Assembly (NCBI GenBank): GCA_945787715.1
Contig: CALZJE010000002.1
Location: 12,417-76,416 of the forward strand
Direction of reading: 5' to 3'
DNA length: 64,000 nucleotides
From: an uncultured Ectothiorhodospiraceae bacterium
Lineage (GTDB): Bacteria > Pseudomonadota > Gammaproteobacteria > S012-40
Part shown: positions 1 to 64,000 of the stretch, in pieces
How the letters are laid out: each line of letters begins with the position of its first letter
Position numbering within the stretch: the first letter of the stretch is position 1
Notes under the pieces: model-generated
Told to the model about the DNA's origin: nothing
Databases searched by the model: none
What the model saw: the letters and a program-made list of their open reading frames with translations, nothing else
Translations under genes and position numbers: made by a program

Positions 1-1393
1 GATCGAACTGCATCTGACCTGTAATTTTTCCATACGCAGGAATATAGGCGCCAAGTATGCCGTAGCTATTCATACGCCGCAGTGCGTGAGTCAATCCTTG
101 CGGTTGTTTAAATATCTCAATGAATAAACTAATGCAGCGAATGTCGTTACGAAATTCATCATCGATAAGATAACTGTGTTCTCTAATCAAACGGATGGTA
201 GCTGCACGAATTCCTTTTAATTGGGGATACTGTTGCATGATTAAAAAGACTTCGAGCAACGCAAATGGATGATGTTTGAACACGTTGTCGTGAGTGACTT
301 CAAGAAATTGTCTATTAGCTTGAAAGCGATTATTAATTGCAACAGGTTCGTCTGATTCATCGCTATGCAAAATTGTTTCTTGATAGTGCTGCAAAAGCAT
401 TTCATTCAAACGGTTTAATTCCATGACCGTGCGGTAATAATCCTTCATGAAGACTTCGACACCAAGCTGAGGTTTGTCTGGATCTGCTTCAGAGTCTTTA
501 CTTTTATTTGTGTAGCCGAGCATGTTAGCGAGTGTACGTTGGTGCTCGAATAAAAGACGATCTTCCCGGCGGCCTGTAATTATGTGTAAGGCAAATCGAA
601 CCTTCCAAATAAAGGCTTGACCAGCTAAAAGATCGAGTAATTCATTTTCGGTGAGAAAATCCCTTTTAACTAGGTCGCGCAGAGTTTTATCGCCAAAATG
701 CCGTTTTGCAACCCAGCCAATCATTTGAATATCACGTAAACCACCAGGGCTCTCTTTAACGTTAGGTTCCAAGTTGTAGGCGGTATCATGAAATCTTAAA
801 TGGCGTTTTATCTGCTCATTCCATTTTTGCTCGAAAAACAACCGACTTGGCCAGATTTGATCGGGACCAGTGAGTTCGCAGAGTTTTTCATAAAGTGATT
901 CGGGGCCGTAGATTCGTCGAGACTCAACAATATTGGTTGCGATAGTAATATCGTTTTTTGCTTCTTCCACACACTCTTTTAGGGTGCGTACACTGCTGCC
1001 AATCTCTAGCCCTATGTCCCACAGGAATGTTATATATTGTTCGATCTGTTGCTGGTAGGTGGCAATATTATCTTCCGCCAGCAATATGAGGATATCGACA
1101 TCGGAATGTGGATGCAGCTCGCAGCGCCCGTAGCCGCCAACTGCAAGTAGGGCGATATCATTGTTTTGTTCGTTTGAAAATGTTTGCTTCCAGGCATAAA
1201 TAAGTATTTTGTCGATGAAGATAGCTCGCTCTCGAATGAGATCTTCAATTGGCGTATCTAACTCAAATAGTGTGGCTAGCGCATCATGGCTAATCCTAAG
1301 AGCAGCCTTGAATATCGGTATTTTATTTTTATTTACTTGAAGGTTGTCTAAAAATTCGGCTTCATTAAATAAAGTGAGTGCTGTCGATTTCAT
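1..1393 (-). CDS. glnD: [Protein-PII] uridylyltransferase/uridylyl-removing enzyme GlnD, N-terminal ~464 codons (continues beyond window start)
   Basis: Absent from the ORF track because it runs off the edge. My minus-strand translation from ATG (cat 1391-1393) is open to position 1. It reads MKSTALTLFNEAEFLDN...DIALLAVGGYGRCELHPHSDVDILILL...YNLEPNVKESPGGLRDIQ, which are the nucleotidyltransferase and GlnD hallmark motifs. It sits next to map. Confidence 0.85.
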   Translation of the reverse strand, partial: MKSTALTLFNEAEFLDNLQVNKNKIPIFKAALRISHDALATLFELDTPIEDLIRERAIFIDKILIYAWKQTFSNEQNNDIALLAVGGYGRCELHPHSDVDILILLAEDNIATYQQQIEQYITFLWDIGLEIGSSVRTLKECVEEAKNDITIATNIVESRRIYGPESLYEKLCELTGPDQIWPSRLFFEQKWNEQIKRHLRFHDTAYNLEPNVKESPGGLRDIQMIGWVAKRHFGDKTLRDLVKRDFLTENELLDLLAGQAFIWKVRFALHIITGRREDRLLFEHQRTLANMLGYTNKSKDSEADPDKPQLGVEVFMKDYYRTVMELNRLNEMLLQHYQETILHSDESDEPVAINNRFQANRQFLEVTHDNVFKHHPFALLEVFLIMQQYPQLKGIRAATIRLIREHSYLIDDEFRNDIRCISLFIEIFKQPQGLTHALRRMNSYGILGAYIPAYGKITGQMQFD

Positions 1394-1402
1394 CGGTTAA
1401 AT

Positions 1403-2185
1403 TCAAGACTGTGCAATTTGTGATTTTTCTTCTTCTCGTAACGTCAAGACTTCAAAACCGTCTTCAGTTACCAATATAGTATGCTCCCATTGGGCGGATA
1501 AAGAGTGATCTTTAGTAACAACAGTCCAGTTATCTTTCAATAACTTAACGTGACGTTTTCCAATATTTACCATGGGTTCAATAGTGAAAGTCATGCCTGC
1601 TTCCAATTCCATGCCTGTGTCTGGTTTACCGTAGTGTAGAACTTGAGGATCTTCGTGGAAAGATTTGCCGATTCCATGCCCGCAGTATTCCCGCACAACT
1701 GAGCAATTTTTGCTTTCTACGTATTTCTGGATCGTATGGCCAATATCGCCAAGTCGAATTCCAGGTTTTACCAGGTGGATACCTTTCCAGAGAGCGATGT
1801 GACTCGCATCAATCACGCGATCCCCTTGAATAGTCGATTTACCGATAGTGAACATTTTGCTTGTGTCGCCATGATAATCATCTTTGATGACAGTAATATC
1901 AACATTTATGATATCGCCAGACTTGAGCTTTTTATCACTAGGTATGCCGTGACACACTTGATGGTTAACTGAGGTGCAAATCGACTTGGGAAATCCTCGA
2001 TAATTGAGAGGTGCTGGAATAGCTTGTTGCTCGTTGATTATGTAATCGTGGCAAATTTGATCAAGTTCACCCGTCGTTATACCTGCTTTTACATGAGGCT
2101 CTATCATGGTTAAAACTTCGCCAGCCAGCCGGCCAGCAACGCGCATTTTTTCGATTTCTTCAACTGTTTTAATAGATACGCTCAT
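1403..2185 (-). CDS. map: Type I methionine aminopeptidase
   Basis: 260-aa ORF with MetAP motifs (VCHGIP, GDIINVDIT, HGIGKSFHEDPQV, MTFTIEPM). It is divergent from rpsB, the classical arrangement. Confidence 0.95.
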   Translation of the reverse strand: MSVSIKTVEEIEKMRVAGRLAGEVLTMIEPHVKAGITTGELDQICHDYIINEQQAIPAPLNYRGFPKSICTSVNHQVCHGIPSDKKLKSGDIINVDITVIKDDYHGDTSKMFTIGKSTIQGDRVIDASHIALWKGIHLVKPGIRLGDIGHTIQKYVESKNCSVVREYCGHGIGKSFHEDPQVLHYGKPDTGMELEAGMTFTIEPMVNIGKRHVKLLKDNWTVVTKDHSLSAQWEHTILVTEDGFEVLTLREEEKSQIAQS

Positions 2186-2518
2186 TAGAGGAAAAGAACT
2201 CCATTGTTTTTTAAGTCAGTTAGTTGTGTCTTTTATTCAATACCATTATAACAAAATGATTATGAAGATTTGGCGGGCAATATTGGCATTATCAAGCAAT
2301 AAGCTCAAGTATTTAAAGATCACCGGATATCAATTGTCGTTTGAAACAATTTGTGATATAAATCAGCCCGATTTTTACGAGGAATCAGAATTTAGTTTAG
2401 GTAAGCTCGTTTTGTTTCTGAATGGTGGTTAAATCATCGTTTAGATCAGAAATTGAGTATTTATTGCGCAAGTTAGCTGATTCTATTTTTAAACCACACG
2501 TATTTCGTCACATATACC

Positions 2519-2569
2519 AGGGTGCCTTTTGTGAGGTCGGTTATATGGGAGGTACGGAGGCAAAACCCT
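2519..2569 (+). promoter_or_regulatory. Possible structured rpsB leader helix just upstream of the SD
   Basis: AGGGUGCC (2519-2526) can pair with GGC..ACCCU (2559-2569), enclosing a ~30-nt loop immediately before TAAGGAG-ATG of rpsB. S2 autoregulation through a leader structure is known in gamma-proteobacteria. Homology was not checked. Confidence 0.3.
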
Positions 2570-2585
2570 ATTTAAGGAGCTTATT

Positions 2586-3377
2586 ATGTCTAGCGTTTCT
2601 ATGCGTCAAATGCTTGAGGCCGGTGTTCATTTTGGTCATCAAACACGTTACTGGAATCCACAAATGTCACCTTTTATCTTTGGTGACAGAAACAAAATCC
2701 ATATCATCAATTTAGAAAAAACATTGCCATTGTTTAATGATGCAATGAACTTTGTCGGTTCAATTGCTGCCAAACGAGGGAATATCCTTTTTGTGGGCAC
2801 AAAACGCGCTGCTGGACAACTTCTTAAGGAAGAAGCTCAACGTTGCGGTATGCCTTATGTTAACCACCGCTGGTTAGGCGGTATGTTAACTAACTTTAAA
2901 ACGGTAAAACAGTCAATCAAACGCTTAAAAGAGTTGGAAGCTATGTCTAAAGACGGGCACTTTGAGCGTTTAAACAAAAAAGAAGTTTTAATGCATACTC
3001 GTGAGCTTGAAAAGCTGGAGAAAAGCTTGGGTGGTATTAAGGACATGCGTGGTATGCCTGATGCCGTATTTGTTATCGATGTAGGCAATGAAAATATCGC
3101 GGTTAAAGAAGCGAAAAAATTAGGTATTCCTGTCATCGGAGTTGTTGATACAAATAACAGCCCTAAAGATATTGATTACATAATTCCTGGAAACGATGAC
3201 GCGATGCGTTCAATCAAGCTTTATCTACAAGCTGTTGCTGATGCTATTTTAGAAGGTAAATCTTCGAATGTAGTTGCATCAGGCGATGATGAATTTATCG
3301 CACTTGATGAAGCAGATGAAAAGCCAGTAAGAAAGAAAAAAGCGGCTAAAAAATCTGATAGCGGTGATGCTGCTTAA
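2586..3377 (+). CDS. rpsB: 30S ribosomal protein S2
   Basis: Canonical N-terminus [27 protein letters not shown], with SD AAGGAG 6 nt upstream. Confidence 0.97.
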
Positions 3378-3421
3378 TGTTGTTGTGCTGAAAGAAATCT
3401 ACAGCCATCGCTAGAATAGTT

Positions 3422-3446
3422 AAAAAGGGGGCGTTGCCCCCTTTTT
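3422..3446 (+). terminator. Intrinsic terminator after rpsB
   Basis: AAAAAGGGGGC-GTT-GCCCCCTTTTT is a perfect GC-rich stem followed by a T-run. Confidence 0.8.
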
Positions 3447-3496
3447 AAGAGCATTAGAAAATTACTCATTCATTTTTAAAGTACAGAGGTATAACC

Positions 3497-4375
3497 ATGG
3501 CAATTACAGCTAGCCTAGTTAAAGAATTAAGAACACGTACCGGTGCCGGCATGATGGAATGCAAAAAAGCATTGGTTGAAACTGATGGTGACATCGAAGC
3601 TGCGATTGAGCACATGCGTAAATCAGGCATGGCTAAAGCGGATAAGAAAGCCGATCGTGTTGCAGCTGAGGGTGGAATTATCATCCAGACAGATGTTGAT
3701 CGTAAGAGCGCAGCAATTGTAGAAATCAATAGTGAAACTGACTTTGTTTCTGGTGGTGATGATTTCAAAGAGTTCGCAAATGCAATTTGTGCGAAAATTT
3801 TATCTGAAAAACCCGCAGATTTAGAAGCACTTTCTGCAATCACATTAGATAATGGCGCGACAATTGATGAAACACGCCGAACACTTATCGCCAAAATTGG
3901 TGAAAAAATCTCTATCCGTCGATTTTCATTGATCAATACAACAAGCACTTTAGGTGTTTATTCTCACGGAAGTAGAATTGGTGTTGTTGTTGACATGGAA
4001 GGTGGTAATGAAGATCTTGCAAAAGATGTTGCGATGCATGTTGCCGCGGTGAATCCAATTTGTGTATCTGCTGAACAGGTTCCTGCTGAAACACTTGAGA
4101 AAGAAAAAGAAATTTTTATTGCTCAAGCCAAAGAGAGTGGCAAACCTGATAATATCATTGAAAAAATGATTGACGGTCGCATTAAGAAATATCTCGCTGA
4201 AGTAACTTTAGTTGGCCAGGCATTTGTTAAAGATCCAGATACAACGATTGAAAAATTGCTGAAATCAAATAATGCAAATGTTGTTTCTTTTACTCGTTTT
4301 GAAGTAGGCGAGGGTATAGAGAAGAAAGAAGAAAATTTTGCGGACGAAGTAATGGCGCAAGTTCGCGGAAATTAA
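3497..4375 (+). CDS. tsf: Elongation factor Ts
   Basis: [26 protein letters not shown] is the EF-Ts N-terminal domain. 292 aa, following rpsB. Confidence 0.97.
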
Positions 4376-4391
4376 GCATAAGGAAGCCGCT

Positions 4392-5114
4392 GTGACCAGT
4401 CCAAAATATAAACGCATACTCTTAAAGCTCAGCGGAGAAGCGCTGCTGGGTGATGGTGATTATGGTATTGATCCTAAAATTGCCAGTAGAATTGCTGATG
4501 AAATACTCGAGCTAATTCAAGCTGGCGTGGAAGTTGGAATGGTTATCGGCGGTGGAAATATATTCCGTGGGGCCGGTCTTGCCGAGGCCGGTATGGATCG
4601 GGTAGCAGGTGACCATATGGGAATGCTTGCTACCGTGATCAATGCACTGGCCTTGCAGGATGCGATTGAAAAACGTGGTGTTGATGTTCGCGTCATGTCT
4701 GCATTGAAAATTAATCAAATATGTGAAGATTATATTCGTCGCAAAGCGGTTCGTCATTTGGAAAAGGGGCGGGTGGTCATCTTTGCTGCAGGAACGGGCA
4801 ATCCATTTTTTACAACGGACTCTGCGGCGAGTTTACGTGGTATAGAAATTGGTTCGGATATTGTCATGAAGGCAACGAAAGTCGATGGTGTTTATTCCGA
4901 CGATCCTATGAAAAATCCAGACGCCAAGTTTTATAATTATTTAAACTATGATCAAGTCATTGAGCAGAAACTCAATGTGATGGACACTGCAGCTATCGTG
5001 CTGTGTAGAGATCAAAACATGCCAATTCGTGTGTTTAATATGAATAAGTCTGGCAGTATGATGCGAGTCGTTATGGGTGAAAACGAAGGCACATTAGTGC
5101 AGGTGGAGGCTTAA
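4392..5114 (+). CDS. pyrH: UMP kinase
   Basis: GTG start. [12 protein letters not shown] and GGGNIFRG motifs, 240 aa. Confidence 0.95.
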
Positions 5115-5672
5115 ATGATTGAAGATATAAAAAAGGATGCTGAAATCCGTATGGGGAAAAGCATCCAGTCATTAAAAACAGATTTAGCAAAAATACGCAC
5201 GGGCCGTGCCCATACTTCATTGCTTGATACGATAATGGTTCCTTACTACGGCACGGATACGGCCTTATCTCAGGTTGCAAATGTAAGTGTTGCCGATGCA
5301 CGCACCTTAGCTGTTTCTCCCTGGGAGAAAGATATGGTAGCTCCTATTGAAAAAGCCATAATGGCTTCTGACTTGGGCTTGAATCCCTCATCCCAAGGCA
5401 CATTGATCAGAATTCCATTGCCCCCATTAACTGAAGAGCGTCGTAAAGACCTTATTAAGGTTGTTCGCTCTGAAGGTGAAGGTGGTAAAGTCGCCATTCG
5501 TAATATTCGACGCGATGCTCTAGGCGATATTAAAACACTACTCAAAGATAAAGAGATTAGTGAAGATGACGAACGTAAAGCGCAAGATCAAATTCAAAAA
5601 ATTACCGATAAATTTATTGCCGATGTAGATGCGGTATTAAAAGAGAAAGAAAAAGAGTTAATGGAAATATAA
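5115..5672 (+). CDS. frr: Ribosome recycling factor
   Basis: 185 aa. The ATG directly abuts the pyrH stop. Typical RRF sequence ([15 protein letters not shown]). Confidence 0.96.
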
Positions 5673-5677
5673 TTATT

Positions 5678-5837
5678 GGAGTTGTTGGACTTAGGTGATC
5701 GTAACGAGGGAAAGACATTTTGAAGCAGAAATATTGATCGTTTGAGGCTAATAGCCGTAGCTATTCGTCGAGAAGGGTCAGGAAATCTGATCAAAATAAT
5801 TTTTTCACAGTAGATTCCATCTAAGTCCGACAGGCTC
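5678..5837. repeat. Structured intergenic repeat, copy 1 (reverse orientation relative to the copy at 29810-30020)
   Basis: The ends pair: UGUUGGACUUAG (5683-5694) with CUAAGUCCGACA (5821-5832). The core 5736-5764 GATCGTTTGAGGCTAATAGCCGTAGCTAT matches the reverse complement of 29883-29911 at 27/29. The block CGTAACGAGGGAAAGAC (5700-5716) is also shared. Confidence 0.7.
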
Positions 5838-5941
5838 TTAGCATGTTTTATTGTAGGAAATTTGGCTGATATTCGTTGAAATTAAATATACACGATAAAG
5901 TACTTAGCGCATTGCTTAATAAAAAGGATGACGCGCGTTTC

Positions 5942-6694
5942 ATGACTGAGAAGCCCACTGAAATAAATAATATTCCACAGCACGTTGCTATTATTATGGA
6001 TGGTAATGGTCGTTGGGCAAAAAAAAGAAAAATGCCTCGGGTTGCTGGGCATCGAGCAGGGGTTGAGTCAGTTCGTAGAATTGTCAAAGCTTGTGGAGAG
6101 TCTGGAGTAAAAGTACTTACACTTTTTGCGTTTAGCAGTGAAAACTGGAAGAGACCTGAGCAGGAGGTGGGTTTGCTCATGGATCTTTTTATGACAGTTT
6201 TAAATCGAGAGGCCAAAAAACTCAATAAAAATAATGTTCAATTGCGAGTTGTTGGTGATATTTCTGCATTTTCTGCCAAACTCCAGGGTCGTATTGCTGA
6301 CGCAGTAGCGCTAACAAAAAATAATGATGGTGTCATACTTAATATCGCTGCGAACTATGGCGGTCATTGGGATATTATGAATGCGACGAAAAAAATCGCG
6401 GAAAAAGTTCATGCTGGTGAACTTGCAATAGACGATATTACCGAAACAGTGATGGATCAGTACATGTCATTCCCAGATTTACCGGAGCTCGATCTTTTTA
6501 TCCGTACGGGTGGCGAAGTACGTGTCAGCAATTTTCTGTTATGGCAACTTGCTTACACAGAGCTCTATTTTTCTGATGCACTGTGGCCAGATTTTGATGA
6601 AGAAGAATTTAACAAAGCTTTGTTGTCTTTTTCACAGCGGCAAAGGCGCTTTGGCAAAACTGGCGAGCAAATAGAGGAGAAGGCAGGTGCTTAA
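5942..6694 (+). CDS. uppS: Di-trans,poly-cis-undecaprenyl-diphosphate synthase
   Basis: [10 protein letters not shown] and [15 protein letters not shown] motifs. I prefer ATG 5942 ([14 protein letters not shown]...) over the track's TTG 5876. Confidence 0.9.
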
Positions 6695-7514
6695 GCACCG
6701 AATTATAACCGCACTGATTCTTATCCCAATTGTAATCTGGGGTATATTTCAATTACCGACAATTCCGGGTTTTGCATCAGTTCTCGGTCTTTTTGTTGCC
6801 TTGGGTGTCATGGAATGGACTCGCTTAATTCATTTAAATGATACTAATCACCGTTATAGTTACTTGGTTATCATTGTCGCGCTAATGTTATGCACATTGG
6901 TATTGATGGATAATTCGTTCTTTTTCGCTGTTTTCCTGTTAGTTGCCGTCATTTGGTGGACGGTTCAGCTGTTGCTGCTATCCTCATTTGATGGAACGCA
7001 AAAAATAAATCCAGAAAATCGACTTACGGATTTATGGAGTGGCGCTGTGCTACTTGTACCAACCTGGGCCTCTCTGGTTTTTCTCCATCAAAACGAAGTA
7101 CACGGTTCAGGTCTCGTACTGTTTCTAATGGTGCTTATTTGGACAGCAGATAGTGGTGCATATTTTGTCGGAAGAAAATTCGGAAGAGTAAAACTTGCTC
7201 CTCTCATCAGTCCTGGGAAATCCAGAGAAGGCGCATATGGTGCCCTTGCTGCTTCAACAGTTGTTGCACTTATAGGCGGTTTTTGGTTGGAACTCGGATT
7301 TATTCAATTCGTCTTATTTATTCTGTTAAGTCTCGTTGTTGTTGTATTTTCTATTGGCGGAGATTTGATGGAAAGTGTCTTTAAACGTCGCGCAGGTGTA
7401 AAAGATAGCGGAACGCTTTTACCAGGGCACGGTGGTGTGTTAGACCGCATTGATAGTTTAATGTCTGCATCACCAATTTTTACATTAGGTGTTTGGGCTT
7501 TAGGGATTATTTAG
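6687..7514 (+). CDS. cdsA: Phosphatidate cytidylyltransferase
   Basis: Polytopic membrane protein with the C-terminal signature [31 protein letters not shown] start after GAGGAGAAGG. Confidence 0.9.
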
Positions 7515-8698
7515 TGAAAGGAATTACTGTTCTCGGCTCAACAGGGTCAATTGGTGTAAGTACATTAGATGTAGTCGCAAGACATCCAGAAAAATATCGG
7601 ATCATTGCAATAACCGCTAATTTACAGGTTGATAAAATTGTCGCTCAAGCAAAACAGTTTAATCCAGAATATATTGTTATGGCCAATGAGGACGCTGCAC
7701 ACCAAGCGGAAGGTATTCTCAAACAAGAAGGCGTGTGCCATATAGAAGTGTTAGCGGGTACTGAGGGTTTAGAAAAAGTTTCCAGCTTGCCACAGGTCGA
7801 TTATGTGATGGCTGCTATTGTTGGAGCAGCAGGGTTACTGCCAAGTTTAGCTGCAGCGAAAGCAGGTAAGCGAGTTTTATTGGCTAATAAAGAAGCACTA
7901 GTTATGTCTGGCCAGATCTTTATCGACGAAATCAAAAAGAATGGTGCAGAGTTGTTGCCAATTGATAGCGAGCATAACGCTATTTTTCAGTGCATGCCTG
8001 AAAAAATATCTTACTCCTTGAGTGATATGAGTGTGAGTAGAATTCTTTTGACCGCTTCTGGTGGGCCATTTCGAGATCGCACACTGGATGAGCTAGAAAA
8101 CGTCACTCCTGATCAAGCTTGTGCTCACCCGAATTGGAGCATGGGACGTAAAATTTCTGTTGACTCTGCTACCATGATGAACAAAGGACTTGAAGTTATT
8201 GAAGCACGCTGGCTATTCAATGCGAGTGCTGATGACATCCAGGTGGTTGTTCACCCTCAAAGCGTAATACATTCTATGGTTCAATATATAGACGGCTCGG
8301 TACTTGCTCAACTAGGAAATCCAGATATGAGGACACCTATTGCACATGCAATGGCTTGGCCTGAGCGAATTGAGTCTGGTGTCGAAAACCTTAATATATT
8401 TGACGTAGCACATCTCGATTTTGTGGCTCCTGATTTTGATCGCTTTCCTTGTTTACGCTTAGCCTATGAGTCATTACACAAAGGTGGAACAAGTACCGCT
8501 GTGCTAAATGCAGCAAATGAGATCGCTGTTGATGCGTTCTTAAACGAAACGATTTCATTTCTACATATTCCAAAGGTCATTGAAAGCGTTCTTAACGAAG
8601 TGGCAGTGGTTGAAGCGAATCATTTGGATATTATATTACAAGCTGATTCTGAGGCACGGGCTATTGCAAAAGAGACGATTTCTCGGCTTAACAGGTAA
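7514..8698 (+). CDS. dxr: 1-deoxy-D-xylulose-5-phosphate reductoisomerase
   Basis: GSTGSIG NADPH motif. GTG 7514 overlaps the cdsA stop (TAGTG). The track start at 7493 is probably over-extended. Confidence 0.93.
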   Translation: MKGITVLGSTGSIGVSTLDVVARHPEKYRIIAITANLQVDKIVAQAKQFNPEYIVMANEDAAHQAEGILKQEGVCHIEVLAGTEGLEKVSSLPQVDYVMAAIVGAAGLLPSLAAAKAGKRVLLANKEALVMSGQIFIDEIKKNGAELLPIDSEHNAIFQCMPEKISYSLSDMSVSRILLTASGGPFRDRTLDELENVTPDQACAHPNWSMGRKISVDSATMMNKGLEVIEARWLFNASADDIQVVVHPQSVIHSMVQYIDGSVLAQLGNPDMRTPIAHAMAWPERIESGVENLNIFDVAHLDFVAPDFDRFPCLRLAYESLHKGGTSTAVLNAANEIAVDAFLNETISFLHIPKVIESVLNEVAVVEANHLDIILQADSEARAIAKETISRLNR

Positions 8699-8703
8699 TT
8701 ACT

Positions 8704-10068
8704 ATGGATAGTGTTCTAATTTCAGTGCTTTCATTTATTGTCGCACTAGGTGTGTTGATTGCGATACACGAGTTTGGCCACTTCTGGATTGCCAGAAAAG
8801 TGGGTGTCAAAGTTTTACGTTTTTCAATCGGGTTTGGTAAACCCATTTGGCAAAGAAATTTTGGTGAAGACAAAACTGAGTTTGTGCTTGCAGCCATTCC
8901 TCTAGGGGGCTATGTCAAAATGCTTGATGAACGGGTAGAACCTGTTGACGCACACGAATTGGACCGCGCTTTTAACCGAAAGACGCTTGGTCAAAGGATG
9001 GCCGTGGTTGTTGCAGGGCCTTTGGCTAATTTTTTATTTGCCATTTTCGCTTACTGGTTGTTATTTGTTATTGGGATCCAGGGTATTAAGCCGATTGTTG
9101 ACGATGTTCAGCAAGGTTCTCCATTTGCTATAGCAGGATTAATGAGCGGTGATGAGATTCTCTCTGTTGCTGGCGAAGAGACACCGACACTTGAATCTGT
9201 AAGAATGCAGATGATTGATGAAATTCTTAACCAATCGCTCGTTGATATAAAAGTACAAAGTAGTGGTGGTGGTACGCGAATAATTCAATTAGATCTTACC
9301 GAAACTCCGGTTGATTCAATTTCTGGCAATCTTCTGCAATATCTTGGTATCACGCCATTCCGTCCTAAATTAGCTCCAATTGTTGGTACGGTATCACCAG
9401 GTGGTGCAGCGGAAGCAGCAGGGATATTGAGTGGTGATGAAGTTATTGAAGTGGATGGCCAAGCAATGGATGATTGGGTGGCTTGGGCTAACTATGTTCG
9501 AGAGCGTCCGGAAAAAGTGATCAATATTACGTTAATTCGAGATGGTTTAACGATGAATCTTGATGTCGTACCTGCCAAGATAGAAATGCAGAACGGTGTT
9601 ATTGGTCGAGTCGGTCTGTCACCTTTTGTCCCTGAAGATTTTTATCAAGATATGTTAGCTGTTCAACATTATGGTGTTATTGAAAGCATCGGTGCTTCAA
9701 TTAAGAAGACATATGATATGTCTATTCTCACCTTGAAAATGTTTGGCAAAATGATTGCGGGTCAGGCGTCGCTAGAAAATATTAGTGGTCCTATTAGTAT
9801 TGCACAATATGCGGGGCAATCGGCACAAATTGGAATTTTGTCTTTTATTTCCTTCATGGCAATTATCAGTGTCAGCCTTGGTGTACTTAATCTTCTTCCT
9901 GTTCCGCTTTTAGATGGTGGACATCTCATGTACTATATCGTTGAATTTTTTAAAGGTTCACCTTTATCAGACGAAGTGCAAATGTTTGGTCAAAAAATAG
10001 GTATCGTACTTCTTGGGGGCTTAATGTTTCTTGCAATTTTTAACGACATTAGCCGCGTCTTTAGTTAA
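8704..10068 (+). CDS. rseP: RIP metalloprotease RseP (site-2 protease)
   Basis: HEFGHFWIAR zinc motif, PDZ-like middle region, and a C-terminal NLLPVPLLDGGH motif. Confidence 0.93.
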   Translation: MDSVLISVLSFIVALGVLIAIHEFGHFWIARKVGVKVLRFSIGFGKPIWQRNFGEDKTEFVLAAIPLGGYVKMLDERVEPVDAHELDRAFNRKTLGQRMAVVVAGPLANFLFAIFAYWLLFVIGIQGIKPIVDDVQQGSPFAIAGLMSGDEILSVAGEETPTLESVRMQMIDEILNQSLVDIKVQSSGGGTRIIQLDLTETPVDSISGNLLQYLGITPFRPKLAPIVGTVSPGGAAEAAGILSGDEVIEVDGQAMDDWVAWANYVRERPEKVINITLIRDGLTMNLDVVPAKIEMQNGVIGRVGLSPFVPEDFYQDMLAVQHYGVIESIGASIKKTYDMSILTLKMFGKMIAGQASLENISGPISIAQYAGQSAQIGILSFISFMAIISVSLGVLNLLPVPLLDGGHLMYYIVEFFKGSPLSDEVQMFGQKIGIVLLGGLMFLAIFNDISRVFS

Positions 10069-10257
10069 GCAGGATGTTTCACGTAGTTATGCATCATCTC
10101 GTTTGTTCTTTGACTCCACAGGTAATCTTCGTTAAGACACTCGTTATTAATAATACGGGATTTCTTCGAAAATTGCCTTTTGGCTCCAATGTTCATTACG
10201 ATGTTCGAGTTAATTCGTGAAACTTATGGCAATTTTAAAAAAATACGAATTTATCGG

Positions 10258-12561
10258 ATGAAGCAAGTAGTTAAATTTATCTTGGCGATGTCTATTCTCT
10301 GTTCGTCAAGTAGTTGGGCTTTATCGTCTTTCAAAATCGAAAGTATTAAATTAGTAGGTTTGCAGGGTATTGCTGCATCGACTGTTTTTAACTATTTACC
10401 CATGAAAGAAGGTGACCTATTAACCGATCAAAATGCCTCTGAAGCAATCAGAGCACTTTTCAAAACCGGCTTTTTCAATGATGTAAATTTGGAACAAGAG
10501 GGTAATGTTCTAATTATTAAATTACTGGAACGGCCTGCCATCGCAAAAATAAAGATCACTGGTAATGATGAAATTAGTGAGGAAGATTTAACCTCCGCGC
10601 TAAAGCGTATTGGTTTGTCGGAAGGACGAATATTTAATCGCTCACTGCTTGAGAAAGTTGAGCAAGAGCTACAACGTCAGTACTTTTCACTTGGAAAATA
10701 TGGCGTAAAAATCAGTTCCAAGGTTCTTCCTCAAGAAAGAAACCGCATTGCATTGGATATTGAAATTGATGAAGGGCAGGTAACAAGAATTCGTCAAATC
10801 AATATTATTGGAAATACCGCGTTTCCAGAAGAAGAGTTGCTGGGTATATTTCAGTCAGGTGCGCATTCAAACTGGTCTGTCTTTACTGAAGATAGTCAGT
10901 ACTCCAAACAAAAATTATTTGCAGATATTGAATTACTACGTTCTTATTATATGGATCGTGGTTATATTAATTTTAATGTTGAAAGCACTCAAGTCTCTAT
11001 TACGCCAGATAAAGATGATGTTTTTATCACCCTTAATATTAATGAAGGTGGAAAATATAGTGTAGAAAAAATTGGTTTGTCAGGCGAATTTGTAGTTCCT
11101 GAAGAGGAATTGCTCAAGCTGATTAACATTGAAGAAAAAGAAGTATTTTCACGTCGTAAAGTATCAGAAACAAGCAGCAGCATTACTGCTCGCCTAGGAG
11201 TGGATGGCTATGCGTTCGCCAATGTGAATACTCATCCTGAAGTTAATGATGAGAATAATACGGTCGCGCTAACATTTTTCATAGATCCAGGGAAAAGAGT
11301 TTATGTTCGACGAGTTACTTTTGGCGGAAATATTAAAACGCATGATGAAGTATTGCGTCGTGAGATGCGTCAGCTGGAGGGTGGATGGTATTCGACAGCA
11401 AAATTAGAGCGTTCAAAAACGCGTCTTATACGTACCGGTTTTTTTGAAGATGTCAATGTTGAGACGCCACTGGTTCCAGGTCGTACCGATATCGTGGACG
11501 TGGTCATTAACGTGACAGAAAGACCATCGGGTAGTATTCAGGCTTCAGTGGGTTATGGGCAGGGATCTGGTGTTATTCTTTCTGGTAGTATCAATCAGAA
11601 TAATTTCTTGGGAACCGGTAATCAAGTTGGTGCAGAAATAAGCAATAACAGAGTTAATACGGTATACAGTTTTTCTTTGACTGATCCTTATTATACTATT
11701 GATGGAATAAGCCGAAGTTTTCGTCTTTATTTACGCGAAACCGATGCCGATGCTGCAACAAGTATCGCAGGATATAACTCCAATGTTTATGGTGGTAGTG
11801 TTAGCTTTGGTTTCCCATTGAGTGAATATCGCCGAGCACGTGTTGGTGTAGGCTTCGATAATACTGAATTTACCTTATCGGATACCCCACCTCAAACCTA
11901 CGACAAATTTGAGGAAGACTACGGTAATAATTTTGATACAATTACCTTAATGGGAACCTGGACTTACGATACCCGGGATCGGGTAATTTTTGCAAATTCC
12001 GGTTTACATACAGTACTGACAACTGATGTAACATTACCCGGTGGTGATCTTCAGTTTTATAAAACCAGTTTAAGACAACAGTTATTCTGGTCGGTGGTTA
12101 AAAATTGGACAATTCACTTGGATGGTACCGCAGCACTTGCCAAAAGCTATGGAAAAACCAAAGCTGTACCATTTTATGAGTATTATTTCGCCGGTGGTGC
12201 ACAAAGCGTTAGGGGTTTCAGGGCAAACAGTCTGGGGCCGCGTGAAGGGCTAAATGATGAAGAGAGGTTAAATAATACCATTGGTGGTACAAAAAAACTG
12301 ATTGGTATTGCTGAGTTGTTTTTACCTAATCCTTTTGCACCAGATAGCAAGTCGGTACGTCTAGCTGCATTTATTGATGCCGGTGGAATTTGGGGACCAG
12401 GGGAGGAAGTTGGTCTTCGTAGTATGAGCGCTGCTTACGGTATCGGATTTACATGGATAGCTCCAATTGGTGCTTTAAAATTTAGTTGGGCTTGGCCACT
12501 AAAAACTCTGACGAGAGACGAAACAGAACGTTTCCAATTTTCTATTGGTGCGCCTTTCTAA
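10258..12561 (+). CDS. bamA: Outer membrane protein assembly factor BamA
   Basis: Signal peptide from ATG 10258 (MKQVVKFILAMSILCSSSSWA), POTRA repeats, and a beta-barrel ending FQFSIGAPF. Conserved position after rseP. Confidence 0.93.
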   Translation: MKQVVKFILAMSILCSSSSWALSSFKIESIKLVGLQGIAASTVFNYLPMKEGDLLTDQNASEAIRALFKTGFFNDVNLEQEGNVLIIKLLERPAIAKIKITGNDEISEEDLTSALKRIGLSEGRIFNRSLLEKVEQELQRQYFSLGKYGVKISSKVLPQERNRIALDIEIDEGQVTRIRQINIIGNTAFPEEELLGIFQSGAHSNWSVFTEDSQYSKQKLFADIELLRSYYMDRGYINFNVESTQVSITPDKDDVFITLNINEGGKYSVEKIGLSGEFVVPEEELLKLINIEEKEVFSRRKVSETSSSITARLGVDGYAFANVNTHPEVNDENNTVALTFFIDPGKRVYVRRVTFGGNIKTHDEVLRREMRQLEGGWYSTAKLERSKTRLIRTGFFEDVNVETPLVPGRTDIVDVVINVTERPSGSIQASVGYGQGSGVILSGSINQNNFLGTGNQVGAEISNNRVNTVYSFSLTDPYYTIDGISRSFRLYLRETDADAATSIAGYNSNVYGGSVSFGFPLSEYRRARVGVGFDNTEFTLSDTPPQTYDKFEEDYGNNFDTITLMGTWTYDTRDRVIFANSGLHTVLTTDVTLPGGDLQFYKTSLRQQLFWSVVKNWTIHLDGTAALAKSYGKTKAVPFYEYYFAGGAQSVRGFRANSLGPREGLNDEERLNNTIGGTKKLIGIAELFLPNPFAPDSKSVRLAAFIDAGGIWGPGEEVGLRSMSAAYGIGFTWIAPIGALKFSWAWPLKTLTRDETERFQFSIGAPF

Positions 12562-12678
12562 CGAGACTTTCATCATTGTATAAACGCAATCTTTAGAGAT
12601 TGATTTAATAAAACTATTTAGATGCTTTGAAAGTGTGATTTACTTCATAGCTAACACATAAAAAATCAGGAGAATAGT

Positions 12679-13188
12679 GTGAGATTACTACCAATATTAA
12701 TGCTTCTAACCGCATCTCTATTTTGGCTTCAAACTGTCAGCGCAAACGATCTAAAAGTCGGAGTGGTTGATATTGCACGTGTGTTAGAAGAATCTCCACA
12801 AGCCGCCGCCGCACGAGACAATTTACAAAAAGAGTTTTCTCCTCGAGAAAAGAAACTGATCGAAAAACAGAAAAAAATAAGAGACAAGGAAGAGCAACTT
12901 GCGCGTGATGGTGCGATTATGAGTAAATCTGAGCGAGATCGTGTAGAGAGAGAAATCATTTCATTAAAACGAGAATTCCAGCGTGATCAGGACGAGTTTC
13001 GTGACGACCTAAATTTCAAACGTAATGAAATTTTAGAAGGCTTACAGCGAAAACTTATTGGTAGTATAAGAAACTATGCAAAGGCAAAAGGATTTGATCT
13101 ATTGCTTGCTGAAGGGGTTGTTTATACTAGCGACACACTAAACGTTACAGAAGATGTGTTAAGCGCAATTAAGAAAGACGCCAAATAA
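12679..13188 (+). CDS. skp: Periplasmic chaperone Skp (OmpH family)
   Basis: 169 aa, signal peptide, K/E/R-rich coiled-coil body. GTG start after AGGAGA. Lies between bamA and lpxD. Confidence 0.85.
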
Positions 13189-13204
13189 ATTAATTACAGA
13201 GATT

Positions 13205-14233
13205 ATGGATGTGCATTTAGAAGCTTTAGCCGAGGTAGTTAACGGTAGAGTGATTGGTGACGCTACTTGCTCTATATCTGGTGTGGGAAATTTGGGAGCG
13301 GCCAAGAAAGGAGAGATCACTTTTCTTGCCAATAAAAAATTTGCTCATTTGTTACCTGCTACCCAAGCATCTGCAGTAATTTTAAAAGAGAGTGACATTG
13401 ATACCTGCCATGTGAATGCAATAGTGGTGGATGACCCCTACCTAGCCTATGCGCAAATTGCGACAGTTCTAACACAAGTAGATAATTTACCCGTTGGAAT
13501 TCATCCTACCGCTACTATCAGCAAAAGCGCCAGTATTAATGCTTCTGCTTATGTTGGCCCCAATGTCGTGATAGAAGATGACGTCGAAATTGCAGCTAAC
13601 GCACATATCGCTGCTAACTGTTTTATTGGCAGAAGTTCTAAAATCGGTGAATCGGTTTTTATCAATGCTAATGTTTCCATCTATTCAGAAATTGAGATTG
13701 GTGAAAATAGTATTATTCATTGTGGTGCGGTTATCGGGGCCGATGGATTCGGTTTTGCGCCCAGTAAAGGCGAGTGGGTGAAAATCCCACAACTCGGTGC
13801 AGTCATAATAGGCAAAAGCGTTGAGATAGGCGCAAATACAACGATTGATAGAGGTGCGATTGACAACACTATTATTGGGGATGGTGTTAAAATCGATAAC
13901 CTTGTGCATATTGCGCATAATGTCGAAATTGGTGAGCATACAGCAATGGCGGCTTTTGTGGGCATTGCTGGCAGTACAAAAATTGGCGCGCATTGTACAT
14001 TCGGTGGCGGTGCAGGAACAACAGGGCATATTGAAATAGCAGATAATGTACATCTGGGTGGGATGGCGATGGTGACAAAATCACTTAAGACTGCTGGTGC
14101 CTATGCATCAGGAATTCCCGCAGAACCTTCAGCACAATGGCGGAAAAATGTCGTTAGGTTTCGACAATTCGAAAAATTGGAAAAACGAATCAAATCTCTC
14201 GAAGGAGAGTTGAAAGTATTAAAAGGGTCGTAA
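13205..14233 (+). CDS. lpxD: UDP-3-O-acylglucosamine N-acyltransferase
   Basis: Left-handed beta-helix hexapeptide repeats, 342 aa, conserved position. Confidence 0.93.
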
Positions 14234-14244
14234 TTTTGAATACC

Positions 14245-14685
14245 ATGGATATACAAGAAATCATGAAACTGTTACCTCACCGGTTTCCCTTTCTCCTTGT
14301 TGATAAGGTGACTGAGGTAAAACCTGGTGAAGAGTTGACAGCAATAAAAAACATTACGATTAACGAACCATTTTTTCAGGGCCATTTCCCCATAAAACCG
14401 ATTTTTCCTGGTGTTCTGATTATTGAAGCGTTAGCTCAAGCAACAGGCCTGCTTGCTTTTACCACTGAAAACATCAATTCCGATGATGACTCTTCCTTGT
14501 TTTATCTTGTAGGTATTGACAAAGCTCGATTCAAAACACCCGTTGGCCCCGGTGATCAATTAGTTCTTCACGTGAAATTTGTTAAATCTATGCGCGGTGT
14601 CTGGAAATTTACTGCGGAAGCAAAAGTAGAAGGTGCGGTTGTCGCATCTGCAGATTTAATGTGCGCAGTGACGGATGCAGAATAG
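14245..14685 (+). CDS. fabZ: 3-hydroxyacyl-ACP dehydratase FabZ
   Basis: [12 protein letters not shown]...[10 protein letters not shown]...[14 protein letters not shown] 14245 is preferred, with TTG 14236 as an alternative. Confidence 0.93.
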
Positions 14686-15455
14686 TGATTCATTCAACGG
14701 CGATTATTGATCCCAAAGCAAAACTGGGAAAGAATGTTTGTGTCGGTGCTTATTCGGTGATAGGTGCCGATGTTGTCATTGACGATGATTGTAATATTGG
14801 GCCACATGTCGTCATTAAAGGGCCGACAAAAATAGGTAAAGAAACTAAAATATATCAATTCGCCTCTATTGGTGATGATCCTCAAGATAAGAAATATGCA
14901 GGTGAGGATACACAGTTGATAATTGGCGAACGAAACGTCATTCGTGAATGCTGTACGATCAATCGTGGAACAATCCAGGATCAAGGAGCTACGAAAATTG
15001 GTAATGACAACTGGATCATGGCTTATGTTCATATTGCTCATGATTGTGTCATTGGAAACAATACTATATTCGCAAACAATACTTCGCTAGCGGGTCATGT
15101 GACGGTTGGCGACAATGCAATACTGGGTGGTTTTACTGTTGTTCATCAGTTCTGTCAGATAGGTACTAATTGTTTTACAGGTCTTAGTACAATAATCAAT
15201 AAAGACATTCCACCTTTTGTTATGGCTTCAGGTAATTTAGCCAAAGCACATGGCTTGAATACGGAAGGCTTAAAGCGGAAAGGTTATTCAAGCGAACGTA
15301 TTAAAGAGATTAAAGATGCTTATAAAATAATATACCGATCTGGAAATACACTGGAACAAGCAAAAGAAAAGCTAGAATTATTAAGCGTTGAATCTGAAGA
15401 TGTAAAAATGATGCTAGATTTTCTGAAGAATGTAACACGTGGAATTGTTCGGTAG
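14685..15455 (+). CDS. lpxA: Acyl-ACP--UDP-N-acetylglucosamine O-acyltransferase
   Basis: Hexapeptide repeats plus a helical C-terminal domain. GTG 14685 overlaps the fabZ stop (TAGTG), giving MIHSTAIIDP. Confidence 0.93.
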   Translation: MIHSTAIIDPKAKLGKNVCVGAYSVIGADVVIDDDCNIGPHVVIKGPTKIGKETKIYQFASIGDDPQDKKYAGEDTQLIIGERNVIRECCTINRGTIQDQGATKIGNDNWIMAYVHIAHDCVIGNNTIFANNTSLAGHVTVGDNAILGGFTVVHQFCQIGTNCFTGLSTIINKDIPPFVMASGNLAKAHGLNTEGLKRKGYSSERIKEIKDAYKIIYRSGNTLEQAKEKLELLSVESEDVKMMLDFLKNVTRGIVR

Positions 15456-15624
15456 TTAAGCTTTTATTAATTCCATTCAACTTAGAAAAATCTGTTTATC
15501 CACGAATTAGGGCACACTCGCACTAGGTGTACTCTAAATTCCACACTTAACATATCTTTCTAGGTTTAAAAAGTCCATGTTGCCTACTCGGTCTTGGGCT
15601 TTTTTATTTAGAGGCTGAGAAAAA

Positions 15625-16797
15625 ATGTTAAGAATTGGTATTGTAGCAGGTGAAACTTCTGGCGATATCATTGCCGCAGATTTTATAAACACATTCAAAG
15701 ATAGCTATCCTGAAGTTCAGTTTGAAGGAATTGCTGGTCCGTTAATGCGAGATGCCGGTTGTAAAGCTATTTTTCAAACTGAAGATATGTCTGTAATGGG
15801 CTTTACTGAAGTGTTAAAAAAACTTCCTCAGTTATTGAAAATTCGCAAACAGATTGCAGCACATTTTATAAAAAATCCACCCGATGTATTTATTGGAGTA
15901 GATGCGCCTGACTTTAATCTTACTTTAGAGAGAAAGCTAAAGGGGCATGGTATTTCAACTGTTCACTATGTAAGCCCATCGGCATGGGCTTGGCGTTCAT
16001 ATAGGGTAAAGAAGATAGCACGAAGTTTTGATATGATGCTTTCGCTATTACCATTTGAAGCCTCTTTTTATCAAAAGCATGGGGTTGATGCCAAATTTAT
16101 TGGGCATCCCATGGCCGATCAAATACCGTTTGAAAATAAACAAAGCGCAGCCATCGAAAAATTACAATTAGCTGATAATCTAAAAACAGTAGCACTGTTA
16201 CCTGGTAGCCGTTCTTCAGAAGTTAAAAATATTTTTCCTTTATTGCTTGAAGCTGCAAATTATACCCAAAGGGCACTCGGTAGTGTTAAAAAGGATCCTA
16301 ATATTCAGTTTGTTGTTCCAGCGGCGACGCCAAAGTTGAAAATATTAATTGATGAATTAGTTTTGCAGGAATCAAATGATTTGTCTATTACTGTTGTAGA
16401 GAGTAACGCTCGAGATGCTATGTTAGCCTCAGATGTTGTTATGCTCGCTTCTGGAACCGCAACTTTGGAAGCAATGTTATTAAAGCGGCCGATGATTGTA
16501 ACTTATCGAATGTCTAAACTTAGCTTTCAAATATTCAAGTTTTTTACGGTGGTTGAATATATAGCGTTACCCAATTTTTTCGACGATTCGCATCCAGTTC
16601 CTGAATTTATTCAGGATAACGCGACACAGGAAAATCTAGGAGAAGCATTGCTGGAGCTATTAAACAATCCACAAAAACGTGAGGCAATGATTCAGAATTT
16701 TCAAAAATATCATGAATCCCTAAAACATAATGCCAGCCAACAGGCGACTAACGCCGTCATGAATCTTATTGAGGAAAAAAATGCTGCCACCGTTTGA
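15625..16797 (+). CDS. lpxB: Lipid-A-disaccharide synthase
   Basis: 390 aa with the N-terminus [14 protein letters not shown], following lpxA. Confidence 0.93.
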
Positions 16798-17392
16798 ATA
16801 CTCTGAACATCTGAAATCGCTTCAATATGTCGCTGGTGTAGACGAAGTTGGTAGAGGGCCATTAGCGGGAGCAGTTGTCGCGGCAGCTGTTATTCTCGAT
16901 CCTGAAAACCCTATTGAAGACTTAGCTGATTCTAAAAAATTAAGCGAAAAAAAGCGTGATATTTTATTTGATGTAATAAAAGAAAAAGCCCTGTCTTGGG
17001 CAACCGGTCGTGCAGAGGTGGAAGAGATTGATAAGATCAATATTCTGCATGCCAGCATGCTTGCCATGCAACGAGCAGTGCAAGGATTATTGATTGAGCC
17101 GCAACATGTATTAGTGGATGGTAATCGTTGTCCTGAGTTGCCATACAGCTCCACAGCTGTAGTTAAGGGGGATGATCGTGTCGCAGCCATTGCAGCAGCA
17201 TCAATTATTGCGAAAGTAACGCGTGATCGAGAGATGCTGGCCTTGGATGTTAAATATCCTGGTTATGGATTGGCTAAACATAAAGGTTATCCCACTAAAG
17301 CACACATTGCAGCGTTGCAGGAAATAGGTGTCAGTGATATTCATCGTCGATCGTTTGGGCCAGTTAAACGTTGTATGGAAGAGTTGGTGTGA
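16781..17392 (+). CDS. rnhB: Ribonuclease HII
   Basis: [19 protein letters not shown] motif. ATG 16781 overlaps the lpxB 3' end. Confidence 0.93.
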
Positions 17393-17541
17393 AGCATAGA
17401 TAATTAGCTTCTTAATTCGCCTGGCTATATTTCACGCTCAACTGCTTTTTCTAGGATTATTGATTCACTTTCCAAAATGAAAATGAATTATAATATTCGA
17501 TCATATATTTTTCTAAATTGAAAAGGTCGTTTATTTCTCAG

Positions 17542-20500
17542 ATGTCTCAACGCTTTGTTCACCTCCATTTGCACACCGAATATTCCATGGTTGATGGAAT
17601 TGTGCGCATAAAGCCACTTATGAAGCAAGTAGCTGCTCATAATATGCCCGCTATTGCGTTGACAGACCAGTCTAATTTATTTGGGATGGTGAAATTTTAT
17701 CGTGCGGCAATGGCCACAGGTGTGAAGCCAGTATTTGGTGTCGATATTTGGGTGGCTAATCCAGAGGATCAGGAAAAGCCTCATCGTGCACTGTTTTTGT
17801 GTCAAAGCAACGAAGGCTACAAAAATCTTACGCGGTTAGTATCTCGAAGTTATCAGGAAGGTCAATTTCGAGGTATGCCTATGCTGCAAGCGTCATGGCT
17901 TGCTGGAAACTGTGACGGATTATTGGTTCTGTTGGGTATTCATTCCGATTTAGGGGGGGCGATACTTAATGACAATAATCCAGTGATTGAGCAGACATTT
18001 ACATTCTGGAATCAACTTTTTCCATCGCGCATGTATTTGGAGTTAGTGCGTACAGGACGCGAAAGAGAAGAAGATTATCTCCATGCCGCTATCGAGTTCG
18101 CGAATGCGCATGACGTACCTGTTGTAGCAACTAATGATGTTCACTTCATTGAAAAAGACGATTTTGATGCGCATGAAGCACGCGTCTGCATTAATGAAGG
18201 ACGCGTGTTGGATGACCCAAGACGTCCACGTCGGTTTTCAGAGCAACAATATTTACGATCACCGGATGAGATGATCGAACTTTTTTCTGATATTCCCGAA
18301 GCGATCGATAACACAGTAGAAATCGCCAAACGCTGTAGTCTCGAGCTAACATTGGGTAAAAACTTTTTACCGAATTTTCCTGTGCCGCAAGGCATGACCA
18401 TGGAGCAGTACTTTAATCATCTCGCTGAAGTGGGACTCAAAAAACGGCTGGATAAAATACTCGATAAATCTGCACCAGACTTCGCAGAAAAGGAAGAAGC
18501 TTATGAAAAAAGGCTTCAAATTGAACTTGATGTTATTAACGGCATGGGATTCCCAGGCTACTTTCTAATTGTAGCTGACTTTATTCGCTGGGCAAAAGAA
18601 AATGATATTCCGGTGGGGCCTGGTCGAGGATCTGGAGCCGGATCTTTAGTGGCTTATGCATTAACCATTACCGATCTCGATCCTATTGAGTATGAGCTAT
18701 TATTCGAGCGATTCTTGAATCCCGAACGGGTATCCATGCCTGACTTTGATATCGATTTCTGTATGGAAAATCGTGATCGCGTTATTGATTACGTGTCGCG
18801 TCATTATGGAAAAGATAAAGTTTCGCAGATCATTACTTACGGTAGCATGGCAGCAAAAGCGGTAGTGCGTGATGTTGGCAGGGTATCTGGGCATCCTTAC
18901 GGTTTCACTGATAGATTGGCAAAGCTTATCCCATTTGAAATCGGTATTACACTAGATAAAGCGTTGGAGCAGGAAGAAGCGCTGCGGACACTTTATGAAG
19001 AAGATGAAGACGTCCATGATCTTATCGACCTTGCAAAAAAATTGGAAGGTATCACTCGAAATGCCGGTAAACATGCCGGTGGTGTTGTTATCGCACCTTC
19101 TGCTTTAACCGATTTTTCACCACTCTATTGTGAGGAAGGTGGTGGCAATCTCGTTACTCAATTCGATAAAGATGACGTCGAAGCGGTAGGCCTGGTTAAG
19201 TTTGACTTTTTGGGTTTGCGTACTTTAACTATTATTGATTGGGCAGTAAAAGCGGTTAATGAACAGAATCGATTAAAAGGCGAACCAGAGCTAGATATTG
19301 CTGAAATTAGCTTAGTTGATTCGAAAACGTTTGATCTATTAAAAGCTTGTCAAACCACGGCAATCTTCCAGCTTGAGTCGCGTGGGATGAAAGACCTTAT
19401 CAAACGACTCCAACCTGATTTGTTTGAAGATATAATCGCTTTGGTCGCACTGTTTCGCCCTGGTCCTCTGCAATCAGGCATGGTAGATGATTTTATCAAT
19501 CGTAAACATGGTCGTGCAAAAGTTGAATATCCTCATCCTGATATAGGCCCAGTTCTGCAGCCTACCTATGGAGTTATTCTCTATCAAGAACAGGTAATGC
19601 AGATTGCCCAGGTACTGGCGGGTTACACACTGGGTGGCGCAGATATGTTGCGACGTGCCATGGGTAAAAAGAAACCCGAGGAGATGGCGAAGCAACGGGA
19701 GATTTTTACCGAAGGCGCATTAAACAATAATATTGATAAAGATACCGCAACTTATATCTTCGACTTGATGGAGAAATTTGCAGGTTACGGTTTTAACAAA
19801 TCTCATTCTGCTGCATATGCGTTGGTGTCTTATCAAACCGCTTGGCTTAAAGCTCATCATCCAGCTGCGTTTATGTCTGCGGTTCTCTCTGCTGATATGG
19901 ATAATACTGAAAAAGTAGTGATACTTATTGAGGAGTGTCAGCATATGAAGCTGGCGGTAGATCCTCCAAATGTTAACACTAGTGATTATCGTTTTTGCGC
20001 CATTGATGATAACAAAGTCAGTTACGGGCTAGGTGCCATTAAAGGAGTAGGTGAAGCTGCGATTGAAGCGATTATTCAGGAGCGTAAAGCAAATGGGGAA
20101 TTTAAGGATCTCTTTGATTTTTGTAAACGTGTCGATTTAAAGAAAGTCAATAAACGTGTATTAGAGACGCTTCTTCGTTGTGGTGGCTTGGATGGGCTAG
20201 GACCCAATCGAGCAACAATGATGGAAAGTTTAGCAACCGCTACACTAGTTGCAGAACAATTTACACGAAACAATGCTGCCGGGCAGAACGATATGTTTGG
20301 TTTAATGACGGCAGTTGATGAGAGCAAAAACAACCAACAATGGATCGAAGTTCCAGAGTGGGAAGATAAACAAAGACTGGGTTATGAAAAAGCAACATTG
20401 GGCCTCTACCTAACCGGCCATCCCATCGATATCTATCGCGATGAAATTAGACGTTTTACCAGTACAACAATTGCCAAGCTTCAACCAGACAAGAAGACAA

Positions 20501-21003
20501 AAGTGACGATTGCTGGTTTACTACTCAGCGTTCGATATCTGAAGACCAAGCGAGGTGATACGCTTGGTATATTGACACTTGATGATAAATCTGGCCGGAT
20601 GGATGTGACAGTGTTCTCTGATGTGTTAGAAAAATATCGCGATATTCTGATAGCGGATAAAGTGATTATTGCCACAGGGGAAGTCAGACTTGATGATTTC
20701 AGCGGCCGATTGCGTATGCAGGTAAAAGAGTTGTTTGATATGGATAGAGCACGTGAACAATTTGCCAAAAGTATCGTTATTCAAGTGAGCTCTGATAAAG
20801 CTGTCAATGGTTATGTGAAGCATCTTGCAGAACTGTTACAGCCTCATAAAGAAGGGCGATGCCCCGTTGTTGTTCGGTATCATACACCATTCGCACAGGC
20901 TGCAATTAAATTTGGAGAAGATTGGAAAATCCGTCCTACTGACGATTTATTGTACCAACTGAATTTACTTTCAGGGGAGAAGAGTGTGGTGTTGGAATAC
21001 TAA
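17542..21003 (+). CDS. dnaE: DNA polymerase III alpha subunit
   Basis: PHP domain start MSQRFVHLHLHTEYS, about 1150 aa. The track's TTG 17518 is likely over-extended. Confidence 0.97.
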   Translation: MSQRFVHLHLHTEYSMVDGIVRIKPLMKQVAAHNMPAIALTDQSNLFGMVKFYRAAMATGVKPVFGVDIWVANPEDQEKPHRALFLCQSNEGYKNLTRLVSRSYQEGQFRGMPMLQASWLAGNCDGLLVLLGIHSDLGGAILNDNNPVIEQTFTFWNQLFPSRMYLELVRTGREREEDYLHAAIEFANAHDVPVVATNDVHFIEKDDFDAHEARVCINEGRVLDDPRRPRRFSEQQYLRSPDEMIELFSDIPEAIDNTVEIAKRCSLELTLGKNFLPNFPVPQGMTMEQYFNHLAEVGLKKRLDKILDKSAPDFAEKEEAYEKRLQIELDVINGMGFPGYFLIVADFIRWAKENDIPVGPGRGSGAGSLVAYALTITDLDPIEYELLFERFLNPERVSMPDFDIDFCMENRDRVIDYVSRHYGKDKVSQIITYGSMAAKAVVRDVGRVSGHPYGFTDRLAKLIPFEIGITLDKALEQEEALRTLYEEDEDVHDLIDLAKKLEGITRNAGKHAGGVVIAPSALTDFSPLYCEEGGGNLVTQFDKDDVEAVGLVKFDFLGLRTLTIIDWAVKAVNEQNRLKGEPELDIAEISLVDSKTFDLLKACQTTAIFQLESRGMKDLIKRLQPDLFEDIIALVALFRPGPLQSGMVDDFINRKHGRAKVEYPHPDIGPVLQPTYGVILYQEQVMQIAQVLAGYTLGGADMLRRAMGKKKPEEMAKQREIFTEGALNNNIDKDTATYIFDLMEKFAGYGFNKSHSAAYALVSYQTAWLKAHHPAAFMSAVLSADMDNTEKVVILIEECQHMKLAVDPPNVNTSDYRFCAIDDNKVSYGLGAIKGVGEAAIEAIIQERKANGEFKDLFDFCKRVDLKKVNKRVLETLLRCGGLDGLGPNRATMMESLATATLVAEQFTRNNAAGQNDMFGLMTAVDESKNNQQWIEVPEWEDKQRLGYEKATLGLYLTGHPIDIYRDEIRRFTSTTIAKLQPDKKTKVTIAGLLLSVRYLKTKRGDTLGILTLDDKSGRMDVTVFSDVLEKYRDILIADKVIIATGEVRLDDFSGRLRMQVKELFDMDRAREQFAKSIVIQVSSDKAVNGYVKHLAELLQPHKEGRCPVVVRYHTPFAQAAIKFGEDWKIRPTDDLLYQLNLLSGEKSVVLEY

Positions 21004-21087
21004 GGAACGCATTATTTATGCAGAACTTAAACAATCAGGTATAATCTCCTCACACAATGATGAATAAAGCAAGTTAACAGAACTACC

Positions 21088-22047
21088 ATGAATCTAAATT
21101 TTCTCGAGTTTGAACAACCCATCGCTGAGCTGGAAGCGAAAATTGAAGAATTACGTTTCGTCGGAAATGACTCTGAAATTAATATTTCAGACGAAATACA
21201 GAAACTGGTGGAGAAGAGTAAAGGTTTAACCGAACAAATATTCTCCAAATTAACACCTTGGCAAGTGTCTCAACTTGCTCGTCATCCAAAACGTCCTTAT
21301 ACGCTCGATTATATCGACAAAATATTCACTGGTTTTGAAGAGCTTCATGGTGATCGTGCATACTCCGACGATCCTGCGATAATCGGAGGTGTAGCCTACT
21401 TGGATCACACGCCAGTGATGGTTCTTGGTCAACAAAAAGGCCGAGATACGAAGGAGAAGATTCGACGTAATTTTGGAATGCCTCGTCCAGAGGGTTATCG
21501 TAAAGCCTTGCGCCTAATGGAAATGGCTGAACGTTTTAAAATGCCGATCCTTACTTTTATTGATACACCGGGTGCATACCCTGGGATAGGTGCTGAAGAA
21601 CGAGGACAAAGTGAGGCTATTGCGCGCAATTTATTTGTCATGGCTAGATTGAAGACTCCAATAATATGTACGGTTATCGGTGAAGGCGGCTCGGGCGGTG
21701 CACTTGCTATTGGTGTTGGTGATCGTATTGTCATGCTTCAATACAGTATTTATTCTGTTATTTCACCTGAAGGTTGTGCTTCTATTTTGTGGAAGAGTGC
21801 CGATAAAGCGAGTGATGCAGCAGAGGCTATGGGAATAACCTCGGGACGTTTAAAAGATTTAGAGTTAATTGATCAAATTATTGAAGAACCATTAGGATCT
21901 GCTTATCGCGATGTTGATGCTACTGCTATTAGTATCAAATCTGCTTTAAAAGTACATTTGGCGGAGCTAGGACAACTCAGTAAGGAAGACCTGTTAGCGG
22001 CGCGTTACGATCGGCTCATGGCATATGGCAGATTTAAAGAGCTATAA
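21088..22047 (+). CDS. accA: Acetyl-CoA carboxylase carboxyltransferase alpha subunit
   Basis: 319 aa with [23 protein letters not shown] and [10 protein letters not shown] motifs. Confidence 0.95.
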
Positions 22048-22068
22048 AAAAATGATCAACCGTGTCCA

Positions 22069-23409
22069 ATGTCTTTAACGTTTGATCAACATTCTTTGTG
22101 GACCCACTTGGCTCCTCTGTTAGAAAAGTTTCAAAAAAACAAACCAATTAAAATAACAGTAGGATTTAGTGGGGGGCTGGACTCTACTGTTCTCTTACAT
22201 GCTCTCAATCAACTAAAAATTGATCAAAGAGATTTTCAATTATCCGCATTCCATGTAAACCATCAACTTCAAAAAGGCGCAGATAGTTGGGAATATTTTT
22301 GTCAACATTTTTGTCAGAAATATTCTATCTCTTTTCACAGTGCCCGAGTTATTATCGACAGAGATAGTAAAAGCGGCATAGAAGCCACTGCGCGTGATGC
22401 GAGATATCAAGCATTTCACGAACATCTCGGGGATCAGGAATTACTGCTTACTGCGCATCATTTAGATGACCATATTGAAACAGTGTTTCTCAAATTACTA
22501 AGAGGCACAGGCGTCGAAGGTGCTATGGGTATTTTGCCTTTTTCAAATTTCAAAAAACTCAATATTGTGCGACCCTTGTTGGCATTTGATCGAGATAGTT
22601 TATTACGCTATGCAGAAAAACAGGAATTGATGTGGATTGATGATCCTTCAAACGCTTCAGAGCAATTTGATCGAAACTATTTACGACGTAAAGTTTTACC
22701 TCATATCGAACAACGTTGGCCCGCATATAAACAAACAATTAATCGTTTTACTCAGAATGTAACAGATATAAATAATGTTACTCATGAGATTACTCAAGCG
22801 GATTATTCAACAACGTTTAATGAAAATGATGCTTCGTTAGACCTGCAAGCTTTAGCTAAGCTAACTATAGAACGGCAAAGTTTATTACTACGTTTTTGGA
22901 TAAAAGAATTGGGATATGAAGTTCCTAATCAGAAACATATTCAGCAAATCCTTAAGGGAGTTAATGCTCGTCATGATGCGAACCCACAAGTATGTTGGAA
23001 TGATGTGCAGATAAGGCGCTATCGAAGCAAGCTTTTTCTTTTTTCACGTGATGATCAATTTATCATGCAAGAATATAGTTGGGATTTGCGTGAACCGCTG
23101 TTTATCCCAGGAGTAGGTACTTTAGATGTCACTCATGTTGTTGGGGCTGGTATCAAAAAGGACTATTTTCAAAGGAGTGTGAACGTCAAGTTTCGAATTG
23201 GTGGAGAAGTTTGTCGGCCTCATAAGCGATCTCATGCGCATACACTAAAAAAATTATTACAAGAAAATTCTATACCACCGTGGCAGCGCGACAAATTACC
23301 ATTGATAGTTATCCAAAATGAAATCGCAGCGGTAGTAGGGGAGTTCTATTGTGATCCATTTTGCGCAGATGAAAATGAGCAAGGATTTGAAATCATAATA
23401 AGAACTTAG
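22069..23409 (+). CDS. tilS: tRNA(Ile)-lysidine synthetase
   Basis: PP-loop SGGLDS near the N-terminus, 446 aa, conserved position after accA. Confidence 0.9.
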   Translation: MSLTFDQHSLWTHLAPLLEKFQKNKPIKITVGFSGGLDSTVLLHALNQLKIDQRDFQLSAFHVNHQLQKGADSWEYFCQHFCQKYSISFHSARVIIDRDSKSGIEATARDARYQAFHEHLGDQELLLTAHHLDDHIETVFLKLLRGTGVEGAMGILPFSNFKKLNIVRPLLAFDRDSLLRYAEKQELMWIDDPSNASEQFDRNYLRRKVLPHIEQRWPAYKQTINRFTQNVTDINNVTHEITQADYSTTFNENDASLDLQALAKLTIERQSLLLRFWIKELGYEVPNQKHIQQILKGVNARHDANPQVCWNDVQIRRYRSKLFLFSRDDQFIMQEYSWDLREPLFIPGVGTLDVTHVVGAGIKKDYFQRSVNVKFRIGGEVCRPHKRSHAHTLKKLLQENSIPPWQRDKLPLIVIQNEIAAVVGEFYCDPFCADENEQGFEIIIRT

Positions 23410-23611
23410 CTAGTGTATAGGCTAATGGCAAGCATTTATTAATAAAATAGAGTAAATAAAAATAAGAAAAATATTCATTAGCAGCAATATTTAATCTGAG
23501 TATTCACTGGTTTGAAAGTTGACTCATGTTGAATCAATATAGTTTGAAAAAATTTTTTGGGGGGGAAGGTTGACGGGAGTTTCTGATAAGAAATTTAAGA
23601 AGGTTAGTCAT

Positions 23612-23653
23612 AAAAAAGGTGTATTAAACAGTTTGTTTAATACACCTTTTTTT
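23612..23653. terminator. Bidirectional intrinsic terminator (tilS on +, 37-codon gene on -)
   Basis: 12-bp perfect stem GGTGTATTAAAC/GTTTAATACACC (23618-23629 / 23635-23646), flanked by A6 upstream and T7 downstream. Confidence 0.8.
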
Positions 23654-23666
23654 ATATCATGTATGG

Positions 23667-23780
23667 CTAACCGTGGAACGCAAGACTCCAACCTAAAACA
23701 GCTAAACCAATTGTAGTCGCCGCTAAGAAAATAACGTATGCAGCATCGTCAGCCATAACATTAGTTCTTTTTTTTGACAT
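23667..23780 (-). CDS. Unannotated 37-aa single-pass membrane peptide (MSKKRTNVMADDAAYVIFLAATTIGLAVLGWSLAFHG)
   Basis: Read by hand, as it is below the ORF-track size cut-off. SD GGGAGA lies about 7 nt upstream of the ATG (cat 23778-23780). One hydrophobic helix follows a basic N-terminus. The terminator starts 14 nt after the stop. Confidence 0.55.
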   Translation of the reverse strand: MSKKRTNVMADDAAYVIFLAATTIGLAVLGWSLAFHG

Positions 23781-23799
23781 AGTATTCATCTCCCATGTA

Positions 23800-23827
23800 T
23801 TTATACAAATTTAAAATAAAGTTCCAA
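23800..23827 (-). promoter_or_regulatory. Possible sigma-70 promoter for the 37-codon gene
   Basis: On the minus strand: TTGGAA (23822-23827), a 16-nt spacer, then TATAAA (23800-23805). The background is AT-rich, so specificity is low. Confidence 0.3.
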
Positions 23828-23956
23828 TATAATTAGCGGCTTAAAATTCAACGTCTTTAGTCTTTCAATATTAATCTAGCGCAATTTTCTGTGTAAGGAT
23901 TCTCAGTATAATTTTCGAAATATACTGAATAGAAATTTTTATATTAAGTTTTTAAA

Positions 23957-23972
23957 TGTGCGGATTATCACA
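23957..23972. promoter_or_regulatory. CRP-type palindrome TGTGC-N6-TCACA
   Basis: 9/10 match to TGTGA-N6-TCACA, in an ORF-free spacer about 80 nt upstream of the 53-codon ORF. One such match per about 30-60 kb is expected by chance. Confidence 0.3.
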
Positions 23973-24045
23973 TTAATGATATTAACAATTGAGAGTTCAG
24001 AGGTCGATGTATTCATTAAGTTTCAAACTGTGACAAGGTTCTATA

Positions 24046-24207
24046 ATGAATAATGAATCTAAAAAAGATGATGTGAAAGAAATTAATTTTAGTGGCGCTG
24101 CAATTGTTGATGAAAATGGAAATGAAATAGCCATTACCGAAGAAATGCTTCAGAAAGCGTTCGAAAAATTCATAAATTTATCGATGCTACCTTCCTCACT
24201 CAGATAA
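24046..24207 (+). CDS. Unannotated 53-aa acidic protein (MNNESKKDDVKEINFSGAAIVDENGNEIAITEEMLQKAFEKFINLSMLPSSLR)
   Basis: Read by hand. Weak SD (AAGG, 8 nt upstream). The central G-x-x-I-x-D-x-x-G-x-E-I-x-I-T-E-E-M stretch reminds me of a family of short conserved gamma-proteobacterial proteins. That is from memory and unverified. Confidence 0.4.
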   Translation: MNNESKKDDVKEINFSGAAIVDENGNEIAITEEMLQKAFEKFINLSMLPSSLR

Positions 24208-24334
24208 TATAAGTTTAGTGAATTTAAGCTAGCCCGAAAATTTTATGTTGTGCAAGTGTATACTCAAAGGGCAGCGGAAATACCTAATATTCATAAATTA
24301 TCCGGACGAAAACAAATTGGGATTTTCTTGAGGT

Positions 24335-24370
24335 AAAAAAAAGAGCGCTCAACTTATTACGGAGCGCTCT
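24335..24370 (-). terminator. Strong intrinsic terminator, functional on the minus strand
   Basis: Stem AGAGCGCTC/GAGCGCTCT (24342-24350 / 24362-24370), 11-nt loop. The A8 run at 24335-24342 becomes a U8 tail on the minus strand. The + strand has only CTCTT after the stem. Confidence 0.75.
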
Positions 24371-24510
24371 CTTAAGGGAGGGGGGTCTATTGCACTTTAG
24401 TCAGCGCGGCGAACTAAGGGAGGGAGTGTTCGCCACACTTATAAAGTGTAAAGTCTCTAATCAACACAAGTATCTAAGGGAGGGGGTGATTCCTGTGTCT
24501 TTCAAGATGG
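24335..24510 (-). ncRNA. Candidate sRNA with three CCCUCCCUUA motifs (family not recognised)
   Basis: TAAGGGAGGG occurs on + at 24373-24382, 24415-24424 and 24475-24484. Two copies lie in hairpin loops (24408-24434 and 24464-24498) and one is single-stranded next to the terminator. There is no plausible ORF. The 5' end is only guessed from a CATAAT -10 at 24515-24520. Confidence 0.45.
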
Positions 24511-24552
24511 ACCTATTATGTCTCATATTTATCATTAATAAAAATAAAATAA

Positions 24553-24596
24553 AAGTATAAGAACGATAGATAAACGTAAATCTATTATTTATACTT
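24553..24596. promoter_or_regulatory. Nested dyad, candidate LysR-type operator
   Basis: AAGTATAA (24553-24560)...ATAGAT (24566-24571)-N8-ATCTAT (24580-24585)...TTATACTT (24589-24596). It lies between the LTTR start codon (24630) and the putative divergent sRNA promoter. Confidence 0.4.
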
Positions 24597-24629
24597 ATCT
24601 TCTATTTATTTCAAGTAAGAAACTCCGCT

Positions 24630-25586
24630 ATGGCTAAAATGAAAAATGCCACTTTTAGGCAATTACAAGTCTTTGAATCAATAGCAAGAAATCGCAGTTT
24701 TACTGCTGCAGCTAACGAGCTTCACCTCACCCAGCCTACAATATCTGTACAGATGAAAAAGCTTTCAGAAACAGTGGGAATACCACTTTATGAGGTAATG
24801 GGGAAAAAAGTTTTTATTACTGATATTGGAAATCAACTTTTGGAAACCTGTTATGGTGTGTTTAATGAGCTGGATAATTTCGAAATGTCCGTCGCCAATG
24901 CTCGTGGTGTAAAAGAAGGGGCACTTAAAGTGAGCGGTGTGACGACTGTTGAATATTTTGGCCCTAGAATTATTGGGGATTTTTGCCGTAAATATCCGGG
25001 TATAAAAGTCTCTTTAGAGGTTAAAAATAGGCAGAAGATTATTGATCGTATAAGAAAAAATCGTGATGATTTATATATCTGTGGACCTGTTCCATCTGAT
25101 CTTGAAGTGGAAGAAACGTTATTCTTAGATAATCCACTCGTTATTCTCGCATCACCCTTACACCCGCTTGTTGGAAAGAAAAATATTTCAATTGAAGAGT
25201 TGGCTGGAGAACAGTTTTTAAAAAGAGAAGAAGGTTGTGGAACCTATCTAATACTCGATAAAATTATCGGAGAAAAAGGAATCCATTTTCAAAGTAGCAT
25301 GGCGCTGGGTAGTAATGAAGCAATCAAACAAGGAGTGATTAGTGGATTAGGGATCTCTCTATTATCTCTCTATGCATTGACGCATGAGTTAGAGACCAAG
25401 CAGCTGGCGATTTTGGATGTTGAAGGATTTCCTTTTCATGACCAATGGCATATTGCTTACCCAAAGGGTAAGAAGCTCTCAATTGTCGCTCAGGCTTTTT
25501 ATGATTATCTGTTAGATGAAGGGCGTAAACTAACATCAGATCATTTATTTGACGTTCCCGGCTATAAAATAGATTATGAATTATAG
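24630..25586 (+). CDS. LysR-family transcriptional regulator (CbbR-like subfamily by sequence feel)
   Basis: N-terminal wHTH FRQLQVFESIARNRSFTAAANELHLTQPTISVQMKKLSE, 318 aa, and a C-terminal co-inducer domain with SNEAIKQGVISGLGISLLS. Confidence 0.85.
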   Translation: MAKMKNATFRQLQVFESIARNRSFTAAANELHLTQPTISVQMKKLSETVGIPLYEVMGKKVFITDIGNQLLETCYGVFNELDNFEMSVANARGVKEGALKVSGVTTVEYFGPRIIGDFCRKYPGIKVSLEVKNRQKIIDRIRKNRDDLYICGPVPSDLEVEETLFLDNPLVILASPLHPLVGKKNISIEELAGEQFLKREEGCGTYLILDKIIGEKGIHFQSSMALGSNEAIKQGVISGLGISLLSLYALTHELETKQLAILDVEGFPFHDQWHIAYPKGKKLSIVAQAFYDYLLDEGRKLTSDHLFDVPGYKIDYEL

Positions 25587-25615
25587 ATGAAACTGATATA
25601 GTAAATCATATCTAA

Positions 25616-25775
25616 CCCGGATAATTCATGAGTTTCACGTTTTCTCGCTTGCTCTTTGATTCTGCAAACAATTTTCTTCAATCGACCGGACACACCAGTC
25701 CGGCGCTCAATCAGAAAATAGTTTGTAAAATCAAACTGCTTCGCGATTAATTCGCGAATTCATGAAATATCCGGG
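25616..25775. repeat. 160-bp imperfect palindrome
   Basis: Arms CCCGGATAATTCATGA (25616-25631) and TCATGAAATATCCGGG (25760-25775). Central hairpin CCGGAC-N6-GTCCGG (25686-25703). The inner arms are about 65% complementary, and AATTCGCGAATT sits in the right arm. Confidence 0.6.
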
Positions 25776-25818
25776 CTAAATAACAATTGTATTAATAAAT
25801 ATTTATTTGAGGGATAAA

Positions 25819-26487
25819 ATGATTGAAATAATACCCAATTGGCATCCACTATTTGTACACTTTACCGTTGCTTTGCTATCCTTGGCCGTTTTGTTTTTTA
25901 TTATTGAAAAACCTATCCATGAAACCATAATGGGAGACAACTTCCTAGTTTTTGCCAGGTATTGTTTATGGTTAGGTGTGGCATTGAGTTTCATCACTGT
26001 TTTAGCAGGATGGAGTGCCTATAACTCTGTTGATCATGATAATCTTTCTCACTTGGCTATGACCGATCATCGCAATTGGGCGCTAAGTACTTTTGCTATT
26101 TTTGTTGTTGCTGCAATTTGGTTAGTTGCATCTTCAAAATTAAAAGAAGGAGCATCAATACTGTTCTTATTGGTTTTAATTATCGGGGCAGGTCTCTTGG
26201 GTGTCACAGGTTTCAAAGGTGCCGAGCTGGTATATAAATATGGGCTTGGTGTAGAGTCCCTACCGAGTAAAAGTGACCACAATTCCTCAGATGGTCACTC
26301 GCACGACCACAATGGCTCTCATGATAGTGAGCATTCATCATTGCCAATGGATGAAGATATGTCTATGGATTCAATGACTATGGATTCAATGACTATGGAG
26401 CAGGTTCAAGAGAATGTGCCTGTCATTGAGGAGATGCCCATAGAGCAAGAAGAAGATGGTATTACACGTCAGAAACTTGCTCCGTGA
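25819..26487 (+). CDS. DUF2231-like polytopic membrane protein with His-rich and Met-rich C-terminal tail
   Basis: N-terminal WHPLFVHFTVALL motif, 4 predicted TM helices, and tail SDHNSSDGHSHDHNGSHDSEHSS...MDEDMSMDSMTMDSMTME. ATG 25819 follows GAGGGA. Confidence 0.7.
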   Translation: MIEIIPNWHPLFVHFTVALLSLAVLFFIIEKPIHETIMGDNFLVFARYCLWLGVALSFITVLAGWSAYNSVDHDNLSHLAMTDHRNWALSTFAIFVVAAIWLVASSKLKEGASILFLLVLIIGAGLLGVTGFKGAELVYKYGLGVESLPSKSDHNSSDGHSHDHNGSHDSEHSSLPMDEDMSMDSMTMDSMTMEQVQENVPVIEEMPIEQEEDGITRQKLAP

Positions 26488-26619
26488 TAATTGGTTAGGC
26501 CAAGTAAGTTAGTTTATTATCATTTTTCGTATGATACTCCCTCTAGTCATTGCACAAATAAATCTCTAAATAATTTTACTTGCTCGAAAAATTATTTGTG
26601 CTCTAAAAAAGAGGGGGAG

Positions 26620-27171
26620 TTATTTAGATATACCAGGTTGCCATAGTACATCTGGGATATTGTCAGATTTGTTTAATATACGGGCTAATACAAAAAACAG
26701 GTCCGATAGACGATTAATATAAGTTAATGCATGGGGATTAACGTCTTCATATTCAGCAAGCGCTGACATCTCACATTCCGCGCGTCGACATACTGTTCTT
26801 GATTGATGGCAAAAAGAGGAAGCAATAGAACCTCCGGGGAGTATAAACTCCTTAAGGGGGCTTAGTTCGGTATTATAATTATCAAGCTCTGCTTCGATTT
26901 TACTAGTATATTCTGCTGGAATGCGACATTGCCCTGGTAAACACAGATCGCCTCCAAGATCAAAAATATGATGCTGAATTAACGTGAGTAGTTCGTTAAC
27001 TGAAGGATTAGTGCAGTGCGAAACCAGAATCCCCACTGAGGCATTTAACTCATCTAATGCGCCTATACAACGAATACGTAAGGAAGACTTTTTTACTCGA
27101 CTCCCATCTCCCAGCCCTGTTGTTCCTTTATCTCCAGTTCGAGTATATATTTTAGATAATCGGTGTCCCAT
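26620..27171 (-). CDS. ATP:cob(I)alamin adenosyltransferase, PduO/MMAB type
   Basis: 183 aa. KIYTRTGDKGTTGL N-terminus and a helical bundle (ALDELNASVG). Confidence 0.85.
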   Translation of the reverse strand: MGHRLSKIYTRTGDKGTTGLGDGSRVKKSSLRIRCIGALDELNASVGILVSHCTNPSVNELLTLIQHHIFDLGGDLCLPGQCRIPAEYTSKIEAELDNYNTELSPLKEFILPGGSIASSFCHQSRTVCRRAECEMSALAEYEDVNPHALTYINRLSDLFFVLARILNKSDNIPDVLWQPGISK

Positions 27172-27346
27172 TCCTAACCTTTTATGAAATTGATGTAATA
27201 TGAGTATGATTTTAAGCGTAGTTCCCTTGAAGTGAAAGCCTAATGTTTAAAAGCTTCATAAGTCTGTAAGATTCCTAGAATGATTTTTCTAGGATTATCG
27301 TATAGGTAGGATAGATATGTTTGGAGTGAATATATGGAATAAATTG

Positions 27347-28024
27347 TTATACAGTATAACTTAAATAATTATTTGTAGAGCGTGAGTTTGTTCCACCTAT
27401 CTCTTCATATGCCTTAATCGCATTGCGCTTGTTATTGTCAACATTATCGCTCTCAGTTGTTTTATTTTCTTCCTTTGATTTACTGATTTTTTCTTGTCGT
27501 TGTTCCGCGAGATCCACTCTCGCTTCCGATTCCATTTTGCTTGCTTCTGCAGCTACCTGCCTATCTTGGCTGGAAGGCTCAGCTGGTGCACGCGCTGCTG
27601 CTTGAATTTGTTGCGCCTTCTTTATAGTTGCTTCTGGATTATTAGGTATTGCACTCGTATCGATACTTACTTCACCACCAACAGCATAGTTTTTTCCATC
27701 GGGTCCACGTTGATATTGAAACTTCGCACCGCCAGTGGCGTATTGTCCGGCTGCTGCTAGGTGTGCAGCTTCGTGGGTTCTTACTTCGAGATCTCGTTGT
27801 TTAAGTTCTTGGACTTTTTTAAGTTCCTCTGCATTTGGCTCATTTCTTGTGTTGGTATTTGCAGTATTCGATTTATTATCATCGGATTTTCTATGTGTAT
27901 TTATTGATGAATTGTTTTCTACGGGGGCCGGAGATGTATTTTTTTGATCTTTATCTACAGTTTTACCTGCCTCTTGATGTACAGGTGAATAACTACGGAT
28001 TTGAGAGTAAGCGTGAATTTTCAT
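27347..28024 (-). CDS. SprA-related family protein with HExxH motif (putative metalloprotease)
   Basis: Core LKQRDLEVRTHEAAHLAAAGQYATGGAKFQYQRGPDGKNYAVGGEVSIDTS matches my memory of the SprA-related domain. Low-complexity polar flanks. No SD. It starts 18 nt after the upstream stop. Confidence 0.6.
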   Translation of the reverse strand: MKIHAYSQIRSYSPVHQEAGKTVDKDQKNTSPAPVENNSSINTHRKSDDNKSNTANTNTRNEPNAEELKKVQELKQRDLEVRTHEAAHLAAAGQYATGGAKFQYQRGPDGKNYAVGGEVSIDTSAIPNNPEATIKKAQQIQAAARAPAEPSSQDRQVAAEASKMESEARVDLAEQRQEKISKSKEENKTTESDNVDNNKRNAIKAYEEIGGTNSRSTNNYLSYTV

Positions 28025-28042
28025 AAGAATATATAGATAGAG

Positions 28043-28309
28043 TTACACCATTTCATCTAATAGAGTACCCAATACTCTATCTTGTACCGCTAAAAACTTT
28101 GATGATGCTTCAATTTGTATTTCTGCACTATTCATTTGTAGAACTGCGGACGTGAGAGTTTCATTCGATGACGATTTATCGGTGCCATATTCGGTATTCA
28201 CACTACTAGCGCTTATAGATGAGATGACTTGGGCACTATTGTTTACTGTTTTTAATCCGTGTTGTATACCATTTAGAGCTGTTTGAAAACCTGAAGAAAT
28301 AGGTGACAT
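28043..28309 (-). CDS. Small (88 aa) protein with termini reminiscent of flagellar axial/FliE- or YjfB-like motility proteins
   Basis: I prefer the second ATG (28309), which has AGGAGG 4 nt upstream. The track start is 28333. C-terminus LTSAVLQMNSAEIQIEASSKFLAVQDRVLGTLLDEMV and N-terminus SGFQTALNGIQHGLKTVNNSAQVI. The function call is weak. Confidence 0.5.
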   Translation of the reverse strand: MSPISSGFQTALNGIQHGLKTVNNSAQVISSISASSVNTEYGTDKSSSNETLTSAVLQMNSAEIQIEASSKFLAVQDRVLGTLLDEMV

Positions 28310-28343
28310 GCTTCCTCCTGTTAAAGAAGCCATATTCGTTAGT

Positions 28344-28370
28344 ATAGCGGACCAAATTTATTAACCTTTA
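28344..28370 (-). promoter_or_regulatory. Sigma-28 (FliA)-like promoter
   Basis: The minus strand reads TAAAGGTT-N11-TCCGCTAT, against the consensus TAAAGTTT-N11-GCCGATAA (7/8 and 5/8, correct spacing). It lies about 35 nt upstream of the preferred start of the small gene. Confidence 0.3.
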
Positions 28371-28596
28371 ATGTAGGAGCAAGTTCTTTGAGTTTGTGGT
28401 TTTTATGGTATCAGTTTTGAAATTAGTTTGAATAAATTGGCACTTTACTAATGATCGAATTCTCAGCACCAATATGAACTTGTTTTTAAGATTCAAATAA
28501 TTTGTGCAATCAAAGCATTACCGAGTAAAGATCGAAGGAGTAGCTGGCGATATAAAAGTGAATCGTGATTTTAAGTTGTTAGTTGAGGAAAATGTA

Positions 28597-29469
28597 ATGC
28601 CAATTACCCCCGAGCGTTTTTTAGAGAATGTTGACTCACTTGTATCTCTACCTGATATTTGTTTTCGCGTAAATCAAATGGCAGATGACCCATCTTCGAA
28701 TGCTAAAGATATCGCTGACGTGGTAGGACAAGATCCAAATCTAACATCGCAAGTTTTACGAATAGCAAATAGTTCGTATTATGGTTTTCCGTCAAAAGTA
28801 GACACAATCAGTCGTGCAATTTCGGTTATTGGTACTCAGGATCTGCGTAATCTTGTCCTGTCAGCATCAGTAATAAATGCATTTTCCGTCAAAAAGAATG
28901 AATTAATCGACCTTCAAAAGTACTGGGCACATAGCTTGTTTACTGGTTTTGTTGCACGCCAACTTTCCCGATCTACAACAGCAAAAGTTCTCGATAAAGA
29001 ACGATTTTTCGTAGCAGGGCTACTACACGATATAGGTCAATTAGTGTTTAGTATGCAGGTACCTGAAATGATGCGTATTATTTTACATCGCGCTAAAGCG
29101 GATGTTGAGCCATTTTATAAAGTTGAAGAGTTAGTTTTTGGCTTGGGACATTGTGAATTGGGTGCGGAGTTATTAAAAAAATGGCAATTGCCGGAAAGTT
29201 TGCAAGCAGCAGCTCGATACCATCATGAGCCAGAAGAAGCTGAAGATTATTTGTTAGAAGTGAATGTTGTTCATATTGCAAATGCTATGGCTCATCAAGT
29301 GAATATTTCTGGTTTAGGTAAAAAAGAACAAGTCATAATTTCAGATGCAGCTTGGAATGTGACGGGTCTTACTGAGCAACTTGTGGTTTCTGCCGTGGAA
29401 AAAGCGAAAGTTGAGTTTTTGAATTCAATACCGGCATTTATCTCTCATTTAAAAGTAGGAAATCGGTAG
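28597..29469 (+). CDS. HDOD domain signalling protein
   Basis: LVSLPDICFRVNQMADDP...LLHDIGQLV...GHCELGAELLKKWQLPE. ATG 28597 (after GAGGA) is preferred over the track's GTG 28504. Confidence 0.8.
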   Translation: MPITPERFLENVDSLVSLPDICFRVNQMADDPSSNAKDIADVVGQDPNLTSQVLRIANSSYYGFPSKVDTISRAISVIGTQDLRNLVLSASVINAFSVKKNELIDLQKYWAHSLFTGFVARQLSRSTTAKVLDKERFFVAGLLHDIGQLVFSMQVPEMMRIILHRAKADVEPFYKVEELVFGLGHCELGAELLKKWQLPESLQAAARYHHEPEEAEDYLLEVNVVHIANAMAHQVNISGLGKKEQVIISDAAWNVTGLTEQLVVSAVEKAKVEFLNSIPAFISHLKVGNR

Positions 29470-29508
29470 GGAAAAAAATAGAATATATTGGGGCGTCGCT
29501 AAAAAGTT

Positions 29509-29538
29509 CAAAGGGAGTGATAAGTCGTTCCCTTTTTT
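29509..29538 (+). terminator. Probable terminator after the HDOD gene
   Basis: AAGGGA (29511-29516) and TCCCTT (29529-29534) form the stem, with a 12-nt loop, followed by TTTT. Confidence 0.45.
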
Positions 29539-29809
29539 GTTTCACTGATTATAGGTTTATCTTAGCTAAGAGAGCTATACAGCCGCTGATATCCTTTCAT
29601 TATTAACTGCTTTGATGTCAAAATATACAGCATCTAAACAGTCGCATATTAATCATTCAATATTTCTCAATTTATTAGTCCATTTTTAAATTAAATTATC
29701 TTCATTTACTAAATCTCATACACACACCAAAATATTTGTAGTATGGTATATAACCATTGTTACATGGCACATTTGTAGATATTTACGCCGTTTAATTAGT
29801 ACTACATTA

Positions 29810-30020
29810 GGAGGCTGTCCGAGAATAAAAAGTCTACTACGGAAATGCTGTTTAGATCGTATTTTTCGATCCTTTTCGGTGCATAGCTACGGCTATTCGC
29901 CTCAAACGATTATAAATCCGCCTAGACGTGCTTTCCTTCGTTACGTCCGCCATGGATGGTGGCAAGTGCCGGTTTTGCAGGAGCAATAAACAGGTCGACT
30001 TTTATTCTCGGACAAACTCC
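29810..30020. repeat. Structured intergenic repeat, copy 2 (inverted relative to 5678-5837, with about 50 extra nt)
   Basis: About 22-bp terminal stem GGAGGCTGTCCGAGAATAAAAAGTC / GACTTTTATTCTCGGACAAACTCC. Internal hairpins GATCG-N7-CGATC (29855-29871) and ATAGC-TACG-GCTAT. The core 29883-29911 equals the reverse complement of 5736-5764 at 27/29. Confidence 0.7.
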
Positions 30021-30111
30021 TAGCTATTAATGGAGAAGTGACGATTTCACTTTGGATATTGAGATCATGCTTTTTAAATATAAGTTAATAGAATTTAATA
30101 AGGAAACATGA

Positions 30112-30786
30112 ATGAATTTTAAAATATTGGCACTACCTTTGGTTTTATTGGTAGGTAGTAATGCACTTGCTGCGGACGCGAAGCTAAATACTGATAAGAA
30201 GAAAGTTAGCTACGCAATTGGTTTGCAACTGGGGAATGATTTTAAACGCGGCGAGCTAGATATCGATACTGCGGCATTGTTGATGGCGATTGAAGATATG
30301 ATGGCGGGTAAAACACCCCGTCTTACTGAACAAGAGCTAAATGACACGATGAATATTTTTCGTGAACAGCAGATGAAGAAACAATCTCAAGTATCAGATA
30401 AAAACAAAGCAAAAGGTGAAGCATTCTTGGCAGCCAATAAATCTGCGCCAGGTGTTAAAGTATTACCCAGCGGCGTGCAATATAAAGTTATTAAAGCTGG
30501 GTCAGGGAAATCTCCAACAAGCGAAAATTCCGTTGTTGCCCACTATCGTGGCACATTGGTTGATGGAACTGAATTTGACAGCTCGATAAAACGTGGTCAG
30601 CCCGCTACATTTCCAGTGACAGGCGTGATTAAAGGTTGGCAGGAAATACTACCGAAAATGAAAATTGGCGATAAATGGGAAATATATATTCCTTCTGAGT
30701 TGGCTTATGGTGTAAGAGGTCAGGGGCCAATTATCGGGCCTAATGCAGCATTAATTTTTGAAATTGAGCTGTTAGAGATTCAATAA
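30112..30786 (+). CDS. Secreted FKBP-type peptidyl-prolyl isomerase (FkpA/Mip-like)
   Basis: Signal peptide, an N-terminal dimerisation helix region (KVSYAIGLQLGNDF), and a C-terminal FKBP domain (GTEFDSS...PATFPVTGVIKGWQEIL...LIFEIELL). Confidence 0.9.
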   Translation: MNFKILALPLVLLVGSNALAADAKLNTDKKKVSYAIGLQLGNDFKRGELDIDTAALLMAIEDMMAGKTPRLTEQELNDTMNIFREQQMKKQSQVSDKNKAKGEAFLAANKSAPGVKVLPSGVQYKVIKAGSGKSPTSENSVVAHYRGTLVDGTEFDSSIKRGQPATFPVTGVIKGWQEILPKMKIGDKWEIYIPSELAYGVRGQGPIIGPNAALIFEIELLEIQ

Positions 30787-30804
30787 ACGATAATTCAAAA
30801 TAAT

Positions 30805-30841
30805 AAAAAAGGCGGTGAATATTCTCACCGCCTTTTTTTTA
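30805..30841 (+). terminator. Intrinsic terminator after the FKBP gene
   Basis: GGCGGTGA (30811-30818) and TCACCGCC (30825-30832) form the stem, followed by T9. Confidence 0.8.
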
Positions 30842-31320
30842 TGTTCCTAAAATGGTTTTAAAATCCCCGTAATTCTCCATGGTGTTTGATGCTAACGTCC
30901 CTGTTGCCGACAAGTGCTAAAACATAGGGGGTATCTTGATTATTGAGTTTTTTTAGATTTATTAAAAGTTCCCGGGATAAAAAAATTAAATTTCGTTTTT
31001 CCTCGCAAATCCTAATCAATTATTCTTTTTTTCAATTATTGTTTTAAATTCCACTTAAGTCGCAAGCGTCTTAGGCAGCTGATTACTCTACGCAAATTAT
31101 TTAAAGATTGGTACTTGTTATTGTTGATTAAAACTCTCAAAAACAGAAGCTTATGTGTTATTTTTTTTGATTTTTGACAATGCAATGTGAACCTTTTCAC
31201 AAACTCGAATTATGCCCAACTAATTGTGATCAAGTTGCCGTTTTCATGGCTCACTCACAATAAGAGGTGGACGAAAACTTAAGTATCAACGATTCAATTT
31301 ACTTATGAGTTTTCGCAAAA

Positions 31321-31698
31321 ATGATAAAAAATCTACCCCTTACGCTTTTAGTACTTATATCAACACTTCTTATTTCTTCTGCAGCAAGCGCCTGGTCTAA
31401 AAAAGATACCTATTGGCAAACTGCTTATTTGGCAACTCACATAGCTGACTGGGGCCAAACACTGGATATTGCGAGCCAATGTAACGGTGGCAATTATTAC
31501 GAAACGAATGTTGTAATGGGTAAATGTCCAAGTTCACAAACAGTGAATACTTATTTTTTAGCAACTGCATTATTACACTACAGTATTGCACACTCTTTAC
31601 CCCCGAAATATCGCAGAATGTTTCAAGTAGGGACGATTGGTATGGAGCTAAGTTATATCTCAAACAATGCGAGTATTGGTCTTAACGTTAAGTTTTAA
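31321..31698 (+). CDS. Hypothetical secreted protein (125 aa)
   Basis: Clear signal peptide (LLISSAASA-WS), two Cys residues, and a C-terminus ...IGLNVKF. I recognise no family. Confidence 0.5.
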   Translation: MIKNLPLTLLVLISTLLISSAASAWSKKDTYWQTAYLATHIADWGQTLDIASQCNGGNYYETNVVMGKCPSSQTVNTYFLATALLHYSIAHSLPPKYRRMFQVGTIGMELSYISNNASIGLNVKF

Positions 31699-31804
31699 AT
31701 CTCTTCACTGAAATCACTGAAAAGCATTTTGAAAATTTAACAATCTATTTTTGACCAGGGATGGTTGCTTTAAAATTCTCAATAAAAACGCATTCAAAAT
31801 ATTT

Positions 31805-32542
31805 TTATTTCACTCTTGGATCAAACAAGTCTATCCCATCTTTAGTTGCAATAATAAAACTTGGTTGTCTTTCCCAATCACCTAAAACATATCGCTTCGC
31901 ATTCTTTCCATTCGGTAGATTAAAATCATGAGTCGCAGGACGGTGGGTGTGACCATGAATCATTTGTTGAACATTATGTTCTGTCAAAAATGCTTCGATG
32001 GTTTGCTGATTGGCATCCATTATTTCATTTTCATGATTAACATTAGCCGCTCCATGATTTTGACTGACATCGCGCGCTTTTTTTGCAAGTGCAATTCGGT
32101 CATCCATATTCATACTTAAAAAATACGCTTGCCAATTGGGATCACGTACTGTTTTACGAAATGCCAAATATGCCTGATCATCGCTACACAATAAATCACC
32201 ATGAGTTAGCAAAGTTCGCGTACCATATAAGTCAATAACTGTTGGATCGTCTAATATTTCACATCCTGTTAATGCTTCAAAATCCTTTCCGATGAGGAAG
32301 TCTCGATTCCCATGTATGAAAAAAACAGGAATATTTAAATCATTTAAACTTTTCAATGCTGCTATAAAAGGTTGATGAAGCCGAGTTATTGCATCATCAC
32401 CAAGCCAATATTCAAAGAGATCTCCCAGAATATAAACCGCTTCTGCTTTAATGCCTTTTTCTTTAAGAAGTTGCAAGAACTGACCTGCAACTTCAGGTGT
32501 TTCTGGAGAGAGATGTACATCTGATATAAATAAAGTATACAT
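31805..32542 (-). CDS. lpxH: UDP-2,3-diacylglucosamine diphosphatase
   Basis: Calcineurin-like metallophosphatase motifs (ISDVHL, GDLFEYW, GNRDFL, HGHTH). It lies downstream of a cyclophilin gene, as in E. coli. Confidence 0.9.
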   Translation of the reverse strand: MYTLFISDVHLSPETPEVAGQFLQLLKEKGIKAEAVYILGDLFEYWLGDDAITRLHQPFIAALKSLNDLNIPVFFIHGNRDFLIGKDFEALTGCEILDDPTVIDLYGTRTLLTHGDLLCSDDQAYLAFRKTVRDPNWQAYFLSMNMDDRIALAKKARDVSQNHGAANVNHENEIMDANQQTIEAFLTEHNVQQMIHGHTHRPATHDFNLPNGKNAKRYVLGDWERQPSFIIATKDGIDLFDPRVK

Positions 32543-32551
32543 TGAATACTG

Positions 32552-33169
32552 CTACCCTTGATTAGCTGCAGATTCTACAGATACTTTTAATATTTCGACT
32601 GCTTGCATGGGAACATCTTTACTAAACTGACCGCCACGGGCTGTTTTAACTTTTCTAATTTTGTCTACCACATCCATTCCTTCAACAACTTTTCCAAAAA
32701 CGGTATATCCCCAACCGCGAGTTGTTTGTGATCGGTGATCAAGAAACTGGTTATCTACAACATTGATAAAAAATTGAGCAGTTGCCGAATGTGGATCTGA
32801 AGTTCTAGCCATAGATATGGAGCCACGCACATTTTGCAAGCCATTATTAGCTTCATTTTTAATCGGTTCGTTGGGTTTTTTTTGTGTAAGCCATCGGTTG
32901 TTGTCTAGCTCTTTTGTGAACCCCCCACCTTGAATCATAAAGTTTGATATAACTCGGTGAAAGATGGTTCCGTCATAAAATCCTGATTTTACATAATTAA
33001 GAAAATTATCAACTGTTTGAGGCGCTCGAGCGCTGTTTAATTCAAGTACAATGTCACCCAACGTAGTCGACATTCGAACTTTTGGAGAGAGTTCATCTGC
33101 AATTGTTGAATGCGAGTAAAAAAAGAACAAACACATTAAAACTATTAACACGTTTTTAGCTCTGATCAT
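32552..33169 (-). CDS. Cyclophilin-type peptidyl-prolyl isomerase with signal peptide (PpiA-like)
   Basis: [15 protein letters not shown] and other cyclophilin motifs, with a hydrophobic N-terminus. Confidence 0.93.
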
Positions 33170-33386
33170 TTAAGTATCCTTTGGGTTGTAATAATAAACA
33201 AAACGCACACATAACCTTTATGGCTGAATATTATACAAAGTGTTAGTATGCAGTTGAAGCTGTAACTCTCACAATGAAGTAGGCAAGTGGTCATGAATTC
33301 TATCGTAGTGCGTAATTTATTGAAATATTGAATCCATAATACTTTATGAATCAATTGTTTTTTTTAGGTCTTATCCGGAGTCTGAT

Positions 33387-35669
33387 TTGAAAGCCCCTTC
33401 CATTAAATTTTCTCGTTGGCGTAGAATTATTTATCCCTTTCTTATTCTCTTCCTTATATTTTCGTTTTTCTTTGTTTCCTACATGATAAAACTTGATAAA
33501 CAGGTAACTGAGCAATTTGAGGGAAAACGCTGGGAAGTGCCGTCAAGAGTCTACGCGCGCCCATTGGAGTTATATGCTGGGAAGGTTATTTCGGTTGATC
33601 AATTATTGTTTGAACTTCGATTGCTACGTTATGAAAAATCTACCGATAATGATATTGGCAGTTATCTTCAACAAGACAACAAAGTTGCAATTCACACCCG
33701 CCCATTTAATTTTTGGGATGAGAATGCACCTTCTATCATGCTAGAAGTGACATTTAAACGGAACAAGATTCTCTCTATTAAAGACACTAACTCACAAGAA
33801 GAGCTTGATGTTTGGCGATTAGAGCCATTATTCATTGGAGGTATCTATCCAAAAATAAATGAAGATCGTGTTCTATTACGCATTCAAGATGTGCCGGAGA
33901 CTTTAATAAATACACTTCTTGAGGTTGAGGATCGCCATTTTTACGAGCATTTTGGGGTTGCTCCGCTTTCAATTATACGTGCACTTGTGGCAAATATTCG
34001 TGCGGGTGGGCGAGTGCAGGGCGGGAGCACACTGACACAACAATTGGTGAAAAACTTCTATTTAAGCAGCGAAAAAACAATTACGCGAAAACTGAATGAA
34101 GCGCTCATGGCATTGTTGCTTGAGTTTCATTATTCAAAAAACGAAATTTTAGAGGCCTACCTAAACGAAATTTATTTGGGACAAGATGGCAGTCGAGCGA
34201 TTCATGGTTTTGGTTTAGCGGCTGAATACTATTTTGATAAACCACTTGAGAATCTGGATGAAACTCAAATTGCATTGCTGGTAGGATTAGTAAAAGGTGC
34301 ATCTTACTATAATCCTCGCCGCTTTTCTGATCGAGCACTTAAACGACGAAATGTGGTATTGATGGTTCAGGCAAGAGCAGGAATAGTCGCGGAAGAAGAT
34401 CTGGTTGAACTTAAAGATTCGCCACTAAACATCAGTAAATATGGCCCAAGTGGCGTTACAAAATATCCTGCATTTATGGATCTTGTGCGCCGTCAGCTAA
34501 ATAAAGACTATCGCCCTGAAGATTTAAGTAGTGCTGGCTTGAGGTTATTTACCACTATAGATCCTCTCGTCCAATTTGAAGTCGAAGAGAGCATTGATAA
34601 ACGGCTACCAAAGTTAGAACAGAAAGCTAAGTTAGAAAAAAATGTATTGGAAGCGGCTGCGATGGTAACGGATGCGGGCTCAGGCGCGGTACGGGCACTT
34701 GTAGGGGGGAGAGAGTTTAGAGCATCTGGGTTTAATCGTGCGTTGGATTCACATCGTCATATAGGATCTTTAATAAAACCTGCTGTCTATCTTTCAGCAT
34801 TGCAACAGCCAGAGCTTTATCGTTTGAATACAACATTGGAAGATAGCGCGATTACTATTACTATGGAAAATGGTTTTCAATGGTCTCCAGAAAACTATGA
34901 TAAGCGAGAGCATGGTGATGTTGCACTGATTAGTGCGCTGGCCAATTCTTACAACCTTGCGACAGTGCGACTCGGAATGGAGTTGGGCTTAGATAATATC
35001 AGTCACACATTGCATGCACTGGGAGTAGAGAGAGAAATAGCGATTTATCCATCAATGTTGCTTGGAGCAGTGGATATGTCTGTTTATGAAGTTTTAAAAA
35101 TGTATCAAACTTTGTCTGCTCAAGGTTTTCAAACGCCTGTTCGCGCAATACAAGCTGTCACATCAAGCACGGGTGAAGTATTAAGCCGCTATCCCATTAA
35201 TGTGGAGCAGACGCTCTCATCAGAGGCGGTTTATTTATTGAAAACAGCACTACAAGAAGTAGCAAAGACAGGAACTGCTAAAAAGATTTATCGCAGAATG
35301 CCACAATCATTTAGTGTGGCGGGGAAAACGGGGACAACTAATGATTATAGGGACAGCTGGTTCGCTGGCATGACGGGAGATAAAGTGGCAGTAGTGTGGT
35401 TAGGTGCAGATGATAACCAATCAATTCGATTAACCGGATCATCAGGGGCACTACCAATCTGGACAGATATTATTTCCGCCACCGCAAGCCGTTCGATGGA
35501 TATCCCAATTGCCGAAAATATTATTTTTAAGCGTTCTTCTGCTATTATTCATACTAGCGGCAGCGTAAAATGTGTAGAAAATAAAGTGTTTCCTTTTATC
35601 TGGGGAAGTGTTCCCTCAAGATTAGAAGAGCCACCATGTACTGAGGATAACCTGCTTACTAATGATTGA
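33387..35669 (+). CDS. mrcB: Penicillin-binding protein 1B (bifunctional glycosyltransferase/transpeptidase)
   Basis: N-terminal TM helix, UB2H-like region, GT51 motifs (EDRHFYEHFGV, GGSTLTQQLVKN), and transpeptidase SxxK (GSLIKP) and KTGTT motifs. TTG start as in the track. Confidence 0.93.
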   Translation: MKAPSIKFSRWRRIIYPFLILFLIFSFFFVSYMIKLDKQVTEQFEGKRWEVPSRVYARPLELYAGKVISVDQLLFELRLLRYEKSTDNDIGSYLQQDNKVAIHTRPFNFWDENAPSIMLEVTFKRNKILSIKDTNSQEELDVWRLEPLFIGGIYPKINEDRVLLRIQDVPETLINTLLEVEDRHFYEHFGVAPLSIIRALVANIRAGGRVQGGSTLTQQLVKNFYLSSEKTITRKLNEALMALLLEFHYSKNEILEAYLNEIYLGQDGSRAIHGFGLAAEYYFDKPLENLDETQIALLVGLVKGASYYNPRRFSDRALKRRNVVLMVQARAGIVAEEDLVELKDSPLNISKYGPSGVTKYPAFMDLVRRQLNKDYRPEDLSSAGLRLFTTIDPLVQFEVEESIDKRLPKLEQKAKLEKNVLEAAAMVTDAGSGAVRALVGGREFRASGFNRALDSHRHIGSLIKPAVYLSALQQPELYRLNTTLEDSAITITMENGFQWSPENYDKREHGDVALISALANSYNLATVRLGMELGLDNISHTLHALGVEREIAIYPSMLLGAVDMSVYEVLKMYQTLSAQGFQTPVRAIQAVTSSTGEVLSRYPINVEQTLSSEAVYLLKTALQEVAKTGTAKKIYRRMPQSFSVAGKTGTTNDYRDSWFAGMTGDKVAVVWLGADDNQSIRLTGSSGALPIWTDIISATASRSMDIPIAENIIFKRSSAIIHTSGSVKCVENKVFPFIWGSVPSRLEEPPCTEDNLLTND

Positions 35670-36153
35670 TCAAAATTCTAGATTTGTATATTTAATCATC
35701 TGTTTAATTGCGATATCTGCATGCTCAACTTCTGGTAAGCGCTCGGATACAATTTCAACAATCAATGACGGAATACTTGTTCCTGACGCAACAACAAAAA
35801 AACAAGAATCCATTATTATAAGGCCGACAAAAAAGACCGAATTTATCTCAAAACCTGTCGTGCGCAATTTATTAAAAAAGGCGAAAATACATAGTGATGT
35901 AATGGACTATGATTCAGCTATTAATTTACTAGAACGAGGAATCGCCATTTCACCTAATAATCCAATTTTATGGCAAAACATGGCGGCGGTGCGTTTGAAA
36001 CAAGGTGATCTGGCACAAGCTAAACAGCTAGCGATGAAATCCAACGTCCTGGTTGAAGCAGATGAAGAATTGCGTTCGATTAATTTACAGTTAATTAACG
36101 AGGCAAGTCGTCGAGAGAAGGTACAGAAACTGGGTGGTTCTGTGCTTCATTAA
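35662..36153 (+). CDS. TPR lipoprotein, LpoP-like candidate PBP1b partner
   Basis: Lipobox LIAISAC, a linker, then a TPR unit (YDSAINLLERGIAISPNNPILWQNMAAVRLKQGDLAQAKQLA). It overlaps the mrcB stop by 8 nt. Confidence 0.6.
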   Translation: MIDQNSRFVYLIICLIAISACSTSGKRSDTISTINDGILVPDATTKKQESIIIRPTKKTEFISKPVVRNLLKKAKIHSDVMDYDSAINLLERGIAISPNNPILWQNMAAVRLKQGDLAQAKQLAMKSNVLVEADEELRSINLQLINEASRREKVQKLGGSVLH

Positions 36154-36158
36154 CAATG

Positions 36159-36434
36159 TTATCGTTTTTTTGAAGGTTTTTTTTCTTTAGAGATCAGACT
36201 TATCGCTTGCTCGATAGCATCATCCACTTTGCTCTCCATTTCTAACCGTTCTTCAGGTGAGAGATAAAAAATCATGTCTACATCAAAGCGGATGTAGCGA
36301 GGTGGCAAATGGTTTAAGGTTACACAGGCAATATCTTCCAGGTGATCTTCATCTAATGTTTTCTTCCCTGTTTTTAGTATGATGCGGGAATAGACAATTT
36401 TTTCATAGTAGTTATGTACATTGGTGAAAGCCAT
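36159..36434 (-). CDS. ComFB-family (late competence development) protein
   Basis: 91 aa. NVHNYYEKIVYSRI...DIACVTLNHLPPRYIR matches my memory of the ComFB domain. Confidence 0.6.
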   Translation of the reverse strand: MAFTNVHNYYEKIVYSRIILKTGKKTLDEDHLEDIACVTLNHLPPRYIRFDVDMIFYLSPEERLEMESKVDDAIEQAISLISKEKKPSKKR

Positions 36435-36712
36435 GAATTTCCTTTATTGAAACATTAATTCATTAAAACCGACAACTATGCAAGAAACGCATCAGGTTTT
36501 ATCTTGAGGGATAGATTAATTAGGATGAAATAAATTGATAAACCGTTGATAACGGCACAATCCTTTCATGAGTCTATCGTTGTTATTAATGATTTTATTG
36601 CATACTCAAATGACTGCTTTTTCCTTATAAGTTGGTAGTCATCTTTCAGTGTCACTTGATTCTCAATAATGAGTAACAAGTAGGATATGAAGCAAGAATT
36701 AAAGGAGTTTAA

Positions 36713-37147
36713 ATGAAGAAAATTCCAGCCATTAAATCAGTAATGACGGCTTTTCCTTATTGGATCGACATAGGTGATCCAATACCTAGTGCCGAAAAGA
36801 TGATGAAAGAACATGATATTAGCCATCTTCCCGTCAAGCAAAACGGTAATTTGGTTGGCGTTATTGCGCATTATGATATCGAGCAGGCCAGAGCAAATTT
36901 TGAAGATACTAATAAAATAAATGATATGACAGTTGCTGATATCTGTGTACTTAACGCTTACATGGTTGGCCTTGATGAACCACTTGATAATGTGGTTTTA
37001 CATATGGCGAATTATCACATAGGTTCCGTATTGGTAATGCGGAATGATCGATTGGCAGGTGTATTTACAGTAAATGATGCGTGTCGTTGTTTTGCCGACT
37101 TTCTTCGTTACCAGTTTAGGCCTAAAAATGGTGATGATGTTGCGTAG
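36713..37147 (+). CDS. CBS-domain pair protein
   Basis: 144 aa with two CBS repeats (HDISHLPV..NGNLVGVI and IGSVLVM..DRLAGVFT). Confidence 0.8.
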   Translation: MKKIPAIKSVMTAFPYWIDIGDPIPSAEKMMKEHDISHLPVKQNGNLVGVIAHYDIEQARANFEDTNKINDMTVADICVLNAYMVGLDEPLDNVVLHMANYHIGSVLVMRNDRLAGVFTVNDACRCFADFLRYQFRPKNGDDVA

Positions 37148-37167
37148 TACAGAGTGTTTTCAATTGA

Positions 37168-37542
37168 ATGATTATTAAACTTATTCACATTTCCACGGTA
37201 TTTATTAGTTTTCTATTTTTTACGACAAGATTTTATTGGATGATTGTAAATCCATCATTATTAAAATCACGATGGGTGAAGATCTCTCCTCATGTTATAG
37301 ATAGCTTGCTTTTGGCCAGTGCTATTGTTTTAACCATTCAAATCTCTCAATATCCGTTTGTAGATGCTTGGTTAACTAGCAAAGTTCTGGCGTTACTTGC
37401 ATATATCGTTGCTGGAAATATTGCCTTGAAACGGGGTAGGTCAAAAAAGATTAGGATTGTAGCGGGGATTGTTTCTATACTGATTTTTTTGTTTATGATC
37501 AATGTGGCTGTCACTAAAAATGCAATGGGATTTTTAGGTTAA
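37168..37542 (+). CDS. SirB2/YchQ-like small membrane protein
   Basis: 124 aa, 4 TM helices, N-terminus KLIHISTVFISFLFFTTRF. Confidence 0.55.
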   Translation: MIIKLIHISTVFISFLFFTTRFYWMIVNPSLLKSRWVKISPHVIDSLLLASAIVLTIQISQYPFVDAWLTSKVLALLAYIVAGNIALKRGRSKKIRIVAGIVSILIFLFMINVAVTKNAMGFLG

Positions 37543-37544
37543 GC

Positions 37545-37598
37545 CTAGAAAAAGTAGTTGAGCTAAGAAATATTGCAATGTCCAATTACTTTTTCTAG
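37545..37598. repeat. Long AU-rich hairpin belonging to a CTAG-centred dispersed repeat
   Basis: The arms CTAGAAAAAGTAGTTG (37545-37560) and CAATTACTTTTTCTAG (37583-37598) form a 16-bp stem with one G.U. The reverse complement of 37543-37563 matches 17436-17455 at 19/20. Confidence 0.6.
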
Positions 37599-37602
37599 TT
37601 TA

Positions 37603-37635
37603 ACCAAAGGCCTTTATCGTTACTACATAAAGGCC
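37603..37635 (-). terminator. Intrinsic terminator of rne
   Basis: GGCCTTTAT (37609-37617) and ATAAAGGCC (37627-37635) form the stem, 13 nt after the rne stop. On the minus strand it is followed by UUUGGUU. Confidence 0.6.
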
Positions 37636-37648
37636 ATAATAAATAGTG

Positions 37649-40453
37649 TTAGCTATCTTCGCTTTCGCTCGATTTAGTTGTAACTACTTCGTTAGTATCT
37701 GATTTGTTTTCACTTCCATCAGCATTTTCACTATTAGATTCGTAATTTTTATTTCCTCGGTTGTTCCGATAATTTCCACGATTACGGGAGCGCCCTTTAT
37801 CACCGCTTCTGTAACGACGCCGGTTTCTTCCATCTCTGCGAGGTTTATTTTCATCCGCAGAACCTGCTACTGACTCTTTTGCGGTCTCCACTGCATCGCT
37901 TGCGTTTTCCGGTTTCTTTCTCGGGCCACGGCGTGTCGCAGGACGAGCTTCTCCCGTTATTTCCGCTACAAAACTAAACTGTTCTGGTGAGTCAATTGCG
38001 GGCTGGTGAAACTGTTCCTCACCCTGATTGGAGTCATCACTTTGCGGTGAATAATTTGCTGAAGAAACACCTTCAGTAGCCGACGTTGAATCTTTCGGAC
38101 TTTGACGGACTTTGGATTCGTTTTGTGGTGCTGTTTCTTTTTCGGGCTGTTTCTGTTCGAGTGAGTTTGCGACTACTGAGGTTACAGCTTTATTCTCAAT
38201 TTTAGCATCCGTAAACTTTTTCTCAGCTTTCCCCCAAACAGATGATTCAGTTTTCTCTTCTGTGGTTTTTGTAGGAGCTGTAGTTTCAGAAGCGATAGTC
38301 GTTGTCGATTCCACTGAAGTAGGAGTCTCCACTTTTACGACAGGCGTTGAAGTTTTTACTGGTGTCTCAACAATTGTTTGTTTAGTTTCTACAAAACTTG
38401 AGGATTCTTGAATTTCAGTCGGGCTTTGTGCCGCAATCTCATCTCGAGGTTTGTTGACAACTTTGTTCTCCCGATTGTCCGTTCTATTGCGCGGCCGATT
38501 CGACTTGCGTGTATCTTTATCACCTGTTCGATTGCGGGTGTCACGTGGTTTAGCTGTGTTATCTTTTCTTTGAGTCGGTCGATCACTAGTGCCTGTTCGA
38601 TCGCGGGACTTAGTATCTCTGGGTTTATTTTGTGTCGATTTACTCCGGCCTTGTGGCCTATTGCGTTGCCCACCAGTGGCTCTTTTTGGTCTTGGAGATT
38701 CAGTGGATTGTGAGACGCTTCTCTCAGGAGCTGTGTAAGAAATGACCGCTTCACGCTTCACGCTCTTTTCTTTGTCATCGTTGCCAAAAAATGAACCCAT
38801 GATACGCCCAAAAAAACCGGTTTTTTCTTCAGTAGTTGCAGGTGGCTTTGGTGCTTGAGCGATTGATTTCACGACAGGTTGCTCGCCATACGTAGCAACA
38901 TCTGTGGATGTGGTCGGAATTTGTGGTGCTTCTTTTTCTTCTGAAAATCGGTAACTTGATTGTGCTTCTTCTTTGTCAGTCTCGCTCAATTTCACACGTT
39001 GTATATCATAATGTGGGGAATCGAGATTGGGACTAGGCACCAATACAATTTGTACATTGTGTTGAGATTCTACTTCTGCGATGGCTTTTCTTTTTTCATT
39101 AAGTAAGAAAGTTGCGACATCAATTGGCAGCTTGGCGATAAGTTTTGCTGTATTTTCCTTCATCGAATCTTCTTCAATGATTCGAAGAATGGATAATGCT
39201 AAGGATTCAACGCTACGGATAACGCCTTGACCTACACAGCGTGGGCAAACAATTTGATGGTGCTCACCAAGAGAGGGTCTTACCCGTTGACGAGACATTT
39301 CAAGAAGACCAAATCGTGAAATACGACCCACTTGAACACGCGCACGGTCCATTGTTAAGCAATCACGCAGTTTGTTTTCAACTTCGCGTTGATTCCTAAT
39401 AGGTGTCATATCAATAAAGTCGATGACGATTAAACCACCAAGGTCACGCAAGCGTAATTGACGGGCAATTTCTTCAGCGGCTTCCAGGTTGGTGTTGAGA
39501 GCAGTTTCTTCAATATCACCACCTTTAGTAGAACGTGCGGAGTTAATATCGACAGAGAGAAGCGCTTCGGTATGATCCATAACGATGGAGCCGCCAGAAG
39601 GCAGGGAAACTTCGCGCTGAAATGCCGTTTCAATCTGACTTTCTACCTGATACCGAATAAATAGTGGGATTGTGTCTTCGTAGAGCTTGATTTTAGAAAG
39701 GTTATGAGGCATCACTTGCGTCATAAAATCACGAGCTTTATCGTAGGTTTCACGATCATCGATTACAATTTCGGCAATATCCTTACGCAGATAATCACGA
39801 ATTGCACGAATGATAATGTTACTTTCTTGATAGATGAGAAAAGGTGCTTGTTTTTCTTTCGCGGCAGTAGCGATAGAAGTCCACAATTGAATGAGGTAGT
39901 CCAAATCCCATTGCAGTTCTTCAACGTTTTTCCCGACACCTGCAGTACGAACGATTAATCCCATGTTATTCGGGATTTCAAGTTGGCTCATTGCGTCACG
40001 AATTTCTGTTCGATCATCACCTTCGATGCGACGAGAAACACCACCAGCTCTTGGATTGTTAGGCATTAAAACAAGATAACGACCAGCGAGACTAATGAAG
40101 GTTGTTAAGGCTGCGCCTTTGTTGCCCCGTTCTTCTTTATCAACCTGGATGATTATTTCCTGGCCTTCATTGATAACATCTTTGATGCTGGGGCGTTTTC
40201 CGCTTTCGACAGGATTTACAAAATATTGTCGTGAGATTTCTTTGAGGGGTAAAAATCCATGGCGATCGGCGCCATAATCGACAAATGCTGCTTCAAGGCT
40301 CGGTTCTATTCGAGTGATCTTGGCTTTGTAAATATTTGATTTTTTTTGCTCTCTTGTTGTTGTCTCTATATCCAGATCGTATAATTTTTGACCATCAACC
40401 ATGGCCACACGCAACTCTTCACGCTGAGTTGCGTTAAAAAGCATTCTTTTCAT
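37649..40453 (-). CDS. rne: Ribonuclease E
   Basis: Catalytic N-terminal half begins [30 protein letters not shown]. The Arg/Pro/Ser-rich, low-complexity C-terminal scaffold half is typical of RNase E. Confidence 0.95.
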
Positions 40454-40800
40454 TCAGTTTTTTACTCTATTATTCTCTCAATAAGCGAGGGTGATCCACA
40501 TCGCGATTGCTTGTCTATAGCCTGATTATGATTGATTGTGTTGGCGTAACAAGGAGGCAATCAGAGAATAGACTCATCTACTGCAAACAAACCTGGTTGT
40601 GAATATTTCCCGATCAAACTTATTAAATAGATAAGAGTATCCACCTTATTGTGATCTGAAATTTTCCATGATTTAGGTTTGCGCTTGCAACGGTCGTAAT
40701 TCTCGGTGAGTCTCCTAAATGTCGTCGGCGTTAAAATATACAAATCGCTCGACCATCTTATTGAGTATTTATTAATCCAATATCTTCGCAAGATTATTCT
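40454..40800 (-). promoter_or_regulatory. Probable long rne 5' leader
   Basis: About 550 bp of non-coding DNA lies upstream of rne. In E. coli a ~360-nt leader mediates RNase E autoregulation. The transcription start is not identified here. Confidence 0.35.
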
Positions 40801-40822
40801 TGCAAGAAAATCCCATTGTTCA

Positions 40823-40850
40823 TTCAAGTACCGTACGTCTGCGGTATAAT
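40823..40850 (+). promoter_or_regulatory. Sigma-70 promoter candidate for rluC
   Basis: TTCAAG (40823-40828), a 16-nt spacer, then TATAAT (40845-40850). Confidence 0.45.
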
Positions 40851-41084
40851 GTATTCGATAAATTATCCTAGATATTTAAAAATCTAGAATTGTCTACACC
40901 GATAGTTTGCTTCAAATTGTTTGCTTTAAAATTAAGCACTCTTTTCCCTGAGGCATAACCTAAGCTGAATCGGCATATAAAAATTATTTACGCAACGACA
41001 TTTATCATGTCTTTGTGCATTAAATCAAGGTTTATATTACATTTTTTCCAAAGTAAGATCTATATTACTAACCAAGACAATAAT

Positions 41085-42059
41085 ATGACGTCAAAGAATA
41101 GAAAAGTTCCCCCTAATGCCAATCTGGAAACAGTTCGGTTCGTCGAAATTGATGAACATCATGCTGGTCAACGAATAGACAATTTTTTATTAAATTACTT
41201 AAAGGGTGTCCCTAAAACACATATTTACCGAATCATTCGTAAAGGTGAAGTGCGAATCAATAAGGGCCGCACCAAACCTCTTTACAAATTATGTATGGGC
41301 GATAGTGTCAGAATTCCACCCATACGAGTATCAGAAGCAAAAAACATCCCGACTCACATCGATGGAAAGCTAGGACAGCTAAAAAACTGCTTTATTTATG
41401 AAGATAGCTCATTAATCGTGCTTAATAAGCCTTCGGGATTAGCAGTTCATGGTGGAAGTGGAATTAACTTGGGTGTGATTGAGAGTTTAAGAGTGCTTAT
41501 GCCGCGTGAAAAGCGGCTAGAACTTGTACACCGTTTGGATAGGGATACCTCAGGATGTTTAATTATTGCAAAAAAAGCATCTGTTTTGAAAAAACTGCAC
41601 GAAATGATTCGTGAGAATGAAATGGAAAAGCAATATGTGGCTCTAATGAAAGGTCGCATGATGCAAAAAGAAGTGGTAGTTAAAGCACCCTTGAAAAAGT
41701 TTGTGACTCAGTCAGGTGAAAGAATGGTCACCATTGATGAAGAAGGTAAAGCTGCAAAGACGATTTTTTATCCAAAGCAGGTTTTCGAGAACGCAACGTT
41801 AACGGATATAAAATTGATCACAGGACGCACTCATCAAATACGGGTACACAGTATGCATTTGGGCCATAATATCGCCGGTGATGAAAAATATGGTGATAAA
41901 AGCTTTAATGCTGAAATGAAAGCGATGGGACTGAAGCGCCTATTTTTACACGCACGAAGTGTAAGGTTTGAGCATCCTGTAACAGGGGAGATAATGAATC
42001 CTATTGCCACTATGGATAAACAATTAACTGGAGTGTTAAAAAAATTAAGTGATGTATAA
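41085..42059 (+). CDS. rluC: 23S rRNA pseudouridine synthase RluC (RluA family, S4 domain)
   Basis: S4 domain (RIDNFLLNYLKGVPKTHIYRIIRKGEVRIN) and catalytic HRLDRDTSG. Divergent from rne as in E. coli. ATG 41085 is preferred over 41007. Confidence 0.88.
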   Translation: MTSKNRKVPPNANLETVRFVEIDEHHAGQRIDNFLLNYLKGVPKTHIYRIIRKGEVRINKGRTKPLYKLCMGDSVRIPPIRVSEAKNIPTHIDGKLGQLKNCFIYEDSSLIVLNKPSGLAVHGGSGINLGVIESLRVLMPREKRLELVHRLDRDTSGCLIIAKKASVLKKLHEMIRENEMEKQYVALMKGRMMQKEVVVKAPLKKFVTQSGERMVTIDEEGKAAKTIFYPKQVFENATLTDIKLITGRTHQIRVHSMHLGHNIAGDEKYGDKSFNAEMKAMGLKRLFLHARSVRFEHPVTGEIMNPIATMDKQLTGVLKKLSDV

Positions 42060-42729
42060 ATTATTAGTATTTGATTGGGATGGTACCTTAATGGATTCCC
42101 AGCAGGAGATAATCAGTTGTTTTCAATGGGCAACGCACGACCTGAGTATGGAGCCGCCAACTGACGAGGCTATAAGAAATATTATTGGTTTGGGCATGCG
42201 TGAGGCAATTACTGCACTTTTCCCCACGCTTAATTCACCCGAGCAACAGTCTGCACTCGTGGAGCGTTATCGTCATTACTATTTTTCGCCGCAGAAACCA
42301 CCATCCGCACTTTTTGAGGGTGTATTGGAGTTATTGCACTCACTTCATGAGCAAGGCTATTTTCTTGCCGTAGCGACTGGGAAGGGTAGGCGTGGTTTAG
42401 ATGGTGTACTAAAAAATACTGGGCTTGATGCGCTCTTTCACTATAGCCGCTGTGTTGATGAAGCGCATTCCAAGCCTCATCCGCAAATGCTCGAAGATGT
42501 CATGGATTATCTGTGTGTTATGCCGAAAGATGCATTAATGATCGGTGACACAGAATATGACCTACAAATGGCTAATAATGCGAACGTAGCAAGTGTTGCT
42601 GTTGGCTGTGGTGCACATGAAAAGTCGCGTTTATTGATGCATAATCCATTAGTGTATTTAGATCATACTAACGAATTAGGTGATTGGTTAAAACAGGACC
42701 CTATGACAATTTCTCAATCACTTACATAA
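42052..42729 (+). CDS. HAD-superfamily hydrolase (phosphoglycolate-phosphatase-like)
   Basis: LLVFDWDGTL motif I and GDTEYD motif IV. Confidence 0.75.
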   Translation: MYKLLVFDWDGTLMDSQQEIISCFQWATHDLSMEPPTDEAIRNIIGLGMREAITALFPTLNSPEQQSALVERYRHYYFSPQKPPSALFEGVLELLHSLHEQGYFLAVATGKGRRGLDGVLKNTGLDALFHYSRCVDEAHSKPHPQMLEDVMDYLCVMPKDALMIGDTEYDLQMANNANVASVAVGCGAHEKSRLLMHNPLVYLDHTNELGDWLKQDPMTISQSLT

Positions 42730-42752
42730 AACGGAAAGAGAGTTATAACCTG

Positions 42753-43949
42753 ATGACGGATAAAAATGAGAACGATCCTTTGAAAAATAGACCAGAAGAA
42801 AAGTCGACTGGTTCAGAAGGTGTGGAGTCGAAATCATCTAATACAGAATCAACAGCAAATAAAGTCGAAAGTAAGGATGATCCGTGGACAAATGATTACG
42901 TCACGGAGTCTGTTTCGCCAGAAGTTGGGGCTAATGTGAAAAAAGAGGGTGTTGCTCAAAAAGAGCAGGCGCAAGAGATGAAGCCAAAGGAAAAAGGAAA
43001 AGATAAAAAACCAGATTTGTCTAAAGAAGGGTGGGAGCGTGATCTTCTTAATCGTCTAGCATTTTCAGCGGTTAATGAACAGCGTCGAAATCGTCGTTGG
43101 AGTGTGTTTTTTAAATTTGCATTTTTAACTTATGTTGTTGGTATTTTAATTATCTACTTTCCTGAAGATCGTGGTGACATACACATAGGGCCGCATACGG
43201 CAATGGTAGAAATTTCAGGGCCCATTGCTGATAACGCTTTTGCCAATGCAAATAGCATAATCAGTGGAATGCGTGCTGCCTTCGAGGATAAAAATACCAA
43301 GGCTGTTGTGTTGAGAATCAATAGCCCCGGTGGAAGTCCTGTTCAAGCAGGCTATATTAATGATGAAATTTTTCGCCTGCGAGAGAAGTATCCAGATACT
43401 CCCATCTATTCTGTTGTAACAGACATGGCGGCTTCAGCTGCGTATTACATAGCCTCTGGAACAAAAGATATCTATGCAGATAAAGCGAGTATTGTTGGCT
43501 CCATTGGCGTGTTAATGGATGGCTTTGGTTTTGTTGATACAATTGACAAACTGGGTGTTGAGCGACGGTTGATGACGGCGGGTGAAAATAAAGGATTTCT
43601 TGATCCCTTTTCTCCGGTAAATCCTAAGAATGAACAGCATATGCAAAATCTTTTGGATAATGTTCACGAGCAATTTATATCTACTGTGAAAAAGGGACGA
43701 GGTGATCGATTGGTTGAGAATCCCGAGCTATTTTCAGGCCTGTTTTGGTCGGGAGAAAAAAGTGTTGAGCTGGGATTGGTTGATGGTCTTGGTAGCCTGG
43801 GTTATGTTGCACGTGACATAGTTGGGCAAGAGAAAATTGTCGATTTTACACCTCGACCCAATTATCTGGATCGATTTGCGGAACGTTTAGGCGTAGCGAC
43901 TGCAAATACGCTATCCTCGGTTTTGTTCCCGCAAGGTGGAATGAAGTAA
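42753..43949 (+). CDS. S49-family peptidase (SppA 36K/SohB-like)
   Basis: Acidic/Lys-rich N-terminal region, one TM helix, and an S49 core (VVLRINSPGGSPV, AASAAYYIAS). ATG 42753 is preferred. Confidence 0.8.
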   Translation: MTDKNENDPLKNRPEEKSTGSEGVESKSSNTESTANKVESKDDPWTNDYVTESVSPEVGANVKKEGVAQKEQAQEMKPKEKGKDKKPDLSKEGWERDLLNRLAFSAVNEQRRNRRWSVFFKFAFLTYVVGILIIYFPEDRGDIHIGPHTAMVEISGPIADNAFANANSIISGMRAAFEDKNTKAVVLRINSPGGSPVQAGYINDEIFRLREKYPDTPIYSVVTDMAASAAYYIASGTKDIYADKASIVGSIGVLMDGFGFVDTIDKLGVERRLMTAGENKGFLDPFSPVNPKNEQHMQNLLDNVHEQFISTVKKGRGDRLVENPELFSGLFWSGEKSVELGLVDGLGSLGYVARDIVGQEKIVDFTPRPNYLDRFAERLGVATANTLSSVLFPQGGMK

Positions 43950-43991
43950 AAAGTGGAATGAAATAAATTTACTGATAAAAAAGGGGGGGAG

Positions 43992-44570
43992 TTAAGGAAC
44001 TTCCACCCCTATATGTTCGAGCATCTGTGTTAACCGAATCAAAGGCAGGCCAATCAAAGCGGTTGGATCATCACCATTCATTCGATTGGTGAGTGAAATT
44101 CCAAGTCCTTCTGATTTAAAAGAACCGGCACAGTTAAATGCAGGCTCCTTGTGCAAATAGCGACGAATTTTTTCTTCTGATAAGGCTTTAAACTCAACAA
44201 AGAATTTTATCTCTTCTGTTTGTATAAGTGCGCTATTGGTGTGGATTACGCATAAGCCAGTATGGAATGTTACTCGCTTAGCTGAGATCTTTTTCAATTG
44301 TTCAACAGCGCTTTCAAGATTTCCTGGCTTACCTAAGATCTCATTATCAATTGCTGCGACCTGATCGCTACCAATGACAATCACATCCACTATTTTTTCT
44401 GCAACAGCATTGGCTTTTTCTTTGGCCAGCCGCAGAACCAGTTCAGAAGGTGTTTCGCCTTCCAGTCTGGACTCATCGATGTCAGGTGATGAAATATCAA
44501 AATCAAGATGCAAGCGTGAAAGTAGCTCCCGTCGAAAAGGAGAGCTAGAGGCTAAGACGATACGACTCAT
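43992..44570 (-). CDS. maf: Maf-like nucleoside triphosphate pyrophosphatase
   Basis: MSRIVLASSSPFRRELL N-terminus. The internal ATG 44570 is preferred over the track's 44594, which would overlap pycB. Confidence 0.85.
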   Translation of the reverse strand: MSRIVLASSSPFRRELLSRLHLDFDISSPDIDESRLEGETPSELVLRLAKEKANAVAEKIVDVIVIGSDQVAAIDNEILGKPGNLESAVEQLKKISAKRVTFHTGLCVIHTNSALIQTEEIKFFVEFKALSEEKIRRYLHKEPAFNCAGSFKSEGLGISLTNRMNGDDPTALIGLPLIRLTQMLEHIGVEVP

Positions 44571-44580
44571 AGATCCTGGC

Positions 44581-46425
44581 TTATCCGATTTCAATCAGTG
44601 TCTCGTCTGGATTTACGGTATCGCCTTTGACAATATAAATCGTATTGACGGTTCCAGCGACGGGCGCTTGCACCTCAGTTTCCATTTTCATGGCTTCTGT
44701 CACAAACAAAGGATCCCCGGCATTTACTGAGTCTCCCTCTTTCACGAGTACTTCGACAATCGTTCCGGGCATGGATGTGGTGACATGGCCAGGTGCTGTC
44801 GCTTTTGGTCTTTTGCTACCACTGCTTGAGGAGGATGATGAGATTGCACTTGAAGAAATGCCGCCGCCCATAGGTTCAGTAACAATTTCTGATAGTGTTT
44901 CTACTAGTATCTCTTCTGGAACGCCATCTACTGTGAGGTAGAAGGGTCGTTGTGCCTGGAACTTATGGCCGGATCCTGTAATTTTAATATTGTAACTTTC
45001 ACCATGCATAGTTACGTTAAATTCAGTTGGCGCAACACCACAAACGGTAGCATTATCATCCTTTGGAGGCTCTAGAGGTTCCGCTGTTAGAGTTCCTGCT
45101 TTTCTGTTTTCAAGAAAATCACGACCAATGTCCGGGAACATGGCGAACGTAAGCACATCTTCTTCAGATTCTGCAAGTGCACCAATATCAGCTTTGAGGT
45201 TTTCCATTTCAGGCTTGAGAAGATCTGCAGGGCGACAGGTAATAATATCTTCATCACCAACCGCTTGTTGTCGAATTAACTCATTTACATCGCTGGGTGA
45301 TTTCCCATAATGGCCGAGCAGGTAGTTTTTAACTTCATTAGTAATCGTTTTGTACCTTTCCCCAATCATGACATTAAGTACCGCCTGAGTGCCAACAATT
45401 TGTGAAGTTGGTGTTACCAGAGGAGGATAGCCAAGGTCTTCTCGGACTCTGGGGATTTCATCCAATACTTCATTAATTCGTTTTAGTTCACCTTGTTCGC
45501 GAAGCTGGTTGCTCAGATTTGAAATCATGCCACCCGGCACCTGGTTGACTTGAACGCGAGTATCTAAGCCAGTGAATTCACTTTCAAACTGATGATATTT
45601 TTTTCGTACACCCTGGAAATAGAATCCGAGCTCTTGTAGTTTTTCGAGGTCTAGTCCTGTGTCATATTCCGTATTCATAAGCGCAGCAACCATGCTTTCT
45701 GTGGCTGGATGGCTAGCGCCTTCTGCAAAAGACGAAATAGCCGTATCAATGTGCAGGCAACCGTTTTCAATAGCCTTTAATTGACACATGGCTGAAAGCC
45801 CGGCTGTCGCATGTGAGTGAAGGTGGATGGGGATATTAATTTCTTTATTTAAGGCCTTAATTAACTCTGCAGTAACAAGTGGGGTTAATAACCCAGCCAT
45901 ATCTTTGATGGCAATACTGTCACAACCAAGTTCTTGTAGATTTTTTGCGTTTTCAGTGAAGCCTTGAATCGAATGGACGGGGCTTGTGGTGTATGAAATT
46001 GTGCCTTGCGCATGTTTGCCCGCAGCTTTTACCGCCTTTATGGAAGTTTCCATATTGCGAGTATCGTTTAGTGCATCAAAAATTCGGAAAACGTCTATGC
46101 CGTTATCCGCAGCTTTCTTGATAAACATTTCAACAACATCATCAGAGTAATGACGATAACCCAGCAGGTTTTGACCGCGCAACAACATTTGCAGACGTGT
46201 ATTTGGCATTGCTTCTCTGAGCGCGCGGAGGCGTTCCCATGGATCTTCTTTGAGAAACCTTACACATGCATCAAATGTCGCTCCGCCCCACATTTCGAGT
46301 GACCAAAAGCCGATCTGATCGAGGCGTTTACACGCAGGAAGCATGTCTTCCGTTCGCATACGCGTTGCGATAAGGGATTGGTGTCCATCTCGTAATACCG
46401 TTTCGGTAATATGCACCTTGGGCAT
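44581..46425 (-). CDS. pycB: Pyruvate carboxylase subunit B (carboxyltransferase + biotinyl domain; OadA-like)
   Basis: HMGL-like TIM barrel start ITETVLRDGHQS and a C-terminal biotin attachment AMKMETE. It sits directly downstream of a biotin carboxylase and has no oadB/oadG neighbours. Confidence 0.75.
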   Translation of the reverse strand: MPKVHITETVLRDGHQSLIATRMRTEDMLPACKRLDQIGFWSLEMWGGATFDACVRFLKEDPWERLRALREAMPNTRLQMLLRGQNLLGYRHYSDDVVEMFIKKAADNGIDVFRIFDALNDTRNMETSIKAVKAAGKHAQGTISYTTSPVHSIQGFTENAKNLQELGCDSIAIKDMAGLLTPLVTAELIKALNKEINIPIHLHSHATAGLSAMCQLKAIENGCLHIDTAISSFAEGASHPATESMVAALMNTEYDTGLDLEKLQELGFYFQGVRKKYHQFESEFTGLDTRVQVNQVPGGMISNLSNQLREQGELKRINEVLDEIPRVREDLGYPPLVTPTSQIVGTQAVLNVMIGERYKTITNEVKNYLLGHYGKSPSDVNELIRQQAVGDEDIITCRPADLLKPEMENLKADIGALAESEEDVLTFAMFPDIGRDFLENRKAGTLTAEPLEPPKDDNATVCGVAPTEFNVTMHGESYNIKITGSGHKFQAQRPFYLTVDGVPEEILVETLSEIVTEPMGGGISSSAISSSSSSSGSKRPKATAPGHVTTSMPGTIVEVLVKEGDSVNAGDPLFVTEAMKMETEVQAPVAGTVNTIYIVKGDTVNPDETLIEIG

Positions 46426-46449
46426 TTATAATCTCCTGGAGAGTTTAAA

Positions 46450-47868
46450 TTAAACACGCATATGCGCAGATAAGGCAGCTGCTATAACTGCAGCAAGTTC
46501 TCGGGGTGGGCGCCTTAATGAGTAGTTTGAAAGTTCAGGGTGTGCTTCGACAAATCCGGTATCGATTTTTCCACTTTGAAATTCTTCTGTTTTCAGAATT
46601 TCCAGTTGGTAGGGGATCGTTGTTTTAACGCCGTATACACTAATGTCGTTTAGCGCGCGTTCCGAGCGTCGGATGACCTCTTCCCAGGTTAGTGCCCATA
46701 CCGTGAGTTTTACACACATAGAATCATAGTAGGGAGGTATCTGATAACCGCTATAGATTGCACTATCTGTGCGGATGCCTGGGCCACCAGGTGCAAAATA
46801 TCGGGTTATGCGACCAAAGCTTGGTAGGAAATCGTTTTTTGGATCTTCTGCATTGATGCGAAACTCAACAGCAAAACCGCGGCGTTGAATATCAGACTGT
46901 TTAAAAGGAAGAGCTTCACCTGCCGCAATACGAATTTGATTTTGAACAATGTCAATGCCAGTAATAGCTTCAGTCACTGTATGTTCCACTTGAAGACGAG
47001 TGTTCATTTCCATGAAATAGACATTTTCGTCGTGATCCATCAAGAATTCTACAGTCCCTGCATTTTCGTATTTCACGATTTGTGCGGCTTTTACCGCAAA
47101 AGCACCAAGTTTTTCCCTGAGTTCTTCGTCAACTTGTGGAGAAGGTGCAATTTCAACCAACTTCTGGTGGCGTCGCTGTACAGAGCAGTCACGTTCAAAT
47201 AGGTGAATGGTGTTGCCATGGCTGTCGGCGAGTATTTGTACTTCTATGTGCCTAGGATTGACTACACATTTTTCCATAAAAACGTCAGCACTACCGAAAG
47301 CTTTGGTAGCTTCTGAGATAACCCGCTCATAATTTTTTTCGAGTTCTGATTTGTTGTCACAACGACGAATACCGCGCCCACCGCCGCCTGATGTGGCTTT
47401 AAGCATGATAGGGTAGCCAATTTCATCGGCGATTTTTAGTGCTTCACTAAGATCTTTTAGATTTTCTTCAGTCCCAGGTGTTACAGGCACACCTGCTGCA
47501 ATCATGGCTTTGCGGGCTTGTGTTTTATCACCCATGCGGTGGATAACATCAGAGCACGGGCCGATAAATTTAATCCCTCGTCGCGCGCAAGCTCTTGCCA
47601 GGTCGGGGTTTTCAGAGAGAAAGCCATATCCTGGGTGGAGCGCATCGCATCCTGTGGCTACAGCGAGATTGACTATTCTATGAACATTCAAATAGCCCGC
47701 GATAGAATCTGGGCCTATATTGTAAGCTTCGTCTGCCTTTTTTACGTGAAGCGCATGACGATCAGGTTCAGCATAGATCGCAACAGATTTAATTCCCATT
47801 TCTGCACAAGCGCGGACAATTCGAACAGCAATTTCTCCGCGATTCGCAATAAGTATCTTTTTGATCAA
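46450..47868 (-). CDS. pycA: Pyruvate carboxylase subunit A (biotin carboxylase)
   Basis: KILIANRGEIAVRI, ATP-grasp motifs, 472 aa. Its pairing with pycB suggests a two-subunit pyruvate carboxylase rather than AccC. Confidence 0.75.
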   Translation of the reverse strand: MIKKILIANRGEIAVRIVRACAEMGIKSVAIYAEPDRHALHVKKADEAYNIGPDSIAGYLNVHRIVNLAVATGCDALHPGYGFLSENPDLARACARRGIKFIGPCSDVIHRMGDKTQARKAMIAAGVPVTPGTEENLKDLSEALKIADEIGYPIMLKATSGGGGRGIRRCDNKSELEKNYERVISEATKAFGSADVFMEKCVVNPRHIEVQILADSHGNTIHLFERDCSVQRRHQKLVEIAPSPQVDEELREKLGAFAVKAAQIVKYENAGTVEFLMDHDENVYFMEMNTRLQVEHTVTEAITGIDIVQNQIRIAAGEALPFKQSDIQRRGFAVEFRINAEDPKNDFLPSFGRITRYFAPGGPGIRTDSAIYSGYQIPPYYDSMCVKLTVWALTWEEVIRRSERALNDISVYGVKTTIPYQLEILKTEEFQSGKIDTGFVEAHPELSNYSLRRPPRELAAVIAAALSAHMRV

Positions 47869-48087
47869 GTGTTGTTCCTGCGTTTTATAAATCTTAATCC
47901 ATTGATATGCTTATAGTATGCCGATGATTTGGTCATTTAGAAATAAAAGGCGGCAAATCTAATCAACAGCAAAGCAATTCGACTCAATCTTAAGCTTAGA
48001 TTTCACGTAATTAGCTTTGTAAAGTCAAGTTATTCATACTTTTTTAATAAATTAGTGAAAAATGCAGCGAAACAGGTGGACTTTCTT

Positions 48088-48116
48088 TTGACAGGAACAC
48101 AATCCGCGACTATTAT
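48088..48116 (+). promoter_or_regulatory. Sigma-70 promoter candidate for the yceD-rpmF-plsX-fab operon
   Basis: TTGACA (48088-48093), a 17-nt spacer, then TATTAT (48111-48116), 10 nt before the yceD ATG region. Confidence 0.5.
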
Positions 48117-48125
48117 TGCCGCCCA

Positions 48126-48656
48126 ATGCCTGAGCGACTACCCGTATTTATAAACCCCGAGAATGTTGCCTCCCGAGGTTTGCAGACTTCAGGGGTTCTG
48201 TCTTTGGAAAAAATGGATCGCTTAATTGATCGTTTAGTTGCACCTTTTGGTAAGGTCCGGGTTTCTCTGGCTTTTGCTAAGGAAGGTCAACATATGACAA
48301 TGCATGGGAATGTTGTTGGCAACATGTTTGTCGAATGTCAACGATGTATGCAGGCGCTAGAATTTAAGGTAGACCATGAGTTTGAACTTGGTCTTATCAA
48401 AAGTGAAGCTGAAATAGAATGTTTGTTGCCAGGTCAAGAGCCTCTATTAATAAGTCATGAAGATATTCGATTGGCTGACATAATAGAAGATGAGCTTGAG
48501 CTTTTATTGCCGATGTCCGTTATGCATGAGCCTGAGGAGTGCTCTGTAGCTCGGGATTACGGAGTAAATGAAGAGGTGATCATCACAGATGACTCAAGTA
48601 ATGAACAACCGCCAAAGAAAAATCCTTTCTCGGCACTCGCGGATCTGAAAAAATAG
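48126..48656 (+). CDS. yceD: YceD (DUF177) 23S rRNA accumulation protein
   Basis: 176 aa, CxxC pair (ECQRCMQ), acidic C-terminus, directly upstream of rpmF. Confidence 0.85.
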   Translation: MPERLPVFINPENVASRGLQTSGVLSLEKMDRLIDRLVAPFGKVRVSLAFAKEGQHMTMHGNVVGNMFVECQRCMQALEFKVDHEFELGLIKSEAEIECLLPGQEPLLISHEDIRLADIIEDELELLLPMSVMHEPEECSVARDYGVNEEVIITDDSSNEQPPKKNPFSALADLKK

Positions 48657-48675
48657 TTGAATAAAGGAGTTAATA

Positions 48676-48876
48676 ATGGCAGTTCAAAAAAGTAAAAAAT
48701 CTCGTTCCAGACGCGGTATGCGTCGCGCTCACGATGCGTTAAAAGGTCCTACACTTTCTATCGATGCAACAAGTGGCGAAACTCACATCAGACACCACAT
48801 TACGCCTGATGGATATTATAAAGGTAAGCGAGTTGTTGCAGAAAAAGAAGACTTATTCGCAGACGACGAAGATTAA
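48676..48876 (+). CDS. rpmF: 50S ribosomal protein L32
   Basis: [22 protein letters not shown] is the canonical L32 N-terminus. Confidence 0.95.
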
Positions 48877-48891
48877 TAGAAGGATCCAGCT

Positions 48892-49914
48892 TTGAGTTAT
48901 ACCATTGCCCTTGACGCAATGGGTGGTGATCACGGTGCTCCCGTGATCACTGCTGCTGCTAAACAGGTTCTTGACGGAAATAAAGACATACGCTTAATAC
49001 TTGTTGGGGATCAAGAGGTTTTAACTAAAGAACTGAATGCTATTGGTCTCACTGCATGCGAGAACCTTACTATAAAACACGCTTCTCAAAAAGTAGAAAT
49101 GGATGAATCCCCAGCCCTTGCGCTTCGAGGGAAAAAAGACTCATCAATGCGAGTTGCCATAAACCTTGTCAAAGAGGGAATAGCAGATGCTTGCGTGAGC
49201 GCCGGAAATACGGGTGCTTTAATGGCTATCTCGCGGTTTGTTCTCAAAACACTTCCAGGAATTGATCGACCAGCCATCTGTAGTGCATTGCCTACAAAAA
49301 ATGGGCATACACATATGCTCGATTTGGGTGCTAACGTAGGTTCTAATCCTGAGCATCTTTTCCAGTTCGCTGTGATGGGATCTACGCTTGTTAAAGCTAT
49401 GGATAACAATAACACTCCCACTATTGGTTTGCTTAATATCGGTGAAGAAGATATTAAAGGCGATGAGATTGTCAAGAGTGCCAGTAAATTGCTCACAGGA
49501 AGTAATCTAAACTACATTGGTTTTATAGAAGGCGATGACGTTTACCAAGGTAAAGTAGATGTGGTTGTTTGTGATGGTTTTGTTGGTAATGTGGCGCTAA
49601 AAACCACTGAAGGTGTTGCTAAAATGATTAGTCATTTCATGAAAGAAGAATTCATGAGAAATCCTTTTACCAAAATCGCGGGATTACTGGCAAAACCCGT
49701 TTTAAAAGCACTTAAGAGGCGCATTGATCCGCGTGAATATAACGGCGCAACTTTTTTAGGTTTGCAGGGCGTTGTTGTAAAAAGTCATGGTGGAGCGGAT
49801 GCATTCTCTTTTGCTAACGCAATCAAAGTTGCTGTTGTTGAAGTCGATAAAAAAGTCCCTGAGACAATTTCAAGTCAATTAGAACATCTATTAATGGAAA
49901 AGCGAGCCGTTTAA
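48892..49914 (+). CDS. plsX: Phosphate acyltransferase PlsX
   Basis: [13 protein letters not shown] motif, 340 aa, TTG start. Confidence 0.95.
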
Positions 49915-50879
49915 TGTACTCGAAAATAGTGGGCACAGGCCGGTATTTACCAGAAAAAGTATTAACCAACTTTGATATGGAAAAGTTGGTGGATACTACT
50001 GATCAATGGATCGAAGAGCGCACTGGAATTCGGCAGAGGCATGTTGCTGCAGAAAATGAAACCACTTCTGATCTCGCTTTCCATGCTGCAAAAAATGCAA
50101 TGGAAGCAGCGGGTGTTAGCAATACAGATGTGGATTTAATCATAGTTGCCACCACTACGCCTGATAGAGTTTTCCCAAGTACAGCTTGCCTGTTGCAAGA
50201 TAAGTTAGATATTCACGGTTGTCCTGCATTTGATATTCAAGCAGTTTGCACCGGTTTTGTATACGCAATGTCAATAGCAGATAAGTTTATTAAATCAGGT
50301 GAATCGAAGTGTGCATTAGTTGTGGGTGCTGAAACACTTTCCCGAATTCTCGATTGGAACGACCGAGGAACCTGTGTTCTCTTCGGTGATGGTGCTGGGG
50401 CAGTTGTTCTTAAGCCTAGTGAAGAACCTGGTATATTATCCACTCATATTCATGCTGATGGAGCTTACAATGATTTGCTCAATGTCAGTGCTGGTGTGTC
50501 AGATAGAACACAATTGTTCAATGACGGTGCAGCTTATATTCAAATGAAGGGTAATGAAGTATTTAAAATGGCAGTCAATACTTTAGGATCAATTGTTGAT
50601 GAAACACTTGCAGCAAACAAAATGCAAAAATCAGATATCGACTGGCTAGTTCCTCATCAAGCAAATATTCGAATCATCAAAGCGACAGCTAAAAAGCTGA
50701 AAATGCCGATGGATCATGTAGTCACAACTGTTGATAAACACGGCAACACTTCTGCTGCATCCATACCCTTGGCATTTGATGTTGCTATACGTGATGGCCG
50801 TATTAAACCTGGTGAAACAGTAATGATGGAAGCTTTCGGTGGCGGATTCACCTGGGGCGCAGTTTTATTTCAGTACTGA
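49914..50879 (+). CDS. fabH: 3-oxoacyl-ACP synthase III
   Basis: Active-site context [18 protein letters not shown], and GNTSAASIP. Confidence 0.95.
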
Positions 50880-50918
50880 CCCGGGGTAGTTTGTAAAGTA
50901 ACCAGCTAAAGAGAATTA

Positions 50919-51848
50919 ATGATGAGTAAAGCGTTTGTATTTCCAGGCCAAGGTTCACAATCTGTAGGAATGTTGTCGGAACTTTGTGAAGAATTTCCTA
51001 TTGTGTTTGATACCTTCCAAGAGGCCAGCGATGCTGTAGGCTATGACCTTTGGTCCTTAGTCCAATATGGCCCTGAGGATATGTTGAACTCTACAGACAA
51101 AACTCAGCCCGCTATGCTCGCGTCAGGTGTTGCTGTATGGCGAGTCTGGAACGAAAAGAACGGTGAAAGACCATCGATTATGGCTGGACACAGTTTAGGT
51201 GAATACACTGCGCTTGTTTGTGCTGATGCCCTATCATTTGCTGATGGTGTGAAACTTGTCGCTGATCGCGGACGCTTTATGCAAGAAGCGGTTATTGGTG
51301 AGGAGGGTGCGATGGCGGCAATTCTCGGCTTGGAAGATAATAAAGTTATATCAGTTTGTGAGAGCGCTGCGCAGTCTCAAGTTGTCGAAGCAGTTAATTT
51401 TAACAGTCCCGGACAAGTAGTCATAGCGGGTAACAAAGCTGCAGTTAATCGAGCAATTGAAGCTGCGAATGAAGCTGGTGCAAAAAAATCAGTGTTGTTA
51501 CCTGTAAGTGTTCCTTCCCACTGTTCATTGATGAAACCTGCAGCTCAACAGCTTATGGAACGTTTAGCTGATGTGAATATGTCAGCTCCCTCTATACCTG
51601 TGATACATAATGTTAATGCGGATGTCGCAGAGTCTGCCGGTCAAATAAAAGAATTATTAGTTAAACAGCTATATCTACCTGTGCAATGGGTTGCATGTGT
51701 TAATAAAATTCTCGCAACCGAAGTGTCTGGTGTTATTGAATGTGGCCCAGGGAAGGTGTTGGCGGGTTTAAATAAAAGAATTGCACGTCGAACGCCTGCG
51801 TTACCTGTTTTTGATTCTGCAAGTCTTGATAAGGCGCTTGAAGTTTAG
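50919..51848 (+). CDS. fabD: Malonyl-CoA-ACP transacylase
   Basis: FVFPGQGSQ and GHSLGEY motifs. Confidence 0.95.
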   Translation: MMSKAFVFPGQGSQSVGMLSELCEEFPIVFDTFQEASDAVGYDLWSLVQYGPEDMLNSTDKTQPAMLASGVAVWRVWNEKNGERPSIMAGHSLGEYTALVCADALSFADGVKLVADRGRFMQEAVIGEEGAMAAILGLEDNKVISVCESAAQSQVVEAVNFNSPGQVVIAGNKAAVNRAIEAANEAGAKKSVLLPVSVPSHCSLMKPAAQQLMERLADVNMSAPSIPVIHNVNADVAESAGQIKELLVKQLYLPVQWVACVNKILATEVSGVIECGPGKVLAGLNKRIARRTPALPVFDSASLDKALEV

Positions 51849-51896
51849 TGCGAATTTATTGTGCCGAAGTAGATGGAAATCGGAGAGGGAGGTTTT

Positions 51897-52640
51897 ATGA
51901 GCTTGGAAAATGAAGTTGCCTTGGTTACTGGTGCAACAAGAGGAATTGGTAAAGCTATCGCGTTAGCGCTCGGTGAAATGGGTGCAACCGTGATAGGTAC
52001 TGCCACCAGCGAAAATGGTGCAGGGAAAATTTCCGATTATCTCGCTTCTGCAAGTGTCAAGGGTGCCGGTAAGGTGCTTAATGTCACAGATAGCGCTGCG
52101 ATCGAAGGTTTAATAAAAGAGATTGGTAAAGAGTTTTCTGCACCAACTATTCTTGTCAATAATGCAGGAATTACACGCGACAATTTATTAATGCGCATGA
52201 AAGATGATGAATGGGATGATATTATTAATACCAACCTCACTTCAGTCTTTCGACTTTCAAAAGCATGCTTGCGTGGAATGATGAAAGCTAAACGTGGTCG
52301 TATTGTTAGTATTGCATCTGTTGTTGGTGCAAGTGGTAATGCCGGACAAGCCAACTATGCAGCTGCCAAAGCAGGTATCATGGGTTTTTCTAAATCGCTG
52401 GCAAGAGAAGTTGCATCGAGAAATATTACGGTTAATGTTGTTGCGCCGGGATTTATTGATACCGATATGACCAAAGACTTACCAGCTGAGAACAAAGAAG
52501 CTTTATTGTCTTCTATCCCATTAAATCGTTTAGGCCGACCAGAAGATATTGCTTCAGCTGTTGCATTTTTGTGCTCCCCTAATGGTGGATATGTGACTGG
52601 AGAAACAATTCATGTGAATGGTGGGATGTACATGAATTAA
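51897..52640 (+). CDS. fabG: 3-oxoacyl-ACP reductase
   Basis: SDR motifs TGATRGIG and YAAAKAG. ATG 51897 follows GGAGAGGGAGG. Confidence 0.95.
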   Translation: MSLENEVALVTGATRGIGKAIALALGEMGATVIGTATSENGAGKISDYLASASVKGAGKVLNVTDSAAIEGLIKEIGKEFSAPTILVNNAGITRDNLLMRMKDDEWDDIINTNLTSVFRLSKACLRGMMKAKRGRIVSIASVVGASGNAGQANYAAAKAGIMGFSKSLAREVASRNITVNVVAPGFIDTDMTKDLPAENKEALLSSIPLNRLGRPEDIASAVAFLCSPNGGYVTGETIHVNGGMYMN

Positions 52641-52875
52641 TTAATTTTGTGAAAGCAGGATTAGCTTGATTGATATTCGATCATTTATTTGTAAGAGAAA
52701 GATTATTTCTGTTGTTACTACTATCTTTATCGCTCTATAACTTATTGTTTACAATAGATAAAGAAAAGGATAGTATTTTTTTTGGTTTTGCTCGCGTATC
52801 TACTGGAACTGCACTTTAGTTTCCAATACAATACGCAGCATTCAATATTTCAAAAATTTGGAGGAAGTGAGCACT

Positions 52876-53115
52876 ATGAGCAACGTCGAAGAACGAGTCA
52901 AAAAGATCGTCGTTGAACAATTGGGAGTAAAGGAAGACGAAGTAAGCCTTGAAGCATCTTTTGTCGATGATTTAGGTGCAGATTCTCTTGATACTGTCGA
53001 GTTGGTAATGGCGTTAGAAGAAGAGTTCGAGTGCGAAATTCCTGACGAAGAAGCAGAAAAAATTACCACTGTTCAACAAGCAATTGATTACATCAACAAT
53101 AACGCAGACAAGTAG
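52876..53115 (+). CDS. acpP: Acyl carrier protein
   Basis: [18 protein letters not shown]...[22 protein letters not shown] 52876 follows GGAGGAAG. Confidence 0.97.
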
Positions 53116-53149
53116 TTTGTTGTAAGAAGTTGTCAATGAGTTTTAAAAA

Positions 53150-53189
53150 GGTCGTTAACACAGTCTGTTAACGGCCTTTTATTTTTTTT
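53150..53189 (+). terminator. Intrinsic terminator after acpP
   Basis: GGTCGTTAACA (53150-53160) and TGTTAACGGCC (53166-53176) form the stem, followed by a T-rich run. Confidence 0.75.
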
Positions 53190-53334
53190 GCAAATTAGAT
53201 TAATTTAAAATTACCGTTGTATTTGATATGAATTAATTTTCAAGCAACGGTTTTCCAGATATGTAATCGTTAGTAGAGTTTTATCATTTAACGGGAGCAT
53301 GCCAATAAGGATTAGGTTTTGAGAGGGTTGGATT

Positions 53335-54573
53335 TTGTCGAAACGACGTGTAGTGATAACTGGACTTGGTGCTGTAACACCTTTAGGGCTTTCTGTTTCT
53401 GAAACCTGGGAAAATACGCTTGCGGGTAAAAGTGGTATTCGTCCACTCGAACATATGGACGTTTCTAATTATTCAGTGCGTTTTGGGGGATCTGTTTGGG
53501 GGTTTGATGCCGCCAATTTTCTTCCTAAAAAAGAAGCAAAAAAGATGGATCCTTTCATGCATTATGGCATGGCCGCAGGGATTGAAGCAATTCAGGACTC
53601 TGGTATTGAAATCACAGAAGAAAATGCAGAGCGCATCGGTGTTGCTATAGGTGCAGGTATCGGTGGTGTTGGTGGAATTGAACAAGGTTATGCGGCTTTT
53701 TTAAAGGGAGGTCCACGTAAGATTTCTCCTTTCTTTGTGCCTAGTAATATCATCAACATGATATCCGGTAACTTATCAGTCATGTATGGTTTGAAAGGAC
53801 CTAACTTCGCGATTGTTACTGCCTGTACGACAGGAACTCACAACATTGGTGACGCAGCTCGTATGATTTCATACGGTGACGCAGACATGATGGTCGCTGG
53901 TGGTGCTGAAATGGCGACGAGTTACACGGGGCTCGGTGGTTTTGCTGCCGCAAGGGCACTGTCTACACGTAATGATGACCCTGCAAGAGCCAGCCGTCCC
54001 TGGGATGTGGATCGTGATGGATTTGTGTTAAGTGATGGTGCTGGCGTTGTGGTTCTGGAAGAATATGAACATGCAAAAGCACGTGGTGCAAAAATCTACG
54101 CGGAACTGGCTGGGTTTGGTATGAGTGGAGATGCATACCACATGACACTACCACCTCCAGGTGGAGAAGGCGCACAACGTTGCATGAAGATCGCAATAAA
54201 AGATGCAGGTATTAATCCTGACGAAGTGGATTACATTAATGCTCACGGTACTTCGACTCCAGCGGGCGATAAGGCTGAGAGTGATGCCGTTAAAGCGGTG
54301 CTGGGTGATCACGCCTATAAAACAGCAGTGAGTTCAACCAAATCGATGACTGGCCATATGCTCGGTGCTGCTGGTGGTATTGAAGCAGTTTTCAGTGCAC
54401 TTGCCATTAGAGATCAAGTCGCGCCACCGACAATAAATATCTTCAACCAAGATCCAGAGTGTGATCTTGATTATGTGCCGAATACTGCAAGAGAAATGAA
54501 AATTGATATTGCAGTGTCTAATTCCTTTGGTTTTGGTGGCACAAATGGGACATTGGTATTTCGTAAAGTCTAA
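53335..54573 (+). CDS. fabF: 3-oxoacyl-ACP synthase II
   Basis: (M)[12 protein letters not shown]-terminus (TTG start), active-site ACTTG, and HGTSTPAGD. Confidence 0.95.
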
Positions 54574-54580
54574 GCTAACT

Positions 54581-54609
54581 AAAGGCGCTATCGATAGCGC
54601 CTTTGTTTT
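54581..54609 (+). terminator. Intrinsic terminator after fabF
   Basis: AAAGGCGCTATCGATAGCGCCTTT is a perfect palindrome, followed by GTTTT. Confidence 0.75.
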
Positions 54610-54633
54610 ACCATCTCATGCTCTCCGAATTTT

Positions 54634-56046
54634 ATGAGCCATAATTATCAAATCAAAAAGATTGACGAAGTTGTTGATCTACTCGCCATTCATAAAAAGA
54701 ATCCAGAACGATATCCATTTTTGTTGGAGAGTGTCGCCAGCATTTCCACCAATAGCCAATATGATATTCTTTTCGCATTTCCTCAAGATACTTTAGTGCT
54801 TGGAAGAGTGGGGCAATTAACATCAACAAGATCAGATGCTCTTGGAAGTCATCAGTTTCTGACTGAACTGGATCAATGGTTCAACCAAGAAACTATCGAA
54901 TCCCATCCTGATATTGTGGCACCTTTACCCTTTACCGGTGGTTGGTTTCTCTATTTGGGTTATGAGTTAGCCCAAGAAGTGGAGTCTGTTCTTAATCTTC
55001 CGCAGCAGAAAAAAACAACATTACCAGTAGCTTACGCTTGCCGTGTGCCTGCCGCTATTATTGTGGACAAAATTCATGAAGAAACCTATCTTTTAGCTGA
55101 GAATAACGTCGCTAAATATCTAGGAGATATGCAAGAAGATATTGAGAATTGTAATTCCAGCGATTTGCCGAAGCAAATTGGTCTAATTGCAATGGCGGAG
55201 GAAGATCCTCAGCGCTACATAGATTCGATTGGAATTATTAAAAAATATATTGTTGACGGTGATGTTTTTCAAGTTAATTTATCTCGCAGTTGGGATGTTG
55301 AATTGTCTGACTTTGTTTCATCCACTGAGCTTTATGCTTCGCTACGTAAAAGTAATCCATCCCCGTTTGCAGGACTAGCATGTATTAATCATTCAGCTAT
55401 TATAAGTTCATCCCCGGAGCGACTAGTCAGAGTAAATCTTGATACAGTAGAAACCCGACCCATTGCTGGTACCCGGCCTCGTGTTCGTAACGGTTATGGG
55501 AATGTAAATAAAGATGCAGATAATGCGTTACGGGCCGAATTAATTGCCCATCCCAAGGAGCGCGCTGAACATGTCATGTTAATTGATTTGGAGCGTAATG
55601 ATCTAGGTCGAATTGCTAAACCGGGTTCTGTTTCTGTGGATGAGCTGATGGCATTAGAAACCTACGAGCATGTTCATCACATCGTATCTAATGTGCGTGC
55701 TATTAAACGAGATGATATTTCGCCGGGTGAAATAATAAAAGCTGTGTTTCCTGGTGGAACAATAACCGGTTGCCCCAAAGTGCGTTGCATGGAGATAATT
55801 GCTGAATTAGAGCAAGCGCCTCGTGAGGCATACACCGGTTCAATGGGATATTTAAACCTTAATGGTGATATGGATTTGAACATCTTGATTCGTACTATTA
55901 CGCAAACGGGTAAACAATTGCATATTAGAGCCGGTGGCGGTATTGTGGCAGATTCCGAGCCTGAGAAAGAATTGCTAGAGACGCGAGCAAAAGCGAAAGG
56001 GATGCTAAACGCGATCAATTATGATTTTGATAAATGGAAAACCTGA
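54634..56046 (+). CDS. pabB: Aminodeoxychorismate synthase component I
   Basis: Chorismate-binding family (SPERL, PGGTITGCPK, GYL..GD.DLNILIRT). Assigned to PabB because it overlaps a pabC-like gene. Confidence 0.8.
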   Translation: MSHNYQIKKIDEVVDLLAIHKKNPERYPFLLESVASISTNSQYDILFAFPQDTLVLGRVGQLTSTRSDALGSHQFLTELDQWFNQETIESHPDIVAPLPFTGGWFLYLGYELAQEVESVLNLPQQKKTTLPVAYACRVPAAIIVDKIHEETYLLAENNVAKYLGDMQEDIENCNSSDLPKQIGLIAMAEEDPQRYIDSIGIIKKYIVDGDVFQVNLSRSWDVELSDFVSSTELYASLRKSNPSPFAGLACINHSAIISSSPERLVRVNLDTVETRPIAGTRPRVRNGYGNVNKDADNALRAELIAHPKERAEHVMLIDLERNDLGRIAKPGSVSVDELMALETYEHVHHIVSNVRAIKRDDISPGEIIKAVFPGGTITGCPKVRCMEIIAELEQAPREAYTGSMGYLNLNGDMDLNILIRTITQTGKQLHIRAGGGIVADSEPEKELLETRAKAKGMLNAINYDFDKWKT

Positions 56047-56830
56047 ACAAACCCTCAGTTGCCTGGATCGCGGTTTACAATATGGTGATGGATTGTTCGA
56101 AACCATTGCGCTTCGAAATGGCAAACTTCAGAATTGGTCACTGCATTGGCAACGATTAACTATTGGCTGTGAGCGTCTTTATCTCCCCTTCCCAGAAGAA
56201 GAAAAAATACTGGATGATATTGGGCAAGTTACAAGTGGGGTTGAGTCAGCTGTTGTAAAAATACTCTATACACGCGGTGTCGGAGGCAGAGGTTATGCTT
56301 TTTCAGAGGTGACACCTACACGTATCATAATGCAATTTCCCTTGCCTAAATATCCAGATACAAATAGTAATGAAGGTGTTAATCTTTATCTCTGTAAAAC
56401 CAGATTAGCTCACCAGCCCTTACTAGCAGGTTTAAAACATTTAAATCGTTTAGAAAATGTTTTGGCTAGAAATGAATGGGACGACACAAAGTATGCAGAA
56501 GGATTGCTTTGTTGCACGAAAGGTAGTGTCATTGAAGGGACAATGAGTAATATTTTTATGGTGAAAAATAAAATGTTATACACACCTGAATTATCGCAAT
56601 GTGGTGTAAGAGGTGTTACGCGAACTCGTATTATTCAGCTTGCTGAAGAAAATAAAATGAAAGTGGTTGAAGATAATTTATCACTTGATGATCTGTGGCA
56701 AGCAGATGAAATTTTTATCTGCAATAGCATTATAAGAATTTGGCCGGTAAAAAATATTGCTGATTTTAATTTCTCTACGTCACCCAATTTAAACCCTGTT
56801 ACTCGACAACTTCAACATTTGATTAACTGA
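56021..56830 (+). CDS. pabC: Aminodeoxychorismate lyase
   Basis: Class IV aminotransferase fold. N-terminus MILINGKPEQTLSCLDRGLQYGDGLFET parallels E. coli PabC. Confidence 0.8.
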   Translation: MILINGKPEQTLSCLDRGLQYGDGLFETIALRNGKLQNWSLHWQRLTIGCERLYLPFPEEEKILDDIGQVTSGVESAVVKILYTRGVGGRGYAFSEVTPTRIIMQFPLPKYPDTNSNEGVNLYLCKTRLAHQPLLAGLKHLNRLENVLARNEWDDTKYAEGLLCCTKGSVIEGTMSNIFMVKNKMLYTPELSQCGVRGVTRTRIIQLAEENKMKVVEDNLSLDDLWQADEIFICNSIIRIWPVKNIADFNFSTSPNLNPVTRQLQHLIN

Positions 56831-56835
56831 TTACC

Positions 56836-59493
<2,658 letters not shown>

Positions 59494-59497
<4 letters not shown>

Positions 59498-59841
59498 GTA
59501 GTGAAAAACCAAATCGCGGTGAATTATTAAATATAAAGTTTGAAGATAGGGACTCGCTTTATCTTGCCTATATGCCTTTTATCAAAAATGGTGGTGTATT
59601 TGTTCAAACAAGCAATCTTTATAATATTGGTGATGAAATATTTCTAGTTATGATTTTGCCTGATGAAACCGAGAAAACACCAACGGCGTGTCGTGTCGTA
59701 TGGCTGACACCCAAAGGCGCACAAAATAATAAAAAACCAGGAATGGGTGTTCAATTTTGTGATAAAGGTATTGCACGTTCTAAAATCGAAAATATTCTTG
59801 CTGGAGCACTGAATTCCGAACATCCTACCTATACTATGTAG
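59494..59841 (+). CDS. pilZ: PilZ protein (type IV pilus assembly type)
   Basis: LYLAYMPFIKNGGVFVQT...GDEIFLVMILPD...GMGVQF closely follows the founding P. aeruginosa PilZ. It is likewise encoded after holB. Confidence 0.85.
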
Positions 59842-59893
59842 TTTTAAAGTCACATTTTAATTTTACTAAATATTTGAGAAAAAGTTGCAACCT

Positions 59894-60670
59894 ATGTTAG
59901 TTGATTCCCATTGCCATATAAATTGTTTAAAAGGTGCTGAAAGCCCTGATGTTGTTGACGATTATCTTCAAGCCGCAAAACAAGCTGGCGTAGGGGAGTT
60001 ACTTTGCGTTTCAATCGATTGGGAAACTTATTCTGAAGTGCTATCAATTGCTGAAAACCACAATCAAGTTTATGCCTCTGTAGGAGTACACCCAAATCAT
60101 GATGAAGGATATGAGCCTACAATAGATGACCTGCTTGAAAAAGCTGCACATGAAAAGGTTGTTGCAATTGGGGAAACGGGATTAGATTATTTCCGAACAC
60201 AAGGCGATGTTGAGTGGCAAAGAGATCGATTTCGAACTCATATTGCGGCAGCAAAAGAATGTAAAAAACCACTGATTATTCACACTCGTGAAGCGCGCGA
60301 AGATACCATTCGACTCTTACAAGAAAATAACGCCGCAGAGGCCGGTGGGGTTATGCACTGTTTTACTGAAACATGGGAAATGGCGAAAGCTGCCATGGAT
60401 ATGAACTTCTATGTCTCTTTTTCCGGTATCGTTACTTTTAAAAGCGCGACTGAAATTCAGGAAGTCGCGAAAAAAATCCCGGCAGATAGAATCCTTATCG
60501 AAACAGATTCGCCTTATTTAGCACCAGTTCCGTTTAGAGGTAAACAAAACCAACCTGCCTATGTAAAACATGTTGCAGAGTTTGTTGCTGAGTTAAGAAA
60601 TATCAGCGTAGAAGAGTTAGCCGAACAGACAACGCAAAATTTCCATCGACTTTTTTTAAACACTAATTGA
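59894..60670 (+). CDS. TatD-family metal-dependent hydrolase (YcfH-like)
   Basis: MLVDSHCH, GETGLDY, IHTREA, ETDSPYL motifs. Confidence 0.9.
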   Translation: MLVDSHCHINCLKGAESPDVVDDYLQAAKQAGVGELLCVSIDWETYSEVLSIAENHNQVYASVGVHPNHDEGYEPTIDDLLEKAAHEKVVAIGETGLDYFRTQGDVEWQRDRFRTHIAAAKECKKPLIIHTREAREDTIRLLQENNAAEAGGVMHCFTETWEMAKAAMDMNFYVSFSGIVTFKSATEIQEVAKKIPADRILIETDSPYLAPVPFRGKQNQPAYVKHVAEFVAELRNISVEELAEQTTQNFHRLFLNTN

Positions 60671-60685
60671 GATCGTACACCACTA

Positions 60686-61861
60686 ATGCTCTATCTAAAA
60701 AAACGTGAAGACAAGCGCCTACGTGCAGGGCATTTATGGATCTACAGTAATGAAATCGATACTAAACGCTCACCATTAAAGTCATTCACAGCAGGACAAT
60801 GCGTTACAGTATGTTCCCAAGAGGGCAAGCCACTTGGTAGTGCTTATGTTAATCCCCATTCCTTAATCGCTGCCCGCTTATTTGATGAACGTAAAGGCGT
60901 ATCACTCGATCAAGGTTTTTTCGAACAACGTTTAAAAGATGCATTCGCTCTAAGAGACTTAGCATTTGATAAGCCCTATTATCGCCTCTGTTTTTCTGAA
61001 GGAGACTATTTGCCGGGCTTAATCATCGATAGATACGATGAATGTTTTGTTTTACAAATTAATACAGCGGGTATGCAAGCGGCGCAAGAACCACTAATTG
61101 CTGCCATTGAAAGTTTGTTTAATCCAAAACAGATTGTTTTAAGAAATGATAGCGGAAGCAGAACGCTAGAAGGTTTGGAAAAAATTGTCCAGGTGATTAA
61201 AGGCGATGAAAACGAATCGGTTTATGTGGAAGAGAATGGTGCGCGTTTTCAGGTTGATGTGATTAATGGGCAGAAAACAGGTTGGTTCTACGATCAACGT
61301 ATCAATCGACAGAATACTCAGCAGTGGGTGAAAGATAAATCTGTCCTAGATGTTTTTAGTTATACCGGCAGTTGGACAATTCCTGCTGCAATGGCAGGTG
61401 CCAGCGAGGTAACTGCTATTGATGCTTCTGCGCCGGCACTTGATGTTTTAAAAAACAATGCAGAAGCCAATCAAGTTAGTGGGGCAGTAGCTACTATTTG
61501 TGATGATGCTTTTATCGCAATGCAAGCGCTCAAGGATGCTGAGAAAAGTTTTGATATTGTTCTGATCGATCCTCCTGCATTTATCAAGCGTAAAAAAGAT
61601 CTGAAGGAAGGTTTACAAGCTTATGTACGCGCAAATCGAATGGCGATGAGTTTAGTGAAGCCAGGTGGTTTGTTGATTTCGAGTTCATGTTCTTACCATA
61701 TGAGCCAGGCTAGTTTGCAAAATAGTCTGCTGAAAGCAAGTCGAAAGATTCGTCGAAAACTGCAGATTCTTGGCTACGGATATCAAGGGCCAGATCACCC
61801 CATACATCCGGCGATAGAAGAGACTTCCTATCTAAAAACAATCTTCTCTCGTGTATTGTAA
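60686..61861 (+). CDS. rlmI: PUA-domain class I SAM-dependent rRNA (cytosine-C5) methyltransferase, RlmI-like
   Basis: RLRAGHLWIYSNEI N-terminus, a SAM-binding VLDVFSYTG region, and DPPAF. Confidence 0.75.
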   Translation: MLYLKKREDKRLRAGHLWIYSNEIDTKRSPLKSFTAGQCVTVCSQEGKPLGSAYVNPHSLIAARLFDERKGVSLDQGFFEQRLKDAFALRDLAFDKPYYRLCFSEGDYLPGLIIDRYDECFVLQINTAGMQAAQEPLIAAIESLFNPKQIVLRNDSGSRTLEGLEKIVQVIKGDENESVYVEENGARFQVDVINGQKTGWFYDQRINRQNTQQWVKDKSVLDVFSYTGSWTIPAAMAGASEVTAIDASAPALDVLKNNAEANQVSGAVATICDDAFIAMQALKDAEKSFDIVLIDPPAFIKRKKDLKEGLQAYVRANRMAMSLVKPGGLLISSSCSYHMSQASLQNSLLKASRKIRRKLQILGYGYQGPDHPIHPAIEETSYLKTIFSRVL

Positions 61862-61928
61862 TGTTGTGATTGATTATTGTTCAGAAGTAAATCCTTTAAC
61901 CTAGAAAAATAGATGATAAACTATTGCC

Positions 61929-62726
61929 ATGCTTACATATCCAGAAATAAATCCCGTAGCACTTGATCTAGGCTTCATCCAGATTCATTGGTACGGACTC
62001 ATGTACCTTGTTGCCTTTGGTACTGCTTGGTGGTTGGGTAAAAAACGTGCGTCATTACCTAACTCGGGCTGGGATGCCAATCAAGTAAGTGACATCATCT
62101 TCTATGGCGCATTAGGCGTTGTATTGGGTGGTCGAATTGGTTATGTCTTGTTCTACAACTTTTCAGCATTTCTTGATGATCCATTGATGTTGCTCAGAGT
62201 CTGGGAGGGGGGAATGTCCTTCCATGGTGGACTCCTAGGTGTTTTAGTTGCCATGTATCTCTTTGGCCGTCGCTATAAAAAATCGTTTTTCCAAGTGACA
62301 GATTTTATCGCGCCATTAGTTCCTCTGGGATATTTTGCAGGTAGAATCGGCAATTTTATCAATGGCGAACTGTGGGGCAGGGTAACTGATGTTCCATGGG
62401 GTATGGTTTTCCCAGATGGTGGCCCTGATCCTCGTCATCCTTCCATGCTGTATCAAGGGCTTCTGGAAGGATTAATACTCTTCATTATCGTCTGGATCTA
62501 TTCGAGCAAACCACGTCCTCTGATGGCAGTTTCAGGTGCTTATGTCTTGGGTGTTGGTGTGTTTCGAATTGTTAACGAATTTTTCCGTCAACCCGATGCT
62601 CATTTAGGTTTTATCGCTTTTAACTGGATGACTATGGGGCAATTGCTATCAATTCCTCTTGTTATTTTGGGAATAGTATTAATGAAGTTAGCTTATAAGA
62701 ATCATAAGCCTGGTAAAGCAAGTTAA
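61929..62726 (+). CDS. lgt: Prolipoprotein diacylglyceryl transferase
   Basis: [34 protein letters not shown] motifs. Confidence 0.95.
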
Positions 62727-62757
62727 AAGCATTTGTCGGAATATTTGGAGTGAATGA

Positions 62758-63552
62758 ATGAAGCAATATCTTGATCTTCTACAAAAAGTGCTAGATGAAG
62801 GTGAGACAAAGGAAGACAGAACAGGAACGGGTACTATCAGTCTTTTCGGTGCACAAGCCCGTTATATTTTAAGTGAAGGATTTCCGGTAGTCACAACAAA
62901 AAAATTACATCTGCGTTCTATCATTCATGAGTTGCTATGGTTTTTGAAAGGCGATACAAATGTAAAATATCTTCAAGATAACAAAGTGAGCATTTGGGAC
63001 GAATGGGCAGATGAGAAAGGTGATTTGGGGCCTGTTTATGGTTATCAGTGGCGTAGTTGGCCTGCAGCAAATGGTAAGCATATTGATCAAATAAGCCAAG
63101 TTATCGATCAAATAAAAAACAATCCTGATTCACGTCGATTAATCGTATCTGCTTGGAACGTCGGTGAGATTGAAAACATGGCGTTGCCACCTTGTCATGC
63201 GTTTTTTCAGTTTTACGTGAGCCATGGAAAGCTCTCCTGTCAGCTTTATCAACGCAGTGCAGATTTATTTCTTGGTGTGCCTTTTAATATTGCTTCATAT
63301 GCGCTGCTTACACACATGATAGCTCAGGAGTGTGGACTGGGTGTTGGTGATTTTGTTCATACGCTGGGGGATGCTCATATTTATTCCAATCATATGGAGC
63401 AGGTTAAACTGCAACTCAGTCGCACGCCAAAAGCATTACCAGAGATTAAATTAAATCCTGCTATAAAGTCGATTTTCGATTTTACTTTCGATGATATTGA
63501 ATTGATAAATTACCAAAGTGACGAAGCGATAAAAGCACCCGTAGCCGTATGA
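62758..63552 (+). CDS. thyA: Thymidylate synthase (ThyA)
   Basis: [34 protein letters not shown], and a C-terminus ending APVAV. Confidence 0.97.
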
Positions 63553-64000
63553 TTATCTCAATGATTGCTGCTATGGGCAAAAATCGCGAACTAGGCCTCA
63601 ATAATGAGTTGCTTTGGAAACTGCCGGCAGATATGAAGTTTTTTCGCGAAACAACGATGGGAAAGCCGATTATTGTTGGTCGTAAGACTTATGAATCTTT
63701 CGGTGGCAAACCGTTGCCAGGACGAAAAAATATTGTGATTACTACGGCAAGTGATTACCAGAGTGAAGGTGCAACAATTGTTCACAGTATTGAAGATGCG
63801 ATAGCTGAAGCCAGTGATGCTGAAGAAATTATGATCATTGGCGGTGCCAGCTTTTATCAACAAATGTTACCAAAATCAGATCGCCTTTATTTGACGTATG
63901 TGAATGGTGAATTTAAAGCTGATAGTTGGTTTCCCGAGTTTGATTCCACAGAATGGATCGAAAAATCGCATAAGGATTGCAAAGCGGATGAAAAGAATTC
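63549..64000 (+). CDS. folA: Dihydrofolate reductase (3' end cut by window edge)
   Basis: Absent from the track because no stop falls in the window. ATG 63549 overlaps the thyA stop (ATGA). My translation [65 protein letters not shown] is a typical DHFR. Confidence 0.85.

Follow-up and report, generated by a model that had tools for sequence, protein, structure and literature searches.

A probable small RNA gene with repeated anti-Shine-Dalgarno-like motifs, divergent from a CbbR-like regulator in an uncultured gammaproteobacterium

Introduction

Several bacterial small RNAs (sRNAs) have exposed C-rich sequences. RsaE/RoxS from Firmicutes and sX13 from Xanthomonas have C-rich loops whose presumed partners are G-rich ribosome-binding regions. 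Also, in oxyR/oxyS and gcvA/gcvB, the gene for the sRNA is divergent from a LysR-type regulator that activates it. The cuckoo RNAs, which have been found only in Alphaproteobacteria, consist of 2–4 adjacent hairpins with identical CCUCCUCCC loops and variable stems (PMC4615179). NfeR1 (αr14) has three identical anti-Shine-Dalgarno (aSD) motifs and strictly requires the LysR-type regulator LsrB, which binds at -72 to -57 (PMC10746234). As for CbbR, its binding within the cbbR-cbbL intergenic region was shown experimentally (PMC2942843).

Here, we describe what looks like a real, undescribed sRNA gene beside a transcription factor that resembles the regulator of RuBisCO. We found it in a 64-kb stretch of DNA ("the window") from an uncultured gammaproteobacterium. 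The nearest functional analogs are the cuckoo/αr14 RNAs (NfeR1 from Sinorhizobium, CcsR1-4 / RSs0680 from Rhodobacter, and ar14 or RF02344 in Rfam). By this analogy, the new sRNA would work in the same way, but it is not a member of their family. Like the new sRNA, they are modular, with identical, ultraconserved, unpaired C-rich aSD motifs and variable stems, and their gene copies can cluster, as do the tandem units of the wider variant that we describe below. In contrast, the cuckoo motif is CCUCCUCCC and lies in hairpin loops, whereas the motif of the new sRNA is CCCUCCCUU(A), with two copies in loops and one copy that is single-stranded. The new sRNA scores just 17.9 bits against Rfam's ar14 model (the threshold is 58.8 bits), its host is a gammaproteobacterium instead of an alphaproteobacterium, and the regulator is a CbbR-like protein that is encoded next door instead of LsrB. 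Because membership in the cuckoo family fails on motif, model score, and host class, we consider this sRNA family to be new: it is absent from Rfam 15 and lies outside the cuckoo family, and its design is already known.

The other systems are less similar. RsaE/RoxS and sX13 have exposed C-rich loops as well, but they have no sequence or covariance-model similarity to the new sRNA, they have other regulators, and their motifs are CCCC instead of CCCUCCCUU. The oxyR/oxyS and gcvA/gcvB loci have the same divergent layout, but the new sRNA is not homologous to OxyS or GcvB, and its regulator is from the CbbR branch.

Results and Discussion

Three copies of a motif, unpaired in the predicted RNA

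The original prediction was that the 10-mer TAAGGGAGGG occurs three times on the plus strand of the gap upstream of the regulator. We re-found exact copies at all three positions (Table 1) and no further copy in the window. The trio is confined to 112 nt. In dinucleotide-preserving shuffles, just 0.04 exact copies are expected, and none of 100 shuffles of the window had three or more copies. In the window, whose G+C content is 40%, such G-rich hexamers are scarce: there are ~30 hits at about 20 sites, and the 112-nt stretch accounts for 11 of the hits. Read as RNA from the minus strand, the motif is CCCUCCCUUA, with three identical copies in the predicted sRNA. The remaining stems that had been described are all present at the locus, as are the A8 run and the GAGCGCTC inverted repeat.

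Table 1. Coordinates of the regulator gene, promoter elements, and RNA elements within the window.
Feature	Coordinates	Strand	Basis or remark
Divergent CbbR-like LysR-type regulator gene	24630..25586	+	Best NCBIfam match is CbbR
Dyad box ATAGAT-N8-ATCTAT, putative regulator recognition site	24566..24585		Proximal half-site at -63 to -58
TTATTAAT element over weak -35 (about -33 to -26)	24534..24541	-	Likely regulator activation site
-10 hexamer CATAAT of predicted sRNA promoter	24515..24520	-	Conserved position in relatives
Predicted sRNA transcript, ~174 nt	24335..24508	-	5' end predicted; 3' end is the U8 tail
Hairpin 1, with motif copy 1 (24475-24484) in loop	24463..24499	-	Minimum-energy fold; extra 5' module
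Closing stem P1: CACUUUA (24448..24442) with UAAAGUG (24399..24393)	24393..24448	-	Encloses hairpin 2
Hairpin 2, with motif copy 2 (24415-24424) in 13-nt loop; stem of 12 bp	24403..24439	-	Minimum-energy fold
Motif copy 3, CCCUCCCUUA, single-stranded, immediately 5' of terminator	24373..24382	-	Minimum-energy fold
Rho-independent terminator AAGAGAGCGCUC / GAGCGCUCUUUU, then U8	24335..24373	-	Fold and covariation in relatives

To predict the transcript, we set its 5' end 7 nt past the conserved -10 hexamer. The minus strand from ~24508 to 24335 has a folding energy of -57.3 kcal/mol, versus -30.4 ± 3.5 in shuffles (z = -7.75). In the minimum-energy fold, all three copies of CCCUCCCUUA are unpaired: two are in hairpin loops and one is in a single-stranded stretch. 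This arrangement largely agrees with what had been proposed. Copy 1 is within the loop (ACCCCCUCCCUUA) of a stem-closed hairpin whose stem, GACACAGG/CUUGUGUU, is longer than expected (it is lengthened by AUC/GAU). Copy 2 is indeed in a 13-nt loop that is closed by GGCGAAC/GUUCGCC, and this core extends to 12 bp if G.U pairs are included. Copy 3 is unpaired, as claimed, just 5' of a terminator with a U-run on the minus strand only; the terminator stem (24373..24339) has 12 bp, and the U8 runs down to 24335. Such a U8 tail fits an Hfq-binding module. One element did not survive. A small hairpin at 24435-24449 had been proposed, but it is not in the minimum-energy structure: instead, CACUUUA pairs with UAAAGUG to form P1, which matches the closing stem of all close relatives, so we dropped the small hairpin.

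The RNA comprises one conserved module (a closing stem, an inner hairpin, a single-stranded motif, and a terminator) plus an extra 5' hairpin, which is missing from the type-B and type-C relatives. Because there is a direct repeat between 24395-24428 and 24455-24488 (71% identity with a spacing of 60 nt), the extra hairpin is consistent with an added 5' module that arose by internal duplication.

The motif had also been equated with the 3' tail of 16S rRNA. Across the clade, only CCCUCCCUU is shared. The more extended likeness of copy 1 (GGAAUCAC...) does not generalize, as it is present only in the window and in its closest relative, L019.

Homologous units in close relatives

Homologs of the adjacent LysR-type regulator are abundant in metagenomes. 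Some 25 loci from metagenomes or MAGs have a homologous unit that is upstream of the orthologous LysR-type regulator and divergent from it. If the regulator is at least 68% identical and there is enough upstream DNA, then the opposite strand always bears an sRNA-like unit. Two other loci, L020 (whose regulator is 88% identical) and L014, end just upstream of the regulator gene.

The loci with such units are L019, L021, L022, L029, L182, L183, L185, L187, L188, L189, and L190. In all, 12 close loci have a unit opposite the orthologous regulator. Among the relatives, the stems have compensatory changes and the motifs remain unpaired, as would be expected if the original prediction were correct. 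Most of the close units have a dyad box (ATAGAT-N4-ATCTAT), which is followed by a conserved AT-rich stretch and then by CATAAT, GATACT, or TATAAT. Each RNA is ~100–120 nt long and combines a closing stem and an inner hairpin with a C-rich motif that is single-stranded (the architecture of L190 is less regular). In most of them, CCCUCCCUU lies directly ahead of the terminator (AGAGYRC...GYRCUCU and U6-9); this motif is degenerate in L022 and L029 (CCCUUCUUU / CCCUUCCUU). Among the relatives, the number and spacing of the motif copies vary, and the unpaired context, the helices, and the promoter are maintained.

We trained a covariance model (R1) on the units from six relatives. R1 recovers all of the other close units, and its match to the window (26.3 bits, E ~0.002) covers the full length of the model, at minus-strand positions 24334-24445. 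Therefore, the 3' two-thirds of the window's RNA corresponds to the whole RNA of the relatives.

The structure is supported by compensatory changes. In an alignment of 13 sequences, which was fitted to R1 and so favors the structure, 93.9% of cells were paired, as compared to 80.2% in shuffles and at most 60.6% in slid controls. Both sides changed in 14 of the 25 pairs, and the observed values were reached by none of 500 shuffles. In independent runs with MAFFT and RNAalifold, compensated pairs were still seen in P1 and in the terminator. The equivalents of P1 have a different sequence in every close relative, with compensatory changes, and three pairs of the terminator stem covary (across 11–13 homologs). 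In hairpin 2 of L019, a U-to-C change converts a G.U pair to G-C.

These comparisons also indicate which strand is transcribed. Several pairs in the stems are of the G.U type if read from the minus strand; from the plus strand, they would be A.C. Similarly, the terminator of L019 has a change from G-C to U.G that is tolerated on the minus strand only. We assigned the RNA to the minus strand because of the covarying terminator, these G.U pairs, and the conserved -10 hexamer.

We also scanned GTDB genomes for a terminator-plus-motif pattern, and this identified one further member, L191. The other four matches, which were from Firmicutes and Bradyrhizobium, were due to chance. In L191 (1038-1834 of a GTDB MAG), the sRNA unit, the box, and the promoter are intact, and the adjacent regulator gene is missing. 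Two ORFs that resemble ISL3-type transposases are near this sRNA unit.

The regulator and its putative operator

A LysR-type regulator had been noted opposite the sRNA, and this was borne out in the relatives, where the unit is syntenic with the orthologous regulator. We can also specify that the regulator is CbbR-like. It matches NCBIfam's CbbR model with 222 bits, which is below the 450-bit cut-off, so it does not qualify as an equivalog. When we clustered the regulators, the 32 that are linked to the sRNA formed a single cluster, apart from 141 other relatives (cbbL-linked or otherwise). The regulator is from a sister clade of CbbR. In 71 relatives with at most 53% identity, the RuBisCO large-subunit gene cbbL is divergent from the regulator.

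The predicted promoters are conserved. CATAAT, GATACT, or TATAAT is found at the same position in the 12 close loci, and CATAMT is found in 14 units of the wider variant. The -35 of the window's promoter is poor (TTTTAT). The dyad box is at about -77 to -58 in the window, and the conserved form of the box lies at about -73 to -58; the half-sites are separated by N8 in the window versus N4 in most relatives. ATAGAT-N4-ATCTAT(CG) lies equally far from the -10 hexamer in the relatives and in the cbbL promoters. The composite pattern TCTAT-N24-TYDTTDAT is present in 17 of 24 sRNA-type promoters (the window also fits) and in 50 of 68 cbbL-type promoters, and in under 1% of shuffles. Wherever it is present in either type, its length is exactly 38 nt. 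With the proximal half-site at -63 to -58 and the AT-rich element at -33 to -26, the window's promoter has the classical layout of a recognition site plus an activation site.

Like the sRNA promoter, the cbbR-cbbLS loci of chemoautotrophs have the dyad box and, at exactly the same spacing, an AT-rich element that covers the -35. In contrast, their divergent product is RuBisCO instead of a non-coding RNA, and the regulators cluster separately. A literature search for an sRNA linked to CbbR did not find any. Apart from the regulator, no neighboring gene is conserved across the sRNA family.

A wider variant in more distant relatives

Relatives whose regulators are 52–61% identical have a variant of the unit at the corresponding position and on the corresponding strand, with the same promoter. 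These sequences are from MAGs that are labeled as Chromatiaceae, Thiotrichaceae, or Gammaproteobacteria. The variant's terminator is a long hairpin (GCGCAYAUGGG...CCCAUGYGCGC) with a C-rich apical loop, such as CCCUCCCCCUCCCC, and there is also a 5' hairpin. The unit is often duplicated in tandem, and each of the two copies then has a separate box and promoter. Compensatory changes were seen in 6 of the 11 pairs of the variant's terminator. Because a crude terminator finder missed these long hairpins, we used a regular expression for them, which had no matches at other loci or on the regulator's strand.

R1 did not match the wider variant significantly (E > 1). The link between the close units and the wider variant rests on synteny, promoter, and motif. 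If the regulator is at least 55% identical, then all 22 distinct loci have C-rich hexamers on the divergent strand (2–20 of them) and none on the regulator's strand. Below 55% identity, 84 of 126 distinct loci have no C-rich hexamers and just five have three or more; one of these five is a recognizable unit.

Proposed function and alternative explanations

The element has several features that would be expected of an sRNA gene. For a promoter and terminator of its own, we found the conserved -10 hexamer, the covarying terminator with U8, and flanking genes that are convergent or divergent. It also appears to be non-coding (see below), and it has a conserved structure with compensatory changes.

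With moderate confidence, we propose that the element encodes a regulator-activated, trans-acting anti-Shine-Dalgarno sRNA of ~174 nt on the minus strand. Transcription would begin at an activator-dependent sigma-70 promoter (with CATAAT as the -10 and a poor -35). The divergently encoded CbbR-like regulator would bind the operator (the dyad box and the AT-rich element), much as canonical CbbR controls cbbL, and transcription would stop at the Rho-independent terminator with its U8 tail. The three exposed CCCUCCCUUA motifs might then pair with the 5' regions of unlinked mRNAs, at Shine-Dalgarno-like G-rich sequences (GGGAGG). This pairing would occlude binding by the 30S subunit and repress translation, and three redundant seeds would give the sRNA the capacity for multiple targets. 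By analogy, the exposed C-rich motifs probably block the ribosome-binding sites of target mRNAs. We read the motifs as anti-Shine-Dalgarno because of this analogy with RNAs of the same anatomy; the reading also fits the rarity of G-rich sites in this DNA.

Within the window, the only gene with a GGGAGG-type ribosome-binding site is fabG (GGAGAGGGAGGUUUUAUG at 51886-51899, plus strand), which is a possible but unsupported target candidate. When we compared relatives, we did not find a conserved G-rich ribosome-binding site for the regulator gene or for the DUF2231 gene.

If the RNA is real and is controlled by the regulator, then its C-rich motifs could instead be a sponge or decoy that titrates an RNA-binding protein or a G-rich regulatory RNA. 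Titrating RNAs typically have multiple copies of an exposed motif per molecule as well as tandem copies of the gene, and we did not find a target mRNA nearby, either in the 64-kb window or among the linked genes of the relatives. However, we know of no bacterial protein with specificity for CCCUCCC. Also, the well-studied RNAs with similar anatomy (cuckoo/αr14, RsaE/RoxS, and sX13) pair with G-rich ribosome-binding sites (PMC4615179, PMC10746234). Overall, a sponge seems unlikely, and we prefer the anti-Shine-Dalgarno sRNA.

The motifs might also act as DNA, either as protein-binding sites or as the remnant of a repeat, beside an ordinary terminator for the neighboring genes. In our triple-motif pattern scan of GTDB genomes, such repeats were indeed found: all of the matches (L001-L012) were tandem repeats from other phyla that are unrelated and not homologous. 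But repeats of this kind would not explain why the motifs' unpaired context, the compensated helices, and the promoter are maintained even as the number and spacing of the motifs vary. Nor would the terminator make sense for the neighbors, as it serves the minus strand only, and the flanking genes either converge on the element or differ between loci. We consider a DNA-level explanation to be very improbable.

Another kind of sponge would require that the plus strand be the functional one. Its loops read UAAGGGAGGGAGU, which contains GGA, and it also folds better than shuffles (z = -3.78), so it could in principle be a CsrA/RsmA-type sponge that displays GGA motifs in hairpin loops. In CsrB, RsmY, and RsmZ, however, the GGA motifs and the terminator are on the transcribed strand. 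Here, the strand with GGA lacks a terminator, because the T-run is on the minus strand only, and its stems have A.C mismatches where the minus strand has G.U pairs. The conserved -10 hexamer and the operator indicate the minus strand as well. Furthermore, there was no match to a Csr/Rsm family from Rfam in the window or in 16 related loci, and the plus strand of the wider variant has long G-runs instead of A(N)GGA sites. It is hard to credit a CsrA sponge given this evidence.

Finally, the only ORF over the element (24390-24560 on the plus strand, 56 aa) has a strong GGGAGG site upstream in the window, but single-base indels within the G-runs of L019, whose regulator is 95% identical, break this ORF and leave stops in every frame, and there is no ORF in common among the units of the other relatives, so the chance that the element encodes a small protein seems negligible.

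The original prediction also left the element without a named family, and our search of Rfam 15 agrees. At the gathering threshold, no family matched the element in the window or in 16 related loci. In a permissive scan, the only hit was the sub-threshold ar14 match mentioned above (E = 1, 24399-24503 on the minus strand). The sole match in the window at the gathering threshold is elsewhere: t44 RNA, a gammaproteobacterial rpsB leader, at 2477-2566 on the plus strand (74.4 bits).

Implications

These results add a well-supported sRNA family in poorly studied uncultured Gammaproteobacteria. They also suggest that the combination of several identical anti-Shine-Dalgarno motifs on variable stems with a LysR-type regulator arose outside of the Alphaproteobacteria, by convergence. 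Because the operator geometry is shared with cbbL promoters, there is a testable hypothesis, namely that a CbbR-type sensor is linked to translational control. The ~25 homologs can be used for comparative prediction of targets.

As for the host, its AccA protein is at most 79% identical to that of any named organism, and the closest is from the sulfur oxidizer Sulfurivermis fontis. For both the regulator and AccA, the nearest relatives come from gammaproteobacterial MAGs and from Sulfurivermis. We speculate, quite tentatively, that a branch of the CbbR family swapped RuBisCO for an anti-Shine-Dalgarno sRNA. A metabolite sensor of the type used for CO2 fixation might then drive a post-transcriptional arm, often with tandem copies, that silences GGGAGG-led mRNAs according to carbon or redox status in uncultured and probably sulfur-oxidizing Gammaproteobacteria.

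Neighboring genes and other repeats

Downstream of the regulator, at 25819-26487 on the plus strand, is a gene for a DUF2231 membrane protein; this linkage is found only in the close clade. Metal binding is suggested by the many His, Asp, and Met residues in the protein's C-terminal tail (SDGHSHDHNGSHDSEH...MDSMTMDSMTM).

On the other side of the element, after tilS, a long perfect AT-rich hairpin lies at 23600-23673 (AAAAAGGTGTATTAAACA...TGTTTAATACACCTTTTTTT). With A/T runs on both sides, it resembles a bidirectional terminator, and Rfam gave only spurious weak matches there. A 53-aa ORF at 24046-24207 on the plus strand matches NCBIfam's model for small proteins of the PA1571 family, with 43 bits (the cut-off is 35). 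Small ORFs that are similar also lie after tilS in L019, L021, L182, L187, L188, and L190. In P0124, which we identified as a relative by AccA, the locus does not have the regulator-sRNA module after tilS, and it did not provide an intermediate homolog.

In L019, a segment at 2476-2665, between the PA1571-like ORF and the sRNA terminator, is bounded by a perfect 13-nt inverted repeat (ACTTGCCTCTAAA / TTTAGAGGCAAGT). It has no counterpart in the shorter spacer of the window and is possibly a miniature mobile element. In L029, several copies of a ~45-nt repeat (GGTACCAAAAGTAGGCGC...GAGC...GGAAGC) lie downstream of the terminator of the sRNA, at ~1020-1290.

The unrelated repeats in L001-L012 are tandem arrays of 33–50-nt units with CCCTCCCTTA, and several of them share CCCTCCCTTACGGTCGGGC. 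Examples include L005 3601-3710, L009 5895-6073, and L011 700-1764. These arrays are found in Acidobacteriota, Planctomycetota, Chloroflexota, Verrucomicrobiota, Bacteroidota, and Metamycoplasmataceae.
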